Shown piece by piece: positions 1 through 64,000 of a DNA stretch of 64,000 nt. A program made the position numbers and the translations under genes. The DNA comes from an uncultured Bacteriovoracaceae bacterium (GTDB taxonomy: Bacteria > Bdellovibrionota > Bacteriovoracia > Bacteriovoracales > Bacteriovoracaceae), in assembly GCA_964012805.1 (NCBI GenBank), contig CAXGUD010000010.1, positions 48,793-112,792 of the forward strand, in the 5' to 3' direction. Positions within the stretch are counted from its first letter, which is position 1; each line of letters starts with the position of its first letter. Under the pieces are notes generated by a model that was given only the letters and a program-made list of their open reading frames with translations, did not search any database and had not been told where the DNA came from.

Positions 1-10
1 TCCAATCTGG

Positions 11-991
11 CTATAAAACCTCTTTTGAAGAATCGTATTCGTAAACATAGCTATAAGGCCCACTACAATTATTTGTACAACCACCTATAAGGTAAATTTT
101 CCCATCTACAGTTGCAGCACACTGGCCCATTAAATTTTTAGGCATATTAGTTTTGTAACTCCAAGAATCCGAAGTCGGATCGTAGGCTAAGACGGTGCTT
201 AATGTTGAAGAAGATGATATACCTCCAAATATATACAGAACTCCATTTAAAACTGCCCCAGAGTGTTCTGATAGGCTTATCGGAGGATCAGTTATGAGAT
301 CCCAGGATCTTGAATTAGAATCATAAACCTCCGAGGTCTCTGCACCAGTTACTCCATCTGCAACGTAAATTTTATTATTAATAACTCCGCTAGCAAAAAA
401 TTGCCTAGCTCCTGAAGAGTTATTCCTTACCGCCAATGAGTCTGAAGTATGATGATACTCCTCAAGTCTAGCCGATGCTCCTCCACTTTCACCTCCTATA
501 AGATGAATTTTTCCGTTGGCAGTTTCTGCCCTTAAACCATACCTACCAACAGTCATCCAATTTTTGGAAGACCACGAGTTAGAAGAAATATTATATTCTT
601 CTACAGTTCTACCATCGTTATCATCTATGTTTCCTCCAAAAGCATATATCTTGCCATTCGTTAGTCCGACACCTGGCGCCCCCCTTGATTTTGACATAGA
701 GGCTCCAGCCGTCCAAGTATCTGAAATAGGGTCATAAATCTGAACCGTATTTAAAAAGCCTTCTGAAGACTCCCCTCCAACTACATAGATTTTTTTATCA
801 TGAACAACACAGCCTCCCCTATAAAAAGCTGATGGAATACTTGTTTTCTGAGTCCAAGGTCCATTATTTTTTTTATAGAAATCTCCATTTTTAAGGGAAC
901 TCTCTAAATAAGAATCTCCCCAATCGGCAAGACAACCACCTAAGCAAAATAAAAAAATAATGCCTATGAATAGACTGTTTTTTCTAAACAT
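11..991 (-). CDS. Kelch-repeat beta-propeller protein, probably a lipoprotein or exported protein
   Basis: Six Kelch-like blades with the GG...Y...W pattern (KIYVVGG..IYDPISDTW, KIYAFGG..EYNISSNSW, LYIFGG..AYDPTSDSW, KIYLIGG); hydrophobic N-terminus with LGGC. Confidence 0.88.
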   Translation of the reverse strand: MFRKNSLFIGIIFLFCLGGCLADWGDSYLESSLKNGDFYKKNNGPWTQKTSIPSAFYRGGCVVHDKKIYVVGGESSEGFLNTVQIYDPISDTWTAGASMSKSRGAPGVGLTNGKIYAFGGNIDDNDGRTVEEYNISSNSWSSKNWMTVGRYGLRAETANGKIHLIGGESGGASARLEEYHHTSDSLAVRNNSSGARQFFASGVINNKIYVADGVTGAETSEVYDSNSRSWDLITDPPISLSEHSGAVLNGVLYIFGGISSSSTLSTVLAYDPTSDSWSYKTNMPKNLMGQCAATVDGKIYLIGGCTNNCSGPYSYVYEYDSSKEVL

Positions 992-1037
992 ATAATCTCC
1001 AAAAAAATACTCTCTTGCCTAGAAATAAGCATTTCCT

Positions 1038-1619
1038 TTAAAATTCTAAATTGAATTTTAGTTGATAAATAGGCTTTAGAAAATTCGTAGTTCTAATCAT
1101 TATTGTCCAAGAAGATTTCCCGTCACTTCCTATTAAATAGTCCCACCAATTATCACCACTTTTATCTCCAAATTGATAACCAATATCCAAAAGAGGTGTG
1201 TAAATATGGACTTGAGAGTCGCTAGATTTAAAACCCAAGGACCATCTCTCCAAACCTGCTCCCATTTGAAAACCGTGACCGAAGAAAGGAGTGTAATAAA
1301 TGCCCATAACATTTAAAAAAATTGACCTTACCTCTTGCATAACTGGAGTGCCTGAACTTGAATCCTTATAATAGAACGTGTCCATTGAACCTTCTTTTCC
1401 AAGCATGTACTTACCCTCAAAGTAGTGACCACCAAGATTAACTCCAAATGACCACCCCCAAGTATTCCAGGAAATATCTATTTGATCAGACTTAGAGTGG
1501 ATGTTTGGAATAACCTTACCCAAAGACATTGAAACTTTTTCCACTTGAAAACTAGTCACACAGCTTGAAAATAAAAATACAAAAGTTAACAGTTTAAATA
1601 AAAGCCTCATATAAGACAC
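1038..1619 (-). CDS. Hypothetical exported protein with a lipobox and outer-membrane beta-barrel-like C-terminus
   Basis: Signal peptide with LFSSC; aromatic and Gly-rich alternating strands; ends YQLKFNLEF with terminal Phe. Confidence 0.6.
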   Translation of the reverse strand: MSYMRLLFKLLTFVFLFSSCVTSFQVEKVSMSLGKVIPNIHSKSDQIDISWNTWGWSFGVNLGGHYFEGKYMLGKEGSMDTFYYKDSSSGTPVMQEVRSIFLNVMGIYYTPFFGHGFQMGAGLERWSLGFKSSDSQVHIYTPLLDIGYQFGDKSGDNWWDYLIGSDGKSSWTIMIRTTNFLKPIYQLKFNLEF

Positions 1620-1804
1620 TCTAGAAATAAAATGCTTCCATTAGGTTCCTTAAATTCTTACTTAGAAGATCTTGTTTGTCATATTGCATCTATAAAAACT
1701 CAGAAGATTGTTTCGAAGAGAAAAAGCCAAAGGGCACTTTTTCCACGAGGAAAAAAGTCTTTACCACAGGTCGTTATAATCTTGGGGTTTTAACAGAAAA
1801 GTGA

Positions 1805-1887
1805 TGGTGCCCAGGAGAGGACTTGAACCTCCACGCCGAAGCACTAGATCCTAAGTCTAGCGTGTCTACCAATTTCACCACCTGGGC
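1805..1887 (-). tRNA. tRNA-Leu (TAG)
   Basis: Reverse complement GCCCAGGTGGTGAAATTGGTAGACACG-CTAGA-CT-TAG-GA-TCTAG, long variable arm, GGTTCAAGTCC, ending CCTGGGCACCA with encoded CCA. Confidence 0.97.
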
Positions 1888-1938
1888 ATTAAGAGAGTCT
1901 CTTTTAGCTTACTTTTTCATAAACTGACAAGACTTTTT

Positions 1939-2916
1939 TTAGTTAATAGGGTTATAGCACCTATAATAATGGCTACCAGAAGCATCCGTCCGACTAGGAT
2001 AAGCTGTTTTACACTCATCAGTTGCTTTCCAGCACCTTGGGTGGAAATGACAACCTGCCGGAGGATTCATTGGAGAAGGAATATCACCTTCCAATAAAAT
2101 TCTATCCGTCTTTCTGGATGGGTCGGCTACAGGAATCGCTGAAAAGAGGGCCTTTGTATAGGGATGCCTCGAATCTCCGTAAAGCTCTGAAGCTTCAGCT
2201 AATTCAACCATATTCCCTAAATACATAACAGCAACTTTAGTAGAGATATATTCTACAACCTTAAGGTCGTGAGCAATAAACAAGTAAGTCAACCCGAGAT
2301 CTTTTTGAAGGTCTGTTAAAAGGTTGATAACCTGTGCTTGGACAGAAACATCCAACGCAGAAACTGGCTCATCACATACGATAAAGTCAGGCTCTACAGC
2401 TAATGCTCTAGCTATACAGACACGTTGCCTTTGCCCCCCAGAAAACTCGTGAGGGTATTTATTGAGAGCATCTTTTGGTAGTTGAACCTGATCTAGAAGC
2501 TCATAAAGCCTCTTTTGACGCTCTTTTTTTCCTTCAAAAAGGTTATGGATTCGAAGTGGTTCAGAAAGAATTGAACCGATAGTCATCCTAGGATTCAATG
2601 AAGCATAAGGATCTTGAAAAATAATCTGAATTTTTCTCCTAAGTTCCCTCATTTCCTTAGGGCCATAGTTTAGAATATTTTGACCATTATAAAGGATCTC
2701 TCCAGAAGTAGGCTCAAGAAGGCGAAGAATACAACGACCTAAAGTTGTTTTCCCACAACCTGACTCTCCTACAAGACCAAGAGTCTCTCCCCTTTTAATT
2801 TTAAAGCTAACGTCGTTAACAGCTTTAACTGCTCCAACTTCGCGACCAAAAAGACCACCCTTTATTGGAAAACGCTTTGTAAGATTATTGACCTCTAATA
2901 AATATTCTGAACTCAT
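1939..2916 (-). CDS. oppF: Oligopeptide/dipeptide ABC transporter ATP-binding subunit
   Basis: GESGCGKT Walker A, FSGGQRQR signature, [13 protein letters not shown] plus C-terminal Cys oligopeptide-ABC motif. Confidence 0.95.
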
Positions 2917-2934
2917 CTAAATTCCTCTTTTAAA

Positions 2935-3927
2935 TTAATGAGAAGGATTAAAACAACTCACCTTATGGTCTGCCTTATAATTACTAAGAACAGGAACACC
3001 TTTAGCTCCTCTACATTCATCAATCACTCGCGGGCATCGATCTTGAAAACTGCAACCCGAAGGCAATTCAAATAGAGAAGGAACCATGCCCTCAATAGTC
3101 CTAAGACGCGCTTTATGTTCATCTTGAGTTGAATCAAAGGATGGAATTGAGTCCATCAGTCCTATTGTGTAAGGGTGTTTTGGATCTTTAAAAAGCGTCT
3201 GAACATCAGCTCTTTCAACGATTCTGCCACAGTACATAACTGCTACATCATCGCAAGTCTCTGCAACAACTCCCAAGTCATGAGTGATAAAGATAATGCC
3301 CATGCCAAGCTCTTTTTGAAGCTTATTCATTAAATCAAGAATTTGGGCCTGGATTGTTACATCAAGGGCAGTCGTTGGTTCATCAGCAATTAAAATATCG
3401 GGCTCACAAGCAAGAGCAATTGCGATCATTACCCTTTGCCTCATCCCACCTGAAAGTTGATGAGGATACTCTTGAAACCTCTGCTCTGGCGAAGGGATCC
3501 CAACAAGCCTAAGCATATCAACTGCTTTGTCTGCCATTTCTGCTTTAGAAAGGTGAGACTGGTGAAGCTCTAAAACTTCGATAATCTGATTTCCCACAGT
3601 AAAAACAGGGTTGAGAGACGTCATAGGCTCCTGAAAAATCATAGCGATTTTATTTCCCCTAATATGCCTCATATCATCAACAGACTTATCAAGAAGATTT
3701 TCACCTCTATAAAGAATTTCACCACCACTGACGTTACCAGTTGGCTTTTGAATAAGACCCATGACAGATAAAGCCGTCACAGACTTCCCAGAACCAGACT
3801 CTCCAACTATTCCAAGAGTTTTTCCTTTATAAACCTCAAGGTTAACTCCATTAACAGCGGTAATTTTTCCTCTATCTGTTCTAAAATCAACTACTAAATC
3901 TTTAACTTCTAAAATTAACTCGGACAT
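2935..3927 (-). CDS. oppD: Oligopeptide/dipeptide ABC transporter ATP-binding subunit
   Basis: [38 protein letters not shown]. Confidence 0.95.
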
Positions 3928-3954
3928 ACGAACCCTTTAGGTTTTAATCGTTAT

Positions 3955-4896
3955 TTATTTTCCTTTAAGTTTTGGATCCAGAGCATCCCTTAAAGCGTCT
4001 CCTAAAATATTAAAGGCCAAAACAATGACAAACATTGCAGCCGTTGCAGCTAATAATTGCCACCAAACACCTCTTGCCAGCTCTAGCTTGGCATCATCAA
4101 TCATAATTCCCCAGCTAGGCCTATCCTGAACTCCAAGACCAAGATAAGACAAAATAACCTCACTCTTAATGGCCGTTTGGAAGGTCAAAGAAAAGTTAAT
4201 AATCACGAGGTGAAAAACATTCGGTAAAATATGAAGGAAAAGTCTTCTCGAATGACTAGCACCTACGGAGTAAGCAGCATGAACATACTCTCTATTCTTA
4301 TGCCTAATAACATCCGCTCTAATTAAACGGCAGAGGGAAACCCAACTTGTTAAGCCAAGTGCCAAAAAAACTGCGATAATCCCTTTCCCTAATATAAAGG
4401 TGATCGCCATTAAAAGCATGATTCCAGGAATTGAAGAAAAGGTTGTATAAAACCAAACAATTATTTCATCGACTTTTCCACCAAAGTACCCAGCAATGGC
4501 ACCTAAAATTACCCCAATAACCATTGTAACGAGCCCTGTCGCAAACCCAACGAGCATCGCGACCTCAGTCCCTTTAATCATCTTGTAAAAAACACTCCTT
4601 CCAAGAATGTCCGTTCCAAAGAGATGCTCAATAGAAAAGGAGGCTGCCTGACCACTCATCCACTTTACCCAAAAGGGCGAATCATAGGCGGGACCAATCT
4701 CTTTCGCCCATTCGCCACCGATCAAACCAGTGAAGGATAGAAAAGCAATCAGTATATAAAGGACAACAATGGACAAAGAAGCCATTGCCATCCTATTTTT
4801 TTTCAAAGAATCAAATGCATGGGCCCAAAGAGATTTTGACTTTTTCTCTTTCTCTTTCGGCTTCGAGTTCATTGTAATCGTAATTGTATCTTCCAT
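3955..4896 (-). CDS. oppC: Oligopeptide ABC transporter permease
   Basis: HLFGTDILGR, EAA-like loop EYVHAAYSVGAS, C-terminal GDALRDALDPK. Confidence 0.93.
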   Translation of the reverse strand: MEDTITITMNSKPKEKEKKSKSLWAHAFDSLKKNRMAMASLSIVVLYILIAFLSFTGLIGGEWAKEIGPAYDSPFWVKWMSGQAASFSIEHLFGTDILGRSVFYKMIKGTEVAMLVGFATGLVTMVIGVILGAIAGYFGGKVDEIIVWFYTTFSSIPGIMLLMAITFILGKGIIAVFLALGLTSWVSLCRLIRADVIRHKNREYVHAAYSVGASHSRRLFLHILPNVFHLVIINFSLTFQTAIKSEVILSYLGLGVQDRPSWGIMIDDAKLELARGVWWQLLAATAAMFVIVLAFNILGDALRDALDPKLKGK

Positions 4897-4920
4897 ATTT
4901 TAACCAATCTCTCTCAACTT

Positions 4921-5862
4921 TTATGACAAGCGCACTCTTGGATCAACGACCGTATAAAGCACATCAGTGATTACACTAAAAACAATGTAGGCAATAGCAC
5001 TTAAAATAGTCATGGCCTTAATCACGGGAAAGTCAGACGAGTTTATTGCACTCAAAGTCATCCCACCCAAACCTGGAATACTAAAGAAAGCCTCTAAAAG
5101 AAGCGCTCCCAAAATCAAAAAAGGTATCTGGATAACAATCTGAGTGATAATGGGAATCATAGCGTTTTTCAGTACATGCTTAAAAAGGATAACTCTTTCT
5201 CCAACACCCTTAGCTCTCGCTGTCCTGACATAGTCTTGGTAAATCTCATCCAGAATGACGGTTCTATAGAACCTTACATCTCCCCCCAAAGAGAGTATCA
5301 ACCAAATAATTAGGGGAAGCATAATGTATTCTATAAAATCGGGAAACCCACTCTCAAAACCTGCAATTGGAAACATCCCCCACTTATAAGCTAGAAGCCA
5401 TTGGAAGAAGAGGATGTACGCAAGAGAAGAAATACTCATTAAAGCAACACAAAGAAAAACACCCGCTTTATCGATAAACTTTCCTCTAAAATAAGCTACA
5501 AGAAGAGAGATCGATAAAGCTACAGTTGATGCAATAACAAAGCTTGGTAGAGAGATCGTCAAAGAAGGGACCGCTCCCTGCTTTATCATGTAAAAGATCT
5601 CTTGCTTAGTAGACCAAGAACGGCCGAAATCAAAAGTAAAAGCGGATTTTACAATATCTAAATACTGTAAAATCCATGGTCTATCTAAACCTAGCTCTCG
5701 CCTCAGTTCAACAATTTGACTCGCAGTCGCGTGCTTCCCCAGTAAGAGAAGCGCGGGATCCGGAGAAAAAACATTAAATAGAATAAAGATGATGAAGCAG
5801 ACCCCTAGAATCACAGGGATCACGTACAACAATCTTCTTAAAACATATGCCCAAAGGTTCAC
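4921..5862 (-). CDS. oppB: Oligopeptide ABC transporter permease
   Basis: ELGLDRP, DYVRTARAKG, HVLKNAMIP, C-terminal DPRVR. Confidence 0.93.
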   Translation of the reverse strand: MNLWAYVLRRLLYVIPVILGVCFIIFILFNVFSPDPALLLLGKHATASQIVELRRELGLDRPWILQYLDIVKSAFTFDFGRSWSTKQEIFYMIKQGAVPSLTISLPSFVIASTVALSISLLVAYFRGKFIDKAGVFLCVALMSISSLAYILFFQWLLAYKWGMFPIAGFESGFPDFIEYIMLPLIIWLILSLGGDVRFYRTVILDEIYQDYVRTARAKGVGERVILFKHVLKNAMIPIITQIVIQIPFLILGALLLEAFFSIPGLGGMTLSAINSSDFPVIKAMTILSAIAYIVFSVITDVLYTVVDPRVRLS

Positions 5863-5874
5863 TTTCTTCTTCCT

Positions 5875-7650
5875 TTAAAGCTTTTCCAGCCCTTTAACTT
5901 TTTCTTGAAGGTTCACATCCCAATACTGAACATGACCATGATTAAAATCTGAAGGCACATAGTTTTTAATCCATGAATGCTTCACGACATAACTTTGTCT
6001 ATGTACACCATAAATCCAAGGAACTTCTTCAGCAGCCATCTTGTACATAGTTTCATACATAGAGGTTCTCTTTGGTGAGTCCTGAAGAATAGAAGCAACT
6101 TTAAACAACTTATCAAATTCAGGGTTGCTGTAACCAGAACCGTTTGCACCTGGAGACCTGTTAGGTCCAAAAAGAAGTTGTAAAAAGTTTTCAGCATCTG
6201 GGTAGTCCGCACCCCAAGCGATTCCATAAAGCATCACTTGTCTCTTGGTAATTTTCTCTTGGAACTTTGGCCATGTGCTTGTTTGTAATTTTATTTTAAG
6301 GCCAATTTTTGCCATTTGCTTTTGGAAAAATTGTGCTTGCTGACGACTTACCGTGCTTGAAAGACTATCGTAAGTGATTTCAGGTAAGCCCTTTCCTTCA
6401 GGGTAACCAGCTTTTGCAAGCTCTTCTTTTGCCTTTTCAACATTTTGACCAATATAAGGGTTCTTATAGTCCTTAATATAGCCTGCAATTCCTGGAGGAA
6501 TCACCGAGTGAGCTGGCAGCGCCGTATTGTTGTAAAAGAGCTTATTAGATTCTTGTACATTGTAAGCCAAAGACATAGCTCTTCTTAAATGAACATTTTT
6601 AAGAAGTTCATTATCATGATTGAAGGCAACATAAGTGACATCCAAAGAAGGAGAAATCATAAGGCCAATACCTTTTTTGGCCATATCATCAACTAAACCT
6701 TGAGACGGGGTAATAACAGAATCGAAGTTGTCTTTAGGTATACTCAAAAAGTCGATTCCACCTTTTAAGAATTTCAACCAACGAGGCTGAGGCTCGCTCA
6801 TAATGTGAACAGTCACTTTATCTATGATAGGAAGAGTCTTTCCTGCGTATTTCTCAATACCTTTTCCCTTAAACTCTGCGCTAACTTCGCTTGGAAATAG
6901 TTTTTTTCTAAACTTTGGGTTCCTCTTATAAACAATCTTTTTTGTTTGATTAAATTGAGGAAGAATAAAAGGACCTGTACCAACTGGGTGGTTAAGGAAC
7001 TCTTTTTTGTAATGCTTAACAACTTCTTCAGGCACAACAAAAGTAAAAGGCATTGCGAGAGCATAAAGGAACTGAGGAAAACTCTTGGATAGCTTAAACT
7101 TCAAAGTATACTTATCGATAGCTTGAAGACCTTCGATTTTTTCAGAGTAGTCTACTTCCTTCTTATCAGTATACTTTTTTCTCCACTCATTAAGACCTGC
7201 AATTTTACCGTCTAAAAGCCACCAGCCCAAAGACTGTAACTTAGGATCAGCTAGCCTCTTAATAGAATAGACAAAATCCTTGGCTTCGAGCTCTCTTCCT
7301 TTGCCTTCAGAAAAAGCCTTATCATCATGGAAGAAAATACCTTTTTTAATTTTAAAGGTATAAGTTAACCCATCTTCTGATACGCTTGGAAGCTTCTCAG
7401 CAAGATTAGGAACTAGTGTGTAAGGTCTTCTAAATGGGTGATACTCTAAAAGCCCTTCATAAACTCTAGCAATTTCACCACTAGAATAGGCATCGTTTGC
7501 GTAAATTGGATCCATTCCTTTTACGTCAGCACCTATAACTAAGTTTAGGGCCCTTTCATTAAGATCAACTTTCTTTTTAAAACAACCTGTAGAACTTAAC
7601 AAAACTCCTAAAAGCACAAGCCAAGTTCTTATTCCATTTGATAATTTCAT
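5875..7650 (-). CDS. oppA: Oligopeptide ABC transporter substrate-binding lipoprotein (family 5 SBP)
   Basis: Lipobox STGC; YEGL, PNLA..DGLTYTFKIK, PVGTGPF, WGADYPD; first gene of the opp cluster. Confidence 0.93.
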   Translation of the reverse strand: MKLSNGIRTWLVLLGVLLSSTGCFKKKVDLNERALNLVIGADVKGMDPIYANDAYSSGEIARVYEGLLEYHPFRRPYTLVPNLAEKLPSVSEDGLTYTFKIKKGIFFHDDKAFSEGKGRELEAKDFVYSIKRLADPKLQSLGWWLLDGKIAGLNEWRKKYTDKKEVDYSEKIEGLQAIDKYTLKFKLSKSFPQFLYALAMPFTFVVPEEVVKHYKKEFLNHPVGTGPFILPQFNQTKKIVYKRNPKFRKKLFPSEVSAEFKGKGIEKYAGKTLPIIDKVTVHIMSEPQPRWLKFLKGGIDFLSIPKDNFDSVITPSQGLVDDMAKKGIGLMISPSLDVTYVAFNHDNELLKNVHLRRAMSLAYNVQESNKLFYNNTALPAHSVIPPGIAGYIKDYKNPYIGQNVEKAKEELAKAGYPEGKGLPEITYDSLSSTVSRQQAQFFQKQMAKIGLKIKLQTSTWPKFQEKITKRQVMLYGIAWGADYPDAENFLQLLFGPNRSPGANGSGYSNPEFDKLFKVASILQDSPKRTSMYETMYKMAAEEVPWIYGVHRQSYVVKHSWIKNYVPSDFNHGHVQYWDVNLQEKVKGLEKL

Positions 7651-7805
7651 AAGTCAGTTCTCCACTTTAAGTACATTAATTGTCTTACTTGGATTCACGG
7701 CGATAAGCCAACATCACGCATGTATACAAAAGAAATTATCATTTTGCCAATTTTGAGTGAAAAAACCGTTGGCGAATAAGACACAGCGAGGCATAAAAAA
7801 ATCAG

Positions 7806-8531
7806 TTAATATGCGCATGAAGTCATATACTTCTCGATTGTTAAAGGTCTCTCACCTTGACTATACGTATAAAATGAAAGTGTCCATTTTGAAAAAAACT
7901 TTTCCTTCTCTCTATCAAAAGTTAACTTCAAACCCCCTTTACGACTTAAAAAGCTAAAATAAAAAGAGAAGTGATTAATAGATGTTTCCCAACTAAAAGA
8001 GTGACTCAGAGGTTCATAAACACACTCGCCTTCTACCAATCCATTTCCCCGGGACAACTCAGTGCACCTAACAAAGGTATCAAAATACTTTGCTTCCTTA
8101 AATGAATTGAGAAGGAAGAGAAATTCTCCTAACTTCTTCATATAAGGAGAAAAAAAACTCCTGAAGTCCTTTTCCTCTCCCTTTTGACTTTCCTTTTTAA
8201 TTCGATCAAACAAAGAACCTTTGTAATTTATTTGCTCTTTAAGGGCTTCCTTGTAAAAAATTGAAAGTCCTTCCTCACCATGAAAAGGAAAATGATAAGA
8301 AACATCCAGTCTTTTTGTATTAAGATCTAAAAGAGATTCAAAAGAAAAAGTTTGCCTCTCACCCTTTGTGTAAAACCGTCCTCTTCCTTCGCCAGATAAA
8401 CAAACCTTACTCAGACCGCTTTTTAATAAGTCAAAAGACTTATCTTCCAGATTTCTTCTTTTAAATGTTTTAGTGGAGCAACCTGAAATGAGTAGGAAAA
8501 GGAAAACAGAAAAATATACTTTGATAATCAA
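7806..8531 (-). CDS. Hypothetical lipoprotein, candidate LolB-like from position only
   Basis: Lipobox LISGC; beta-rich sequence; 22 bp downstream of the TPR lipoprotein gene. Confidence 0.6.
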   Translation of the reverse strand: MIIKVYFSVFLFLLISGCSTKTFKRRNLEDKSFDLLKSGLSKVCLSGEGRGRFYTKGERQTFSFESLLDLNTKRLDVSYHFPFHGEEGLSIFYKEALKEQINYKGSLFDRIKKESQKGEEKDFRSFFSPYMKKLGEFLFLLNSFKEAKYFDTFVRCTELSRGNGLVEGECVYEPLSHSFSWETSINHFSFYFSFLSRKGGLKLTFDREKEKFFSKWTLSFYTYSQGERPLTIEKYMTSCAY

Positions 8532-8553
8532 GAAGCTTTCCTATGGATGATCA

Positions 8554-10428
8554 TTAATTTGAAGCTGGAATTCTTTTGGGCCCCACCACATTTCTTCTAT
8601 CCTGCAAGTTTTTTATCAAACCTGCAACCTCTCTTCTCTCTTCATCAGTCTTGCTCGCTTTCATGGCTTCACGATAAAACTTTAGGGCCAAAGCATAATT
8701 TCTTTTCTTTAAATAAATAGTAGCTAAATGCTTAGCAATAACAAAATCTGATTTTACAAGATCCCAAGCCTTTTTGATTTCTTTCAATGCTTTATTTATT
8801 TTTCCTGTTTTGTAGTAAAACCAACCTAAAGAATCTCTGATATAGCCATCGTTTGGCCTTAAACGAACAGCCTTTTTAATATAAATAAAAGCTTGTGGTA
8901 AATTCTCATTTTTTTCTAACATTGAGTAACCCAGAAAATTTAAGGCATGAGGATTTTCTGGATTTTTATCTAGTATCATTTCAATAATTTCTCTCGCCTT
9001 CTTATAATTTTTATTTTTTTCATAGAGGGAAGCCAAATAATATTCATGATTTTCACCAAAACCTTCTTCACTCTTAAGAGAAGACAAAGCCTCTATTGCC
9101 TTTTTATAGTCCCTGATTGTTTCATAAAAGCTCGCTATTATTGAACCAAGTTCCAATTTCAAAAATTGGAACTCTTTTGACTTGTCTCGAGTATAGAGTA
9201 TGAACTTTTTTACAATTTCATGATCTATATCCTTTTGCCCAAAATGAACTGCTTTCTCCATCAATATGTTAGAAATTTGAACAATTGATTCTTTGAAATA
9301 GATGTTGTTTTTTTTGATCTTTTCAAAATAGGATATGGCCTTATCATAATCTTTTGTTTTCTTATGCAGAACACCCAAATAAAACAAAACTTTTGCTGAA
9401 CTTGGAACTTCCTGAAGAAGCTCTCTAAAGATGCTTTTTGATTCATCATATCTTTTTACATCTATGTAAAATAAACCTAGCCTAAGTTTTAAATTAAGAT
9501 CTGTTGGATCTATTCTAGTCAAAGTCTCAACATAAGGTATTGCTTCTTTTTTATTGTTTAACTTTAAAAGAACATTAACAATCTTCCTCAGAACGGGATA
9601 GGCAGCTGGGTCACGCTCTAGATATTTCTTATAAGCTAAATAGGCTTCTTTTGACTTCTTATCAGTCTCTAAAACTTTTCCCAATTCTATAACAGCAGGA
9701 TAGTATCTAGGGTTTAGTTTTAATGACCTCTTGAAAAGTTTTTTTGCCTTTTTCGAATGTCCCTCCTGAAGAGCAATCTTTCCCTCATAATAAAGGAATA
9801 GATCCTTTCGGTCCGTTTTATTCCCGCATCTTTTCAAAGTGACTTTAGCTTCTCTGAGTTTTTTGGAAATTTGATATGATTTCACGAGAAAAATACAGGC
9901 TTCGACCATCTTTTCTCCACCATCACTTATTATCTCCTTATAGACCTTTTCTGACTTTTTAGCTTCACCAATAGAGCTATATATTCCTCCTAAAATAAGG
10001 CCAATATTTGAATAATTTCCATGGGATTTGTAAAGCTTCTCTAACTCCTCTTTAGCTTCTCCGTATCTACCAACTTTAATCAATTCAATGGCAAACCTTT
10101 TTTTTAAATAGGGCTCATTAGGAGTAAGTTTTAACAGGGCATTAAAGTACAATATTGAAGTTTTATAATCTGACCTAAAAGAAGCATCTGATGCTTTAAG
10201 AAAAAGTTCACCTGAAAGAAGTTTAACTTTTTCTTTTCCTTCTTTTTTTGCCTCTGCAACCCTCATATCCAAAGCTGCCACCAAGTCTAACTCTGATTGA
10301 GTCTTTTTTACTGAACTCTTTGACACTTCTGCTTTAGTTGAAGCAGATTTCTTTTGTTTCTGCATAGACTTCTGTGGAGTCGAGCAGGAGGCGAGAACCA
10401 AAAGAAGAAAGAGGGCTATATTTTTCAT
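8554..10428 (-). CDS. TPR-repeat lipoprotein (LbcA/PA4667-like)
   Basis: Lipobox LASC; many TPRs; C-terminal ALNFLGYSM..A..YIKKAV.L.P.DGYIRDSLGWFYYK typical of this family. Confidence 0.85.
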   Translation of the reverse strand: MKNIALFLLLVLASCSTPQKSMQKQKKSASTKAEVSKSSVKKTQSELDLVAALDMRVAEAKKEGKEKVKLLSGELFLKASDASFRSDYKTSILYFNALLKLTPNEPYLKKRFAIELIKVGRYGEAKEELEKLYKSHGNYSNIGLILGGIYSSIGEAKKSEKVYKEIISDGGEKMVEACIFLVKSYQISKKLREAKVTLKRCGNKTDRKDLFLYYEGKIALQEGHSKKAKKLFKRSLKLNPRYYPAVIELGKVLETDKKSKEAYLAYKKYLERDPAAYPVLRKIVNVLLKLNNKKEAIPYVETLTRIDPTDLNLKLRLGLFYIDVKRYDESKSIFRELLQEVPSSAKVLFYLGVLHKKTKDYDKAISYFEKIKKNNIYFKESIVQISNILMEKAVHFGQKDIDHEIVKKFILYTRDKSKEFQFLKLELGSIIASFYETIRDYKKAIEALSSLKSEEGFGENHEYYLASLYEKNKNYKKAREIIEMILDKNPENPHALNFLGYSMLEKNENLPQAFIYIKKAVRLRPNDGYIRDSLGWFYYKTGKINKALKEIKKAWDLVKSDFVIAKHLATIYLKKRNYALALKFYREAMKASKTDEERREVAGLIKNLQDRRNVVGPKRIPASN

Positions 10429-10480
10429 AAATTAGGGCCCAAAAGTCCTGGGAGACCTATTTTTCCCAGGCTGCTCTCTT

Positions 10481-10507
10481 TTATCGGTCAAAACCTATTT
10501 TTTTTTA
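10481..10507 (-). promoter_or_regulatory. Putative sigma-28 (FliA) promoter for the TPR lipoprotein operon
   Basis: Minus strand TAAA-N15-ACCGATAA versus consensus TAAA-N15-GCCGATAA, about 50 nt upstream of the ATG. Confidence 0.6.
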
Positions 10508-10868
10508 ATCATTAACGATCTGTAATCACAGGAATCCTTTGTTTTTTAAATAAATTTTATTTTTAATAAAAGACTTAAAAACTCTTTCAGGATTAACGCC
10601 ATGAAATTAATGCACTTAATTATAGCTTTCCTTTAAAGATTGTTGACATGATTAGGCAAAACCTGTTATTGAAGTCGAAGCAAAGCATTAATTTAATAGC
10701 ATAAACTAAAAAAATGCTTAACATTTTTGGCTTTTTCAGGCTTTTAACCCTGCAATTGAGAAGTTTTTGGGTTACCTATGCTTACGAGGAAGAGTTTACG
10801 CTTGAAATAGCTGATTTAATTTAAAACTTTATTAATTTATTACGACACTAGAAACAATGAGGGAAAAA

Positions 10869-11270
10869 ATGAGTGAAGTGAGGATTATTAAGAGATACCA
10901 AAACAGAAAGCTTTATGACACACACCAAAGCTGCTATGTGACTCTTGAAGAGATTGCCCAAATTATCCGTGAAGGTCACGAAATTCAGGTAATTGATAAC
11001 AAAACTAAAAATGACATTACCTACATGACTCAAATCCAGCTTTTATTTGATCAAGAAAGAAAGTCAAGTAAACCAGGAAATGTAGACCTTCTAAAAAGAG
11101 TTATTAGATGTACAGAAGGTACTTTTACAGGTTATATTAAAGGCTTAGAAGGCTATGAAGAAGTTGAGGTTTCTGGAGAAGCAGCTGAAGCTGTTACTCA
11201 AGAGTTTCAATCAATGATGGGAAATAGCGAAACGCAAAACTCTTCAGTAGAAACAAGCCCTCTAAACTAA
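10869..11270 (+). CDS. PhaR-like (PHB_acc_N) DNA-binding protein
   Basis: RIIKRYQNRKLYDT..SCYVTLEEIA..IREG.E..VID.KT..DIT motif; start placed at ATG 10869 behind a GAGGGA RBS (ORF track starts at 10857). Confidence 0.85.
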   Translation: MSEVRIIKRYQNRKLYDTHQSCYVTLEEIAQIIREGHEIQVIDNKTKNDITYMTQIQLLFDQERKSSKPGNVDLLKRVIRCTEGTFTGYIKGLEGYEEVEVSGEAAEAVTQEFQSMMGNSETQNSSVETSPLN

Positions 11271-11298
11271 ATATTCAACCACTAACTTGGGACCATGA

Positions 11299-12000
11299 AT
11301 GGTTAAGAGTTATCTTGAAAAAAGATGGTTTAATTTCTATAAAGCTCCAAAGGCACTTTCAATAAGTGTCCTCGGAGCTATTTTATCATTTAATTGCTTT
11401 TCACAAGCAACTATAAAACCAAACATCATTAATTTAACATCTCAAAAGACGTCTAGATCGGTTTCAAAAGACATACCTGAAACAAACTCTAGAGTATCTG
11501 CAAAAGATTTAAAAAGGCACTCTATAGGTGTTGGAATAGGTCAAACATTTTTGAGTAGTGAATTAGGGCAAAATGGTGACGACAGCATAACCCTTGATCT
11601 CTATTATGATTACAGCGCTAGCTACTCTTTTGATCTTATTATTAACCTTCATCATTCCTCTCATCGAATCATAAAAAGGGAGGCAACGATTACAGGCTTG
11701 GCAGTGGGCGTAAAAGGAAGGCTATTCCAGTTTGATGCTTTTTCCCCCTTTCTTCTTGGTGGTCTCGGCTTCTATGCTCCAACTGTAACAAGACTCAAAA
11801 ATAATGTACTTGAAAAAACCCCCTTCTCTATTGCCTTTGGTAGCCATTTTGGAGCAGGAGGGGAATTAAAACTTAATGAGCAATTCAAAATAGCAGGGCT
11901 TATTCATTTTCATAACCCATTTGACATAAAGCAAGATTTGGACAAAGAACTTGAAGGCTCTTATTATAAGCTTCTATTAAACACCCACTACACGTTTTAA
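11299..12000 (+). CDS. Outer-membrane beta-barrel protein (small, OmpA/OmpW-like barrel)
   Basis: Signal peptide; amphipathic strands (SPFLLGGLGFY, FGAGGELKL); C-terminal HYTF. Confidence 0.75.
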   Translation: MVKSYLEKRWFNFYKAPKALSISVLGAILSFNCFSQATIKPNIINLTSQKTSRSVSKDIPETNSRVSAKDLKRHSIGVGIGQTFLSSELGQNGDDSITLDLYYDYSASYSFDLIINLHHSSHRIIKREATITGLAVGVKGRLFQFDAFSPFLLGGLGFYAPTVTRLKNNVLEKTPFSIAFGSHFGAGGELKLNEQFKIAGLIHFHNPFDIKQDLDKELEGSYYKLLLNTHYTF

Positions 12001-12002
12001 AA

Positions 12003-12803
12003 TTGTTTCCAAAATATAAAAGACTTTATTTTTTTACTGGTAAAGGAGGTGTTGGCAAAACATCCTTTGCACTCGCCCTTACGAAATTTTTGCAAAAAGA
12101 GGGAGTAAATGTAGCCTATTTTAACTTTGATCAAACTCAACCTAAAAAGTTAATTTCTCTCCTTAAAGTTCCAACAATAAACCAAACAACAGAAGAAAGT
12201 GCCGCAATCTATATCCAAAACAAGCTTGGCTCTAAAACAATTGCGAACTGGATTCTTAAAACCACTTTTTTTAAGTCTCTTTTAAATATAACCCCTTCCA
12301 TTGGCTACATGATCAGCCTAGGGCACATCATAAACCGCCTAGAGGAGGACCCTTCCCTAACAATTGTCATAGATGCCCCTGCTTCTGGTCACACTTTATC
12401 CCTCTTTAATTCAACCCATAATTTCAGAGAAATGTTCAAAGTCGGCCCACTTGTCGAAGATATTCATAAAATGCATAACTTTCTTGAGAAAAGTGAAAAC
12501 ATAAAAGTCTGCATTCTTTGCCTTCCTAACATAATGAATGTCCAAGAGGCTCTAGAGTTAAAAAAAGGCTTAAGTAGTTTAAAACTCTTTGAAGGAAACC
12601 TTATCCTTAACGAGCTTCTTGCAGGACTCAACCATAATGAACTAGAAGCTTTACCCAACTTTTTAAGGGAAAAAATAAGTATTGAGCAAAACTTAAAAAA
12701 GCAATATGAAAAAGATTTTACTGAAGTTGTGCCTTTTCTAAGCAGTACTGATTATGCTGATATTGTCACTTCATTAATAAACATGATGAGGACTATAGCT
12801 TGA
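12003..12803 (+). CDS. ArsA/Get3-family ATPase, subunit 1
   Basis: Deviant Walker A TGKGGVGKTS; switch II VIDAPASGHTL; TTG start. Confidence 0.85.
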   Translation: MFPKYKRLYFFTGKGGVGKTSFALALTKFLQKEGVNVAYFNFDQTQPKKLISLLKVPTINQTTEESAAIYIQNKLGSKTIANWILKTTFFKSLLNITPSIGYMISLGHIINRLEEDPSLTIVIDAPASGHTLSLFNSTHNFREMFKVGPLVEDIHKMHNFLEKSENIKVCILCLPNIMNVQEALELKKGLSSLKLFEGNLILNELLAGLNHNELEALPNFLREKISIEQNLKKQYEKDFTEVVPFLSSTDYADIVTSLINMMRTIA

Positions 12804-13891
12804 TTAAACAAACCATTTTAATAAAACAGCTAGAAATTTTCTGTGGAACAGGTGGAGTTGGAAAAACGACCCTAGCGACATCAAGAGCACTTTTCCTTGG
12901 ATCAAAAGGTAAAAAGGTGCTTCTTATCACTATCGACCCTGCAAAAAGATTAAAACAAATCCTAAATATTAAAGACCAAAATGCGGGAAAAGTTGAAAAT
13001 ATTTCTTCAAACTTGTTTACAGGTTTTGAGGAAAATAATTTTTCTATTTCTGCCCTCCTCATGTCACCAAAGGAAACACTGCGCAAAATCCTAAAAGCAG
13101 ATACTATTGATAATAACGTATTAAACATACTAACTAGACCCCACGGTGGAATGAATGAAATCCTCTCACTTATAGAGGTTCAGTTTCATATTGAAAGTGG
13201 AAAATACGATACGATTATTCTAGATACGCCACCAGGAAAACACTTTATAGACTTCCTCCAATCATCCAGAAAAATTTCAGATTTTTTTGACAGTAGTTTT
13301 GTTGAGATCTTTAAATTTTTAGGAAAGCCAATTATATATCCAAAAGGGCCTGCTCAGAAGCCTACAAAGAAGCTGTTAGGCAAGCTTATTTCAACTGGAA
13401 TCAAAAAACTCTTAAAATATCTTGATCAAGTAACTGGTGAAAAATTTGTCCAAGACTTTATTGAAGCAGTTTCAATTCTCTACCAAAACAAAGCACCCTT
13501 TCTGGAGGCTTTAGAGCTCGAAAAACAGCTTCGCACTTTTGAGTTTTGTAACTGGTTTCTTGTGACCTCCGTTGAACAATCGAAATTACAAGAAGCTGCA
13601 GAGTTTCAATCTCACACTGAGACATTTCACAAATCCAATTTCTTCTTCCTAATTAATAAATCTCTTGAAAATCATATCAAAGAATGGGATATCCCTTCTA
13701 AAGGCTCATCTCTTGGAAAAGAATCTAGAGAGAAGCTTGCTTCTTTAAAAGAATCTATGATTTCTAAAGAGGAGAAAACGATCAAGTTTGCTAAGACCCA
13801 ATTTAGCCAGTTTATTATCTTCCCAGAAATTATTGATGCAAACCCTGTAAAGCATGTTGGGGATCTCTCTAAAACTTGGAAAAATAATTAA
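12800..13891 (+). CDS. ArsA/Get3-family ATPase, subunit 2
   Basis: CGTGGVGKTT, switch I TIDPAKRL, switch II ILDTPPG; 4-bp overlap with the upstream ATPase. Confidence 0.85.
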   Translation: MIKQTILIKQLEIFCGTGGVGKTTLATSRALFLGSKGKKVLLITIDPAKRLKQILNIKDQNAGKVENISSNLFTGFEENNFSISALLMSPKETLRKILKADTIDNNVLNILTRPHGGMNEILSLIEVQFHIESGKYDTIILDTPPGKHFIDFLQSSRKISDFFDSSFVEIFKFLGKPIIYPKGPAQKPTKKLLGKLISTGIKKLLKYLDQVTGEKFVQDFIEAVSILYQNKAPFLEALELEKQLRTFEFCNWFLVTSVEQSKLQEAAEFQSHTETFHKSNFFFLINKSLENHIKEWDIPSKGSSLGKESREKLASLKESMISKEEKTIKFAKTQFSQFIIFPEIIDANPVKHVGDLSKTWKNN

Positions 13892-13923
13892 ACCCCTCCT
13901 AAACCAAAAAATTGGAGAAAAAC

Positions 13924-15297
13924 ATGAAAGGCGCCAAATTAAACATTCTTGATGCGATAGGCAACACTCCTATTGTAAAACTCAATAAAGTCGCAACTGG
14001 AGTTCAATCTGAAATCTATGTAAAGTTAGATTTTCTCAACCCTGGCGGATCCATTAAAGATAGAATTGGTGCATACATTCTTGAAAAGGCAGTCAAAAAT
14101 GGAGACCTAAAACCAGGTGGGACTGTCATTGAGGGAACCTCTGGTAATACTGGCGTTGGACTAGCTATGTATGCAGCAGTTCATGGCTACAAATGTGTTT
14201 TTGTTCTGGCAGATAAACAATCAAAAGAAAAGATTGATAATTTAAGGGCCTTCGGAGCAAAGGTTATAGTTTGCCCAACCAACGTGGAACCCGAAGACCC
14301 TAGATCATACTATAGCGTTTCAAAAAGGTTATCAGAAACAATTCCAAACTCTTATTACGTCAACCAGTACGAAAACCTATGGAACCGAGAAACACATTTT
14401 AAGACAACAGGCCCAGAAATTTACAACCAGACAGAAGGAGACTTTGATGTCTTCATGGCCGGCGTTGGTACAGGGGGTACAATTTCTGGAATTGGTGCTT
14501 ATTTAAAAACAGTCATGCCAGAGGTAAAAATCATCGGTGTCGATTGTGAAGGTTCAATCGTTGCTCACTACGCTAAAACGGGTGAGATGTGCGAAGCTAA
14601 ACCATACGTCTTAGAAGGCCTTGGAGAAGATTTCATACCAGGCAATTACAATTTTGATGTCATTGATGATTGGGAAGTCATTGGTGATAAGGAGAGCTTT
14701 TTAATGACGAGAGACCTCTTAACACATGAGGGTATCTACGCTGGAGGAAGCTCTGGAGGAGCCGTAAGAGCTGCTATAAAGTATGCTGAAAAACTCGCAG
14801 AACCAAAAAAAATTCTAGTGCTTCTTCCCGATTCTGGTAACAGATATGCATCCAAAATTTTTAATGACGATTGGATGAGTGACAATGGCTATAAAGACTC
14901 TTCTTTTAATGTAACAATTCAAGAAGTCCTAACAACTTTGAAAAAAGAGACGACACCTCTAATATCAATCAATGATACCTCGACTATTGGTGAAGCCATT
15001 AAGGTTATGGATGAAAATGGTATTTCTCAACTCCCAGTATATGGCTCTGGCCATCTCGAAGGTATCGTTTCCGAAAGAAACTTATTGAAGCCTGTCTTTG
15101 ATGGGGAGTTCAAGCTCAGCGACTCAATATCCTTAGCTTTTAAGTCTGACTTTAAAATCATAGACATAGGAGAACTTCTCTCCAACGTTGCTGATTCCTT
15201 ACTCCAAGAGGAAACCGTTCTTGTAACAAAAAATGACAAAGTTGTAACAGTCCTTACTAATATTGACATCCTAAGGTTTATTTCAGGTAAAAATTAA
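13924..15297 (+). CDS. cbs: Cystathionine beta-synthase with C-terminal CBS-domain pair
   Basis: PLP lysine motif NPGGSIKDR, TSGNTG, GVGTGGT, PDSGNRY, followed by two CBS domains (ISQLPV); ATG 13924 behind GGAG (ORF track starts at TTG 13912). Confidence 0.88.
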   Translation: MKGAKLNILDAIGNTPIVKLNKVATGVQSEIYVKLDFLNPGGSIKDRIGAYILEKAVKNGDLKPGGTVIEGTSGNTGVGLAMYAAVHGYKCVFVLADKQSKEKIDNLRAFGAKVIVCPTNVEPEDPRSYYSVSKRLSETIPNSYYVNQYENLWNRETHFKTTGPEIYNQTEGDFDVFMAGVGTGGTISGIGAYLKTVMPEVKIIGVDCEGSIVAHYAKTGEMCEAKPYVLEGLGEDFIPGNYNFDVIDDWEVIGDKESFLMTRDLLTHEGIYAGGSSGGAVRAAIKYAEKLAEPKKILVLLPDSGNRYASKIFNDDWMSDNGYKDSSFNVTIQEVLTTLKKETTPLISINDTSTIGEAIKVMDENGISQLPVYGSGHLEGIVSERNLLKPVFDGEFKLSDSISLAFKSDFKIIDIGELLSNVADSLLQEETVLVTKNDKVVTVLTNIDILRFISGKN

Positions 15298-15314
15298 TTC
15301 TAAAGAAGGCATCT

Positions 15315-16475
15315 ATGAAAAAGAAAAACTTAAGCAATTTGGAAATAGCAACAAAGTTAATTCATGTTGGAAATGAACCAGATAAGGAAACTGGAGCAGT
15401 TATTCCTCCTATTTTCCAAACTTCCACTTATGTACAAAGTTCTCCTGGAAAACATAATGGGTACGAATATACAAGATCCCATAATCCTACAAGAACAAGG
15501 CTGGAAGAGTGCTTAGCTGCATCCGAGAAAGCAAAGTATGCCATCACTACTTCATCAGGGATGGCCGCTATAACACTCATGATGCATGCACTGCCAAAAG
15601 GCTCTAATATCATCTGTGGTGATGATGTCTATGGAGGAACTTTTCGTCTTTTCACAACTGTTTTTCAAAATGACCATAATTTCATATTTCTTGACACCAC
15701 AAACATTGAAGAAATAAAAAAGACTTTATTAGAAAAAAAGATTTCTTTGATTTGGCTTGAAACTCCAACAAACCCTTTACTAAAAATTTCAGATATAAAG
15801 AAAATAACTTCCCTTGCTAAGGCCCATAAAACAAAAGTCATTGTTGATAATACTTTTATGAGTCCCTACTTTCAAAACCCATTGGATCTTGGCGCTGATA
15901 TAGTTATGCATTCAATGACAAAATATTTAAATGGACACAGCGATGTTGTTGGTGGTGTCCTCATGCTAAACAATAAGGCTCTTTATAATAAAATTTGGAC
16001 CCTTCAAAACTCAATAGGCCCTTCAGCATCACCTTTTGACTCATGGTTAGTATTAAGAGGGTTAAAAACTCTTGCAGTAAGAATGGAAGCCCACCAAAAA
16101 AATGCAATGAAAATAGCCAAGTGGCTGGAAGGACATAAAAAGATTGAGAAGGTTATTTATCCAGGATTAAAATCTCACCCACAGCACAAAATTGCGAAAA
16201 AACAAATGAGTGGTTATGGAGGGATGATTACATTTTTCACAAAAGGTGGCTTAAAAGAAGCAAGAAAAGTTCTAGAAAAAGTAACCCTTTTCGCCCTTGC
16301 AGAAAGTCTTGGGGGAGTTGAGAGTTTAATAGAACACCCTGCCATTATGACCCATGCATCTATTCCAAAAGAAATTAGAGAAAAATCTGGGATACATGAC
16401 AATCTTATTAGAATTTCAGCAGGTATTGAAGATGTAGATGACCTCATCAATGATCTGGAAAATGCTTTAAAATAG
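15315..16475 (+). CDS. Cystathionine gamma-lyase/synthase (Cys/Met metabolism PLP enzyme)
   Basis: YEYTRSHNPT, DDVYGGT, ETPTNP, VDNTF, HSMTKYLNGHSD, AESLGGVESL; adjacent to CBS, which favours gamma-lyase. Confidence 0.9.
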   Translation: MKKKNLSNLEIATKLIHVGNEPDKETGAVIPPIFQTSTYVQSSPGKHNGYEYTRSHNPTRTRLEECLAASEKAKYAITTSSGMAAITLMMHALPKGSNIICGDDVYGGTFRLFTTVFQNDHNFIFLDTTNIEEIKKTLLEKKISLIWLETPTNPLLKISDIKKITSLAKAHKTKVIVDNTFMSPYFQNPLDLGADIVMHSMTKYLNGHSDVVGGVLMLNNKALYNKIWTLQNSIGPSASPFDSWLVLRGLKTLAVRMEAHQKNAMKIAKWLEGHKKIEKVIYPGLKSHPQHKIAKKQMSGYGGMITFFTKGGLKEARKVLEKVTLFALAESLGGVESLIEHPAIMTHASIPKEIREKSGIHDNLIRISAGIEDVDDLINDLENALK

Positions 16476-16485
16476 AGTCAGTTAG

Positions 16486-17262
16486 TTAAAAAACTCCAGG
16501 GTCTTCTGTTTCCTTAGCCTCATTTTGATTGTCAGAAGTGCCATCAAGAGGCTTTTCTTCAATAACTTCTTTGATAACTTTTAATTTTGAAGACCCCATG
16601 CCCTTTGAGGTCTTTTTATCTGCCTTCTCTTCTGGTTTTTCTTCTAGCCCTTTATCAGGCCCATCATTAATTTTCTCTTTTTCTTTTTCTTTTTCTTTTT
16701 CTTTTAGAGCCAAATAAGTCTTTATTTTTGTAAGGTTTCCGAAATAACGAGATGTCTTTTTTTCATCTGTAAAACTGAAAATTTTCTCTTCATCAAAATA
16801 AAAATTAACTAAAAGAAAAGTGCAGTAAACTTTACCATGATAGGACAGGAGATTTTCTTTTTCTCCTTGAGCGAAAATGAGTCCATAATCAGAAATTGCA
16901 TTTTTTAAATCTTTCAAAGAATTACAAAAACTATCCTTATTCTCAGTAGAAAAATCACAATTCTTTCTCAACTTTTTGTGTACTTTGACTGCTCCAGTAC
17001 CTTCTTTTATGTGTATCGGGTATCTGCAAACATCAAATTCCCATTTCGAGCGAACTAACCTTAATTTTTCTTTTTCTACAATAATGACACAATTTTTCTT
17101 TTTTATTTTGAGTTTATTTAAAAGAAAGCCCAAAGGGGGCCCTTTGTGAGATACCTGAATATTGAATTGACTTTTTAAGCAATCTCTTCCTTCGAATAAC
17201 CCAAATGAAATTGATTGGTTAAAAAGAAAGTAAACAAATAAGCTAAACTTGCATAATCGCAT
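16486..17262 (-). CDS. Hypothetical exported protein with Cys pairs and a charged low-complexity tail
   Basis: Likely start MRLCK at 17262 behind TGGAGG (ORF track extends to 17298); signal peptide; about 6 Cys in the mature part; (KE)n tract encoded by a TTCTTT repeat near 16670-16705. Confidence 0.6.
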   Translation of the reverse strand: MRLCKFSLFVYFLFNQSISFGLFEGRDCLKSQFNIQVSHKGPPLGFLLNKLKIKKKNCVIIVEKEKLRLVRSKWEFDVCRYPIHIKEGTGAVKVHKKLRKNCDFSTENKDSFCNSLKDLKNAISDYGLIFAQGEKENLLSYHGKVYCTFLLVNFYFDEEKIFSFTDEKKTSRYFGNLTKIKTYLALKEKEKEKEKEKINDGPDKGLEEKPEEKADKKTSKGMGSSKLKVIKEVIEEKPLDGTSDNQNEAKETEDPGVF

Positions 17263-18400
17263 TAGGATCAACCTCCAAACATAGAATTGAAGAATCACAT
17301 TTTAAAAAGTCACTACTCAAGTTATTTTTCTTAACTTGAAAAAAAAGTTCACTTAATATCTCATTATTATCTTTTCCTTCAAGATTCTCTATATACGATA
17401 AGAGTTTATTTTTTTCAAAAACATCTTCAGAACACTTAAGATATCCAGGTGAGATAATAAGTATTTTTTCTCCCCTTTTTAATTGTAAAGAAATTTCACT
17501 ATTTTTTAAATTATCACAAGAAGGCCTATTATTATTCCCTACAATATGACCATTAATATTAGATTTTAAAACGACTTGACCAAAATTAATTCCCCAAAGC
17601 TTATATGTTACAAGATCTACAACCAAAACGGTTATTTCGGCTCTTAAATCTGGCGTTACTAATAAGCCATTCAGTTCATTTTCAATAGACCCAAAAAGCT
17701 TTGTTAAACTATCTCGGTTTACAACACCTAATTTTTTTACACTTTCATAAAAGCCCAAAAAGAATGTTGAAAGAGAATAAGAATTAACAGAGCTTAAGAA
17801 AATTGTTAATTGATTTTCCCCCTTATTTAAATCGAAAAATTCACCACCACTATCAAGACCTGCTATATACTTACTTGAAATAGTAATGCCTTTAATTTTT
17901 TCTTTTCTTATAGGAATAATTTTTTTTGAGATTTTTTGAACGCTTTTTAGACTGTCATTTAAGCCTTTTTCAAGTGATAAAAACCTTTCTCCTAAATTTG
18001 CTGATTGAGTTTCAATTAACTCAATAACTCTCCTTAAAAGAGGTACAAACAATTCCATTTTAGAAGAAAAATCTATAGTGCCTATATTAAGGGCCGAAGA
18101 CTTACTGGATTCCAACAAGGTAGGCATGCCTTGTAGATCAGGATCTTGCCCACTATACATTACAACAAAAGGTTTTCTCCATTTCAAGTTGAGGGTATTA
18201 AAGTAGTCAAAGCTTTCAATACATATAAAACAAAATGAAACCTCATCTAACGCATCTTGTTTTTGCCTAAATTCGTCTATGTGTAAAAAATCACAAAAAT
18301 CTTCAAAAAAACTTCCTTCAATATACTCATCTATTTGCTCTAAAAACTTCTTAAATTTTAATAAGTATCGATCTGATTCAATAATTAAGACTTTTTTCAT
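17243..18400 (-). CDS. Degenerate REC-like domain plus SpoIIE/PP2C-fold protein, probable pseudophosphatase
   Basis: N-terminal MKKVLIIESD receiver-like start; SGGEFFD, LKRGEKILIISPG and CDSSILCLEV align to RsbU motifs GGDFYD, L.PGD.L..YTDG and DD.T but with the Asp residues lost. Confidence 0.65.
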   Translation of the reverse strand: MKKVLIIESDRYLLKFKKFLEQIDEYIEGSFFEDFCDFLHIDEFRQKQDALDEVSFCFICIESFDYFNTLNLKWRKPFVVMYSGQDPDLQGMPTLLESSKSSALNIGTIDFSSKMELFVPLLRRVIELIETQSANLGERFLSLEKGLNDSLKSVQKISKKIIPIRKEKIKGITISSKYIAGLDSGGEFFDLNKGENQLTIFLSSVNSYSLSTFFLGFYESVKKLGVVNRDSLTKLFGSIENELNGLLVTPDLRAEITVLVVDLVTYKLWGINFGQVVLKSNINGHIVGNNNRPSCDNLKNSEISLQLKRGEKILIISPGYLKCSEDVFEKNKLLSYIENLEGKDNNEILSELFFQVKKNNLSSDFLKCDSSILCLEVDPNAIMQV

Positions 18401-18558
18401 AAAAGCACCATTACCAAAGTAAATTAATCAAAATAAATTATATGTAAAACACCTAATTAAAATATAATTGAATATAAACGAACAGACTACATTTCAATAA
18501 AATAGATTTCTTCATTATTTTTTTTACGAGACCAATGATTTTTATCAATATTTCAACT

Positions 18559-18586
18559 TAAACTTTTATCTCAGATAAACCGATAA
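18559..18586 (+). promoter_or_regulatory. Putative sigma-28 promoter containing a 7-1-7 palindrome, upstream of the HD-GYP gene
   Basis: TAAA-N16-ACCGATAA; TTTATCT-C-AGATAAA at 18565-18579. Confidence 0.5.
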
Positions 18587-18622
18587 ATGTAATAAGGATA
18601 AAAAAATTAAGGCTAAAAAAAA

Positions 18623-19363
18623 ATGGCAAAAAATGAAAAAGATGGAAATGATAAAGTAGTATCAATTCCTGAGCTTCTTACAAACGTAACTTTACTAAAT
18701 TTAGTAGGAAAAGTTGACGAACTTGAAAAAAAGGAAAAAGAAATTTTTGAAATGGCAGCAAGGTCTATTCTTATAGCTTTGGATATGAAAGATTCCTACA
18801 CATTTGGACATAGTACAAGAGTGGCTTTTTATTCAAAGGAACTTGGAAGAGAAATAGGGTTAACCAATGATGAGCTTTACAAACTTGAATTAGCAGCCCT
18901 TTTCCATGATATTGGAAAAATAGGTATCCCAGATAAAATTTTGTTAAAACCTACTAGATTAGATGAAAATGAATTCTCTGTAATGAAATCACATCCACAA
19001 AGATCTGAAGAAATATTGAGAAGCTTTAAACCTTTTGATGATATTGCAAAATATGCTAGACACCATCATGAAAGGTATGATGGTAAAGGCTATCCAGATG
19101 GACTAAAAGGTGAAGATATTCCTTATTTTTCAAGAATTATACTCATAGCAGATACTTTTGATGCTATGACATCAGATAGACCATATCGAAAGGGCCTCTC
19201 TTATAAAATTGCGTTTTCAGAATTGGAAGAATTCTCAGGCAGTCAATTTGACCCCAAGCTTTCAGAAGCCTACATAAAGGCCATGAAAAAAGATCAAGAA
19301 AAAAATGAAAACCTTTTTAAACTGACACTCTTTAAAAATGGATTCCAAAAGAAAGCAGCTTAA
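18623..19363 (+). CDS. HD-GYP domain cyclic-dinucleotide phosphodiesterase
   Basis: YTFGHSTRVA, HDIGK, HHHERYDGKGYPDGL, ADTFDAMTSDRPYRK, GSQFDP; all motifs intact. Confidence 0.93.
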   Translation: MAKNEKDGNDKVVSIPELLTNVTLLNLVGKVDELEKKEKEIFEMAARSILIALDMKDSYTFGHSTRVAFYSKELGREIGLTNDELYKLELAALFHDIGKIGIPDKILLKPTRLDENEFSVMKSHPQRSEEILRSFKPFDDIAKYARHHHERYDGKGYPDGLKGEDIPYFSRIILIADTFDAMTSDRPYRKGLSYKIAFSELEEFSGSQFDPKLSEAYIKAMKKDQEKNENLFKLTLFKNGFQKKAA

Positions 19364-19365
19364 TT

Positions 19366-20421
19366 CTAATTTTTGCAAAAATCAGTTTTAACTAATGTAT
19401 GAATATTATTTAGCTGAATAATACTACAGTCTTTGATGTTTAGATAAACATTAATTGTTTTACACTCTGTCTTTTTATTCTTATTTTTTTGCCATTTCTC
19501 ATTTGCTCGACACTTTAAATAGCTTTCTTTATCAACACAAGCCCAATGTTTCCCTTTACAATTGTAAACTAAACCTCTTCCCCTAAAAGAGTAATTAGGC
19601 GGCTCTGTATATGAGTCCTTTTTCTTTTTAATTTTTTTTATCAAAGATTCCTTTAAGATACTTGGTTTAGATACAACCATCGAAGCGGGGTTTCTTTCTT
19701 CTGGAACCACATTAGTTTTTTCCCTTTTATCTAAAGAAGTTATTTTTTCTTCTTCAATAATCTCTTGTTCTACTTTTTTTTGTTTTTTAATAATTGACTT
19801 CGGTTTTTCATTTGTCAAAAAGTCATCCCCTAAGCCAAAATCACTCCCATCTAATTCTGGACTATCCTCTTCTAAAAGGGCCATAGGGTCGTTTTTTTTA
19901 GATAAATCTTTTTTTGATTCGGGGCTCTTTACTTTTTTAACTATTGTCTTGGCTTTCCTTTTCTTCTTTTTCTTTACAAGTTTCTCACTTTTCTTAGTAA
20001 CGCCCTTTTTTTCCTTTTTTGAATCTTCTTCCCATGTTAGAAAAACATAAGCAATAACAACAAACGCAAATATTTGAATTATTTTTGATTTTTTATCTTT
20101 GGTTTTCTTTTCTTCTTCACTTAATTCATTTTTACTTTCGTCTTCATCTTCATATTCATCCTCTTCTTCATCCTCTTCCTCATCCTCATCCTCATCTTCA
20201 TCCTCGCCTTCATCCTCAACTTCATTTTCAACTTTTTTGTTATTTTTATTATTTTTTTTAGCTCTATCATCTAAATTTTCATTTTCCTCTTCTTCATATT
20301 CATCTTCTTCATATTCATCTTCTTCATATTCATCTTCTTCATATTGTTCATCATATTCCTCTTCGTCATATTCTGACTTTGAGAATTTATTCTTAATTTT
20401 TTTTATTAGAGAATCTATCAT
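19366..20421 (-). CDS. Hypothetical single-pass membrane protein with hyper-acidic N-terminus and Cys-containing C-terminal domain
   Basis: About 90-aa E/D/Y tract, TM segment IIQIFAFVVIAYVFLTW, Lys-rich linker, C-domain GLVYNCKGKHWACVD with 6 Cys. Confidence 0.75.
   Translation of the reverse strand: MIDSLIKKIKNKFSKSEYDEEEYDEQYEEDEYEEDEYEEDEYEEEENENLDDRAKKNNKNNKKVENEVEDEGEDEDEDEDEEEDEEEDEYEDEDESKNELSEEEKKTKDKKSKIIQIFAFVVIAYVFLTWEEDSKKEKKGVTKKSEKLVKKKKKRKAKTIVKKVKSPESKKDLSKKNDPMALLEEDSPELDGSDFGLGDDFLTNEKPKSIIKKQKKVEQEIIEEEKITSLDKREKTNVVPEERNPASMVVSKPSILKESLIKKIKKKKDSYTEPPNYSFRGRGLVYNCKGKHWACVDKESYLKCRANEKWQKNKNKKTECKTINVYLNIKDCSIIQLNNIHTLVKTDFCKN
20291..20345. repeat. Coding tandem repeat, 15-bp unit TCTTCATATTCATCT, about 3.7 copies (encodes EEDEY)
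   Basis: Perfect copies at 20291, 20306 and 20321, partial copy at 20336. Confidence 0.9.
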
Positions 20422-20461
20422 TAAAAACTCAACATAAATTAGTTAAGATTACAAGCGAACT

Positions 20462-21640
20462 CTATAAATAGCGTTTCGGCATCTGTACGCTATATTTTAG
20501 TACTTTACTCTGAATATAGTTAAGTTTTTCTTTTAAGGAGTTTATATTTTTTGAGGCAATAAAAAATGATGGAAATAGGCTTTCTGGAGGCGAAACAGGG
20601 ATAATACCTTCTTTTATAGTCGAATTATAAATCATACTATTAATTAAATTTATTTTATCTTCAAAACTAGAAGTAGGTTTAATTTCTTTTTGAGAAAAGA
20701 AGTACCATCCACCTACCCCACCATCAGGCAAGAATTTTTTCATAGATCTAAGGAAGAGGCCCATAGTTTTTCTATAATTAACTTCAACTAATGGATAATA
20801 TTTAATTTTTCCTTGTTCCTCGAAAAAAAATGAATCGACCTGAATATATTCTCTCGCACCAAGACTAGAGTAGTACCTTGCTATTTTTTCGATATTTTCC
20901 TCTATCAAATTCATGCTCATAAAGTCATTATCTAATTTTTTTTCAAAATCTCTTTTGTTCTCAAAAATAAGGCCTCCCTTGAATGATCCTCTTTCATTTA
21001 TAAAGTTTTTTGTTATGGAGTAATTTAAAGGGGAGCTTAAATTAATAAGTATACCTATATCCATAATTCTTTTTAAATAAGGCTCTAAAACAATTGGGGA
21101 GTCTAATAGTATTTTTTCAAGATTATTGATTTTCTTAGCATTAAAAAATTCTTTACGGTTCAAACGTAAGACTCCATTACCTGCTGTTGAATAAGCTGCC
21201 CTTACGATCCATTCAGAGGTATCTTCAGAAGGATAAAAGTTTCTTAACTCATCTATATTTTCTATTAATAAAGTCTTCGGATGACACATTTTTTCTTCTA
21301 AGGCAAAAAGGGTCGAAGTTTTTTTTGAATTTAATAGTTTTTCAAGAGGTATATTTTTTAGCTTACCCCACCAATTTAATGAGCCAGAAGAAGCCTCTTT
21401 AGTCATTTTTGGTATAGTTAAACCAAGTTTTTTCAAATATTCTAAGTAATGTGGGCAATAGTATTTATTTGTTTTTAAACAAGACTCACTATTTTCTAAA
21501 AAGAAATATATATATTCGAGCTCTTGTCTAATCTTTTCAATTTTCTTCTTTAATTCATCATTTTTATCAAATAGGCCATATAACTCATATTCATAATCTA
21601 TATTAAAAATATTCGAATTCTTACGTTCTTCCATAATCAA
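20462..21640 (-). CDS. ATP-grasp-fold protein (DUF455-associated)
   Basis: WIVRAAYSTAGNG (Gly loop), IVLEPYL, IQVDSF, PLVEVNYRKTMG (ExN metal motif). Confidence 0.7.
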   Translation of the reverse strand: MIMEERKNSNIFNIDYEYELYGLFDKNDELKKKIEKIRQELEYIYFFLENSESCLKTNKYYCPHYLEYLKKLGLTIPKMTKEASSGSLNWWGKLKNIPLEKLLNSKKTSTLFALEEKMCHPKTLLIENIDELRNFYPSEDTSEWIVRAAYSTAGNGVLRLNRKEFFNAKKINNLEKILLDSPIVLEPYLKRIMDIGILINLSSPLNYSITKNFINERGSFKGGLIFENKRDFEKKLDNDFMSMNLIEENIEKIARYYSSLGAREYIQVDSFFFEEQGKIKYYPLVEVNYRKTMGLFLRSMKKFLPDGGVGGWYFFSQKEIKPTSSFEDKINLINSMIYNSTIKEGIIPVSPPESLFPSFFIASKNINSLKEKLNYIQSKVLKYSVQMPKRYL

Positions 21641-22476
21641 ATATGATCTTTATTCCAACTCTTTCTATTAGTAACTAAAAAATCACTCCTAAAATTTTTC
21701 AATCTTAAAATAAAGTCTTCATCAATACCAGCCTTTCTTCTAGCATCATCGTTAAAAATTATTCCTTTTGCTCTCGCTGGAGTTAGTCGATCTGGTAATA
21801 AAGAGTTATAATAATCCCACGTATCCTGGTCACCACTCCATCGTTTTAACCAACTATAACCCAAACCGACATGTTTTATTTCATCATTCAAAACAATTTC
21901 TAAAATTTTTGACGTTTTAGAATCACCATATTCCTCAAAAATATTTTTATAAAACAAAGCAAAATCAAGATTTGCTGACTCTATTGTCATAGACATGAAG
22001 GATAAAAACTGGGCCGGATCTTTCAAAACCTTCATTTGCCTCCAAAAAAAATCACTAAGGGGAAAATCACCAAATTCAACCCCAGAAAGCTCTTTCATTC
22101 GGTCTATATAAAGCTTTAGATGTTTCTGCTCATCTTTTAAGCTGGATAAAACTCCCTTTTTCAATTTCAGTGTATTATCATCATCAGGATAAATTAGAAT
22201 AAATGCAGCCATCATCTCAATTGCTAACAATTCATGATTTGCAAAAAAGTGCAAAGCCATAGACCTTTTTTCTGCTTCTATGAAAGAATTTATCTTTGGA
22301 AAGCGCATTTGCTTCGAAGAAAAGCTTATCCTTCCTGCCCTTCCAGGTTTAAGAGGGCAAGTGTATTCTTTTTTATTTTGACCTTCAAAAATATTTTCTA
22401 ACTTAGGAATTACAAGAAGTTTACTATTTAGACTTTCCCCTTCTAAAATTTCCCGAGCATAATCTTTTAAATTCAT
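21637..22476 (-). CDS. Ferritin-like di-iron protein, DUF455 family
   Basis: LHFFANHELLAIE, DEQKH, IESANLD, DEIKHVGLG..W; two ExxH motifs. Confidence 0.85.
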   Translation of the reverse strand: MNLKDYAREILEGESLNSKLLVIPKLENIFEGQNKKEYTCPLKPGRAGRISFSSKQMRFPKINSFIEAEKRSMALHFFANHELLAIEMMAAFILIYPDDDNTLKLKKGVLSSLKDEQKHLKLYIDRMKELSGVEFGDFPLSDFFWRQMKVLKDPAQFLSFMSMTIESANLDFALFYKNIFEEYGDSKTSKILEIVLNDEIKHVGLGYSWLKRWSGDQDTWDYYNSLLPDRLTPARAKGIIFNDDARRKAGIDEDFILRLKNFRSDFLVTNRKSWNKDHI

Positions 22477-25118
22477 CTCTTCTTTTTTCTTCTTTTAAAA
22501 TGAGGCTTCCTTTTTCCACTTTTCCTTGAAAAGCTGGTTTCTTTTTTATTTTCAGAGGAGCCTCGAAAGCTTCGACTACCTCTAGGACGAAAACGGACTC
22601 GATTTTTATAACATTCTTCACAAATGGCAAATTTTGTATCTTGCTCCAATTGTTTTCCACAACTTGAGCAAGCTGGAACAATCTTTTCAGACAATAAGCT
22701 GTTAAGTTTAAATATTGCAGCTCCCTTATTTTCTAATAAGAGGTATTCATCAAACTCAAAGTTTTTGTTATTAAAATGCCTTGCTAACCATTGAAATAAT
22801 TCAATACATTTTATAGAAGTTTCCAGGTAGTCTATATCATTAGACTTTTCATTAATCTCTTCAAAATAAATAGTTTCTGCTCTGGCGAACTTATTTACAA
22901 TCCATAAAAAGAACTGAACATGCTCCATTAAACCAAAGTTTACAGGAGCACAACTAAATCCAAATATTTCTGTATTAGTTAAAATTCCTAAATGATCAGC
23001 TTCCTCAACCATCTCTGATAATTCTATCATTTCTTTTAAGTCAACACAGTAAAAAGGTTTTTTAAAGACCATTGTGTTGAATAATCTTAAGAACTCCGAA
23101 AGCTTGAGGCTTGGCAGACCATGACTAGCGAGTGCATTATTCACTTGAGAAAAAATATCTAAATCAGGGCCGACCATACATTTATCTTTTTGACCCAATT
23201 TAGCCTCTAATGCCTCACTTATACTCTCTAGACCATTATCAACCCTTGAGAGGCAGTTCACATATCCTGTCGGATATCTATTAAACCTTCCCGCACGACC
23301 TGAAATCTGCTTAATCTCGCTTTTAGAAATAGGGAATTCTTTAGCGTTTATATACTTTGTTAAAGTAGAGAATACGATCCTTTTTATAGGGAGGTTCATG
23401 CCCATTGCGATAGCATCAGTACTTACAATGATATCTGTTTCTCCACTATCGAACTTCCTTGCTTGCTCTCTTCTAACCTCTGGACTTAGTCTTCCATAAA
23501 CAATAGAAACCTTAAAGCCACATTTTTCTAGCTCATACTTGTACTTCAAAGCATTTCTTCTAGAGAAAACAATGAGGGCATCGCCCTTTTCTAAATCACT
23601 TACCCGTATAGGCTTTCTCTGAGGCATAAGAGTCGTCATCCTCTCATAATTTCTGACCTCCAAGGTATCCCCACAAAGGTCAACAATCTTTTGGACAAGC
23701 TTTAAAGCTGATTTATCTCCACAAACATGGATTTCTTCTGAGTTTAAGTTAACAAGGGCCCTTGTCCAAGCCCAACCTCTTTGCGAATCAGAAATCATTT
23801 GAATTTCATCAACAACACAAGCATCAAAACTGCGACCAAATTGGGCCATTTCAATAGTAGAAGAAAAATGCGTTGAATCTTTTACATTAATTACCTCTTC
23901 CCCAGTTAATAAGGAAGTTGTAACATCTTTTCCGTTCATAGTGTCGTACAGCTCAGCTGCTAACAACCTAAGCGGTGCGAGGTAGCTACCTGTCGAAGCT
24001 TCGCAAAGGGATTCAACAGCATGGTATGTTTTGCCCGAATTAGTTGGTCCACCATGATAAATAACTTTTCTATTTAGCCTTCTAGCAGGTGAGTGAATCC
24101 AGAATTCTCCTAGATAATCTCTCAAAATATTTGCAGATATATCTTGTCTTTTTAAAATCAAAATAGACTTAACTAGTTTATTGAATTCTCTGCCTAAATA
24201 GCGTTCTCCACGCCATAAATTGCTCGAGACTTGTTTGAAGAATCTGTCATATTCCTCTTCCTCAATAAGATCGTATTTAATTTTTTTTTCTTCAAGTATA
24301 CTGTTAAAATATAGCTTAACCTGTTTGGAATAATCCAAAGCAATATCAGAAGGATAATTAAACTTTTCTTTTAGAATCGACTTAAGCTGATTTTCTAGCC
24401 TATTATAAGAGCTTCTTTTTAGTTTATTTCTAGTGACCTTCAATTTATTTTCTATTTCAATTTGAAGATCGCCAAAAAGCTCACTTACGACTGGTATTCC
24501 TCGAGTAAGATTTTCTTCTATTTTTTTATAACTTTTTTCAATTTGAATAATTGATTCATCAAAAGCATAGTCCCTCATTTTTGACCTAAAGGAACCTTTA
24601 CAAGCTGGACAGGAACAAGGTAGTTCTTGCTCTTTCATTTCAAACTCAAAATCTTCACTAATTTTTTTTTGAGTTATTTGATGATCCCTGGCTTTCTTTT
24701 TCATCCAATCGGAAAAATATTCAAATCCGCTCTCTAGATTTTGTTGATCATTATCTGCTGGTTCACCTAAGTAAAGCTTTTCCTTTTCTGGAAAAAGAAA
24801 GCTTTCAATAAAGCAAACATCTAAAATATAATCCTTTTCAGTAAATTTTTGAAATGAACAAAATTCTTTTTCAAAGAAGTAAAGAAGTGAAGGATTATCT
24901 TCAAAGAATTTATGAAGCTGAAGCTGGAGTTTTTGAAGCCAGGATAAAATTAGGTCAGCAACCTCAACGGGTCTAATTTCTTCGGAGTTCTCTAAATTAT
25001 ATTTTTTCTTATAGGCCTCTCTCTCTTCAGAAAGAAACCTCTTTAATGTTTCAAAGTCAGGTAGTTCTATATCATTTGGTTTAGAAGTCATAAAAATCTT
25101 GTGTAGTTTGTTTGGCAA
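22473..25118 (-). CDS. SUV3-like SF2 RNA/DNA helicase
   Basis: GPTNSGKT, YLAPLRLLA, VVDEIQM, RGWAWTRAL, YGRLSPEVR, TDAIAMGMNL, KQISGRAGR, the diagnostic Suv3 motifs. Confidence 0.92.
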   Translation of the reverse strand: MPNKLHKIFMTSKPNDIELPDFETLKRFLSEEREAYKKKYNLENSEEIRPVEVADLILSWLQKLQLQLHKFFEDNPSLLYFFEKEFCSFQKFTEKDYILDVCFIESFLFPEKEKLYLGEPADNDQQNLESGFEYFSDWMKKKARDHQITQKKISEDFEFEMKEQELPCSCPACKGSFRSKMRDYAFDESIIQIEKSYKKIEENLTRGIPVVSELFGDLQIEIENKLKVTRNKLKRSSYNRLENQLKSILKEKFNYPSDIALDYSKQVKLYFNSILEEKKIKYDLIEEEEYDRFFKQVSSNLWRGERYLGREFNKLVKSILILKRQDISANILRDYLGEFWIHSPARRLNRKVIYHGGPTNSGKTYHAVESLCEASTGSYLAPLRLLAAELYDTMNGKDVTTSLLTGEEVINVKDSTHFSSTIEMAQFGRSFDACVVDEIQMISDSQRGWAWTRALVNLNSEEIHVCGDKSALKLVQKIVDLCGDTLEVRNYERMTTLMPQRKPIRVSDLEKGDALIVFSRRNALKYKYELEKCGFKVSIVYGRLSPEVRREQARKFDSGETDIIVSTDAIAMGMNLPIKRIVFSTLTKYINAKEFPISKSEIKQISGRAGRFNRYPTGYVNCLSRVDNGLESISEALEAKLGQKDKCMVGPDLDIFSQVNNALASHGLPSLKLSEFLRLFNTMVFKKPFYCVDLKEMIELSEMVEEADHLGILTNTEIFGFSCAPVNFGLMEHVQFFLWIVNKFARAETIYFEEINEKSNDIDYLETSIKCIELFQWLARHFNNKNFEFDEYLLLENKGAAIFKLNSLLSEKIVPACSSCGKQLEQDTKFAICEECYKNRVRFRPRGSRSFRGSSENKKETSFSRKSGKRKPHFKRRKKKR

Positions 25119-25183
25119 TATATAACCTTATCCAAACTATAATGCCAAACAAACTTTTAAAACGTAATGAAAGTAAATAAATT

Positions 25184-26431
25184 TTATTTTGCCATTTCTA
25201 TTAAATACGACAATCCCAACTTTGCAAAATGAGAAGCATGACTGGCGCTATTTCTTGAAACAGATATTGTGTCGTTTGCCGTATGAATTTTTTTATTCAT
25301 ATCGTTTTTCCTTGCCTCAAAAGGTATTGAAGCTGGAAAACCCTGAGCTGTCCATGATGCATGATCAGAACAAGCATATCCACAACTATCATACCCCCAA
25401 GAAACCTTAACATATTCATCAATTAAGTTTCCTATAAAGCGATTTTGATCAGCGTTCGTGAAATCATCCATCATAACAATATCTAAATCCGATCCTTTAA
25501 AATTTGTCATATCAAGCTGCATGACTCCAACAACATTTTGGTTAGTTTCCTTCATTTTATTAGCAATATCCTTAGAACCCAAAAGTCCTACTTCCTCAGC
25601 AGCATAGGCCATGAACTTAATAGTTCTTTTTGGTCTATAACTGCCTTCCACTAAAAGTCTAAGGATTTCAGTGATAGTACCCATTCCGGAAGCATTATCA
25701 TCGGCTCCTGGGGCCCTAGCTCGAATTCTTCCCCACCAACCAGCTATACTATCAGCATGCCCTCCAATAACAACAATTTCTTGAGGTTTTTCTGTTCCTT
25801 CAATTGTTAGAATAATAGAGGGCTGCTTCCAAGAGTGATTAAAAAACTCTACCTTTATATCTGATCTTCCTTGAGTAATTTCTTGCCACTTTCCTTTTAA
25901 CCACTCCTGAGATTGGTAACCCGTTTCACTCTGATAATATCGGTTGTGAAATGTTGTCAATTTTTCAATAACTTCTAAAATCTTTTTTTCATTAACGAGC
26001 TCAAGCAAGGGTCTAATTCTTTCTTGCTGATTTATTTCAAAATTTTCGAAATTACCCTTCTCAATTAAGGAGTATTCTTCACCTTTATTTAAGAAGTCCT
26101 TTCCCTCACTATAATTTTCATGTAAAAAATAGCCACCACAACGATTAAAGTTTCTATGCATTATAGATGATAGAGAGGACAGAACACTTTCATCAACCTT
26201 AAGTAGACTAACACCATCTCGTGATTCTATCTCTTCTATTCCATCTCCTATACTTTTTTGGGAAAGGTCTAAAGAATTCTCATCTATAGTAATCCACTTA
26301 TAATTTGGCTTTGAAGCCTCTGAATTCGTTGAGCCAATGACAAAGGATATAAAAAAACTTAAAAGTACAATACAGCCCATAAAAATATTTGAGTTTCTAC
26401 GGATGTTCTTTTTTCTTTTTTTAATAGTCAT
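25184..26431 (-). CDS. Secreted M28-family leucyl aminopeptidase (Vibrio/Aeromonas type)
   Basis: RCGGY propeptide, GGHADS, APGADDNASG, AAEEVGL, QLDMT, CGYACSDHASW, IHT. Confidence 0.92.
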   Translation of the reverse strand: MTIKKRKKNIRRNSNIFMGCIVLLSFFISFVIGSTNSEASKPNYKWITIDENSLDLSQKSIGDGIEEIESRDGVSLLKVDESVLSSLSSIMHRNFNRCGGYFLHENYSEGKDFLNKGEEYSLIEKGNFENFEINQQERIRPLLELVNEKKILEVIEKLTTFHNRYYQSETGYQSQEWLKGKWQEITQGRSDIKVEFFNHSWKQPSIILTIEGTEKPQEIVVIGGHADSIAGWWGRIRARAPGADDNASGMGTITEILRLLVEGSYRPKRTIKFMAYAAEEVGLLGSKDIANKMKETNQNVVGVMQLDMTNFKGSDLDIVMMDDFTNADQNRFIGNLIDEYVKVSWGYDSCGYACSDHASWTAQGFPASIPFEARKNDMNKKIHTANDTISVSRNSASHASHFAKLGLSYLIEMAK

Positions 26432-26588
26432 TGGCCCTCCGATGGCTAATTCTTTTAATACACGAGCATTAGTTTATCAGATGATTTTCATTATGATGCT
26501 CTATGAAATCTCAAATAATCTTACTCCTCTTTTCAAAAGAAGCGAATGCCTTAATCAATAAAGATCTCAGAGGCTAATAAGGAAGAAT

Positions 26589-28625
26589 TTACCTCTTCAA
26601 ACCACCTCTCTTTAACAAAGCATCAGGGGTAGGCTCTTTTCCTCTAAACCTTTTATACAAAACCATTGGGTGCTCTGCTCCTCCCATAGATAAGATATTT
26701 TCCTGGAAAGACTTTGCTACCTCTCTATCAAAAATCCCCTTTTCCTTAAAAAGCTCAAATGCATCCGCATCAAGGATTTCTGCCCATTTGTAACTATAAT
26801 AACCAGCCGAATATCCCCCATTAAAGATATGGGAAAAAGCGCAACTTATATTTGTACCTTCGACATGGGGTAAGAGTAATGTGTCCTTCAACACGCCTCT
26901 TTCAAATTCACCAACATCCTTAACAGATTCTGGATCTTGGTTATGCCAAGCCATATCTAACATTGCAAAAGAGACTTGCCGTAATGTATTTCTTCCTTCA
27001 TGGAAATTCGAACTTTCTTTAATTTTTTGAACGACTTCAAAAGGAATTTTTTCTCCTGTTTCAAAATGGGAAGCAAATAGGTCTAAACACTCTTTTTCAA
27101 AAGCCCAGTTTTCAAATATTTGAGATGGTAACTCTACAAAATCCCAATATACATTTGTCCCTGAAAGACTTTCATACTTACCATTTGCTAATATTCCGTG
27201 AAGTGAATGACCAAACTCGTGAAAAAATGTCAGTACTTCACCAAAGGTCAACAAAGATGGTTTTGTCTCCGTCGGTTTCGTAAAATTACAAACGATGGCT
27301 ACATGAGGACGGTGATCAGCGTTTCCCTCTTTATACTGACCTTTAAAATTAGTCATCCAAGCTCCACCTCTTTTACCCTGTCTTGGAAAAAAATCAGCGT
27401 AGAACAAGCCTAAAAACTCACCAGATTCTTTTTTTACTTCATAAACTTTAACATCAGGATGATAAGTTGGAAGGTTTGTTAAAGGTTTATATGACAAGCC
27501 ATACAGCTTTTTAACAACTTCAAAAACACCATCAATTACTTTTTCAAGAGAAAAATAAGGTTTAAGAACTTCGTCATCAATATCGAATTTTTCTTTTCTT
27601 AACTTTTCTTGATAGAATGCATAGTCCCAAGCCTGAAGCTCTTCCGGCCCTTTTAACTTTTTAGAAAACGCCATTAACTCTTCCATTTCTGAGTTTCCAA
27701 CAGGCTTTGCACTTTCTAAAAGAGTCTTAATTAACTCCCTTACACTTTCTGGTTTTTTTGCCATTCTTTCTTCTAATATGAACTCGGCATGGGTCTTATA
27801 GCCCAATAGGTTGGCTCTTTTATGCCTCAACACAGCTAACTCTTTTACAATTTTCCTATTATCATTTTTCCCATCTTTAAAACAGCGAGACATAAAAACT
27901 TTATACAATTGTTCCCTTAAATCTCTTCTTTCTGAGTGAGTCATAAAAGGAATATAGCTAGGGTAATCAAGAGTAAAAAGGTAGCTTCCTTCCTCTAAAC
28001 CTTTCTCCTTCGCAGCGAGAGATGCCGCCTCTAAAAGAAACTCTGGCAGTCCAACAATATCCTCAGACTTCCTAAGGACTAATTCAAAACTATTGGTCTC
28101 ATCTAAAAGGTGATCACCGAACTCAATTGAAAGATCTCCCATTCTTCTATCAATTTTTCTTAACTCTTCTTTCTCTTCCTCGCTAAGGTTTGCTCCATTT
28201 CTTACGAAGCTTTTATAATATTTTTCAAGCAACTTTAAATCTTCACCACTAAGTTCTGACGAATCTAAGTTCTTATAAACCTTATTTACTTTTTCAAAAA
28301 TTCTTTGATCAAGGCTTAGGTCATTGTGAAAGCCAATGGAAAGTGCAGAAATTTCCTTTGCAATGTTTTGCATTTCTTCACTAGACTTTACTGAATGCAA
28401 ATTAAAAAAGATACCACTAACAAAATCAACTTCAGATTGCACCTTCTCTAAAAACTCAATTGTATTTTTAAAAGTGGGTTCATCTTTAGAAGACTTCATT
28501 TCTTCAATGGAACTATTTGCTTTATCAATAACCTCTTTCAAAGCAGGGATAAAATTATCAACCTTTATTTTATCAAAAGGAATAGCGCCAAATTGTAAAT
28601 TATTTTTTTCTAAAAGAGGATTCAT
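26589..28625 (-). CDS. M3-family metallopeptidase (peptidyl-dipeptidase Dcp / oligopeptidase A)
   Basis: FFHEFGHSLH zinc motif, GKRGGAWM, DFVELPSQ, FSHIF.GGYSAGYYSYKWAE. Confidence 0.95.
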   Translation of the reverse strand: MNPLLEKNNLQFGAIPFDKIKVDNFIPALKEVIDKANSSIEEMKSSKDEPTFKNTIEFLEKVQSEVDFVSGIFFNLHSVKSSEEMQNIAKEISALSIGFHNDLSLDQRIFEKVNKVYKNLDSSELSGEDLKLLEKYYKSFVRNGANLSEEEKEELRKIDRRMGDLSIEFGDHLLDETNSFELVLRKSEDIVGLPEFLLEAASLAAKEKGLEEGSYLFTLDYPSYIPFMTHSERRDLREQLYKVFMSRCFKDGKNDNRKIVKELAVLRHKRANLLGYKTHAEFILEERMAKKPESVRELIKTLLESAKPVGNSEMEELMAFSKKLKGPEELQAWDYAFYQEKLRKEKFDIDDEVLKPYFSLEKVIDGVFEVVKKLYGLSYKPLTNLPTYHPDVKVYEVKKESGEFLGLFYADFFPRQGKRGGAWMTNFKGQYKEGNADHRPHVAIVCNFTKPTETKPSLLTFGEVLTFFHEFGHSLHGILANGKYESLSGTNVYWDFVELPSQIFENWAFEKECLDLFASHFETGEKIPFEVVQKIKESSNFHEGRNTLRQVSFAMLDMAWHNQDPESVKDVGEFERGVLKDTLLLPHVEGTNISCAFSHIFNGGYSAGYYSYKWAEILDADAFELFKEKGIFDREVAKSFQENILSMGGAEHPMVLYKRFRGKEPTPDALLKRGGLKR

Positions 28626-28709
28626 ATTAGTCTCTCCAAAAGCGATTATTAAATTTTGTTGAATCTTTTAACACAGTAAAAAAAGGGAGGAAAGGCTGAA
28701 AAAATCTAA

Positions 28710-29249
28710 TTACGAAGGAAGATGTTTATCACCCATTTGGTTTTCAACAAAGTCTTGAGCATTATTAAAGTCGCATAGATTTAAACTAGTCTCAAAGACA
28801 GCTTTATGATTCATATTTTCGACGCCCTTCTCATCGCAACATGACACAAGTTTTTTCATAAAATCAAAAAACTTTGTATTAGTTTCAGAGCTCATTAAGT
28901 GCTCCATCAGACAACTATCTTTTTCAGCGACTTCTTCGCTCACACCTACGAAATCCTTGAGAAAGTAATAAAGAAGGGTTCGAGATGATAATATTTTATG
29001 AACTTCCTTATGGCCCAATTCAGTTAGGTTTAGAAACTTACAGTCTTCTTCTTCTAAAACAAGGTTCCTTTTCTTCAAGTTATTTAAGGCAGTTGAGACA
29101 CTTCCTTTCGTGAGCCCCAAATCTTTTGCAATGTCGGTGACTCTAGCAAAGCCACGACCTTCTTTAAGTTTGTGTATTGTAAGGAGGTAATGAACCATTG
29201 AATGGGAAAGCTCTGAGTCTTTATGCATCTGTATTTTATTCCTTTTCAC
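28710..29249 (-). CDS. DtxR/MntR-family metal-dependent transcriptional regulator
   Basis: YLLTI..L, ARVTDIA..LG.TKGSVS.AL..L HTH, LTELG, SCLMEHLMS. Confidence 0.88.
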   Translation of the reverse strand: MKRNKIQMHKDSELSHSMVHYLLTIHKLKEGRGFARVTDIAKDLGLTKGSVSTALNNLKKRNLVLEEEDCKFLNLTELGHKEVHKILSSRTLLYYFLKDFVGVSEEVAEKDSCLMEHLMSSETNTKFFDFMKKLVSCCDEKGVENMNHKAVFETSLNLCDFNNAQDFVENQMGDKHLPS

Positions 29250-29425
29250 GATTTACCCTTACTAATCAGCATGAAACACTGATGTCAAACTAAAAAGGTT
29301 CCTATTTCATGGCCACTTAAACCTAAAAAACAAAGCTTAATAATAAACTTTATTTATTTGGGGTTATTTTCCCCATCGGAGCCTATAATTAACCATGTTA
29401 AAATAGCCTATATCAGAGGCTAAAC

Positions 29426-31003
29426 ATGCAAAAGTTTTTTTTTAAAATAATTATTATTTACTCTTGGATATTCCTCCTTTGCTCTCCACCTTCTGTCTTC
29501 TCACAGGCCGTACAAGATACTGATGATGACTCCGCTAAAAGCATGAATATCACAGATCAAGAATATGACATGTCCAAACAATACGTACATCAAGGAATTA
29601 ATGAAAAAATAAAATTAGAAGAATGTGAGGGAATTGAAGCCGAATGCGGTGGAAAAGCCGCTGACTCAAACTTTCTAGGAATGAAGGCATCTATGGTAGA
29701 AAGTATCGCGAAAGCCTACACAATGATCATGGGGTCTATGCAAGCCCCTATGGACTTAAGAGAGTCAGTATCGGCTAAGCTTAAAGAGAAAAACCCTAGT
29801 CATCCTGGTACTAAGCAAGATTACTGCAGATTTATTGCCATGGGAACTGAGGCTATTGCAGCTGCTCAGCAAGCGATGAGCCAAGAAGACATCAAAATGA
29901 AGCAATACGATACATCTGGGAATGTTCAAAAAAACTCTCTTTATCAAGTTGCCGAAAGTCATAAAAAAAGAGCTGACATGGCCAAAATTCAAGCAGGTGG
30001 AATGGCGGCAACAACAGCCTGCTATGCTGCAATGATTTATCCTGGAGGCGTTAAGTTTAGTTCGGTCATGCTAAAGCTTCCAGCTGCTGGCTTACTAACT
30101 GCATTTTACACTTCACAAGCCGCAGAACATGAGAAGTTTGCAGAAAAAACAAAAGAGATTGCTGATAAATTACCGGGAGCTGGGGAATGCAACCCGGTTA
30201 CTGAAAGGGCTTGTTTTTGCTCAGAAGAAACATCCTCTTTTAAGGACCCTATTAATTATAAGAAATACTGTATCCCAAGTGTTCTCCACAATAACCCCCT
30301 TCCTCAGAACGCTATGAGAGTCAGTTGTCTTAACTCTCAATTAAAAGCAGACCCACAATGTAGCTGCATGCAAAGTAATTCATGCTACGACCGAACACAT
30401 ATGGCCCAACTAAGTAGTTTAGGACTAAGCGCTACTACAGATAAGAGCTACACACCTTTTGCTAGTATGACGCGAGGCTCTCTCCTCAGTGGTAACCTCG
30501 CTGCAGGATCCGGAGGTCACTATGCCTTAGCAGCAAGGTCAATGAAAGCCGTTGCCTTAAAGCACCCCTTGAGAGGAAGCTTAACAAGTAAACAAAAAGT
30601 AGAAGCAAGGGCACTAACAAACCTTGGAATCCCTGGAGCATTAGCTGGCAGGTTTTCCAAATCTCCAATGTCTTCTCAAGCAAAAAGTCATCAAGGTAGG
30701 TTTAGAAAGATGATGTCTTCATCAAAAGGACCATCCTCCTTTAAAGCGGCCAGAAATACCCAGGATAATGTTTTAACATTTCAGGGGGGAAAAGGGATCA
30801 CTCAAAAGAAAACTCGAAAAATAGCAGGACAAAAGCCTTCAAAAACAGGAGGTTCCAAAGGTAGTTATTCTCAACAAGTCCTAAACTTTGCAAAAGCTGC
30901 TCAGCAAACAGCTCAAATTTCAGAGGATAAGGACAGGCATATTTTTAAAATTATCTCGAGAAGATATCAAATTTCTGGAAAAAGAAGGTTACAAATTAAA
31001 TAG
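29426..31003 (+). CDS. Large hypothetical exported protein, Cys-rich centre and Ala-rich helices
   Basis: Signal peptide; about a dozen Cys (ECNP..RACFC, PQCSC..NSC); basic C-terminus ending IFKIISRRY. Confidence 0.7.
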   Translation: MQKFFFKIIIIYSWIFLLCSPPSVFSQAVQDTDDDSAKSMNITDQEYDMSKQYVHQGINEKIKLEECEGIEAECGGKAADSNFLGMKASMVESIAKAYTMIMGSMQAPMDLRESVSAKLKEKNPSHPGTKQDYCRFIAMGTEAIAAAQQAMSQEDIKMKQYDTSGNVQKNSLYQVAESHKKRADMAKIQAGGMAATTACYAAMIYPGGVKFSSVMLKLPAAGLLTAFYTSQAAEHEKFAEKTKEIADKLPGAGECNPVTERACFCSEETSSFKDPINYKKYCIPSVLHNNPLPQNAMRVSCLNSQLKADPQCSCMQSNSCYDRTHMAQLSSLGLSATTDKSYTPFASMTRGSLLSGNLAAGSGGHYALAARSMKAVALKHPLRGSLTSKQKVEARALTNLGIPGALAGRFSKSPMSSQAKSHQGRFRKMMSSSKGPSSFKAARNTQDNVLTFQGGKGITQKKTRKIAGQKPSKTGGSKGSYSQQVLNFAKAAQQTAQISEDKDRHIFKIISRRYQISGKRRLQIK

Positions 31004-31045
31004 CCTTCAAAAATTGATCAAATCTTTGATTGATAAAAACAAGGA

Positions 31046-31477
31046 ATGATTTTTATGAGTCAACTAGAGGAATTAAAAAAAGAAGATTGCTATTTTCCAC
31101 TTCCCATTATTCTTTACGACAATGAATGCGGTTTGTGTGTCCGTTTTATGAAAGCGTTTAAAAGAATTCCAGATACTGATGACTATTCTTTTATACCTAT
31201 TCAAAATGAAGAGATTTTTTCAACTTTTCCACAACTAAATAAAGAAGAGTGCTTCGAAACGCTTCATTTGATTGATCATCATGGAAAAATCCTAAAAGCG
31301 GGGGAAGCCACTTCATTCCTCGTAAAAAAGTTCCCATTGGTCGAAAAGTTTCAATGGCTAATAGAAAAAGACATGGGAAAGAAAACTGTCTCAATTTTTT
31401 ATGAGGTTGTTAATAAGTATAGGCGAGCAATTAAGAAAACTTGCCCCAAGTGTGGAAAGCCAAGGGTTTCCCCTTAA
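31046..31477 (+). CDS. DCC-family thiol-disulfide oxidoreductase (DUF393)
   Basis: ILYDNECGLC (DxxCxxC), FIPIQ, LHLID..G, FYEVVNKYR. Confidence 0.85.
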   Translation: MIFMSQLEELKKEDCYFPLPIILYDNECGLCVRFMKAFKRIPDTDDYSFIPIQNEEIFSTFPQLNKEECFETLHLIDHHGKILKAGEATSFLVKKFPLVEKFQWLIEKDMGKKTVSIFYEVVNKYRRAIKKTCPKCGKPRVSP

Positions 31478-31929
31478 AGTTCTATTGAGGGGTCTGCTCC
31501 TATATTTGAAAACATAGCAACTCTTTCTGAGTGCCTTCCTCCTTCAAAAGGCTCTGCTAACCAAGCTGATATTATCTCCTTACATAGATCTGAGGAAGTA
31601 ATTCTGGATCCTAGGCAAAGAATATTAGCATCATTATGTTGACGACTAAGTTTTGCTTCCTCAATACTCCTTACAAGAGCTGCTCGAATTCCTTTAAATC
31701 TATTGGCAACCATATCAACCCCTATGCCTGATCCGCAAACAAGAATCCCCCGCCCTGCTCCTGTTAGGACTCTTTGAACAACCTTTTGACTAAAGAGAGG
31801 ATAGTTACATCTATCTTCAGAAAAGCAACCTTCATCAAAAATTTGATGACTCTCATCTTGCTTCATAAAGTTTTTTAACTCTTCTTTTAAAATAAAACCC
31901 GCGTGGTCAGAGCCAAAAATGAGTTCCAC
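31474..31929 (-). CDS. rpiB: Ribose-5-phosphate isomerase B
   Basis: GSDHAG, CGSGIG, ANRFKGIRAA, SRQHNDANILCLG, FEGGRH; likely GTG start at 31929 behind GGAGG (ORF track starts at 31941). Confidence 0.95.
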   Translation of the reverse strand: MELIFGSDHAGFILKEELKNFMKQDESHQIFDEGCFSEDRCNYPLFSQKVVQRVLTGAGRGILVCGSGIGVDMVANRFKGIRAALVRSIEEAKLSRQHNDANILCLGSRITSSDLCKEIISAWLAEPFEGGRHSERVAMFSNIGADPSIEL

Positions 31930-31955
31930 GGCTTCCTCCAAATTAGTAGGATTTT

Positions 31956-31997
31956 AAAAAGAGGTGAGAAAAACAAGGTAGTTGTCTTTCTCACCTC
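31956..31997 (-). terminator. Rho-independent terminator downstream of ahcY
   Basis: GAGGTGAGAAA / TTTCTCACCTC 11-bp stem (31961-31971 with 31987-31997) plus inner ACAA/TTGT, followed on the minus strand by TTTTT. Confidence 0.75.
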
Positions 31998-32012
31998 GAA
32001 AAAAAGATTTGA

Positions 32013-33317
32013 TTAGTAACGGTAATGGCCTGGCTTAAATGGTCCTTCAACCTTCACACCAATATACTCAGCTTGATCTGAAGTTAAAGTATCAATTTCA
32101 ACACCGACTTTTTCCAAATGAAGCCTTGCAACTTTTTCATCAAGGTGCTTTGGAAGCATGTAAACATCAATTTTATAATTTTCTGAGTTTTGCCAAAGCT
32201 CAATTTGAGCCATGACTTGATTAGTAAAAGAATTACTCATAACAAAAGATGGATGACCTGTGGCACATCCAAGATTTACAAGTCTACCCTGGGCCAAAAG
32301 AATAATCTTTTTCCCATCTTCAAAAATATACTGATCAACTTGAGGTTTAATATTCACCATTTTAATAGTGTCTTTATTCAAGCTTGCTACATTTATTTCA
32401 GAGTCAAAATGCCCAATATTGCAAACAATAGCTCCATCTCTCATCTTTTTAAGGTGTTCCTCATTGATGACATCAACACAGCCAGTAGTTGTTACAAAAA
32501 TATCACCTAGCTCACAAGCCTTGTCCATTTTCATAACTTCAAAGCCTTCCATAGAAGCTTGCAAAGCACATATAGGGTCAATTTCAGTGACAATAACTCT
32601 TCCACCTAAACCTTTAAAAGATTGCGCAGAACCTTTTCCAACATCTCCATAGCCAGCAACAACACATACTTTTCCAGCTATCATTACGTCGGTTGCTCTT
32701 TTTATTCCATCGACCAAAGACTCACGACAGCCATAGAGGTTATCAAACTTAGACTTTGTTACCGAGTCATTAATGTTGATAGCAGGAACTTTTAATTCTC
32801 CCTTCTTAACCATTTCAACAAGCCTATGAACACCTGTTGTCGTTTCTTCCGAAATTCCACGAATATCGTTTAAATAATTTGGAAAATCGTCGTGAACCAT
32901 TTTTGTTAAATCCCCTCCATCATCGAGAATCATGTTTGGGCCCTTACCATCTGGCCATTTTATGGTCTGCTCAATACACCATAAGAATTCTTCTTCAGTT
33001 TCCCCTTTCCAAGCAAAAGTAGGAATTCCTGAAGCCGCCATGGCTGCAGCAGCATGATCCTGAGTAGAGAAAATATTACAAGAAGACCATCTAATTTCTG
33101 CCCCTAAATCGATAAGAGTTTCCATTAAAACTGCTGTCTGGATTGTCATGTGAATACATCCAGCAATTCTTGCGCCTTTCAATGGTTTTTTTTCTCCATA
33201 TTCTTTTCTTAAAGTCATCAGCCCAGGCATTTCTTTTTCTGCAACTTCAATCTCTTTTCTACCCCAATCAGCTAGCGAGATATCTGCAACTTTAAAATCA
33301 CCTTCCCTTAGTCCCAT
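32013..33317 (-). CDS. ahcY: S-adenosylhomocysteine hydrolase
   Basis: [51 protein letters not shown]-terminal YRY. Confidence 0.98.
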
Positions 33318-33467
33318 TTCTTTCCTCCTGTGGTGGTATTTTAAAAAAAATTAAAAAATAAAACTTTAATCAATAAAAATTAACTAGAGATTGTATAGCA
33401 TTGCGAGAGTATCAAAACAATCTCCAAAGCAAAATAACGCACACAGCAAAAACTATTTCCATATTAT

Positions 33468-33496
33468 TTGACGCCTCGAATGAACAAGGCTATTAA
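33468..33496 (+). promoter_or_regulatory. Putative sigma-70 promoter for the thrB-methyltransferase operon
   Basis: TTGACG-N17-TATTAA; a weaker sigma-28-like TAAA-N15-GACGAAAA lies at 33517-33543. Confidence 0.4.
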
Positions 33497-33569
33497 AACA
33501 GCTCCAATTTTTAGAATAAAGGATGATTCGTATTGGACGAAAAGGCTTTAGAAACTGATAAGGGAAAAG

Positions 33570-34541
33570 ATGGGACATTATACGAACCTCACTTTAAGCG
33601 AAGTCCAGGACATCCTAAAAATCTATTCTTTAGGTAAAGTCAAAGAAATAACACCTTTGTCCTATGGGATATCTAATTCAAATTTCAAAGTATTAGTTAT
33701 AAACAACAGTCAAAGTAAGCCATTCCTTTTAAAAATTTCAAACGATAAAAACAAAAGTGAATTAAATGAAGAGCAGGAAATACTCGATTTTTTAAAGAAA
33801 GCAGGTTTTCCTCTATCTATATCGCCTCTAAAAACGATAGACCAAGCTACCATTTTCTCTTACAAGAACTATATAGGTGCTATTTATCCATTTGTTGAAG
33901 GTATTACCCCGAAACCAGAACAAGAAACATGCTTTCAGATAGGAAAAGCATTGGGGAAATTACACTCTTTAAAAAAAGAATCATTTTCTAACTACAGCAT
34001 TAGAAAACACAAAACTATTGGCTTTGAATTACCGTTCATTTCCAATTTTGTTCTCGACAAAGACTGTCCTCCTAAATTTAAAGAATACTTTTGGGATTTA
34101 TTTCCTAAAGGAATTGACTCTCTAATCAATGAACCTTTTGAAGAAGGTATAATGCATGGAGATCTCTACTACGACAACACTCTTTTTAAAGACAAAAACA
34201 TCATCACTCTCCTAGATTTTGAGCAGGCAGGTTTAGGACCTCTCATTTTGGATTTAGGAATTTCAATTTCTGGTACATCACTCATTGATGGAAAAATATC
34301 AACCTCGCTTGTCGAAAAGTTTGTCGAAGGATATGAAAAGGAAAGACTCTTGAGTAGCATTGAGAAAAAATCCTTAAATTCCTTTATTCTTTTAGGTCTA
34401 TTTTCAATCTCCCTTTGGAGAATCTACAGATTTAAGTTTGGAGAATTAGACTCAAAAAAAGCCGACAGTTATATAGAATTACTAGAAAGAGCAAGCAGTT
34501 TTAAAAAAGAATTATTTAAGACCTCCAAGGAAAAAACATGA
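33570..34541 (+). CDS. thrB: Homoserine kinase type II (APH/phosphotransferase fold)
   Basis: MGHYT.L, GISNSNF, LGKLH, GIMHGDLYYDNTLF, LLDFE, DLGI. Confidence 0.75.
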   Translation: MGHYTNLTLSEVQDILKIYSLGKVKEITPLSYGISNSNFKVLVINNSQSKPFLLKISNDKNKSELNEEQEILDFLKKAGFPLSISPLKTIDQATIFSYKNYIGAIYPFVEGITPKPEQETCFQIGKALGKLHSLKKESFSNYSIRKHKTIGFELPFISNFVLDKDCPPKFKEYFWDLFPKGIDSLINEPFEEGIMHGDLYYDNTLFKDKNIITLLDFEQAGLGPLILDLGISISGTSLIDGKISTSLVEKFVEGYEKERLLSSIEKKSLNSFILLGLFSISLWRIYRFKFGELDSKKADSYIELLERASSFKKELFKTSKEKT

Positions 34542-35764
34542 CTCCCCAAATTAACCCTAACTTTTTTGCATCATGCTCTAAAAACCTGGAAGAACTTCTT
34601 GAAAGGGAAGCAAGTACTTTTGGATGCGAAAAAACCGACCGACAAACAGGTGGAGTCTCTTTTTCTGCTTCTTATGAGACTTGTTTAGAGTTTTTACTCC
34701 ATTCAAGAATATCTAGTAGAATTTTTATGAAAATAACAGATTTTTCCATAAAAAGCCTCAACGAGCTTTACGGAAAAGTAAAAGGTTACTCATGGCAAAG
34801 TACTTTTCCTCTTAATCAAACCTTTAAAATTAAAACAATTTTTGATTCAAGTGCAAAGCGATCTTTCAAAAACTCAATTCTTTTTTCACAGAAGGCTAAA
34901 GATGGTATTGTTGATCATTTTAGGGAAAAGACTTCAAAGAGACCTTCAGTTGATACAAAAAACCCTGATATTTCTTTTCTTATCCGAGTTGAAGAAACTG
35001 CAGAAAAGAAATGGAAAGTAATTTTTTACTTAGACCTTTGCCATATGCCTCTTAGTCAAAGGGGGTACAGAAAAAACTCGGGGGAAGCTCCTCTTAGAGA
35101 AAACCTAGCTGCTGGCATTATTATGCTGACTGATTGGGATCCTAAAAAAGACCTTTTTATTGATAGCATGTGCGGCTCTGGAACTCTATCAATTGAAGCA
35201 GTTCTTATCAGTGCGCAAATTCCTCCCACGTTTCTAAAAATAAAAAGGTTTATAGAAAATAAAGATAAACCTTTCAGTTTTTTAAAACATAACTGGTTTA
35301 ATAAAAACAAAAGCCTTAAAAGCTACTTCTACCAACGAATGGAGTCACTCTACGAGGATATTGAAAACAAAACAAAAAGCCTTTCAACAAAACAGTTTTA
35401 TGCTTCAGACTGGGATAACCGCGTCCTAAATACAGCGCGAGAAAACTTCCAAAAAATGAACTTCGAAAACATCATCCATTTAAAAAAGCAAAATGCTCTT
35501 AAACTTCCTCCACCAAATAATAAACAAAAAGGAATTATCATTTGCAATCCTCCATATGGAGTTAGACTTGGAGAAGAAGAAAAGCTAAAAGAGCTCTATA
35601 GGGAGTACGGTGAAAACCTGAAAAAAAACTTCAAGGGATTTAGGGCTTATATTTTTACAGGAAATATGAATTTAAGAAAACAAATATCTCTATCGACATC
35701 GAAGAGGATCCCTCTATTCAATGGTACAATTGAGTGCCGTCTTTTGAAGTATGATTTGTACTAA
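34538..35764 (+). CDS. THUMP-domain rRNA m2G methyltransferase (RlmL/YpsC-like)
   Basis: THUMP N-domain, LSQRGYR, APLRENLAAG, DSMCGSGT, CNPPYG, LFNGTIECRL. Confidence 0.9.
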   Translation: MTPQINPNFFASCSKNLEELLEREASTFGCEKTDRQTGGVSFSASYETCLEFLLHSRISSRIFMKITDFSIKSLNELYGKVKGYSWQSTFPLNQTFKIKTIFDSSAKRSFKNSILFSQKAKDGIVDHFREKTSKRPSVDTKNPDISFLIRVEETAEKKWKVIFYLDLCHMPLSQRGYRKNSGEAPLRENLAAGIIMLTDWDPKKDLFIDSMCGSGTLSIEAVLISAQIPPTFLKIKRFIENKDKPFSFLKHNWFNKNKSLKSYFYQRMESLYEDIENKTKSLSTKQFYASDWDNRVLNTARENFQKMNFENIIHLKKQNALKLPPPNNKQKGIIICNPPYGVRLGEEEKLKELYREYGENLKKNFKGFRAYIFTGNMNLRKQISLSTSKRIPLFNGTIECRLLKYDLY

Positions 35765-35818
35765 TATTTAGAAGTTAATGACTATAGTAAGAATGAGCTT
35801 GCATTTAATAGTTACTAG

Positions 35819-36670
35819 CTAGAACATCTCTGCTATTCTCATTGCAAGCTCTGGAGTTGAGAATCTTAATAGTCCAGAACTATTAGAGACTTTTCCAATA
35901 TGCTTTGAAGACTTACTAAAAAAGTATTGCGCAATATCCACATCTTTTAAAAAGATTGTGTGACCTTTTCCTGAAATTTTCCGAATGATAAAGTCAGAGT
36001 CAAGGATACAAATTTCCCTTATTTTAAAGTTAAACGATAAATAAATGACAATACATAAGTCACTTAGCTGAACTAAAGTCTTCTTAATTTTGACGCCTTT
36101 AGCAGGACTAGTATTTCCCCAACTCACTTTGACCTCAACTCTAGAGTCACCTAACAAGAAGTCAAAACCCCTTTGGGATGTAGACTTTTTCTGCTTAAGA
36201 CCAAAAACACACTTTGCGTACCACTCTCCTAGCTGTACAGGTAGATTTTTTCCATTAATCAGTATATTTTTTTCTCTTAAGGTTTCATACGAACGACTGG
36301 CTTGCTCAATGGAATCTAGAATAGAACTGTTATCAGGAACATAGAGTATTGCGATATTTTTCTCTTGGGAACGAGCTAATTTTCTTGAAAACTTCTCTTG
36401 AAACCATTGGGAAAATTCTTCCGATGGGTGGAATTCATAACTTTCGAAGACAAAACCAATCTTTTGCAGATCTTTTTCAGATTCTAGTGGTTCTATTTTT
36501 TTTATTAGGGCTTTTAAAGGAATGTAGCCATTTTCACCCCTAACGAAAACTTTTTCTCTATACAGTTCTGAGCTGCCATGACTCTTTGAAGAGAACTCCT
36601 TTACTTGATCATTTACATCAGAAATATCGACCATAACATCAATCTCTTTGTAGAGTCTAGCTGATATCAT
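35819..36670 (-). CDS. Hypothetical protein with a PD-(D/E)XK nuclease-like motif
   Basis: QLGEWYAK ... QRGFDF ... RVEVKVSW motif order. Confidence 0.55.
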   Translation of the reverse strand: MISARLYKEIDVMVDISDVNDQVKEFSSKSHGSSELYREKVFVRGENGYIPLKALIKKIEPLESEKDLQKIGFVFESYEFHPSEEFSQWFQEKFSRKLARSQEKNIAILYVPDNSSILDSIEQASRSYETLREKNILINGKNLPVQLGEWYAKCVFGLKQKKSTSQRGFDFLLGDSRVEVKVSWGNTSPAKGVKIKKTLVQLSDLCIVIYLSFNFKIREICILDSDFIIRKISGKGHTIFLKDVDIAQYFFSKSSKHIGKVSNSSGLLRFSTPELAMRIAEMF

Positions 36671-36776
36671 ATCACTATTTAAAGTAAACCTCTAGAAAAC
36701 AGACCTATAATAAAATTTTCTAACTTAAAATTTAAAAAATTCCGAAATAGATTTACCTCAAAAATAGTAATAAGTT

Positions 36777-38342
36777 ATGAAAATCATATTTATTATAATA
36801 CTTACGTTTACCCTTAAACCTTACTTTTCTTATGCTGAAAAAACGTCCAACTATTTTAATAAAGCTCTCAATTTTTACAAATCAGGTGATTACGATAAAT
36901 CAACTTTTTTTATCAAGAAAAACATTTCTAAAAAAAAGTCTCACTTTCCAAGCTTAAAACTACTATCAAAAATTTATACTAAAAAAGAAAAGTATTCTAA
37001 AGCTCTTAAAATTTATCTATCAATTTTAAGAGCTCTCCATTACCCAATAAATCTCAATCTAAATAGCAAAAAAACACTCGAAGGTGATCTCAATAATATT
37101 CCTGTACCGAAAATAAAAGCTCGAGAGGTATATTACTTGATTGCAAAAACTTATTGGCTTTCATCTAAAAGTAACATTTATTCAAAAAAAGTAAAAAGAT
37201 TGAATTTAATAAGAAGTCTGAGGTATTTTCAAATTTGTAATTTTTACAAAATAAAGCCTAAATCAACAGCTTTACATCTTGCTATCATAAGAAAAAAATT
37301 GGGAGATAGCGATCTTGCAGAAATAAATTTATCTCAATTTTCTAGACTCATAAAAAATGATAAAAAAATAAAGTCGATGCCTCAAAAAGCAAAAGTTCTT
37401 CTAGGAAATGTATACTTAGACTCGGGGCAATACAGAAAAGGCCTTTTGATATCTAATTCTGTAAGAAAAGAAAGTTCAAGTAATTCAAAAAGCTTACAGA
37501 AAAAAATTCAAGAAGAATCTTCAAACTTTAACCTTTTAATAGGGAGATCATTTGATTCAAACTTAACAAAAACTGAAAATTCAAAAAAAATTCAAGATTC
37601 AGTCTATTCTGAAACAAAAATTGATTATAATTTCCGAACAACAATGAAAAATGACACATCTTATCTTTTTGGATTATCCTTCAATCAAGACGTTATGGAA
37701 AAAAATCAGTTGAGCCACCTTGACAGCAAATCTCTTGAGCTAAAAGTAGGTTTTTTAAGAAATAATTTCTCCTCATTTTTATTAAGCTCTACCTACTCTT
37801 TTAAAAACATTTCTTCCAAATTAGCAAATAGCTTAACATTTCAGAATAATTTAAACCTTCATTCAATTGAAACTAGTCTTCATTCCGCTTCAACAAAAGG
37901 CTTACATTCTTGGAAGCTATCCCTTACTGCCTTCGATTATCTAAATCAGGGTGATAATGTAGACCTCGGTCTAAAATGGTTTTATGAACCTTTTTCAAAA
38001 ACAGTTCTTTTTTCCCCTACTTATGGACTTTCTCTTTTAATATTTAAAAATAAGTACAGTAGTTCGATGACTACAGAGACAAAAACATCTATCACAAACC
38101 GTTCCATAATAAGTTATCTTAAATTAAAACTTTCAACTCATCTCAATTATTCCTATCAGTATAACAAAAATTCATCTTACAACCTTCACCAGGTTGAGTT
38201 CATAAATATGTTAAATATCCCAATAGGTTGGCTTGAAAACTTGTATTTTTTTCCTTCTATTAAATATAGTTTTATAAAAAAGAAAAATACTGATCTTTTT
38301 ACTAAATGGAGAGGTAGTGCCAACCTCTCACTTACTTTTTAG
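36777..38342 (+). CDS. TPR N-domain plus C-terminal outer-membrane beta-barrel protein
   Basis: Signal peptide; helical TPR-like N-half; FDSN at the barrel start; amphipathic strands; ends ANLSLTF. Confidence 0.65.
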   Translation: MKIIFIIILTFTLKPYFSYAEKTSNYFNKALNFYKSGDYDKSTFFIKKNISKKKSHFPSLKLLSKIYTKKEKYSKALKIYLSILRALHYPINLNLNSKKTLEGDLNNIPVPKIKAREVYYLIAKTYWLSSKSNIYSKKVKRLNLIRSLRYFQICNFYKIKPKSTALHLAIIRKKLGDSDLAEINLSQFSRLIKNDKKIKSMPQKAKVLLGNVYLDSGQYRKGLLISNSVRKESSSNSKSLQKKIQEESSNFNLLIGRSFDSNLTKTENSKKIQDSVYSETKIDYNFRTTMKNDTSYLFGLSFNQDVMEKNQLSHLDSKSLELKVGFLRNNFSSFLLSSTYSFKNISSKLANSLTFQNNLNLHSIETSLHSASTKGLHSWKLSLTAFDYLNQGDNVDLGLKWFYEPFSKTVLFSPTYGLSLLIFKNKYSSSMTTETKTSITNRSIISYLKLKLSTHLNYSYQYNKNSSYNLHQVEFINMLNIPIGWLENLYFFPSIKYSFIKKKNTDLFTKWRGSANLSLTF

Positions 38343-38358
38343 TGAGACAGGAGATAAA

Positions 38359-39372
38359 ATGGCTTCTAAGAAAAAATCAAGCCCTAAAAAGAAAAGCTCA
38401 GAAATAAAATCTATTGCAGTTCTCTGTAGTGGAGGAGACTCCCCAGGAATGAACTGCGCGATAAGAAGTGTTGTTCGAACAGGTATACATTATGGATTTA
38501 AAGTTTTTGGTGTTCAAAGAGGCTATACTGGACTTCTTTCTGGAAATATACACCAAATGGATGCATCATCAGTTGGAAATATTCTCCAAAAAGGAGGAAC
38601 TATACTCCAAACCTCTCGGTGTAAAGAGTTCTTTCAAAAAGAAATGAGAAAGGAGGCATTTCATATTCTTCAAAGAAAAAAAGTTGATGCTCTCATAGTT
38701 ATAGGTGGAAATGGGTCTTTAAAAGGAGCATTCCACCTTCACAAAGAAACACTTCTCCCTGTTGTAGGCATTCCAGGAAGTATAGATAATGACATTTCAG
38801 GTACATCCTACTCTATAGGTTTTGATACTGCTGTACAAACTGCAATTGATGCTGTTGATAAAATTAGAGATACAGCCACTTCTCATGAAAGAACTTTTAT
38901 TGTAGAAGTTATGGGTAGAAAATCTCCTTCAATAGCTCTTCACGTAGGAGTATGTACCGGAGCCGAGAATGTTGTTTTTTCAGAGAAGACCCTTAATATA
39001 AAAGAAATTTATAATGATATTCAAAGAGGTATCGAAAGAGGTAAGAGTTCTTCTATAATTATTGTAGCAGAGGGAGAAAAACCTGGTCTAAGTTATGAAG
39101 TTCAAACCAGACTAAAACAAAATTATCAAATTGATGCTCATGTTTGTATTTTAGGTCATATTCAAAGAGGTGGAAAACCTACATCAATTGATCGTTTTAT
39201 GGGATCAAAAATGGGTTATTTGGCAGTAAGGGCATTAACAGAAAAAAAGTTTCCTGTCGTCGTGGCCCACAATCAAGGTTCCACAGATATTATTTCGTTA
39301 GACGAGTCCATTAGCTCAAAGGAGGAAAAAGACTTAACAAGTCTAGACCTTCTCAAAACACTCTCAATTTAA
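38359..39372 (+). CDS. pfkA: ATP-dependent 6-phosphofructokinase
   Basis: SGGDSPGMN, GGTILQTSR, IGGNGS, PGSIDND, VEVMGR, LGHIQRGG; start ATG 38359 behind AGGAG (ORF track starts at 38317). Confidence 0.95.
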   Translation: MASKKKSSPKKKSSEIKSIAVLCSGGDSPGMNCAIRSVVRTGIHYGFKVFGVQRGYTGLLSGNIHQMDASSVGNILQKGGTILQTSRCKEFFQKEMRKEAFHILQRKKVDALIVIGGNGSLKGAFHLHKETLLPVVGIPGSIDNDISGTSYSIGFDTAVQTAIDAVDKIRDTATSHERTFIVEVMGRKSPSIALHVGVCTGAENVVFSEKTLNIKEIYNDIQRGIERGKSSSIIIVAEGEKPGLSYEVQTRLKQNYQIDAHVCILGHIQRGGKPTSIDRFMGSKMGYLAVRALTEKKFPVVVAHNQGSTDIISLDESISSKEEKDLTSLDLLKTLSI

Positions 39373-39915
39373 AAAGTCTTCTGTCCACTTTCTGTAGGAT
39401 ATTTTATGAAAGGGTAGATAAAAAAACATCTCCTCTAAAGGTATCTCTTTTTTTTCTTTAAGTAATACTTCACTAACTTTTCCCATGTATCTTGAAAAGA
39501 ATATCTTATTAGCATTGAAGAGCTCATTTCTCTCAGCATCCAACATTAATGAAATTATGTTTCCATCAATGTCGACTTTTCCTACTGAAAGACAATTATC
39601 TAACTTTTTAATTGGAATAAATTTGCATAGAGAACATAGTAATAAATAAATTGGTAACTCTAACCATCTAAAATCTTCCCACAACAGTTTTTTTACAGAC
39701 TCCAGCCCCTCAATAACTAAGACAAACCTCTTTAAGGGTATTGTTTTATTTTGACTCCTGAAAAGATAAATAAACTTTTCCTTTAATGGCCTTCCTTTCC
39801 TTCCCAAACCTAAAATTTCAATTCCAGGTAAACCATTATTTGAGTAACCAAAAATATTTATTTTTAAAATTTTTTTTCCCCTTAAATAGAGACCTTTTGT
39901 TGATGACGTAAACAT
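39364..39915 (-). CDS. Stand-alone ComM/YifB N-terminal (Lon-C/S5-like) domain protein
   Basis: GLPGIEILGL, ..P.KRFVL, LELPI, VGKVDIDGNI resemble ComM GLP.F.IVGL, FDLPIA, GELSLDG; no AAA+ domain. Confidence 0.55.
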   Translation of the reverse strand: MFTSSTKGLYLRGKKILKINIFGYSNNGLPGIEILGLGRKGRPLKEKFIYLFRSQNKTIPLKRFVLVIEGLESVKKLLWEDFRWLELPIYLLLCSLCKFIPIKKLDNCLSVGKVDIDGNIISLMLDAERNELFNANKIFFSRYMGKVSEVLLKEKKEIPLEEMFFYLPFHKISYRKWTEDFLN

Positions 39916-40041
39916 TTTGTTCCTCTTAAAATAAGTTGAATTATTTTCTTTTATTGCAACTAAAAATATTTTAAGGATTGAATAAAATATAGGAATTATT
40001 AGATAATTTATTTCAATGAAACCATTAAATTTATAAAGAGT

Positions 40042-40539
40042 TCAAAGATTTTTTTCCTGTGAATAATAACAAGACCTTTTATCACTTTTTCCTCTATAAA
40101 AATGAAACTCTTTTAGATCAAAAGCGTAACTCTTTCTCAACTTTTTACAAAGTTCTATTGAGTCTTCAACATCATTTTTAAAATCTTTCAAATTAAAGGT
40201 AAGAACAGCTGAACTACCGAATTGGCAAAGGGCCTTTCCTTCCTTATAAACAACTCCTCTTAAAAAAGGCCTCTTACTTACATTAGGCATTTTTTTTATT
40301 TTTATCATTTTTAAACAAAATGACCTAACATTAACCTTCTCTCCCATACAATCAAAAAAAGCCATTGAATGCCTTTTAGAAATCAAGCTGTTTTTTTTCA
40401 TCAAAGTGCAGGCGCTCCTTAGACTTTCCTCAATATTTTGAGGGTCATAAATTTTAAAATTAACTTTAGCGGGATTTATAGAGGGGAAAAAAAAGGTTCC
40501 CCCCCAAAAAAGAAACAAACCTAGAAAGAAGCGAAACAT
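40042..40539 (-). CDS. Hypothetical exported protein with 6 Cys
   Basis: Hydrophobic N-terminus; directly downstream of gdh on the same strand. Confidence 0.6.
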   Translation of the reverse strand: MFRFFLGLFLFWGGTFFFPSINPAKVNFKIYDPQNIEESLRSACTLMKKNSLISKRHSMAFFDCMGEKVNVRSFCLKMIKIKKMPNVSKRPFLRGVVYKEGKALCQFGSSAVLTFNLKDFKNDVEDSIELCKKLRKSYAFDLKEFHFYRGKSDKRSCYYSQEKNL

Positions 40540-40552
40540 AGCTTTTTTCCGA

Positions 40553-41812
40553 CTAAGATGGAAATAGTCCTCTAAGCCTCATGGCCATAAAAAGTTTTCC
40601 TAAAGCGACTATAAAAGCAGCCTTTTTCATATCTGTATCGTATTTATCTTTAGCTTCACAAACTTCATCAAAAGCCCTTTTTAAGATTCCATGAAGCTCT
40701 TCATTAATTCGGTCTAAATCCCAGAAAAAATTCTGAAGACCCTGGACCCACTCGAAGTAAGAGACAACAACACCACCGGCATTACATAAGATATCTGGTA
40801 TAATAAAGACGCCTTTATTGGACAAGTGCTCAATCGCATGTTTAGTAAGTGGACCATTAGCACCCTCAGCAATGATTTTCGCCTTAACATTATCACAGTT
40901 GTCCTTTGTCACGACACCATCAATTGCTGCAGGAATTAGCACATCAACATCTAAAGCCAGAAGCTCCTCATTAGAAATCACTGTTGCACCAGGCATGTCC
41001 TTTAAAAACCTTCTGCTATCAACCCAATCAACTGCTTTTTGAAGATCAATTCCATTTTTATCATAGATTGCACCTGAAACATCACTGATTGCAACAATCT
41101 TAACTCCTTCTGCATGTAAATCTTGAGCTGCAGGAATACCAACTTTTCCAAAACCGTGAATAGCGACAGTAGTATTGCTACCCATAGTTAACCCCATTTT
41201 TTGGGCAGCAAAGTTCACGCAGAATGCAACTCCTTTCCCAGTTGCTTCTGCTCTTCCCAAAGAGCCTCCGACAGCAATAGGTTTACCTGTTACTACTCCA
41301 GGTATCGTATAACCTTTTAATTGGGAATAGGTATCCATAAACCAGGCCATCGTTTGAGCATCTGTTCCAATATCAGGAGCTGGTATATCTGTTGAAGGAC
41401 CTATAATCATGTTGATTTCAGTGCAATATCTTCTTGTTAACGATTGAAGCTCCTGACGAGATAGATTGTTTGGATCAACCATAATCCCACCCTTAGCGCC
41501 ACCTAAAGGAAGTCCTACCAGAGCACACTTAAAGGTCATCAGCATGGCCAAAGCAGCCGTTTCAGAGAGGTCAACATTGGGGTGATAACGAATCCCACCT
41601 TTTCCAGGTCCAATTGTCATATTATGTTGAACCCTAAACCCCATGAAAGTTTTAACAGTTCCGTCATCGAGCCTAATGGGTACTGAAACCTGTAAGGCCC
41701 TCTTTGGATATTTTAAACGATCTAAAACATTAGGATCTAAACTCATCGTATATGAAGCCACTTCTAATTGTTCTAGCGCATCCTTATAGAGGGGGCTTTC
41801 AAAAAGGCTCAT
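40553..41812 (-). CDS. gdhA: Glutamate dehydrogenase (Glu/Leu/Phe/Val dehydrogenase family)
   Basis: GPGKGGIRYHP, GGAKGG, DIPAPD, VTGKP, EATG, GFGKVG, EGANGP, NAGGVVVSYFEW. Confidence 0.93.
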   Translation of the reverse strand: MSLFESPLYKDALEQLEVASYTMSLDPNVLDRLKYPKRALQVSVPIRLDDGTVKTFMGFRVQHNMTIGPGKGGIRYHPNVDLSETAALAMLMTFKCALVGLPLGGAKGGIMVDPNNLSRQELQSLTRRYCTEINMIIGPSTDIPAPDIGTDAQTMAWFMDTYSQLKGYTIPGVVTGKPIAVGGSLGRAEATGKGVAFCVNFAAQKMGLTMGSNTTVAIHGFGKVGIPAAQDLHAEGVKIVAISDVSGAIYDKNGIDLQKAVDWVDSRRFLKDMPGATVISNEELLALDVDVLIPAAIDGVVTKDNCDNVKAKIIAEGANGPLTKHAIEHLSNKGVFIIPDILCNAGGVVVSYFEWVQGLQNFFWDLDRINEELHGILKRAFDEVCEAKDKYDTDMKKAAFIVALGKLFMAMRLRGLFPS

Positions 41813-41859
41813 GATTATTCTCCCTTTAGCTTGTTATCAAATTTTTCTAAATCTACACC

Positions 41860-42783
41860 CTAATCATTAGGGTGAGTAGCTTTTTTCGATGTTTTTTTTA
41901 TCTCGGTTTTTGCCTCTTTAACGAGGGTTTTAAGAAGGTCCTTCATATCCTTATCCAAATTAAGGTCCTTCGTTTTCTCACGCATAGCTTTAATAAATTC
42001 ATTAGCAGAAGGGGCGCTCTTTTTCTTAACCGCCTTCTTTGATACTCCCTTCCCTCTACCTGGAGCAACCGTACCCTTTAAAATCTTCCTCAATTCAGTG
42101 CGTTTTCTTATCTCACCATTTTTTATTTTTTCAAAAATCATTTTTTGCATAGGTCCTTCTTCCAAAGCACCAAACTCAAGAAGAACGTACTTTTCTATGT
42201 CAAATACCTTCGCTGCTTCTCTCAATTCTTTAGGAAGCTTTCCTAATAATATACTTCTATGCACTTCTGACTTAGATATTCCTAAAGCAGCTTGAATCTT
42301 TCTTTCAGAAGCATCAGTTGATTTTTTGTAAGCATAAATTCCATCTGCTTTATCTATGTAATGAAGCTCTTCCCGGGAAGAGTTTTCAGAAAATTGAATG
42401 GCCATTAACTCTTCTTCTGATTTATCGTCCAGAATAAAACAGGGAGCCTTCTTCATATCGATAGAAGTCATCGCCCTATAGCGGCGCTCACCACATATAA
42501 GAGTTAATAAACCATTTTCTCTATGCACAACAAGCGGTTGAATAAGGCCATTTGCCTTAATATTTTCAGCTAAATCCTTCAAGGACTTATCATCAAACTT
42601 GGTTCTTACCTGCTCTTTAACATTAATATTTTTAAGAGAAACTTCTTCTAATTTAGCACCCTTAAGAAGCTTATCGTCTGAGATTTTGAAAATATCGTGA
42701 TCAAGTCTATCTGCTAGTGAAACGGTTTTTCTTTCTTTTTTTGAAACTCTTGGTGCAAAATTCTTGGCCATAATACACTCCAC
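41860..42783 (-). CDS. ParB/Spo0J-like CTPase and DNA-binding protein
   Basis: LAENIKANGLIQPLVV, LICGERRYRA, EN..REEL, HTH; possible start at 42771. Confidence 0.88.
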   Translation of the reverse strand: MECIMAKNFAPRVSKKERKTVSLADRLDHDIFKISDDKLLKGAKLEEVSLKNINVKEQVRTKFDDKSLKDLAENIKANGLIQPLVVHRENGLLTLICGERRYRAMTSIDMKKAPCFILDDKSEEELMAIQFSENSSREELHYIDKADGIYAYKKSTDASERKIQAALGISKSEVHRSILLGKLPKELREAAKVFDIEKYVLLEFGALEEGPMQKMIFEKIKNGEIRKRTELRKILKGTVAPGRGKGVSKKAVKKKSAPSANEFIKAMREKTKDLNLDKDMKDLLKTLVKEAKTEIKKTSKKATHPND

Positions 42784-42812
42784 GTCCTTGTGTTAAGTAT
42801 TGTTGAAAAAAA

Positions 42813-43586
42813 TTAAAGATTAAGGGCCTCCCATAAAGCATCATAATCCTGTTTTCCTTGATTGTTTTTTCCCAACATAAAAACAGGTTTTTTTAGAGAA
42901 ATAGACTCTTGCATCTGAACAAGATTTCTAATGCCAGGGGTACAGTGAAAAGATTGAGCAAGTTCACTCATTCTCTGCTTTTCTATATTCCTTCTCCCAT
43001 TAACCATCGAAGGAATAATGGCAAACTCAAGCTTAGGATTTTCTGTTTCTTTTATAATCTCAAAAGTATCCATCAGCTCCTCTAGACCATCGATTGAATA
43101 ATCTTGAGCTTGAGTAGGAATAAGTATTTTATTTGAAGCAACTAAGCTCATGATGAGCTCGTCTCCCAAAATAGGTGGAGTATCAATGACAACAAAATCA
43201 TAGGAGTCGCCAACTTCCTGTATCCTCTTTTTTAAAAGCCTCTCTTTTCTACCAGCATTTTTTCTTATTTCAGATTCTGACAAGATGAGTAACTTTGATA
43301 AATTGGCCAAATGACGACTAGAGGCAATGATATCGATATTGCCGTGAAAGTCACCCTCACCTTCAGAAGAAATAACAAGATCCTGAAAAGGAACATCCCC
43401 AATAAGCCACTCAGGAATCAGAGTCCTTTGTATTTGAACGCCCAAAGTGGAACTAAGATTTGCCTGGGAATCAAGGTCTATTGCCAGAACTTTGTTTCCC
43501 TTATTGGCAAGGTGACAAATTAGCTGGTAACACTGCATTGTTTTACCAACACCACCCTTATTATTGCCTACTGTGATAACTTCCAT
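42813..43586 (-). CDS. ParA/Soj-family ATPase
   Basis: NNKGGVGKT, IDLDSQANLS, YDFVVIDTPP. Confidence 0.93.
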   Translation of the reverse strand: MEVITVGNNKGGVGKTMQCYQLICHLANKGNKVLAIDLDSQANLSSTLGVQIQRTLIPEWLIGDVPFQDLVISSEGEGDFHGNIDIIASSRHLANLSKLLILSESEIRKNAGRKERLLKKRIQEVGDSYDFVVIDTPPILGDELIMSLVASNKILIPTQAQDYSIDGLEELMDTFEIIKETENPKLEFAIIPSMVNGRRNIEKQRMSELAQSFHCTPGIRNLVQMQESISLKKPVFMLGKNNQGKQDYDALWEALNL

Positions 43587-43778
43587 GAATCACTCCTCTC
43601 AATTTTTCTTTCTAAAAATCAGGATTTTAAGCAAACCTTATTTTTTTATAAAATTTTAGGTCACTCATCACACTCAGTCAAAAAACACTTTCCAAAATGA
43701 TGCAAAAAATCATCTTTACAGAAAGCCTAAAAAATTTTAAGTCTTTTCGCAAAGATAAATATTCTCTAAGAGGAACCT

Positions 43779-44882
43779 ATGCTTGAATTATTTGAATCAT
43801 CTGCTGACTACCTTCCACCAATCAAAGAATCAGAACTTTCAGATGAGGAAGTCTTAAAAGAAATAACATCAATTAAACGAGAATTGGGTAATGATGTTGT
43901 GGTTTTAGGACATCATTACCAACAAGACGATATTGTGCAGTTTGCTGATTATACAGGGGATTCTTTGGCCCTCGCTAAAGAAGCAGCTAAACTTAGCGCT
44001 CCTTACGTCATCTTTTGTGGTGTTCATTTTATGGCAGAAACAGCAGATATGCTAACAAAGCCTGGTCAAAAAGTTATTCTACCCGATCTTAACGCAGGTT
44101 GTTCGATGGCGGACATGGCCAACTCAGAGCAAATAGACGCAGCATGGGAAAGATTAAATACAGCAACTGAAGAAAAAATAATTCCTGTTACTTATATTAA
44201 TTGCTCTGCAGAGCTGAAGGCTTTTGTTGGAAAATATGAAGGCAGTATTTGTACGTCGTCAAACGCTCAAAAAATAATCAGTTGGGCCCTTGATAAAGGA
44301 GAAAAGCTCTTATTTTTTCCTGACCAGCACCTTGGTAGAAATACTTGTTTTGATATGGGGATACCCCTAGAAAAAATGGTCATCTATGATCCTACTAAGC
44401 CTAAAGGTGGCCTTACAGACGAACAAATTAAAGACGCCAAAGTCATTTTATGGCATGGATTCTGCTCAGTTCATCAAGGTTTTACAACCTCACAAATAAA
44501 AAATGTAAAAAAAGACTCTCCTGAAACAACAGTTATTGTGCACCCTGAATGTAGGTTCGATGTCGTTCAAGGAGCAGACCTTAATGGCTCAACAGCCTAT
44601 ATTATTGAAACAATTAGGAAAGCACCCGAAGGTTCTAAATTTGCTGTCGGAACGGAAATAAACCTTGTAAATCGTCTTGCCAATAAATACACTAATAAAA
44701 AAATTTTTTCGCTTTCCCCGTACCAGTGCCTCTGTACAACAATGTATAGAGTCAGACCAAGATGGCTCTTAGCAAGTTTTAAGGCCATAAAAACAGGGAC
44801 TCCTATTAACGTGATCAAGGTCGAAGAAGATATTAAAAGAGACTCTCTTTTGGCTTTGGATCGGATGATGACCATTTCGTAA
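43779..44882 (+). CDS. nadA: Quinolinate synthase
   Basis: LGHHYQ, GDSL.LA, FCGVHFMAET, AGCSMA, YINCSA, CTSSNA, PDQHLG, CSVH, VHPEC, C.C.TM. Confidence 0.96.
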   Translation: MLELFESSADYLPPIKESELSDEEVLKEITSIKRELGNDVVVLGHHYQQDDIVQFADYTGDSLALAKEAAKLSAPYVIFCGVHFMAETADMLTKPGQKVILPDLNAGCSMADMANSEQIDAAWERLNTATEEKIIPVTYINCSAELKAFVGKYEGSICTSSNAQKIISWALDKGEKLLFFPDQHLGRNTCFDMGIPLEKMVIYDPTKPKGGLTDEQIKDAKVILWHGFCSVHQGFTTSQIKNVKKDSPETTVIVHPECRFDVVQGADLNGSTAYIIETIRKAPEGSKFAVGTEINLVNRLANKYTNKKIFSLSPYQCLCTTMYRVRPRWLLASFKAIKTGTPINVIKVEEDIKRDSLLALDRMMTIS

Positions 44883-44904
44883 TAGAGACCACGGAGGTTT
44901 TTTT

Positions 44905-46062
44905 ATGATTTATGCTGACTATAATGGAAGTGCTCCTTTAGATTCCCAGGTGAAAAACTACCTTTTAAAAAGATTAGAAGATGGTCCTTTTGCCAACCCA
45001 AATGCAATCCACAACCTCGGTACTAAAACATTGATGGGTATGGAAAAAGCCAGGAGTATCTGCGCGAAAATATTAGGGGCAAAAAAACACCAAATCTTTT
45101 TTAACTCAGGCTCAACTGAGGGTATTGCCACAGTCTTCCACTCAATCCTTTCAGAAGCGAAAAAAAATCACAAAACCTCATTTATTATTTCTGGCTTTGA
45201 ACATGCTGCTATTCCAAATACTGCTAGTTATTATCAAAAAGAGGGCTTTGAAATAAAAACTCTCCCTACAACAAAATCAGGCATCGTCGATCTGGAGGTG
45301 CTAAAAAAGTGGCTAGAAGAAGGAAGAGACCAATTGGCCATGGTATCTATTATGGCCGCAAATAATGAGAGCGGAATTATTCAGCCCTATAAAGAAATTG
45401 GTCGACTATGTAATAGCTACGGCATACCATTCTTTTGCGACACTACACAATATATAGGGAAAGCTCACTTCAACTTTGAAGAGTCAGAAATGGATTATGC
45501 CATCCTTTCAGGCCACAAGATAGGAGCCCTTACAGGAGCAGGCATTCTATTGGCAAAGGAACCTTCTCTCTTAAAGCCTCTTATTATTGGAGGAGGACAA
45601 GAAACTGGACTAAGAGGAGGTACACAAAATTATATTGGTAATGAAACCCTTGCGGTTGCCTTAACAAGCGTTGAGGAAAAGTTAGCCCACTCCAAAGAAA
45701 TTGAATTAGCAAGAAATGCTTTTGAGAAAGATATTAAAGATAGCTTTCCAGAGGTTGTTATTATTGGTGAGTCCTCGCCAAGGTTAGGTACAACGACTTA
45801 CCTTTCTTACCCAGGTATTCATGGCCAAGCGATTCAAATTGAACTGGAGTCTGATAATATTTTTGTAACCACCTCATCAGCTTGTTCTGATAATAGCCCG
45901 GTAACCAGCCATGTCTTAAAAGCTATGGGTATATCTGATGAAGTTGGTCGGGGAGTTGTTAGAATTTCACTCGGGATGGACTCTCCACTCGGCTACTATA
46001 AGGAAATTGGAGAAAAGCTTAAGAAAGCCTATAGAAAACTTTCCAAGGTCAAAAGCTTTTAA
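44905..46062 (+). CDS. Cysteine desulfurase (IscS/NifS group I)
   Basis: IYADYNGSAP, SGSTE, AANNESG, SGHKIG (PLP Lys), RGGTQN, SSACS (catalytic Cys). Confidence 0.92.
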   Translation: MIYADYNGSAPLDSQVKNYLLKRLEDGPFANPNAIHNLGTKTLMGMEKARSICAKILGAKKHQIFFNSGSTEGIATVFHSILSEAKKNHKTSFIISGFEHAAIPNTASYYQKEGFEIKTLPTTKSGIVDLEVLKKWLEEGRDQLAMVSIMAANNESGIIQPYKEIGRLCNSYGIPFFCDTTQYIGKAHFNFEESEMDYAILSGHKIGALTGAGILLAKEPSLLKPLIIGGGQETGLRGGTQNYIGNETLAVALTSVEEKLAHSKEIELARNAFEKDIKDSFPEVVIIGESSPRLGTTTYLSYPGIHGQAIQIELESDNIFVTTSSACSDNSPVTSHVLKAMGISDEVGRGVVRISLGMDSPLGYYKEIGEKLKKAYRKLSKVKSF

Positions 46063-46155
46063 AAATTTTTTCTTCGAATCTTCTATAGATATGATTGCAA
46101 AAGTATAGGTTGAATTGACTTTTCTTTTAATTAAAGTTAACTTAAAAATGGTTAA

Positions 46156-47169
46156 CTAAAGGCAAATCACGACTCCATCTCCATCACAAACCTTTTGAAG
46201 ACCCTTCTGGCAAAAAGCCCTCTCTTTTGATCTTTGGCAATGCCCTTTTAAGTACGATATCTTCTCTTGATCAAGACCTTTGGGACAAGCAGGCCACCCT
46301 ACGGTACCGCAATTATCCTGACCACAAAACTTATCATTAAACCTTTCACACTTTCCACCAATGACTTCATACCAACCCCAGCGACAATTTTGACAAAAAG
46401 AAGCTTCTTTTTTCCTACAACTTTTACTCCAGGTCTCACATCTAATTGCTTTTCCATCAAAGTATTTTTGATGGGCCAAGCCAACTCTAAAGTCATCAGT
46501 AACCTCTCTTTCCAGGTTAGACCAAAAATAACCTCCTTTAAATAAACCATCTCTCTCAATTGAAGAATATCTAGCTAATCTGTTTTTTAAAAAACTTTTA
46601 TCTTTCTTAATCTCCCACTTAATATTCTCTGAGTTTAGATTTATTAAAGGGAATGAAGACCAATGTATTTTGCCTTTTTTTAAATAATTTATAGTTAACA
46701 TGAACGGTGGAACTTCTCTTTTTGAATTTTTTGCTAGTATTTTCTGATTAGAGAAGAATATTTTAAATCTCTCTACCTCTGTCACTAAGTCTTTCTTTAG
46801 GAACTTATCTTCTACATTACATTCACTATCTGTAGGAATTCTTTTGGATAAAATCTGACCAAATATTTTTTCCTTTTTTCTTTTTTTATCAACATAAGGT
46901 ACTTTATAAAATAAACACTCTGAGTAAGCTTCATCACCCCCGCCACCTAAAACACTAAACTTTGCCAGCAATTGCCATGTCAAGTATGGTCTAGAGATAG
47001 GTTGATCCACATTAAAATAGTGCTGGTTAACAATACTTAACTTATGCGTATAGGCCCAATCCACATATTTTTTTGCCTCAAATACATCAGATGCTAATTC
47101 TTTCTCCTTCAAAATATCACAAGAGAAAAGGCTAAAAATTGTCATTATTAATAAAAGGGAAAACCTCAT
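46156..47169 (-). CDS. Hypothetical lipoprotein with a 12-Cys C-terminal domain
   Basis: Likely start MRFSLL at 47169, giving an ATGA overlap with the upstream stop (ORF track starts at 47187); lipobox LFSC; 12 Cys in the last ~95 aa. Confidence 0.7.
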   Translation of the reverse strand: MRFSLLLIMTIFSLFSCDILKEKELASDVFEAKKYVDWAYTHKLSIVNQHYFNVDQPISRPYLTWQLLAKFSVLGGGGDEAYSECLFYKVPYVDKKRKKEKIFGQILSKRIPTDSECNVEDKFLKKDLVTEVERFKIFFSNQKILAKNSKREVPPFMLTINYLKKGKIHWSSFPLINLNSENIKWEIKKDKSFLKNRLARYSSIERDGLFKGGYFWSNLEREVTDDFRVGLAHQKYFDGKAIRCETWSKSCRKKEASFCQNCRWGWYEVIGGKCERFNDKFCGQDNCGTVGWPACPKGLDQEKISYLKGHCQRSKERAFCQKGLQKVCDGDGVVICL

Positions 47170-48455
47170 TTTAGTTTCCTCATACATCTAAAGGATATCC
47201 TAAGCTCTGAGGAAGGTAGCTTTTCTAGGGCTTTTAACTTTTTTTCAAATTTAATTTCTTCCTGTAAGTCCATCCTATTTACATCAAAGCTCAAACCGTT
47301 CCATTGAGCTCTCTTACCGAGCTCATGCCATGGTGAATCTACATTGAAATAAAAACTAGATAATTTAAGATTTTTTAGCTCGTTATATGGATTTTTCATA
47401 GCTTCAGGATATCCCCCTAAAACTTGAAAAACGCCAGTCCATGAAGATGAGTTTATCGAATGCCTTTTAAACGGCATTAAAGACAAACAATCTTTAGTAA
47501 AGACCTTTTTACAGTATTTCCTTTCAAATTTAAAATCTGGGTTATTTTTAGCCTTCCATAAAAAAGAAACTTTCTTCTTAGTCCAAGGATAAGGGCCTTT
47601 CTTAATAATTCTTTTTCTATTATTTTGGATATCTTGAGGAATATAAGTTGCAGCATCCCATATATGAGTCTGCAAAAGTTGCTTTCCCTTAAAGGAGCAA
47701 TAGTCTTTCATTTCTTTCATTGTCAATCCAAAAGCTGAATCTGAAGGAATGAAATTATTAGGAATTTCAAATGGTAATCTGAGCTTTCTCTTCCATTCAG
47801 AGATATCCCTAAAAGTTACTTGAAATTTATCTATGAAAATATTCTGATTAAAATTGTTCCAAAAAAAAGTGTCTTTATCTCTAGAATATTTTCCATAGCT
47901 ATAATTTCTTTGAGGTAGAAAAACTTCATTACAAGAATTTTGCATCAAAAAAACTAAGCTAGTCCTTCCAGAGACAAGTTTTAAAGCCATACTATAATTG
48001 GGCACATATTTACCTTTATGATCCCAACGAGTTATAATTTGACCAAAATACTTTTTATTGCCAACCTTAATCGGTTCTACAGAACTAAATTTAGAGGATT
48101 TACCACGCCTTTTAAAACGAACTTTTCCTTTTACTTTTTTTAAAAAGCATTCAATAAAGTCCGGATTACATCGAAAGTAACTTGGGTCAACATCATCGTA
48201 AGCGATTAGCTCTTTTTTACACTCAGTAAACTCAGCATCTGATAATTGGTCTGCTTGACCCTCCGACCAAACCTTTTGCAAAACTTCACTCGTTCTAATT
48301 AAGTCCTTCAAGTCATTGCTTCTTTCAATCCATCTTTTTGCCTCCTTATCATTGGAATATTTATTATATAAAAAATAAAACCCCATAAAAAAAGTTGGAA
48401 TAAAGACAAGAAACAAAAAAAATTTCAACTTAGGTCTAAAATTTTTCATAAACAA
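47166..48455 (-). CDS. Membrane-anchored protein with an FGE-sulfatase/SUMF1-like (C-type lectin fold) domain
   Basis: N-terminal TM; IFIDKFQVT, DYCSFKGKQL..WDAA, YPW, S.TGVFQVLG...E, SFRC follow FGE motif order. Confidence 0.65.
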   Translation of the reverse strand: MFMKNFRPKLKFFLFLVFIPTFFMGFYFLYNKYSNDKEAKRWIERSNDLKDLIRTSEVLQKVWSEGQADQLSDAEFTECKKELIAYDDVDPSYFRCNPDFIECFLKKVKGKVRFKRRGKSSKFSSVEPIKVGNKKYFGQIITRWDHKGKYVPNYSMALKLVSGRTSLVFLMQNSCNEVFLPQRNYSYGKYSRDKDTFFWNNFNQNIFIDKFQVTFRDISEWKRKLRLPFEIPNNFIPSDSAFGLTMKEMKDYCSFKGKQLLQTHIWDAATYIPQDIQNNRKRIIKKGPYPWTKKKVSFLWKAKNNPDFKFERKYCKKVFTKDCLSLMPFKRHSINSSSWTGVFQVLGGYPEAMKNPYNELKNLKLSSFYFNVDSPWHELGKRAQWNGLSFDVNRMDLQEEIKFEKKLKALEKLPSSELRISFRCMRKLK

Positions 48456-48610
48456 GTAAACTAATCAGGATTCATCGAAGACTCTTTTGCTTCAATGACG
48501 CTGAAAAAAAATAGGATTATAATTTTATACAAGTAAAGGTTACTGTTCGACAATATTGAAAGTGATCTAGCAATCAACCATTTTTCATATTTTTATGAAG
48601 GAGACTTTCA

Positions 48611-50833
48611 ATGACTGATTGGTTAGAAGATGCAAATAGTTCTAAAGACTATCAATCTGAAATCCTTTCATTTTCAACTTATTTTGAAAAATTCCAAAAT
48701 AATCCAGAGAAGGAACTTCGATCTTCGTGTAAGTACCTTTTAGATATGATCAATTACTTTGGAAAAGATGATAATGATCTTTATAATCTATTTACTCTAC
48801 AGCAACCAGACTCTCCTGCGGTCTTCGGTCAGCAGATACCTGAAAAATCAATTATTGAAAATCTTATAAATTTTCTCGAAGAAGGTATCAACAATAAATT
48901 TATCCTTCTTGTAGGTCCAAATGGTTCATCCAAATCAAGTATTGTAAAAAAAATAATGAAGGGTGCTGAAATTTACTCTGAATCGGAGCCTGGATCTCTC
49001 TATTCATTTAGCTGGATTTTTCCAATCGAAAATTATGTAAAAGGCTCTTTAGGTTTAGCAAATTATGTTCCTCAAGATAACCTTACTACATTTGCTCACT
49101 TAGATGATAAAGATATCTCTGCCATTATTGGTTCAGAATTGAAAGATCACCCAATTTTACTTATACCAAAAATAAGTAGACAAAAAATTATAAACGAAGT
49201 TCTCTCAAATAATCCTCAAGTACTAAAATACGTTCAAAAATCTTATCTTTATAGAGGAGACCTCTCTAAAAAAAATAAAATGATTTATGACGCCCTACTG
49301 AAAAACTTTAAAGGAAATCATCAAGAAGTTCTTAAATATATAAGAGTGGAAAGAATTAAAATTAGCAAAAGATACTCGACTAGCGCTGTTACGATAGAGC
49401 CCCAGATTCATCTAGATGCAAGAATGCAACAAATAAGTATGGACAAAAGGCTCGCCAGCTTACCTCCAAGCCTTCAATGTCTTAATTTATTCTCCCTTCA
49501 AGGAGAAATTGTCATGGCCAATAGAGGAATCCTTGAATATTCAGACTTACTAAAAAGACCTCTAGATACTTACAAATATCTTCTCATGACTATGGAAACT
49601 GGAACTATAAATATTCAAGGGATTCTGACTGAATTAGATACCTTCTTTATCGGAACCTCAAATGAGATTCACTTAGCAGCTTTCAAACAGCATCCTGATT
49701 TTAACTCATTTAAAGGACGATTTAATTTTATTAAAGTTCCATACCTTCTTAATCATTTGGAAGAAGAGAAAATTTACAAAGAACAGGTTGAAGGTTTAAA
49801 GGACAAATCTGTTTTCGAACCCCACTCCCTTGAAACCCTTTGTTTATTTTCAACTATGAGCAGACTAAGAGTATGCCAAAGCAAAAACTATTCTAACAAG
49901 AAACTTTCAAATATCGTCACTGGTTTTAACCCTTTAGAAAAATGTCTTCTGCTTAGTAAAAATATACTTCCTGAGAAACTAGATATAGAGTCTAAACAGA
50001 TTCTTCGACATAGCATTGATGAGGTGAGAAACGAGTTTAAAACAGAAAATCTATATGAAGGAAAATTTGGGCTTTCGCCAAGAGATTTAAAAAATATTCT
50101 TTACCAACTATCTTCTACTTACAAAAGAGTCACCTTCATAGAAATAATAGACTTCTTAGGTAAACTGATCCTTCAAAAAAATGATTACGATTTTCTCAAT
50201 ATGACTCCTCAAGGTGATTTCCATAATCCAGTCAGGTTTATTTCATTACTAAAAAACCATAACCTTAACATTTTTGATTTTGAATTAAGGGAAAGCCTAG
50301 GACTAGTTGATAACCGCTCTTACGAAGATTATATAAAAAAATACATTGAAAATATTAATGCCTTTATCAAAGGAGAAAAATTAAAAAATAAAATCACAGG
50401 AAAATTCGAAGAATGCGATGTTTACTTTATAAAAGAGTTTGAAAGCAGTATTACGCTAGAAGAGGAGGCTGAAAAATTTAGGGCCCACCTAATTTCAAAA
50501 TTAGGTGCTTTTGCATTAGACAATCCGAAAAAAGAAATAAAATACTCAGAAGTATTTCCTAACCTCATTCAAAAACTTCAAGAGTCTTTTAGAAAAGAGC
50601 AAAAAAATCTCATTCAAGATATTTCAAAAAACTTAGTCTTTTACGAAGCTCAAATAGACGCGGCGCAAGACAGTCATACAGAAAAGAAACGTCCCTCTAA
50701 AAATGGGCAAAACCTCTCTCAAAAAGAGATTTCTCAAATTACTGCAATTATTAGCAACCTGCAAAAAAAGTTTCAATATACCCGAGAAGGCGCTATCTCA
50801 ATTTTAAAGTATGTGATAAAGGAACGTTACTAG
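48611..50833 (+). CDS. prkA: PrkA/YeaG-family AAA+ serine protein kinase
   Basis: LLVGPNGSSKSS, DHPILLIP, GEIVMANRGILEYSDLLKRP, IGTSNE, VPYLL, GLSPR. Confidence 0.85.
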   Translation: MTDWLEDANSSKDYQSEILSFSTYFEKFQNNPEKELRSSCKYLLDMINYFGKDDNDLYNLFTLQQPDSPAVFGQQIPEKSIIENLINFLEEGINNKFILLVGPNGSSKSSIVKKIMKGAEIYSESEPGSLYSFSWIFPIENYVKGSLGLANYVPQDNLTTFAHLDDKDISAIIGSELKDHPILLIPKISRQKIINEVLSNNPQVLKYVQKSYLYRGDLSKKNKMIYDALLKNFKGNHQEVLKYIRVERIKISKRYSTSAVTIEPQIHLDARMQQISMDKRLASLPPSLQCLNLFSLQGEIVMANRGILEYSDLLKRPLDTYKYLLMTMETGTINIQGILTELDTFFIGTSNEIHLAAFKQHPDFNSFKGRFNFIKVPYLLNHLEEEKIYKEQVEGLKDKSVFEPHSLETLCLFSTMSRLRVCQSKNYSNKKLSNIVTGFNPLEKCLLLSKNILPEKLDIESKQILRHSIDEVRNEFKTENLYEGKFGLSPRDLKNILYQLSSTYKRVTFIEIIDFLGKLILQKNDYDFLNMTPQGDFHNPVRFISLLKNHNLNIFDFELRESLGLVDNRSYEDYIKKYIENINAFIKGEKLKNKITGKFEECDVYFIKEFESSITLEEEAEKFRAHLISKLGAFALDNPKKEIKYSEVFPNLIQKLQESFRKEQKNLIQDISKNLVFYEAQIDAAQDSHTEKKRPSKNGQNLSQKEISQITAIISNLQKKFQYTREGAISILKYVIKERY

Positions 50834-50873
50834 CTTATTTCTCTTTTTGAATTGGCCACTCTTAGGAAATCTC

Positions 50874-51953
50874 ATGCCCATCTTAGAAAAATCCTTTTCC
50901 CCAGAAAAGTATACCGCCATGTACTCCGTGGATGAGAAGTTTGATGGCTTGAGGCTCGATCAATTTATTAAGGAGTACCTACCATCCTTTTCTAGGGAAG
51001 TTATAAAGAGAAAAATCAAGTCCCTAGATGTTTGTATAATTGGTAGACCTTCTCCTCATAGACCTTCTTCAAAGGTTTACTATCAAGAAAAAGTTGAGGT
51101 TAAAATTGTAAAAACAAACCATGAAGATGAATTATGGAGAGGAAATAAACTCAAATTGGAAACTGCTCCAAAAGTTGTTTTTGAAAATGATCTTATGACC
51201 GTGGTTGGAAAACCTGCATTTATGTCTACTCACCCAACTGGGAAACACCTTTTTAATTGTGTGACGGTTTTCTTGGAATCAGAACTTAAAAGAAAAACTT
51301 ACTCTGTCCATAGACTTGATAGAGAAACTTCAGGCCTCCTTATTCAAGGAAAAACACCAGAATCCTCCAGAGTCCTTACAGACTTTTTTGAACAAAGTAG
51401 AGTAAAAAAAGCGTATTTCTTCATTTCAAAAATAAAATCTAAAGAAGCCAAAAAAAATGAATTTACAGCAAGAGAAAGGCTTGATTCCACAAATGAAGGG
51501 CTCAAAAGAGTTTATATTGACTGGCATCCCTTTGATTCAACTCTTGGTAAATCTGCAGAAACTAAATTTAAAATCCTTTTCAAAAACGAAACCTATGCAT
51601 TGGGTTTAGCTTTTCCCAAAACAGGTAGGCAACATCAAATTAGAGTTCATGCAATGGTTCACGGTTACCCTCTTCTAGGAGATAAGCTGTACCTGGGATC
51701 ATTTAAAATGTTTCAACGTTTTAAGGACGGATTTGCAACTACTGAAGATCATGACTTAATGGAGATTCCTAGGCATGCCTTACACGCCGTTGGACTAAAG
51801 ATCCCTAATCTTAAAGATGTCCCTTTTTTACACTGTCCTTTACCAAGTGACCTAGAAGATTGGATAAAAACAAATCTACCAATGCACCCGACCGACCTTG
51901 ATAAACTAGTTAAAAAAGAGCTTCATGAGGCTTTCTCTTCTCCTAGTAAATAG
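50874..51953 (+). CDS. RluA/RluD-family pseudouridine synthase with S4-like N-domain
   Basis: RLDQFI..SR, KPA..THP, VHRLDRETSG, KTGRQHQIRVH, GDKLY, HALHA; start ATG 50874 (ORF track starts at TTG 50847). Confidence 0.93.
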   Translation: MPILEKSFSPEKYTAMYSVDEKFDGLRLDQFIKEYLPSFSREVIKRKIKSLDVCIIGRPSPHRPSSKVYYQEKVEVKIVKTNHEDELWRGNKLKLETAPKVVFENDLMTVVGKPAFMSTHPTGKHLFNCVTVFLESELKRKTYSVHRLDRETSGLLIQGKTPESSRVLTDFFEQSRVKKAYFFISKIKSKEAKKNEFTARERLDSTNEGLKRVYIDWHPFDSTLGKSAETKFKILFKNETYALGLAFPKTGRQHQIRVHAMVHGYPLLGDKLYLGSFKMFQRFKDGFATTEDHDLMEIPRHALHAVGLKIPNLKDVPFLHCPLPSDLEDWIKTNLPMHPTDLDKLVKKELHEAFSSPSK

Positions 51954-52672
51954 TTTAAAACTCCCTTAACACCACTATTTTCATTTCCTTGCAGTATAAC
52001 TTTAGGGTGGTACTGCATACAATCAAGATGAGATTGAATATTGCTTACCCCAACACTATTAGGGAAACATTCAAAAACACTTTCATCATTAGGAGCGTCC
52101 CCAAAAAAAAGACAATCACCTACCTCATAGCTCGGGTACTTTTTTCTTAGAAAGTATTTCATTGCCCGGCTTTTAGAAATTTCTCCCTTCCAAAAATTTA
52201 AATGCACATTTGATGAAGAAAAATTCAGTCCCTTTTCTCTCAAAAAATCTTCCACCCGTTTTTTTAAACCTTCTTTACCTTCGAATTTATAAAGGTCTAT
52301 GGCCCTATCCGTTCTTCTTCCAAAAGAGTCTAGAGATAAAGAACAATCAAAAGACCTTACTAGTTCAGAAGCGACTTTTTCCAATAGAGAATAATCCTCT
52401 TCTAGTACGAGGTTTTCTTCTACCATTCTTTCATTCAAATCCCTAAAAAGTATGACCCCTCCGCCCTCACAAATGACCGAATCAATTTGGGGGAAATGGG
52501 TTAAAAAAAAGTGCCCCCAAGAAAGAGACCTTCCTGTAACAATACTTAGAGGAATTCCCTTTTTTCGAAGGAAGCTCAAAACGGACATAAAATGGTTAGA
52601 AAGAGACCCATCCAAGTCTGTCAGGGTCCCATCAAAATCTGAAAATACTATTTTTACTGTCAAGGAATTCAA
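51923..52672 (-). CDS. HAD-superfamily hydrolase, subfamily IIB
   Basis: FSDFDGTLT, VTGR, SK, FFGDAPND. Confidence 0.9.
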   Translation of the reverse strand: MNSLTVKIVFSDFDGTLTDLDGSLSNHFMSVLSFLRKKGIPLSIVTGRSLSWGHFFLTHFPQIDSVICEGGGVILFRDLNERMVEENLVLEEDYSLLEKVASELVRSFDCSLSLDSFGRRTDRAIDLYKFEGKEGLKKRVEDFLREKGLNFSSSNVHLNFWKGEISKSRAMKYFLRKKYPSYEVGDCLFFGDAPNDESVFECFPNSVGVSNIQSHLDCMQYHPKVILQGNENSGVKGVLNYLLGEEKAS

Positions 52673-52674
52673 AG

Positions 52675-53298
52675 TTAATTCATCGGGAAAGCAAGGCCCA
52701 TATAAAGACCTGAATAACTATCCTTAAGGTTTAGCTTACCTTCAAGGTTAGCTGTCAAATGTCCATATCCTTTCATAGGAATCTTACCAGTGATCCCCAT
52801 CGATAAATTTGCAATAGTTTCATAAGATTTTTCAGAACCATCTAAGCTAATGGCCAAAGGAATAGAAGCATAAGGAAAACCTTCATAGCCCCAAAAACTA
52901 AAGCCTTTTGAAAAAATAGGAGTTACTCCAAACACATTTTTTCTTGTATCCCCATCTTTAACGTTTTGCAAAACACCCTTCACAGAAAACCTCGGTTGCT
53001 TCATATAATCTGGGAAGAACTCATAATCTAAACCAGCAAATACTCTTCCAGAAAATCGACCTCCAGAAATCCCAATTCCCCCATCAAGAGTCATCCTAGA
53101 GTGAAGTTTCTGAGTAAACCGACCCTGAACTCCAACTCCTCCGCTAGAACTTAAATTCCCAGTCATTTCTAAAGAAACAAACTTTTTATCTATCATTAAA
53201 GGATATGAGGAAAACCCAACCCCAGAAGACAGCGCATTATAAGAAAAGAAAGTGAACAAAAATAATAACGCACCAAGAAAAAAGTTAAACAACCTCAT
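52675..53298 (-). CDS. Outer-membrane beta-barrel-like protein
   Basis: Start MRLFN at 53298 behind GGAGGG (ORF track extends to 53331); signal peptide; Gly and aromatic amphipathic strands. Confidence 0.65.
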   Translation of the reverse strand: MRLFNFFLGALLFLFTFFSYNALSSGVGFSSYPLMIDKKFVSLEMTGNLSSSGGVGVQGRFTQKLHSRMTLDGGIGISGGRFSGRVFAGLDYEFFPDYMKQPRFSVKGVLQNVKDGDTRKNVFGVTPIFSKGFSFWGYEGFPYASIPLAISLDGSEKSYETIANLSMGITGKIPMKGYGHLTANLEGKLNLKDSYSGLYMGLAFPMN

Positions 53299-53436
53299 AA
53301 TACCCTCCAAATTCTCGCTATCAAGAACCAAATTTTAGGACAATATACTTCTAAAAAAATTAACACGCCTACAGTCAGAGTTAAATCCCCAAAAGTGATT
53401 ATCTCTCCCTTTTTTACTAAAAATCTCTTTAGCCTA

Positions 53437-53465
53437 TTGACGAGAAACGGGCCAAGAACTATAAA
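53437..53465 (+). promoter_or_regulatory. Sigma-70 promoter of tRNA-His
   Basis: TTGACG-N17-TATAAA, ending 18 nt before the tRNA. Confidence 0.7.
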
Positions 53466-53482
53466 GTCTACACTATTATTGT

Positions 53483-53559
53483 GGTGGCCGTAGTTCAGTT
53501 GGTAGAGCGCCAGATTGTGATTCTGGTTGTCGTGGGTTCGAGTCCCATCGGCCACCCCA
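53483..53559 (+). tRNA. tRNA-His (GTG) with encoded G-1 and C73
   Basis: G-GTGGCCG..CCAGA-TT-GTG-AT-TCTGG..GGTTCGAGTCC..CGGCCAC-C-CCA. Confidence 0.97.
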
Positions 53560-53767
53560 CTATTTTTTAGTCTAAAAGTAAAACCTCTATAAAGTTAATT
53601 CCATTGAATTCCTATTTTTTAAAAGCACTCCAATAAAGTAGAAAATTTCTCTTGAAAGATATTTCCTTAAATGCACCTTGCAGAGCAGTTGGGTATTAAG
53701 AAAGGGCCATAATGACATCAAATTTAAACAATCTGACACCTTATTTTGCTCTAAATAGATTTCATTT

Positions 53768-53783
53768 TGGCATGATGATTGCT
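53768..53783 (+). promoter_or_regulatory. Sigma-54 (RpoN) -24/-12 promoter for the DUF4360 gene
   Basis: TGGCATGATGATTGCT gives exact GG-N10-GC spacing and a near-consensus match to TGGCAC-N5-TTGCW. Confidence 0.7.
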
Positions 53784-53829
53784 TTGTAGTAAATAACTAG
53801 TACCAAAAAGAAAACCTTTAAAGGAGGAA

Positions 53830-54447
53830 GTGAAAATGAAAAAGTCGTTACTAAAAGTTCTATCACTATTTTTTGTCCTTGGTCTTATAAGTGCTGAAAC
53901 TATGGCCGATTCAGATGACATTAGATTAGGAAGACCTGGCTACGGCGGAAATGGTTGTCCGGCAGGAAGTGCTTCAGCGACACTAAGCCCAGATAGAAAA
54001 GCTCTTAGTATAATTTTCGACGAATTTATGGTTGAAGCAGGTGGAAGCACACGACGGAAAGTATCAAGAAAGTCATGTAACATTGCAATTCCTGTTCATG
54101 TTCCTCAAGGTCTAAGTGTCTCAATTATTGCTGTTGATTACAGAGGTTTTAATTCACTACCAAGAAGAGCAAGTGCAAGGTTTACTGCAGAGTACTTTTT
54201 TGCTGGAAGAAGAGGTCCTAAGTACCAAAAAACATTTAGAGGTCCAGTTGATGATGACTACACTATAACTAATAAGCTTGCTGTATCTGCTATCTCTTGG
54301 TCTAGATGTGGTGAAGATGTTAACCTTAGAGTTAACTCAAGCATGATGGTTAGAAACTCTAACAGAAGAACTGAAGCACTTTCTACAGTTGATTCAGCTG
54401 ACTTCAATGCTGGCCTTATCTACAGACTTTCATGGAGGAGATGTTAA
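53830..54447 (+). CDS. Secreted DUF4360-family protein
   Basis: Signal peptide; YGGNGCPAGS, RKSCNIAIPVHVPQG.SVS...DYRG, WSRCG, C-terminal WRRC; strong AAGGAGG RBS. Confidence 0.88.
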   Translation: MKMKKSLLKVLSLFFVLGLISAETMADSDDIRLGRPGYGGNGCPAGSASATLSPDRKALSIIFDEFMVEAGGSTRRKVSRKSCNIAIPVHVPQGLSVSIIAVDYRGFNSLPRRASARFTAEYFFAGRRGPKYQKTFRGPVDDDYTITNKLAVSAISWSRCGEDVNLRVNSSMMVRNSNRRTEALSTVDSADFNAGLIYRLSWRRC

Positions 54448-54488
54448 TCTCTCTAGAAGTTCACACTTTTAAATTAATTTAATTATAC

Positions 54489-54526
54489 AAAAGAGGAGCC
54501 TCCAAATTTAAGGAGGCTTCTTTTTT
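54489..54526. terminator. Bidirectional rho-independent terminator between the convergent DUF4360 and MltD-like genes
   Basis: AAAAGAGGAGCCTCC-aaatttaa-GGAGGCTTCTTTTTT. Confidence 0.8.
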
Positions 54527-56409
54527 CAAAGTGATTTCACTTTAGGAAAGGTTATTTTTTGGCCAACAGACAAATTTTGACTAAATAAGTTGGCTCCTCT
54601 TACAAGCCATAAAGGTAACTCGAGCTTTTTAGATATAAACTCCAAGGTGTCCCCTCTTTTAACAACATAATCAAAAGACCCATGGACCTCATTTTTTTCT
54701 ACAAAGGAGAGGTATTTTTGCTTATGAAAAGCTTTTCTCTTAAAAATAAACTCCTTTAGACCTTTCTCATCTAGAGGAAGAATGATTCTTTGTCCAACTT
54801 GCAACCTTTTAGGATTTATCCAACCATTAAGGACTAAAACGCTATTTAACGGCGCTCCAGACCAATCTGAAAAGTGACCTAGTGTCTCTCCAAGCTCAAG
54901 AAAAAATTCATAGGTTTTCCTTCCCACCTTCTTGGTTCTAAAGTCAAAATAACTTTCCATTGTATTCAGAGAGTATAGCCCCCCAAGTTTTTTTGATGAT
55001 CTTTGATCTAATATTTGTTCACCTTTAAAAACTTCATCCATTGTCATAAGCCTAAAATTCTTATTCGCTCCCACCCCACGAACCGTAGGTACTTTGCTTT
55101 TTCTCAATTTAATCTCTTGTCCTGGAAAAAGAATATCGTAGGAAGAGAGGTTATTAATTTGCATAAGCTCTGCCATGTCTTTTTTGTGTAGTTTAGATAT
55201 AGAATAAAGACTCTCTCCACTCCTAACAATATGGTTTGTAGCAACTTTCTTTCTTAAATTAAAGGTAGGCTTTATTTTTTCTAACTTTAGCCTAAGCTGG
55301 CCTAATAAGATGTCATCTTTTTTTGGAATTTTTAAATTATAGCCACTTGGTATTTTGTAATTTCTTCTAAATACATGAGGCCTTATCCTAGGGTTCAGAA
55401 ACTGTAATTTCCTAAGACCTACACCTAAAACTTTAGAAAGGTGCCTGACCTTAATAGTATTTGGTAATTTGATTTCGGAAACCTCTTCCAAAGCCAACTT
55501 CACCTGAGGACCAAAATACCTTTCTGGTTTTTTTGAAACCTCAACAACGGCCATAAATGAAGCGTAAAAGTTTTTTGATGCAAATCCAAAGCGTCTTCCC
55601 TGGTATTTTTTTACAATTTCTCCTATATCAGTTGTATTCAATTGCTTAATGGCCCTCAAAAGACTTCTTGCTCCATGATTATAAGCAGTAATAGCGAGAG
55701 GCCAAGCTCCTAGTTTTTTAAAATTTGTTTTTAAAAGCCTCCCAGCAGCCCTGGTAGAAAGATATGGATCTCTCCTCTCATCGATTAAATAATTCATTTT
55801 CATTTTGTACAGTCTTGCGGTACTTCTCATAAACTGCCACATACCAGCAGCTCCCACCTTTGAATATGCAAGAAAATTAAAAGAACTCTCTACATGAGGC
55901 AAGTAAGCCAACTCTTCAGGGATCCCTTGGGCGGAAAACTCTTTTCTTATGTAGTCTAAATAATAATACGACCTTCCCAGTCCTTCATAATATCGGTCCC
56001 TCATTCCTCGCTGAAACCTTACTCTTCGACTCATCATCCTCAATTTTTCAAGAGCAGGTCTACCAATCGACTCATAAAACTTTTTTTCATCCTCTAAAAG
56101 GTTTTGCGCTTTTTTAAACACTATATTTATCATCAATTTGCGCAACTTTGATTTCTCTTTTTTAACAAACCGGACTCTTCCTCTTCTAGACATCCCCTCT
56201 ATATTGATTTTTTTGTAAATTACCGATAAATCTTCACTGTCATGAATATAACCTTCATTGCTTGAAATTTTGACAAATACCTTTTTCCAAAATTCGATCC
56301 TTACTCTCATTTCTTGATCAATAGGAAAATGGGGACTTGAACCAGAGGACGCAGTGCACGAAAAAGATAAAGTTAGACAAAAGAAAAAAAGAAAAATCAT
56401 TTTCTTCAT
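54526..56409 (-). CDS. Lytic murein transglycosylase (MltD-like, SLT domain plus LysM domains)
   Basis: LPHVESSF (catalytic Glu), GAAGMWQFM, DERRDP, AITAYNHG; LysM-like HIVRSGESL and YVVKRGDTL. Confidence 0.9.
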   Translation of the reverse strand: MKKMIFLFFFCLTLSFSCTASSGSSPHFPIDQEMRVRIEFWKKVFVKISSNEGYIHDSEDLSVIYKKINIEGMSRRGRVRFVKKEKSKLRKLMINIVFKKAQNLLEDEKKFYESIGRPALEKLRMMSRRVRFQRGMRDRYYEGLGRSYYYLDYIRKEFSAQGIPEELAYLPHVESSFNFLAYSKVGAAGMWQFMRSTARLYKMKMNYLIDERRDPYLSTRAAGRLLKTNFKKLGAWPLAITAYNHGARSLLRAIKQLNTTDIGEIVKKYQGRRFGFASKNFYASFMAVVEVSKKPERYFGPQVKLALEEVSEIKLPNTIKVRHLSKVLGVGLRKLQFLNPRIRPHVFRRNYKIPSGYNLKIPKKDDILLGQLRLKLEKIKPTFNLRKKVATNHIVRSGESLYSISKLHKKDMAELMQINNLSSYDILFPGQEIKLRKSKVPTVRGVGANKNFRLMTMDEVFKGEQILDQRSSKKLGGLYSLNTMESYFDFRTKKVGRKTYEFFLELGETLGHFSDWSGAPLNSVLVLNGWINPKRLQVGQRIILPLDEKGLKEFIFKRKAFHKQKYLSFVEKNEVHGSFDYVVKRGDTLEFISKKLELPLWLVRGANLFSQNLSVGQKITFPKVKSL

Positions 56410-56556
56410 AAAAACCCACGTTTTATTTAAGTTTCTTCCCTTATATTCTTATTTTAATTCAAAAAAGAGTCAAAGATCAATTCACAAAATAATACAAGGC
56501 GTCTACCAAAAGAGACTAAAAGCAAGGTATGTCTTATATAAAAGGAGAAATAGACC

Positions 56557-56814
56557 ATGAGTATAAAATTTCTTGTTGCAGTTATGGGAGTAATTCTTTT
56601 ATCACTCTATGCTTTTTTGAAAATGTACAGACCGAAAGAAGAACTCCAAATGGCCCTTGAAGCGGACTACATTGAAAGTTTAAAAAAGTATTACTCCAAC
56701 AAAGATATGAAAATCCAAAAGCATATATTTGACGTTGGAACAAAGTATGGAGCTGCTTTAGGAATGACAAAAGAAAATACTCTTAAAATGATTCAAAAAG
56801 ACTTAGGGCAATAA
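56557..56814 (+). CDS. Small hypothetical membrane-anchored protein
   Basis: AAGGAG RBS, N-terminal TM helix, fills an intergenic gap. Confidence 0.6.
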   Translation: MSIKFLVAVMGVILLSLYAFLKMYRPKEELQMALEADYIESLKKYYSNKDMKIQKHIFDVGTKYGAALGMTKENTLKMIQKDLGQ

Positions 56815-56896
56815 AAAAGGGCTCCAAAACTATAACTTCTCTCCAATGCAAAAAATGATATAATGTTGAGAGTAACTCAATCCTGGAAGAAGTATT

Positions 56897-57796
56897 GTGA
56901 AACAGATCCTCATCGCTTTATGTCTAGTAGGACTCCTAACAACATCATGCAAGCCTACACAATTAGGGTCTAAGGTTAACCCAATAGCGATCTACTTTAC
57001 TCCTTCAGTAGATGCGCAAGTCATTGAAGAAAACTCAAGAACCTTTATAAAGTACCTGGAAAAACATACAAATCTTTCTTTTAAGGCACATATTCCTTCT
57101 GACTACTTCACTGTTATTGAAGCACTTGGCTCAAAAAGAGCTGATATTTGCATCATGAACTCCTTTGGATACCTCTTGGCCAACCAAAAGTTTGGAGCAA
57201 AAGCCAAGCTTAAAGTGATAAGAAGAGGTAAGGACTACTACAGAGGCCAAATCATAGCCCACATTGACAGTAAAATAGAAACAATTAGGGATATTGAAGG
57301 GAAAAAATTTGCTTTTACAAACCCTGCTTCAACATCGGGCTTCCTTTTTCCTCTTAAAATTTTAGTGGATAATAAAGTGACTCCAAAAAGCACTACTTAT
57401 GCAAAAAGTCATTCGGGAGTTGTGAAAATGATCTATAATAAAAAAGTAGATGCTGGAGCAACTTTTTACTCAAGCCCATCAGGAGATGGCACTATCAGAG
57501 ATGCTAGGGTTCTCATAAAAGAGAAACATCCGGATGTTGTTGAGCAAATAAAAATTATAGAAATTACAGAAAATATTCCCAATGATCCATTCGTGTTTAG
57601 AAAAAACTTTCCAGAAAACTTAGAGAAAAAGTTTGTAATGGCACTAAAAAAGTTCCTTCAAACTAAAAATGGAAAAAAAGCTTTTGAAAATATTTATGGA
57701 GTAACAGGTGTAGTTAATGCTGAAGATGCAAATTATAATGCTCTCAGAGACCTTATAAAAAAAGTCAATATAGACATTAAAAAGCTCATCAATTAG
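56897..57796 (+). CDS. Phosphate/phosphite/phosphonate ABC substrate-binding lipoprotein (PhnD-like)
   Basis: Lipobox TTSC; DY..VIEAL, YRGQII, STSGFLFP, H..V...Y..KVDAGA, IPNDP. Confidence 0.85.
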   Translation: MKQILIALCLVGLLTTSCKPTQLGSKVNPIAIYFTPSVDAQVIEENSRTFIKYLEKHTNLSFKAHIPSDYFTVIEALGSKRADICIMNSFGYLLANQKFGAKAKLKVIRRGKDYYRGQIIAHIDSKIETIRDIEGKKFAFTNPASTSGFLFPLKILVDNKVTPKSTTYAKSHSGVVKMIYNKKVDAGATFYSSPSGDGTIRDARVLIKEKHPDVVEQIKIIEITENIPNDPFVFRKNFPENLEKKFVMALKKFLQTKNGKKAFENIYGVTGVVNAEDANYNALRDLIKKVNIDIKKLIN

Positions 57797-57922
57797 CCGC
57801 CGCATTAAATCTTTACTTTTATTCTTTCAATTCTATCCATTACAATTTATAACACGGCAAAACTTAGCGTTCTGAAAGCTATTAACCAGATATAAATTAA
57901 TTTAAACTTAAAAAAATAAGCT

Positions 57923-58237
57923 ATGGAAAAACAAAACTTTGAACAACTTTACAAAAAATTGAAAGAAGAGAGGTCAGAAACGACTCTCAAAGACCTTGAG
58001 GTTCATCAGAAAAGAAGGGCCATTATCTTAGTTTCGGAAACTATAGATATAGTCAAAGTTGGAACTCATATTGCCCTTGATGATAAAGCTATCATTGAAA
58101 CCTGGTTGGAACAAAAATTAGTTCAAAACCTTGAAGACCATGAATTTGAAAAGTTAAAATCAATGGACAATAAAATGGTTTCATTTATAATAATCCAACC
58201 TTTTGTCTTAATTCAGTTGTATTCGACTAAACATTAA
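57923..58237 (+). CDS. DUF2288-family protein
   Basis: L..H..R.AIILV...DIV.VG..IA.DD...I..WL and IIQPFVLIQ pattern. Confidence 0.75.
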   Translation: MEKQNFEQLYKKLKEERSETTLKDLEVHQKRRAIILVSETIDIVKVGTHIALDDKAIIETWLEQKLVQNLEDHEFEKLKSMDNKMVSFIIIQPFVLIQLYSTKH

Positions 58238-58251
58238 TAGAGGACAAGCAA

Positions 58252-58704
58252 TTGCAAAAACCAATAATACTTCTGTTCGCTTTTTGTTTTATTTTTACCT
58301 CATGCAAAGATCGCCCTGCAAAAGGCTTGGGTCTCACACCAGAGAATAAGTTTTTTCCTTGTCCTAAAACACCGAACTGTGTTTCAAGCTTTGAGAACCC
58401 AAATGATGAAGAACACTTCATTAGCCCAATTAAATTTTTTGGTGGAAAAGAAGCAACAATCAAAAAGCTCGAAAAGCTCATTGGAGCAAACCCTAACGCA
58501 AAAATTGTTGAGAAAAAAGAAAACTATCTGAGAGCAGAATATACATCTTCAATTTTTAAATTTGTGGATGATATTCAGTTCTACTTTGGGCAAGAAAGTA
58601 CCATTCACGTAAGATCTGCTTCAAGAGTCGGACGTAGGGACTTTGGGAAAAATAGAGAAAGAGTTAGGGAAATAGAATTTGCACTCCAACAAAGCGCAAA
58701 TTAA
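58252..58704 (+). CDS. DUF1499-family lipoprotein
   Basis: Lipobox FTSC; PCPKTPNCVSS, FKFVDD, IHVRSASRVG..DFGKNRERV. Confidence 0.9.
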   Translation: MQKPIILLFAFCFIFTSCKDRPAKGLGLTPENKFFPCPKTPNCVSSFENPNDEEHFISPIKFFGGKEATIKKLEKLIGANPNAKIVEKKENYLRAEYTSSIFKFVDDIQFYFGQESTIHVRSASRVGRRDFGKNRERVREIEFALQQSAN

Positions 58705-58707
58705 AAA

Positions 58708-59877
58708 TTAGGAATTCAGTCTCAAAGAAATAATAAATTGGGTATTTTCCGCTTCTGGATTCAACCTAAAAACGCCTCCATGTTCCTCTACAATTCCTTT
58801 GCACACACTTAAGCCTAGACCAATCGCAGATTCACCTTTTTCCATCTCGTGAGTTGTAAAGAAAGGAATCATAATTTTACTTTGTATTTCTTTAGGTATT
58901 CCCTCACCACTATCAGTGAAATAAATAGTTAATTGATTATCATTTATTTCAAAATTAATTTTTATCCATCTTTCTTCTAAATTCTTAATGGCTTCCATTG
59001 AGTTTTTTATTAAATTAAAGAAGACTTGAATAAACATTCCCTCTCTTCCTTTAATAAAAACATCTGATTTAAGGTTCTGAGAAATAAAACTTATCCCCAA
59101 ATCACTCAGAGTTGTTTGGCATATAGATAAAGTCGTCTGAAGTACACTTTGAATAGAAAGGTCTTGAACCTCTTCTCCCCCTCCCTCTTTTGCGAAAGCA
59201 CTTAGTCCCCTAACGACACTTTCAACTCTAAGAACTGACTGAAAAATATTATCCAAACCAACAAGAATTTTCTCTTTTGAAGAACCTTTTTCTACAGAAT
59301 TATTTAACAATTGAACCCAACCAAGAATAATAGTTAGAGGGTTGTTAATTTCGTGTGCAACACTTCCTGCCATGTCTACAAGGGTTCCCATCCGAGCATG
59401 CTCTATAGATTCCTGCCTCTTTTTTTCCAAGTCTTCGTTTAGCCTCTTTATTGTCAAGTGAGTTCTTATTCTTGCCCAAGTAACCTTAAAATCTATCGGC
59501 TTTGTAATATAATCATTGGCCCCCTTATCAAAAGCACTCACAATATTACTACTTTCCAATTGAGCTGTAGTCATAATCACAGGTAATTCAATAGCGCTAT
59601 GTTTTTTTCTGACGAAGTCCAATATTTCTAAACCGGTAATTTCAGGCATTACGAGGTCTAGAAGAACTAAGTCAAAAGTATGAGATTTTAAAAGCTCTAA
59701 GGCTTCCTTTGGATTAGTTGTGATTGTTGTTTTGAAGCCCTTCTTTTGAAGTCTTATCTCAAGAACTTTAAGGTTAATTTCATTATCATCTACAAGAAGA
59801 GCTCTTTGTCCAAGAAACTCTTGATACCCTAATGAACTTCCACCTGAATAAGAATCGTCTCCATTTTCTCTATTCAT
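58708..59877 (-). CDS. Hybrid REC-HisKA-HATPase histidine kinase, cytoplasmic, no sensor domain
   Basis: LVDD, LLDLVMP, DYITKP; AHEINNPL; NLIKNS, DSGEG, PFFTT, GLGLS. Confidence 0.92.
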   Translation of the reverse strand: MNRENGDDSYSGGSSLGYQEFLGQRALLVDDNEINLKVLEIRLQKKGFKTTITTNPKEALELLKSHTFDLVLLDLVMPEITGLEILDFVRKKHSAIELPVIMTTAQLESSNIVSAFDKGANDYITKPIDFKVTWARIRTHLTIKRLNEDLEKKRQESIEHARMGTLVDMAGSVAHEINNPLTIILGWVQLLNNSVEKGSSKEKILVGLDNIFQSVLRVESVVRGLSAFAKEGGGEEVQDLSIQSVLQTTLSICQTTLSDLGISFISQNLKSDVFIKGREGMFIQVFFNLIKNSMEAIKNLEERWIKINFEINDNQLTIYFTDSGEGIPKEIQSKIMIPFFTTHEMEKGESAIGLGLSVCKGIVEEHGGVFRLNPEAENTQFIISLRLNS

Positions 59878-59920
59878 TTATTACTTTTCTCGCTTCAGAC
59901 AATCTCAAACTACGAACACC

Positions 59921-59947
59921 TCTTCGGTGTTAAAAAATATAACCTTA
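59921..59947 (-). promoter_or_regulatory. Putative sigma-28-like promoter for the hybrid kinase
   Basis: Minus strand TAAG-N15-ACCGAAGA; overlaps the palindrome AACACC-N5-GGTGTT at 59915-59931. Confidence 0.4.
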
Positions 59948-59972
59948 CAAATGAAAATTATTTTAAATGGAT

Positions 59973-60500
59973 CTAAATTCTTTCGAAAGAGTTTGAAGCT
60001 AAGTACAGCTTCTTATTTTCCAAATAAGATTTATAGTGACTACCGAAGTTTGTAGACTCCTCTGAGGTTAAATCTCTTTCCCTTCTTCCTGGAACCCCTC
60101 TTATGAAACTATTGGGAGGATACTTTTTTCCAGGAGGAATCAAACTTCCTGCAGCAACTAAAGAGTTTGCTCCAATAACAGCACCATCCATAATAGTAGA
60201 GCCCATTCCTATTAAGCAGTTGTTTCCTACTACACATCCATGCAAGGTCACTCTATGCCCAACAGTTACTTCCTTACCAATTATTAAGGGAAAACCAGAA
60301 GAAACGTGCAGCATTGAAAAATCTTGAATATTTGTTCTATCACCAACTTGAATTTGATCAACATCCCCTCTGACAATTGAATTAAACCAAATACTGACAT
60401 CATCACCTATTATTGCATTACCAATTACCTTGGAATCAGGCGCAAAGAAACAGCCCTCTCCAATGCTAGGAATATAATGGCCAAGTTTATAAATAGACAT
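59973..60500 (-). CDS. Gamma carbonic anhydrase-family protein (YrdA/CaiE-like)
   Basis: IWF..VRGDV, NIQD..MLH, VGH.VTLHGC; hexapeptide repeats. Confidence 0.92.
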   Translation of the reverse strand: MSIYKLGHYIPSIGEGCFFAPDSKVIGNAIIGDDVSIWFNSIVRGDVDQIQVGDRTNIQDFSMLHVSSGFPLIIGKEVTVGHRVTLHGCVVGNNCLIGMGSTIMDGAVIGANSLVAAGSLIPPGKKYPPNSFIRGVPGRRERDLTSEESTNFGSHYKSYLENKKLYLASNSFERI

Positions 60501-60532
60501 AATGACAGCTGAGAGTGAATTCCCCCATCAAG

Positions 60533-61003
60533 TTATTTCCAAGGAAGCTTAGCAACATACGCCGATATATCGCTTATATCTTGTGGGCTAAGGTTTTTAA
60601 CGTAAGGCATCATAACTTTGTTAACTCTTATACCCTTTTGAATGTTAACTACCTGCTCTTCAAGATACCAAGCATATTGACCAGCAATTTTGGGTGCTTT
60701 TTGCGCAGGCTTCCCTTCACCATACTTGCCATGGCAGACAATACATTTTGCGTAGAGTTTCTTTCCATTTTTGAGCTCTTCTGTATCAAGTACAACAACA
60801 GCTCCAGTGGCTACTGGAGCCTGAGCAACAGCTTTCTTTTTCTTTTTTACAGGGTTTATAGCAGCTTTAAACTTTTTCCAATCCTTCTCTTCTTCAACAT
60901 AATTAAATCTCTTATTGGAAACAGCCTCTTCTTTAAACTTTCTTAAGCTTAGAATACCTATCAAACTTATCACAGAGATAGCAAAAACAATTAACCTGGT
61001 CAT
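60533..61003 (-). CDS. Membrane-anchored c-type cytochrome (c553/c4-like monoheme)
   Basis: CIVCHG heme motif, APKIAGQ..YL, distal Met in VMMP; N-terminal TM. Confidence 0.9.
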   Translation of the reverse strand: MTRLIVFAISVISLIGILSLRKFKEEAVSNKRFNYVEEEKDWKKFKAAINPVKKKKKAVAQAPVATGAVVVLDTEELKNGKKLYAKCIVCHGKYGEGKPAQKAPKIAGQYAWYLEEQVVNIQKGIRVNKVMMPYVKNLSPQDISDISAYVAKLPWK

Positions 61004-61141
61004 GGATTCTCCCCGCCCAATTTTAGTGAAGTAACGATGCTCTCAAAAGCCCAAGAAAACGATCTTTACGGGTCAGATTATAATTTATTGCCGTATAAAA
61101 GGCAACAAATGGTTGATAACTCTGCCCTTCAAATAAACTCT

Positions 61142-61702
61142 TTAACAAATAATATTGCGTTCCCAATCAGATACTGACAAAAAAGTCTCAACTATTCCCC
61201 TATGACTTTCTGCTAAAAAGCCCTCCTTAACCAAGTGGTCCAAATGAAGAAGCAAGTTATCAAAAAAGCCATTCAAATTTAAAATATGTACTGGTTTTTT
61301 ATGAATGTCTAACTGGTTCCACGTCAGAACCTCGAAAAACTCATCCAAAGTTCCAAACCCTCCTGGCAAAGCTAAAAATAAGTCTGAATAATCATAAATA
61401 GCTTTTTTCCTTTCGTGCATATCATCTACTTTAATGAGCTTACTCAAGCCTGTGTGGGCCACCTCCAATTCTAAAATCTGCTTTGGAATGACACCGATAA
61501 CATTACCACCATTTTTTATTACAGAATCTGCAATTGCACCCATCAAACCTATTTTTGCACCGCCATAAACCAAACCTATGCTTAGTTCAGCAAGCCTACG
61601 ACCTAATGAGACTGCTAACTCTGTATAAGAACCACTTGCACCATTTTTAGACCCACAAAAAACCCCTACTCTATTAAAACGATTTCCCAAAAGGCCCTCC
61701 AC
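61142..61702 (-). CDS. LOG-family nucleotide phosphoribohydrolase (TIGR00730-like)
   Basis: VFCGS, LVYGG..GLMG, MHERK, PGGFGTLDE. Confidence 0.92.
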   Translation of the reverse strand: MEGLLGNRFNRVGVFCGSKNGASGSYTELAVSLGRRLAELSIGLVYGGAKIGLMGAIADSVIKNGGNVIGVIPKQILELEVAHTGLSKLIKVDDMHERKKAIYDYSDLFLALPGGFGTLDEFFEVLTWNQLDIHKKPVHILNLNGFFDNLLLHLDHLVKEGFLAESHRGIVETFLSVSDWERNIIC

Positions 61703-62479
61703 TTATAATTCTTTAAAGCGTGAAATTAATTGTTTTCTTTCCAGCTTACCTTTCTCACATTCAGACCTACTCAAAAGAAAAAAGTACTCTTGATTGCCCT
61801 TTTTCCCCTGGATTGAAGACGGTAAAAAATTTTCTATATAAATTCTTCTTTCAAAACACCAATCAAAAAGCTCAAGTAAAACCTCTAACCTAACACCAGG
61901 ATCTTTTACGACTCCCTTTTTTCCCACCTTATCCAGACCTGCCTCAAATTGGGGTTTGACAAGTACAAGCACTCTTCCCTCTTCGTGAAGAAGTTTGAAC
62001 ACCTCTTCTAAAACCAGCTTCAAAGAGATAAATGATAAATCAACAACACAGAAATCAACCTTCTCAGGGAGGTCTAAGCCGTTTTTAATATTTATTCCTT
62101 CATAATTAATAACTCTTTTATCTTCTCGAAGCTCATTGGCCAGCTGGTCCTTCCCAACATCAATGGCATAAACTTTTTTTGCTCCCCTTCTCAAAACAAC
62201 ATCAGTAAACCCTCCAGTAGATGCTCCAACATCAGCGATTAACCGATCTTTCAAATTCAACTTCATTTGCTCTAAAACACCCTCTAATTTATCTCCACCT
62301 CTTCCAACGAAGGTTTTTTCTTTTTTTACCTCGATTTCTTCCGTATCTACTAAGAAACCTGGCTTTTCAACTTTTTGTCCTTTATAAAAAACAACCCCTT
62401 CCTTTATAAGAAGCCTTGATTGAGACCTAGTTGTTGCATACTTGAGTTTTACAAGAACAATATCGATTCTTTCATTCAT
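61703..62479 (-). CDS. tlyA: TlyA-family rRNA 2'-O-methyltransferase
   Basis: S4 domain ERID..TRSQ, GGDKL, DVGASTGGFTD, DLSFISL, LVKPQFEAG, G.KGNQE. Confidence 0.93.
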   Translation of the reverse strand: MNERIDIVLVKLKYATTRSQSRLLIKEGVVFYKGQKVEKPGFLVDTEEIEVKKEKTFVGRGGDKLEGVLEQMKLNLKDRLIADVGASTGGFTDVVLRRGAKKVYAIDVGKDQLANELREDKRVINYEGINIKNGLDLPEKVDFCVVDLSFISLKLVLEEVFKLLHEEGRVLVLVKPQFEAGLDKVGKKGVVKDPGVRLEVLLELFDWCFERRIYIENFLPSSIQGKKGNQEYFFLLSRSECEKGKLERKQLISRFKEL

Positions 62480-62487
62480 AAGAAAAA

Positions 62488-62922
62488 TTAAATTATTTTG
62501 GGTTGGATAGATATCTCAATTTGCTGATCTTTACCTTTTTCGTAGGTGACTTTCTTTATCTCCCCAAGACCCACAGAAAAAGTCTCACTAGATTTGGGCT
62601 GAAAGATCTCACCGGACTTCAAATTTAACTTTGCAGTTACTACAACCTTTTTACTCGGCCCATAGACCTCACCAGGTTCTAGAAATTTCAACTCTAAGGT
62701 CAGTACCATCCCATGGTTTAAAGAAATATTTTTTCTTTGCCCAACACTCACCTCTTCTCTTGAATAAACTTCACTTACCAAAGTCAAACTTTTATCCAAG
62801 CCTCTCTTGTGAACAACCCCCAAGTTAAGCGTCAGACTACCAAATGATAAGGAAGAGAATAAAAAACAACAAAAGAAAAAGCTCAGCTGAACTAGCAATT
62901 TAGGCTTTAATATTATTTTCAT
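62488..62922 (-). CDS. Hypothetical exported beta-rich protein
   Basis: Signal peptide; lies in the dapF-tlyA-LOG run on the same strand. Confidence 0.6.
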   Translation of the reverse strand: MKIILKPKLLVQLSFFFCCFLFSSLSFGSLTLNLGVVHKRGLDKSLTLVSEVYSREEVSVGQRKNISLNHGMVLTLELKFLEPGEVYGPSKKVVVTAKLNLKSGEIFQPKSSETFSVGLGEIKKVTYEKGKDQQIEISIQPKII

Positions 62923-62996
62923 AACTACATACTTTTTAATGAGGTACCCACTATTTCAATGCCCCCAAAAGCTTTTAACACCTAACCTAAGTTTAT

Positions 62997-63812
62997 TCAT
63001 TTTATCTCGTAAGAACAACTCAATATTTTTTTGACTTCTCCACAAAGAAAAACATCTTTATATTCCTTGGTGAATTCAATAGTTAGGTCACCACCTCTCA
63101 TTACAACATCTACTTGATTTTCCCAACCATAGCGCTTTGACAAAGCAATCGCTGTAGCCGTTGCTCCAGTGCCGCACGAAAGTGTCTCACCCTCAACACC
63201 TCTCTCAAAGGTTCTTAAATTAACTAGGGCTTCTCCTTTTTTCTCGTAAAAATTAACATTACACCCTTCAGGAAAAAGCGGATCTCTTCTTATAATTTCA
63301 CCCCATCTTTGAATATCAAAGGACTCAAGGTTCTCCACTTCAAAAACACAATGAGGCACGCCAGTATTTAAATAAAACCCAAAAGAAAACTTATTAAACT
63401 TACCAAGATCCTTTTTCCCTATATCAAAAAGCTCAGTCATTTGAACCTTGACTGACCCGCCTTCTTCAATAAAGCCATTATAAACTCCGTTAAGAGTCTC
63501 AACTCTGTAACACTTATCAATAGGAATCTTTACTTCAAAGTAAGCATAATGGCAGATGGCCCTTAAGCCATTTCCACACATTTCTACTTCTGTTCCATCA
63601 GCATTAATAGTTCTCATTTTAAAATCAAAATCTTGAGACTCCTCAAGAAGAATCACTCCATCTGTCGAAAAGCCATTTTCTTTCGCGCAAAGCTGCCCAA
63701 CCAAAGAGTTCTTTATCAATTTTTCTAGAGGAAAAACTCTCTTGCGGTTATCAAATAAAATGAAGCTGTTTCCAGTTGCTTCATACTTAAAAAGCTTTAT
63801 TTTCAAGGACAT
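62997..63812 (-). CDS. dapF: Diaminopimelate epimerase
   Basis: GNSF, NADG..EMCGNG, TGVPH, NVNF, RTFERGVEGETLSCGTG; both catalytic Cys present. Confidence 0.95.
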   Translation of the reverse strand: MSLKIKLFKYEATGNSFILFDNRKRVFPLEKLIKNSLVGQLCAKENGFSTDGVILLEESQDFDFKMRTINADGTEVEMCGNGLRAICHYAYFEVKIPIDKCYRVETLNGVYNGFIEEGGSVKVQMTELFDIGKKDLGKFNKFSFGFYLNTGVPHCVFEVENLESFDIQRWGEIIRRDPLFPEGCNVNFYEKKGEALVNLRTFERGVEGETLSCGTGATATAIALSKRYGWENQVDVVMRGGDLTIEFTKEYKDVFLCGEVKKILSCSYEIK

Positions 63813-63852
63813 AAGGAGGTTCCTGTCATCTAAAAAAAGGCCTGGTTTTTTA

Positions 63853-63881
63853 TTGCCAATAATTGAGGTTAAAGATATAAC
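63853..63881 (+). promoter_or_regulatory. Sigma-70 promoter of the CAT tRNA
   Basis: TTGCCA-N17-TATAAC. Confidence 0.55.
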
Positions 63882-63919
63882 AGAGCCCCTTTGAGAATAA
63901 AAGGAACTTTGACAGATTT

Positions 63920-63996
63920 GGGACCATAGCTCAGTTGGTTAGAGCTCCCGGCTCATAACCGGGCGGTCGAAGGTTCAAATCCTTCTGGTCCCACCA
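63920..63996 (+). tRNA. tRNA with CAT anticodon, most likely tRNA-Ile2 (lysidine type) rather than Met
   Basis: GGGACCA..TAGCTCAGTTGGTTAGAGC..CCCGG-CT-CAT-AA-CCGGG..GGTTCAAATCC..TGGTCCC-A-CCA; paired G1-C72, so not fMet. Confidence 0.92.
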
Positions 63997-64000
63997 CTTT

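Follow-up and report, generated by a model that had tools for sequence, protein, structure and literature searches.

Does a tightly packed run of three genes in a 64,000-nucleotide stretch of DNA (the window) from an uncultured Bacteriovoracaceae bacterium encode one three-part machine, or an enzyme pair standing behind a helicase gene, and on what would such a pair act? An earlier note had placed three minus-strand genes here, and analysis recovered open reading frames of 881, 279 and 392 amino acids at the same positions: an SUV3-family SF2 helicase (22473..25118, minus strand; PF22527, E 7e-60; Helicase_C, E 6e-15), a DUF455 ferritin-like protein (21637..22476, minus strand; PF04305, E 9e-45), and an ATP-grasp ligase (20462..21640, minus strand; weak GSH-S_ATP match, E 8e-4, the assignment being made by AlphaFold2 and Foldseek). 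The note had also described two 4-bp overlaps, of which that between the SUV3 and DUF455 genes (ATGA, 22473-22476) stands, whereas that between the DUF455 and ligase genes (TTGA, 21637-21640) exists only if TTG is the ligase start. An in-frame ATG at 21634, two codons past the TTG, would give a protein of 390 amino acids and a 2-nt gap, and is probably the true start, because a 74% identical ligase homolog (P0004) begins at the same codon, its residues 1-390 aligning to 3-392 of the query. Under either start codon the coupling of these two genes is tight, and, judging from the sequence, all three genes are probably co-transcribed. A promoter and terminator scan returned 32 and 7 sites respectively, against 39.2 and 5.7 in shuffled sequence, and comparison of four RNA runs with the stretch gave short low-complexity matches only.

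Upstream of SUV3 by 65 nt, and read in the same direction, lies a gene for an M28 aminopeptidase (LapA-like; 25184..26431, minus strand; PF04389, E 6e-36), which holds this position in 6/9 of the loci named L031-L039 (two of the others end too early) and is often conserved at this place across Bacteriovoracaceae. The gene located 40 nt downstream of the ligase (19366..20421, minus strand) codes for an acidic low-complexity membrane protein with a Cys-rich C-terminus and no Pfam or NCBIfam match; in relatives there is mostly another gene in between, and its conserved C-terminus is also present where the enzyme pair has been lost. The flanking genes are likewise syntenic within Bacteriovoracaceae, and the window also encodes, 3.6 kb upstream, a DtxR-type regulator.

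The middle protein matched DUF455 (PF04305), a widespread family for which no assigned reaction was found, with 153.6 bits against a cut-off of 34.3, and its AlphaFold2 model (pLDDT 94) is a ferritin-like four-helix bundle. Both of the ExxH metal sites claimed for it earlier are intact (DEQKH at residues 115-119, DEIKH at 198-202), and the six predicted ligands E82, E116, H119, E166, E199 and H202 (21871..22233, minus strand) are invariant in 36/36 ligase-linked split-form homologs and 17/17 stand-alone homologs. The combination of E...ExxH...E...ExxH with a four-helix bundle is that of ferritin-like di-iron carboxylate proteins, and the two histidines and four carboxylates would thus constitute a candidate di-iron site, metal binding being predicted from the motif. 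The ligase-linked proteins carry a subfamily motif, HFFANHE...EQxH...ExANLDF...ExxH, in which H81 occurs in 36/36 rows and is replaced by Ile in 17/17 stand-alone rows; N80-H81, which adjoins ligand E82, is particular to this subfamily.

When the model was submitted to a VIA structure search, aldehyde-deformylating oxygenase was matched over 186 residues (Z 14.0, rmsd 3.4), and the same enzyme headed the Foldseek list (E 0.013). However, the top VIA rows, DPS-like and mini-bacterioferritin structures with Z 14.5 and 14.4 over 137-146 residues, are tied with the oxygenase, and oxygenase activity is for that reason only putative. Profile comparison with MiaE gave E 1.5 only, no family-level match was obtained, and MiaE was absent from the Foldseek list and from the 50 VIA rows shown.

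The third protein, in which ATP-grasp hallmarks had been noted, does model as a three-domain ATP-grasp fold (AlphaFold2, pLDDT 96), and Foldseek returned at least 500 matches at E<=0.001, all those listed being ATP-grasp proteins. The best were 8YND (E 8e-15), 3WVR (3e-11), 7R8Q (5e-11) and 8YI6, BesA (5e-11), structures of PGM1/BesA/LdmS type occupying ranks 1-16; LdmS and 8YND were also matched weakly in a profile search, and among named Atlas clusters the nearest have LdmS_N or PreAtp-grasp, although PreAtp-grasp (PF18604) itself gave no sequence match at E 0.1. The predicted ATP/Mg- and carboxylate-binding residues (20771..21325, minus strand) comprise K106, R147, a Gly loop at 151-156, E186, D269, E286, N288 and R290; among 136 rows D269 and R290 do not vary, K106 and G154 are each retained in 133, E286 in 131 and N288 in 134, and position 147 is Lys in 102. 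From what is generally known of ATP-grasp enzymes, we take the set to be two basic ATP-binding residues, the Gly loop, a hinge Glu, and an Asp plus ExN as metal ligands. On the strength of its model, the protein is an ATP-grasp amide ligase of PGM1/BesA/LdmS type with predicted ligation activity. A sister ligase lacking DUF455 stands with a carbamoyltransferase (L017, L018, P0121), and all sister ligases reached have either a carbamoyltransferase or a PLP decarboxylase as neighbour.

Such a swap of partners bears on what the DUF455 domain might do, since it could gate the ligase, either by sensing iron, oxygen or peroxide or as a ferroxidase, in which case the ligase product may be a metabolite of redox or stress physiology, for example a thiol dipeptide. 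A ligase that works with a carbamoyltransferase and without DUF455 would be consistent with that proposal, as would the top-ranking DPS-like and mini-bacterioferritin rows, the DtxR-type regulator, and neighbours that include GshB, GST, OsmC, a VIT1 iron transporter and a SOUL haem protein. However, the carbamoyltransferase swap suits a tailoring enzyme plus ligase equally well, the oxygenase match spans more of the model and tops the Foldseek list, and an invariant, subfamily-specific N80-H81 next to a ligand suits a substrate pocket, so that a gating role is considered improbable.

That the two enzymes belong together was claimed from this single locus, and is borne out well beyond it. Among related Bacteriovoracaceae genomes, both genes stand behind SUV3 in 58/67 and neither is present in the other 9, having been lost together (tallied by hand from tables), and in other Bdellovibrionota and in Verrucomicrobiota DUF455 and ATP-grasp form one polypeptide. 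Fusions were found in other Bdellovibrionota families (20 loci fetched), in 30/116 genomes of one order (some being cut by contig ends), and, with the fusion profile as query, in 70/80 metagenome loci that hold both domains in a single reading frame, 9 of the remainder being cut by contig ends and 1 frameshifted. The DUF455 protein corresponds to the N-terminal and the ligase to the C-terminal domain of the fused enzyme, the latter aligning to fusion C-halves by hhalign over 354 columns (99.9%, E 7.5e-34). A quick tree places the ligase-linked DUF455s in a single clade (SH-aLRT 100), within which the split forms nest among the fusions, and no ligase match occurred in two families with stand-alone DUF455 (f9, 0/35; f13, 0/18). 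The two genes encode as separate halves what other lineages make as one fused enzyme. No relative of the fusion was found on viral contigs, and plasmids yielded 7 distant DUF455 records, two annotated regions of which were fetched and list no ATP-grasp gene. A complex prediction for the two proteins with Fe and ATP scored 0.00 and was set aside as evidence.

The reading we favour, and to which we give an even chance, is that the pair combines an oxidase with an amide ligase and that its substrate is an amino acid or a peptide. At the DUF455 site, iron and molecular oxygen would be used to oxidise an amino acid or a conjugate of it, and the ligase, at the expense of ATP and through acyl-phosphate chemistry as in PGM1/BesA/LdmS, would then link the oxidised acid by an amide bond to an amino acid or peptide N-terminus; the order of these steps is our inference, and the product would be a small amino-acid or peptide compound. 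Consistent with this, the best fold matches of the ligase are amino-acid and peptide ligases, and at least 25 gene clusters are reported in which a di-iron oxidase paired with an ATP-grasp enzyme produces small peptides (PMC13185094). Peptidases stand close to the pair or fusion, namely M14 with a 4-bp overlap (L042), M24 (L094, L147), M17 (L117), and M28 and M3 (Bacteriovoracaceae, L043, L045), and glutathione genes also lie near the fusion (GshB in 5/5 loci of family f32; GST in L210 and L211). Across homologs both proteins are near neutral (median pI 6.1-6.8), a property that, as calculated from sequence, is unlike a typical RNA-binding surface. Against the small-molecule reading, the pair is not accompanied by a conserved transporter, precursor peptide, redox partner or additional tailoring gene, an absence unusual for a natural-product cluster, and in four lineages it has a conserved RNA-type helicase as neighbour, drawn from three families in all, which is above chance.

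The first of these helicases is SUV3 itself, in which DEXQc_Suv3, scoring above cut-off, and Helicase_C are both present, and which has a long N-terminal extension, a helicase core at ~343-613, a C-terminal CxxC...CxxC and an Arg/Lys-rich tail. Its adjacency to the pair extends far beyond a single genome: SUV3 and DUF455 share contig and strand in all 58 Bacteriovoracaceae genomes with both, the spacing being too small for another gene in 52, and this exceeds chance. A constant gene order, junctions that are both short gaps or overlaps, and a further SUV3 adjacency in one fusion-bearing genome (G272) are features that might be expected of a dedicated SUV3/DUF455/ATP-grasp machine that repairs or modifies RNA unwound by SUV3. 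By way of contrast, SUV3 is present in 67/67 Bacteriovoracaceae genomes including the 9 without the pair, and is retained in all 8 fetched loci of such genomes; among the fusion-bearing genomes of the 301 searched, only G272 gave an SUV3 match at E<=1e-30; in 6/58 genomes another gene separates SUV3 from DUF455, and lies on the opposite strand wherever this was examined; and synteny within Bacteriovoracaceae extends to the flanking genes. A dedicated three-part machine is accordingly judged very unlikely. Because SUV3 is kept without the pair and is nearly absent from fusion-bearing genomes, it is not a required third part: it is a Bacteriovoracaceae core gene and the upstream neighbour of the pair, which probably came to stand behind it in the ancestor of that family. 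The earlier note had named three outcomes as damaging to its proposal, namely a third protein of another fold, a pairing that was not conserved and SUV3 adjacency in this genome only, and none was encountered, because the ATP-grasp fold, the pairing and the multi-genome adjacency all hold.

The same oxidase and ligase chemistry could instead be aimed at the translation apparatus, so that a nucleoside of tRNA or rRNA, or a protein associated with the ribosome, would come to carry an oxidised amino-acid amide; the enzyme would therefore be repeatedly drawn beside RNA helicases and RNA-modifying genes, and SUV3 would be one of several interchangeable helicase neighbours. Bacteriovoracaceae, with SUV3, is the first of four lineages with such a neighbour. 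In G272 an SUV3 33% identical to that of the window lies 562 nt from the fusion in divergent orientation; a Ski2-like DUF3516 helicase lies 64-231 nt from it in L043, L045 and L212, 1.6 kb away in L217, and 238 nt away in metagenome locus L108; and in 13/80 metagenome loci a DEAD-box helicase is found up- or downstream, in a block with an EttA/Uup-like ABC-F protein and RF3. With the discovery case left out, these amount to 3 helicase events, where chance would give 0.1-0.9 (Poisson P 0.0002-0.06 across a grid of assumptions). An RluA-family pseudouridine synthase lies within ~2 kb in 5/5 f32 loci, near MetRS/SpoU/TrmO genes, YebC occurs in f15, ArfB also recurs, and an MnmC-type methyltransferase domain has a 4-bp overlap. 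Contexts counted by hand showed an immediate RNA or translation neighbour in 7/20 Bdellovibrionota cases, against 12-13% expected (P 0.006-0.01).

However, when compared with a raw distal-gene control (16/145) the same 7/20 gives P 0.10; some 4/45 metagenome contexts qualify, which is background; and the pooled 11/65 is not significant (P 0.13-0.82). The 13 DEAD-box loci count as one event because all lie within one 43-row clade, and RNA specificity of the DUF3516 helicase is only putative because its best NCBIfam matches are Hel308-type DNA helicases; with that helicase removed, 2 events remain (P 0.005-0.23). In neither protein was an RNA-binding domain or basic character found, we know of no ATP-grasp enzyme that acts on RNA, and peptidases and glutathione genes recur as neighbours as well. 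A translational target for this chemistry is judged possible but on the unlikely side. The fuller proposal, a new RNA- or ribosome-modifying system that places such an amide with the help of each lineage's helicase (SUV3, DUF3516 Ski2-like or DEAD-box), is a shade more doubtful, though an RNA or ribosomal target is conceivable because unrelated helicases recur beside the fused gene. A small gene beside the DEAD-box helicase appeared L7Ae-like by eye, a resemblance that no tool confirmed, and it was for that reason left out of the RNA-gene count. A role as substitute for the EF-P ligase was rejected: an epmA-like gene is present in 5/5 genomes, of which 3 have the pair and 2 lack it (every match is at least as good as E 1e-81, and two exceed the cut-off).

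The chemistry would be new with either target: predatory bacteria and Verrucomicrobiota would make a novel amino-acid conjugate, or else RNA or the ribosome would be the substrate of an ATP-grasp enzyme. Recognition of a ligase-bound DUF455 subfamily narrows the choice of assays, the naturally split form offers two small proteins that can be tested separately, and, with helicases of three families recurring next to the enzyme, the RNA or ribosome option can be tested directly.

A literature search found no paper on the pair, although the ATP-grasp survey of Iyer et al. may mention the family. With PGM1-type enzymes (3WVQ/3WVR, which we take to be PGM1; 8YND/8YNQ), BesA (8YI6) and LdmS (7R8P/7R8Q), the ligase shares the ATP-grasp fold and a pre-ATP-grasp-type N-domain, its best Foldseek matches 8YND, 3WVR and 8YI6 giving TM 0.63-0.69, but identity is 9-14%, the PreAtp-grasp Pfam match is lacking, and here the ligase is fused or coupled to a ferritin-like domain outside any biosynthetic cluster. 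In the Bes system, the partner of BesA is presumably BesC. That system and the mangotoxin enzymes MboA/MboC/MboD (PMC13185094) resemble the pair in combining a di-iron enzyme with an amide ligase on amino acids. Their oxidases are haem-oxygenase-like and their genes form multi-gene clusters with further enzymes, whereas DUF455 is ferritin-like with two ExxH motifs and falls outside the haem-oxygenase-like class, and the two domains here are usually fused, without transporter or tailoring genes and with neighbours that vary between lineages. SUV3/SUPV3L1 of the mitochondrial degradosome shares the DEXQc_Suv3 domain with the helicase of the window, which is bacterial, has the long N-terminal extension and Cys-motif/basic tail, and has no nuclease partner in its locus. 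Aldehyde-deformylating oxygenase and MiaE resemble the DUF455 protein in their four-helix bundle and two-His/four-carboxylate motif, and within the DUF455 family (PF04305) itself the protein belongs to a distinct, ligase-bound subfamily.

The three minus-strand open reading frames of the earlier note were confirmed in the window as genes for a SUV3-family helicase (22473–25118; PF22527, E 7e-60), a DUF455 protein (21637–22476; PF04305, E 9e-45) and a third protein of 392 aa (20462–21640) with a weak domain match to the glutathione-synthetase ATP-grasp. Their reported chaining by 4-bp overlaps was borne out for SUV3 and DUF455 (ATGA), but between DUF455 and the third gene an overlap (TTGA) exists only with a TTG start; the closest homolog starts at an ATG two codons after the TTG, adoption of which would leave a 2-nt gap. 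Also in the window, 19366–20421 encodes a membrane protein with long Glu/Asp runs, a conserved Cys-rich C-terminus and no family match, its gene being convergent with an HD-GYP-type gene across the whole Bacteriovoracaceae family.

The identification of the third protein as an ATP-grasp enzyme was upheld by a confident model (pLDDT 96) matching ATP-grasp ligases, the best being the Streptomyces peptide ligase 8YND (E 8e-15), 3WVQ/3WVR (PGM1), LdmS (7R8Q) and BesA (8YI6), with PurK, PurD and biotin carboxylase ranking below the peptide-ligase structures. The predicted ATP, Mg and carboxylate residues were kept across 136 aligned homologs. A ligase paralog without DUF455 occurs with a CmcH/NodU-type carbamoyltransferase, as a coupled gene or as a fusion (loci L017/L252:6759–9541 and L018/L253:6631–9278; protein P0121), adjoining a glycosyltransferase in one locus, and a 519-aa homolog, P0150, has Asn-rich low-complexity inserts and is eukaryotic in appearance. 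Two operons that include a PLP decarboxylase gene encode more remote relatives of the ligase, one of which has a PreAtp-grasp match: L250:1914–5563, which also holds a ketosynthase III, and L251:4859–7317. Both are small candidate biosynthetic clusters.

The DUF455 model (pLDDT 94) was a ferritin-like bundle, in which the six predicted di-iron ligands (E82, E116, H119, E166, E199, H202) were invariant in aligned homologs and the adjacent N80-H81 marked the ligase-linked subfamily; iron binding and oxygen chemistry would be expected of this domain. The top Foldseek match was a weak one to aldehyde-deformylating oxygenase (E 0.013), which by VIA tied with Dps and bacterioferritins (Z about 14); that the iron domain has instead a sensory or ferroxidase role is considered unlikely. 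Stand-alone DUF455 genes of two other families (f9 and f13) and relatives are flanked, in most fetched loci (L060–L075, L177, L229), by yebC on one side and by an RsuA/RluB-type pseudouridine synthase gene on the other, a separate hint that DUF455 proteins accompany translation genes.

The DUF455/ATP-grasp pairing, the survey of which had been proposed in the earlier note, proved to be conserved. Among 67 other Bacteriovoracaceae genomes, SUV3 was present in 67/67, a strong DUF455 match in 58 and, in those same genomes, the ligase as well (detected with a single sequence in 55, with a profile in G113 and G182, and at the locus itself in G225), and neither enzyme was found in the other nine (95–99% complete). 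SUV3 and DUF455 shared contig and strand in 58/58, with an intervening gene in six. An inserted 500-aa gene with no Pfam match lies on the opposite strand between the two in L036, L037, L039, L172, L173 and L175. Outside the family, both domains form one protein of 600–900 aa, with the C-half of which the window's ligase aligns over its full length. This fusion was recorded in 30/116 and 8/38 genomes of two orders and 11/81 of a third, counts that overlap with the 20 fetched Bdellovibrionota loci bearing it, and in 70 of the 80 top-ranked loci out of 490 from metagenomes; matches by source name include Verrucomicrobiota, SAR324, Pigmentibacter and Gemmatimonadota. In a quick midpoint-rooted tree built from 161 DUF455 domains, with duplicate loci and half of the Bacteriovoracaceae rows excluded, ligase-linked domains grouped into a single long-branched clade (SH-aLRT 100). 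The stand-alone domains of f9 and f13, families without a ligase match (0/35 and 0/18), formed a separate clade. Split forms nested among fusions, a placement that fits fission in the Bacteriovoracaceae ancestor.

The place of SUV3 in the proposed operon fared differently. Eight fetched SUV3 loci from pair-less genomes retained SUV3 and some flanking genes with both enzymes missing, and among 301 genomes searched G272 was the only fusion-bearing genome with SUV3; the helicase is therefore not a required component, and a dedicated three-part machine appears very improbable. SUV3 is single-copy in 67/67 Bacteriovoracaceae genomes and was found in only 3/233 others of the phylum; the window's protein is extended N-terminally by 340 aa, with a CxCxxC motif in the extension and a CxxC...CxxC motif at the C-terminus.

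Helicases nonetheless recur beside the enzyme. G272 carries a distinct SUV3, sharing 33% identity with that of the window, at 562 nt from the fusion and divergent to it. In family f14 this divergent position is occupied by a Ski2-like DUF3516 helicase (L043, L045, L212), whose best matches are Hel308-type DNA helicases; in L217 and L053 this helicase is 1.6 kb and 4.5 kb, respectively, from the fusion. A DEAD-box helicase stands upstream or downstream in 13/80 metagenome loci, all of one clade, in a block also holding an ABC-F protein, RF3 and, in two loci, a DUF3516 helicase. A conserved 115–150-aa gene (L082:5622–6014 and eight homologs) that overlaps the DEAD-box helicase stop appears L7Ae-like by eye, with no family or structure match found. 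The window's genome (4.47 Mb) has six strong matches of these helicase types; with 6–10 such genes and 40–100 independent contexts, three adjacencies beyond the discovery case were seen against 0.1–0.9 expected (P 0.0002–0.06), or two without the DUF3516 helicase (P 0.005–0.23). The association with helicases goes beyond a single accident.

The recurrence of different helicase types counts in favour of the translation apparatus as a possible acceptor. Further genes with RNA or translation functions recur near the enzyme: RluA-family pseudouridine synthases in 5/5 f32 loci and in L052 and, elsewhere, YebC (f15), ArfB, TrpRS, TyrRS, SUI1 and an MnmC-type methyltransferase domain. Controls gave 3/50 genes of this kind in the window and 16/145 for distal genes of the same loci (7/152 distal ORFs, already annotated or shadow frames, being excluded), or 9/136 with one repeated block collapsed. 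By hand count, an immediate RNA-type neighbour was present in 7/20 Bdellovibrionota contexts (P 0.006–0.10 by control used) and about 4/45 metagenome contexts, the latter equal to background; the pooled 11/65 was not significantly enriched, which counts against a translation acceptor. Peptidases (M14, M17, M24, M28, M3) also recur, as do the glutathione genes GshB and GST, both as raw observations. The uneven RNA-gene enrichment and these recurrent genes render the neighbourhood evidence mixed; a translation acceptor is possible but doubtful, and RNA or the ribosome as target slightly more doubtful still. Substitution for EpmA was rejected on testing.

The system is a real, conserved two-domain putative oxidase-ligase, split in Bacteriovoracaceae and apparently so far unstudied: the literature covered (mostly openly accessible papers) yielded no account of the pair, PF04305 or DUF3516, and the DUF455 passage in PMC4520260 notes only a fold assignment. 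Every characterised structural neighbour of the ligase joins amino acids or peptides; HmrA, whose gene accompanies that of one of them, is a peptidase. According to PMC9486568, LdmS yields an Asp-Met dipeptide and ldmS lies in an operon with hmrA. From these neighbours and the known di-iron/ATP-grasp peptide pairs, we adopt, at about an even chance, a di-iron oxidase plus amide ligase acting on an amino acid or peptide: oxidation of an amino acid or amino-acid conjugate would take place at the di-iron/O2 site, and the ligase would turn a carboxylate into an acyl-phosphate and from it form an amide with an amino acid or the N-terminus of a peptide, SUV3 being an upstream core gene probably co-transcribed with the pair. 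PMC13185094 describes at least 25 clusters in which a di-iron oxidase paired with an ATP-grasp enzyme makes small peptides; the oxidases there are haem-oxygenase-like, whereas the present enzyme has a ferritin-like DUF455 domain.
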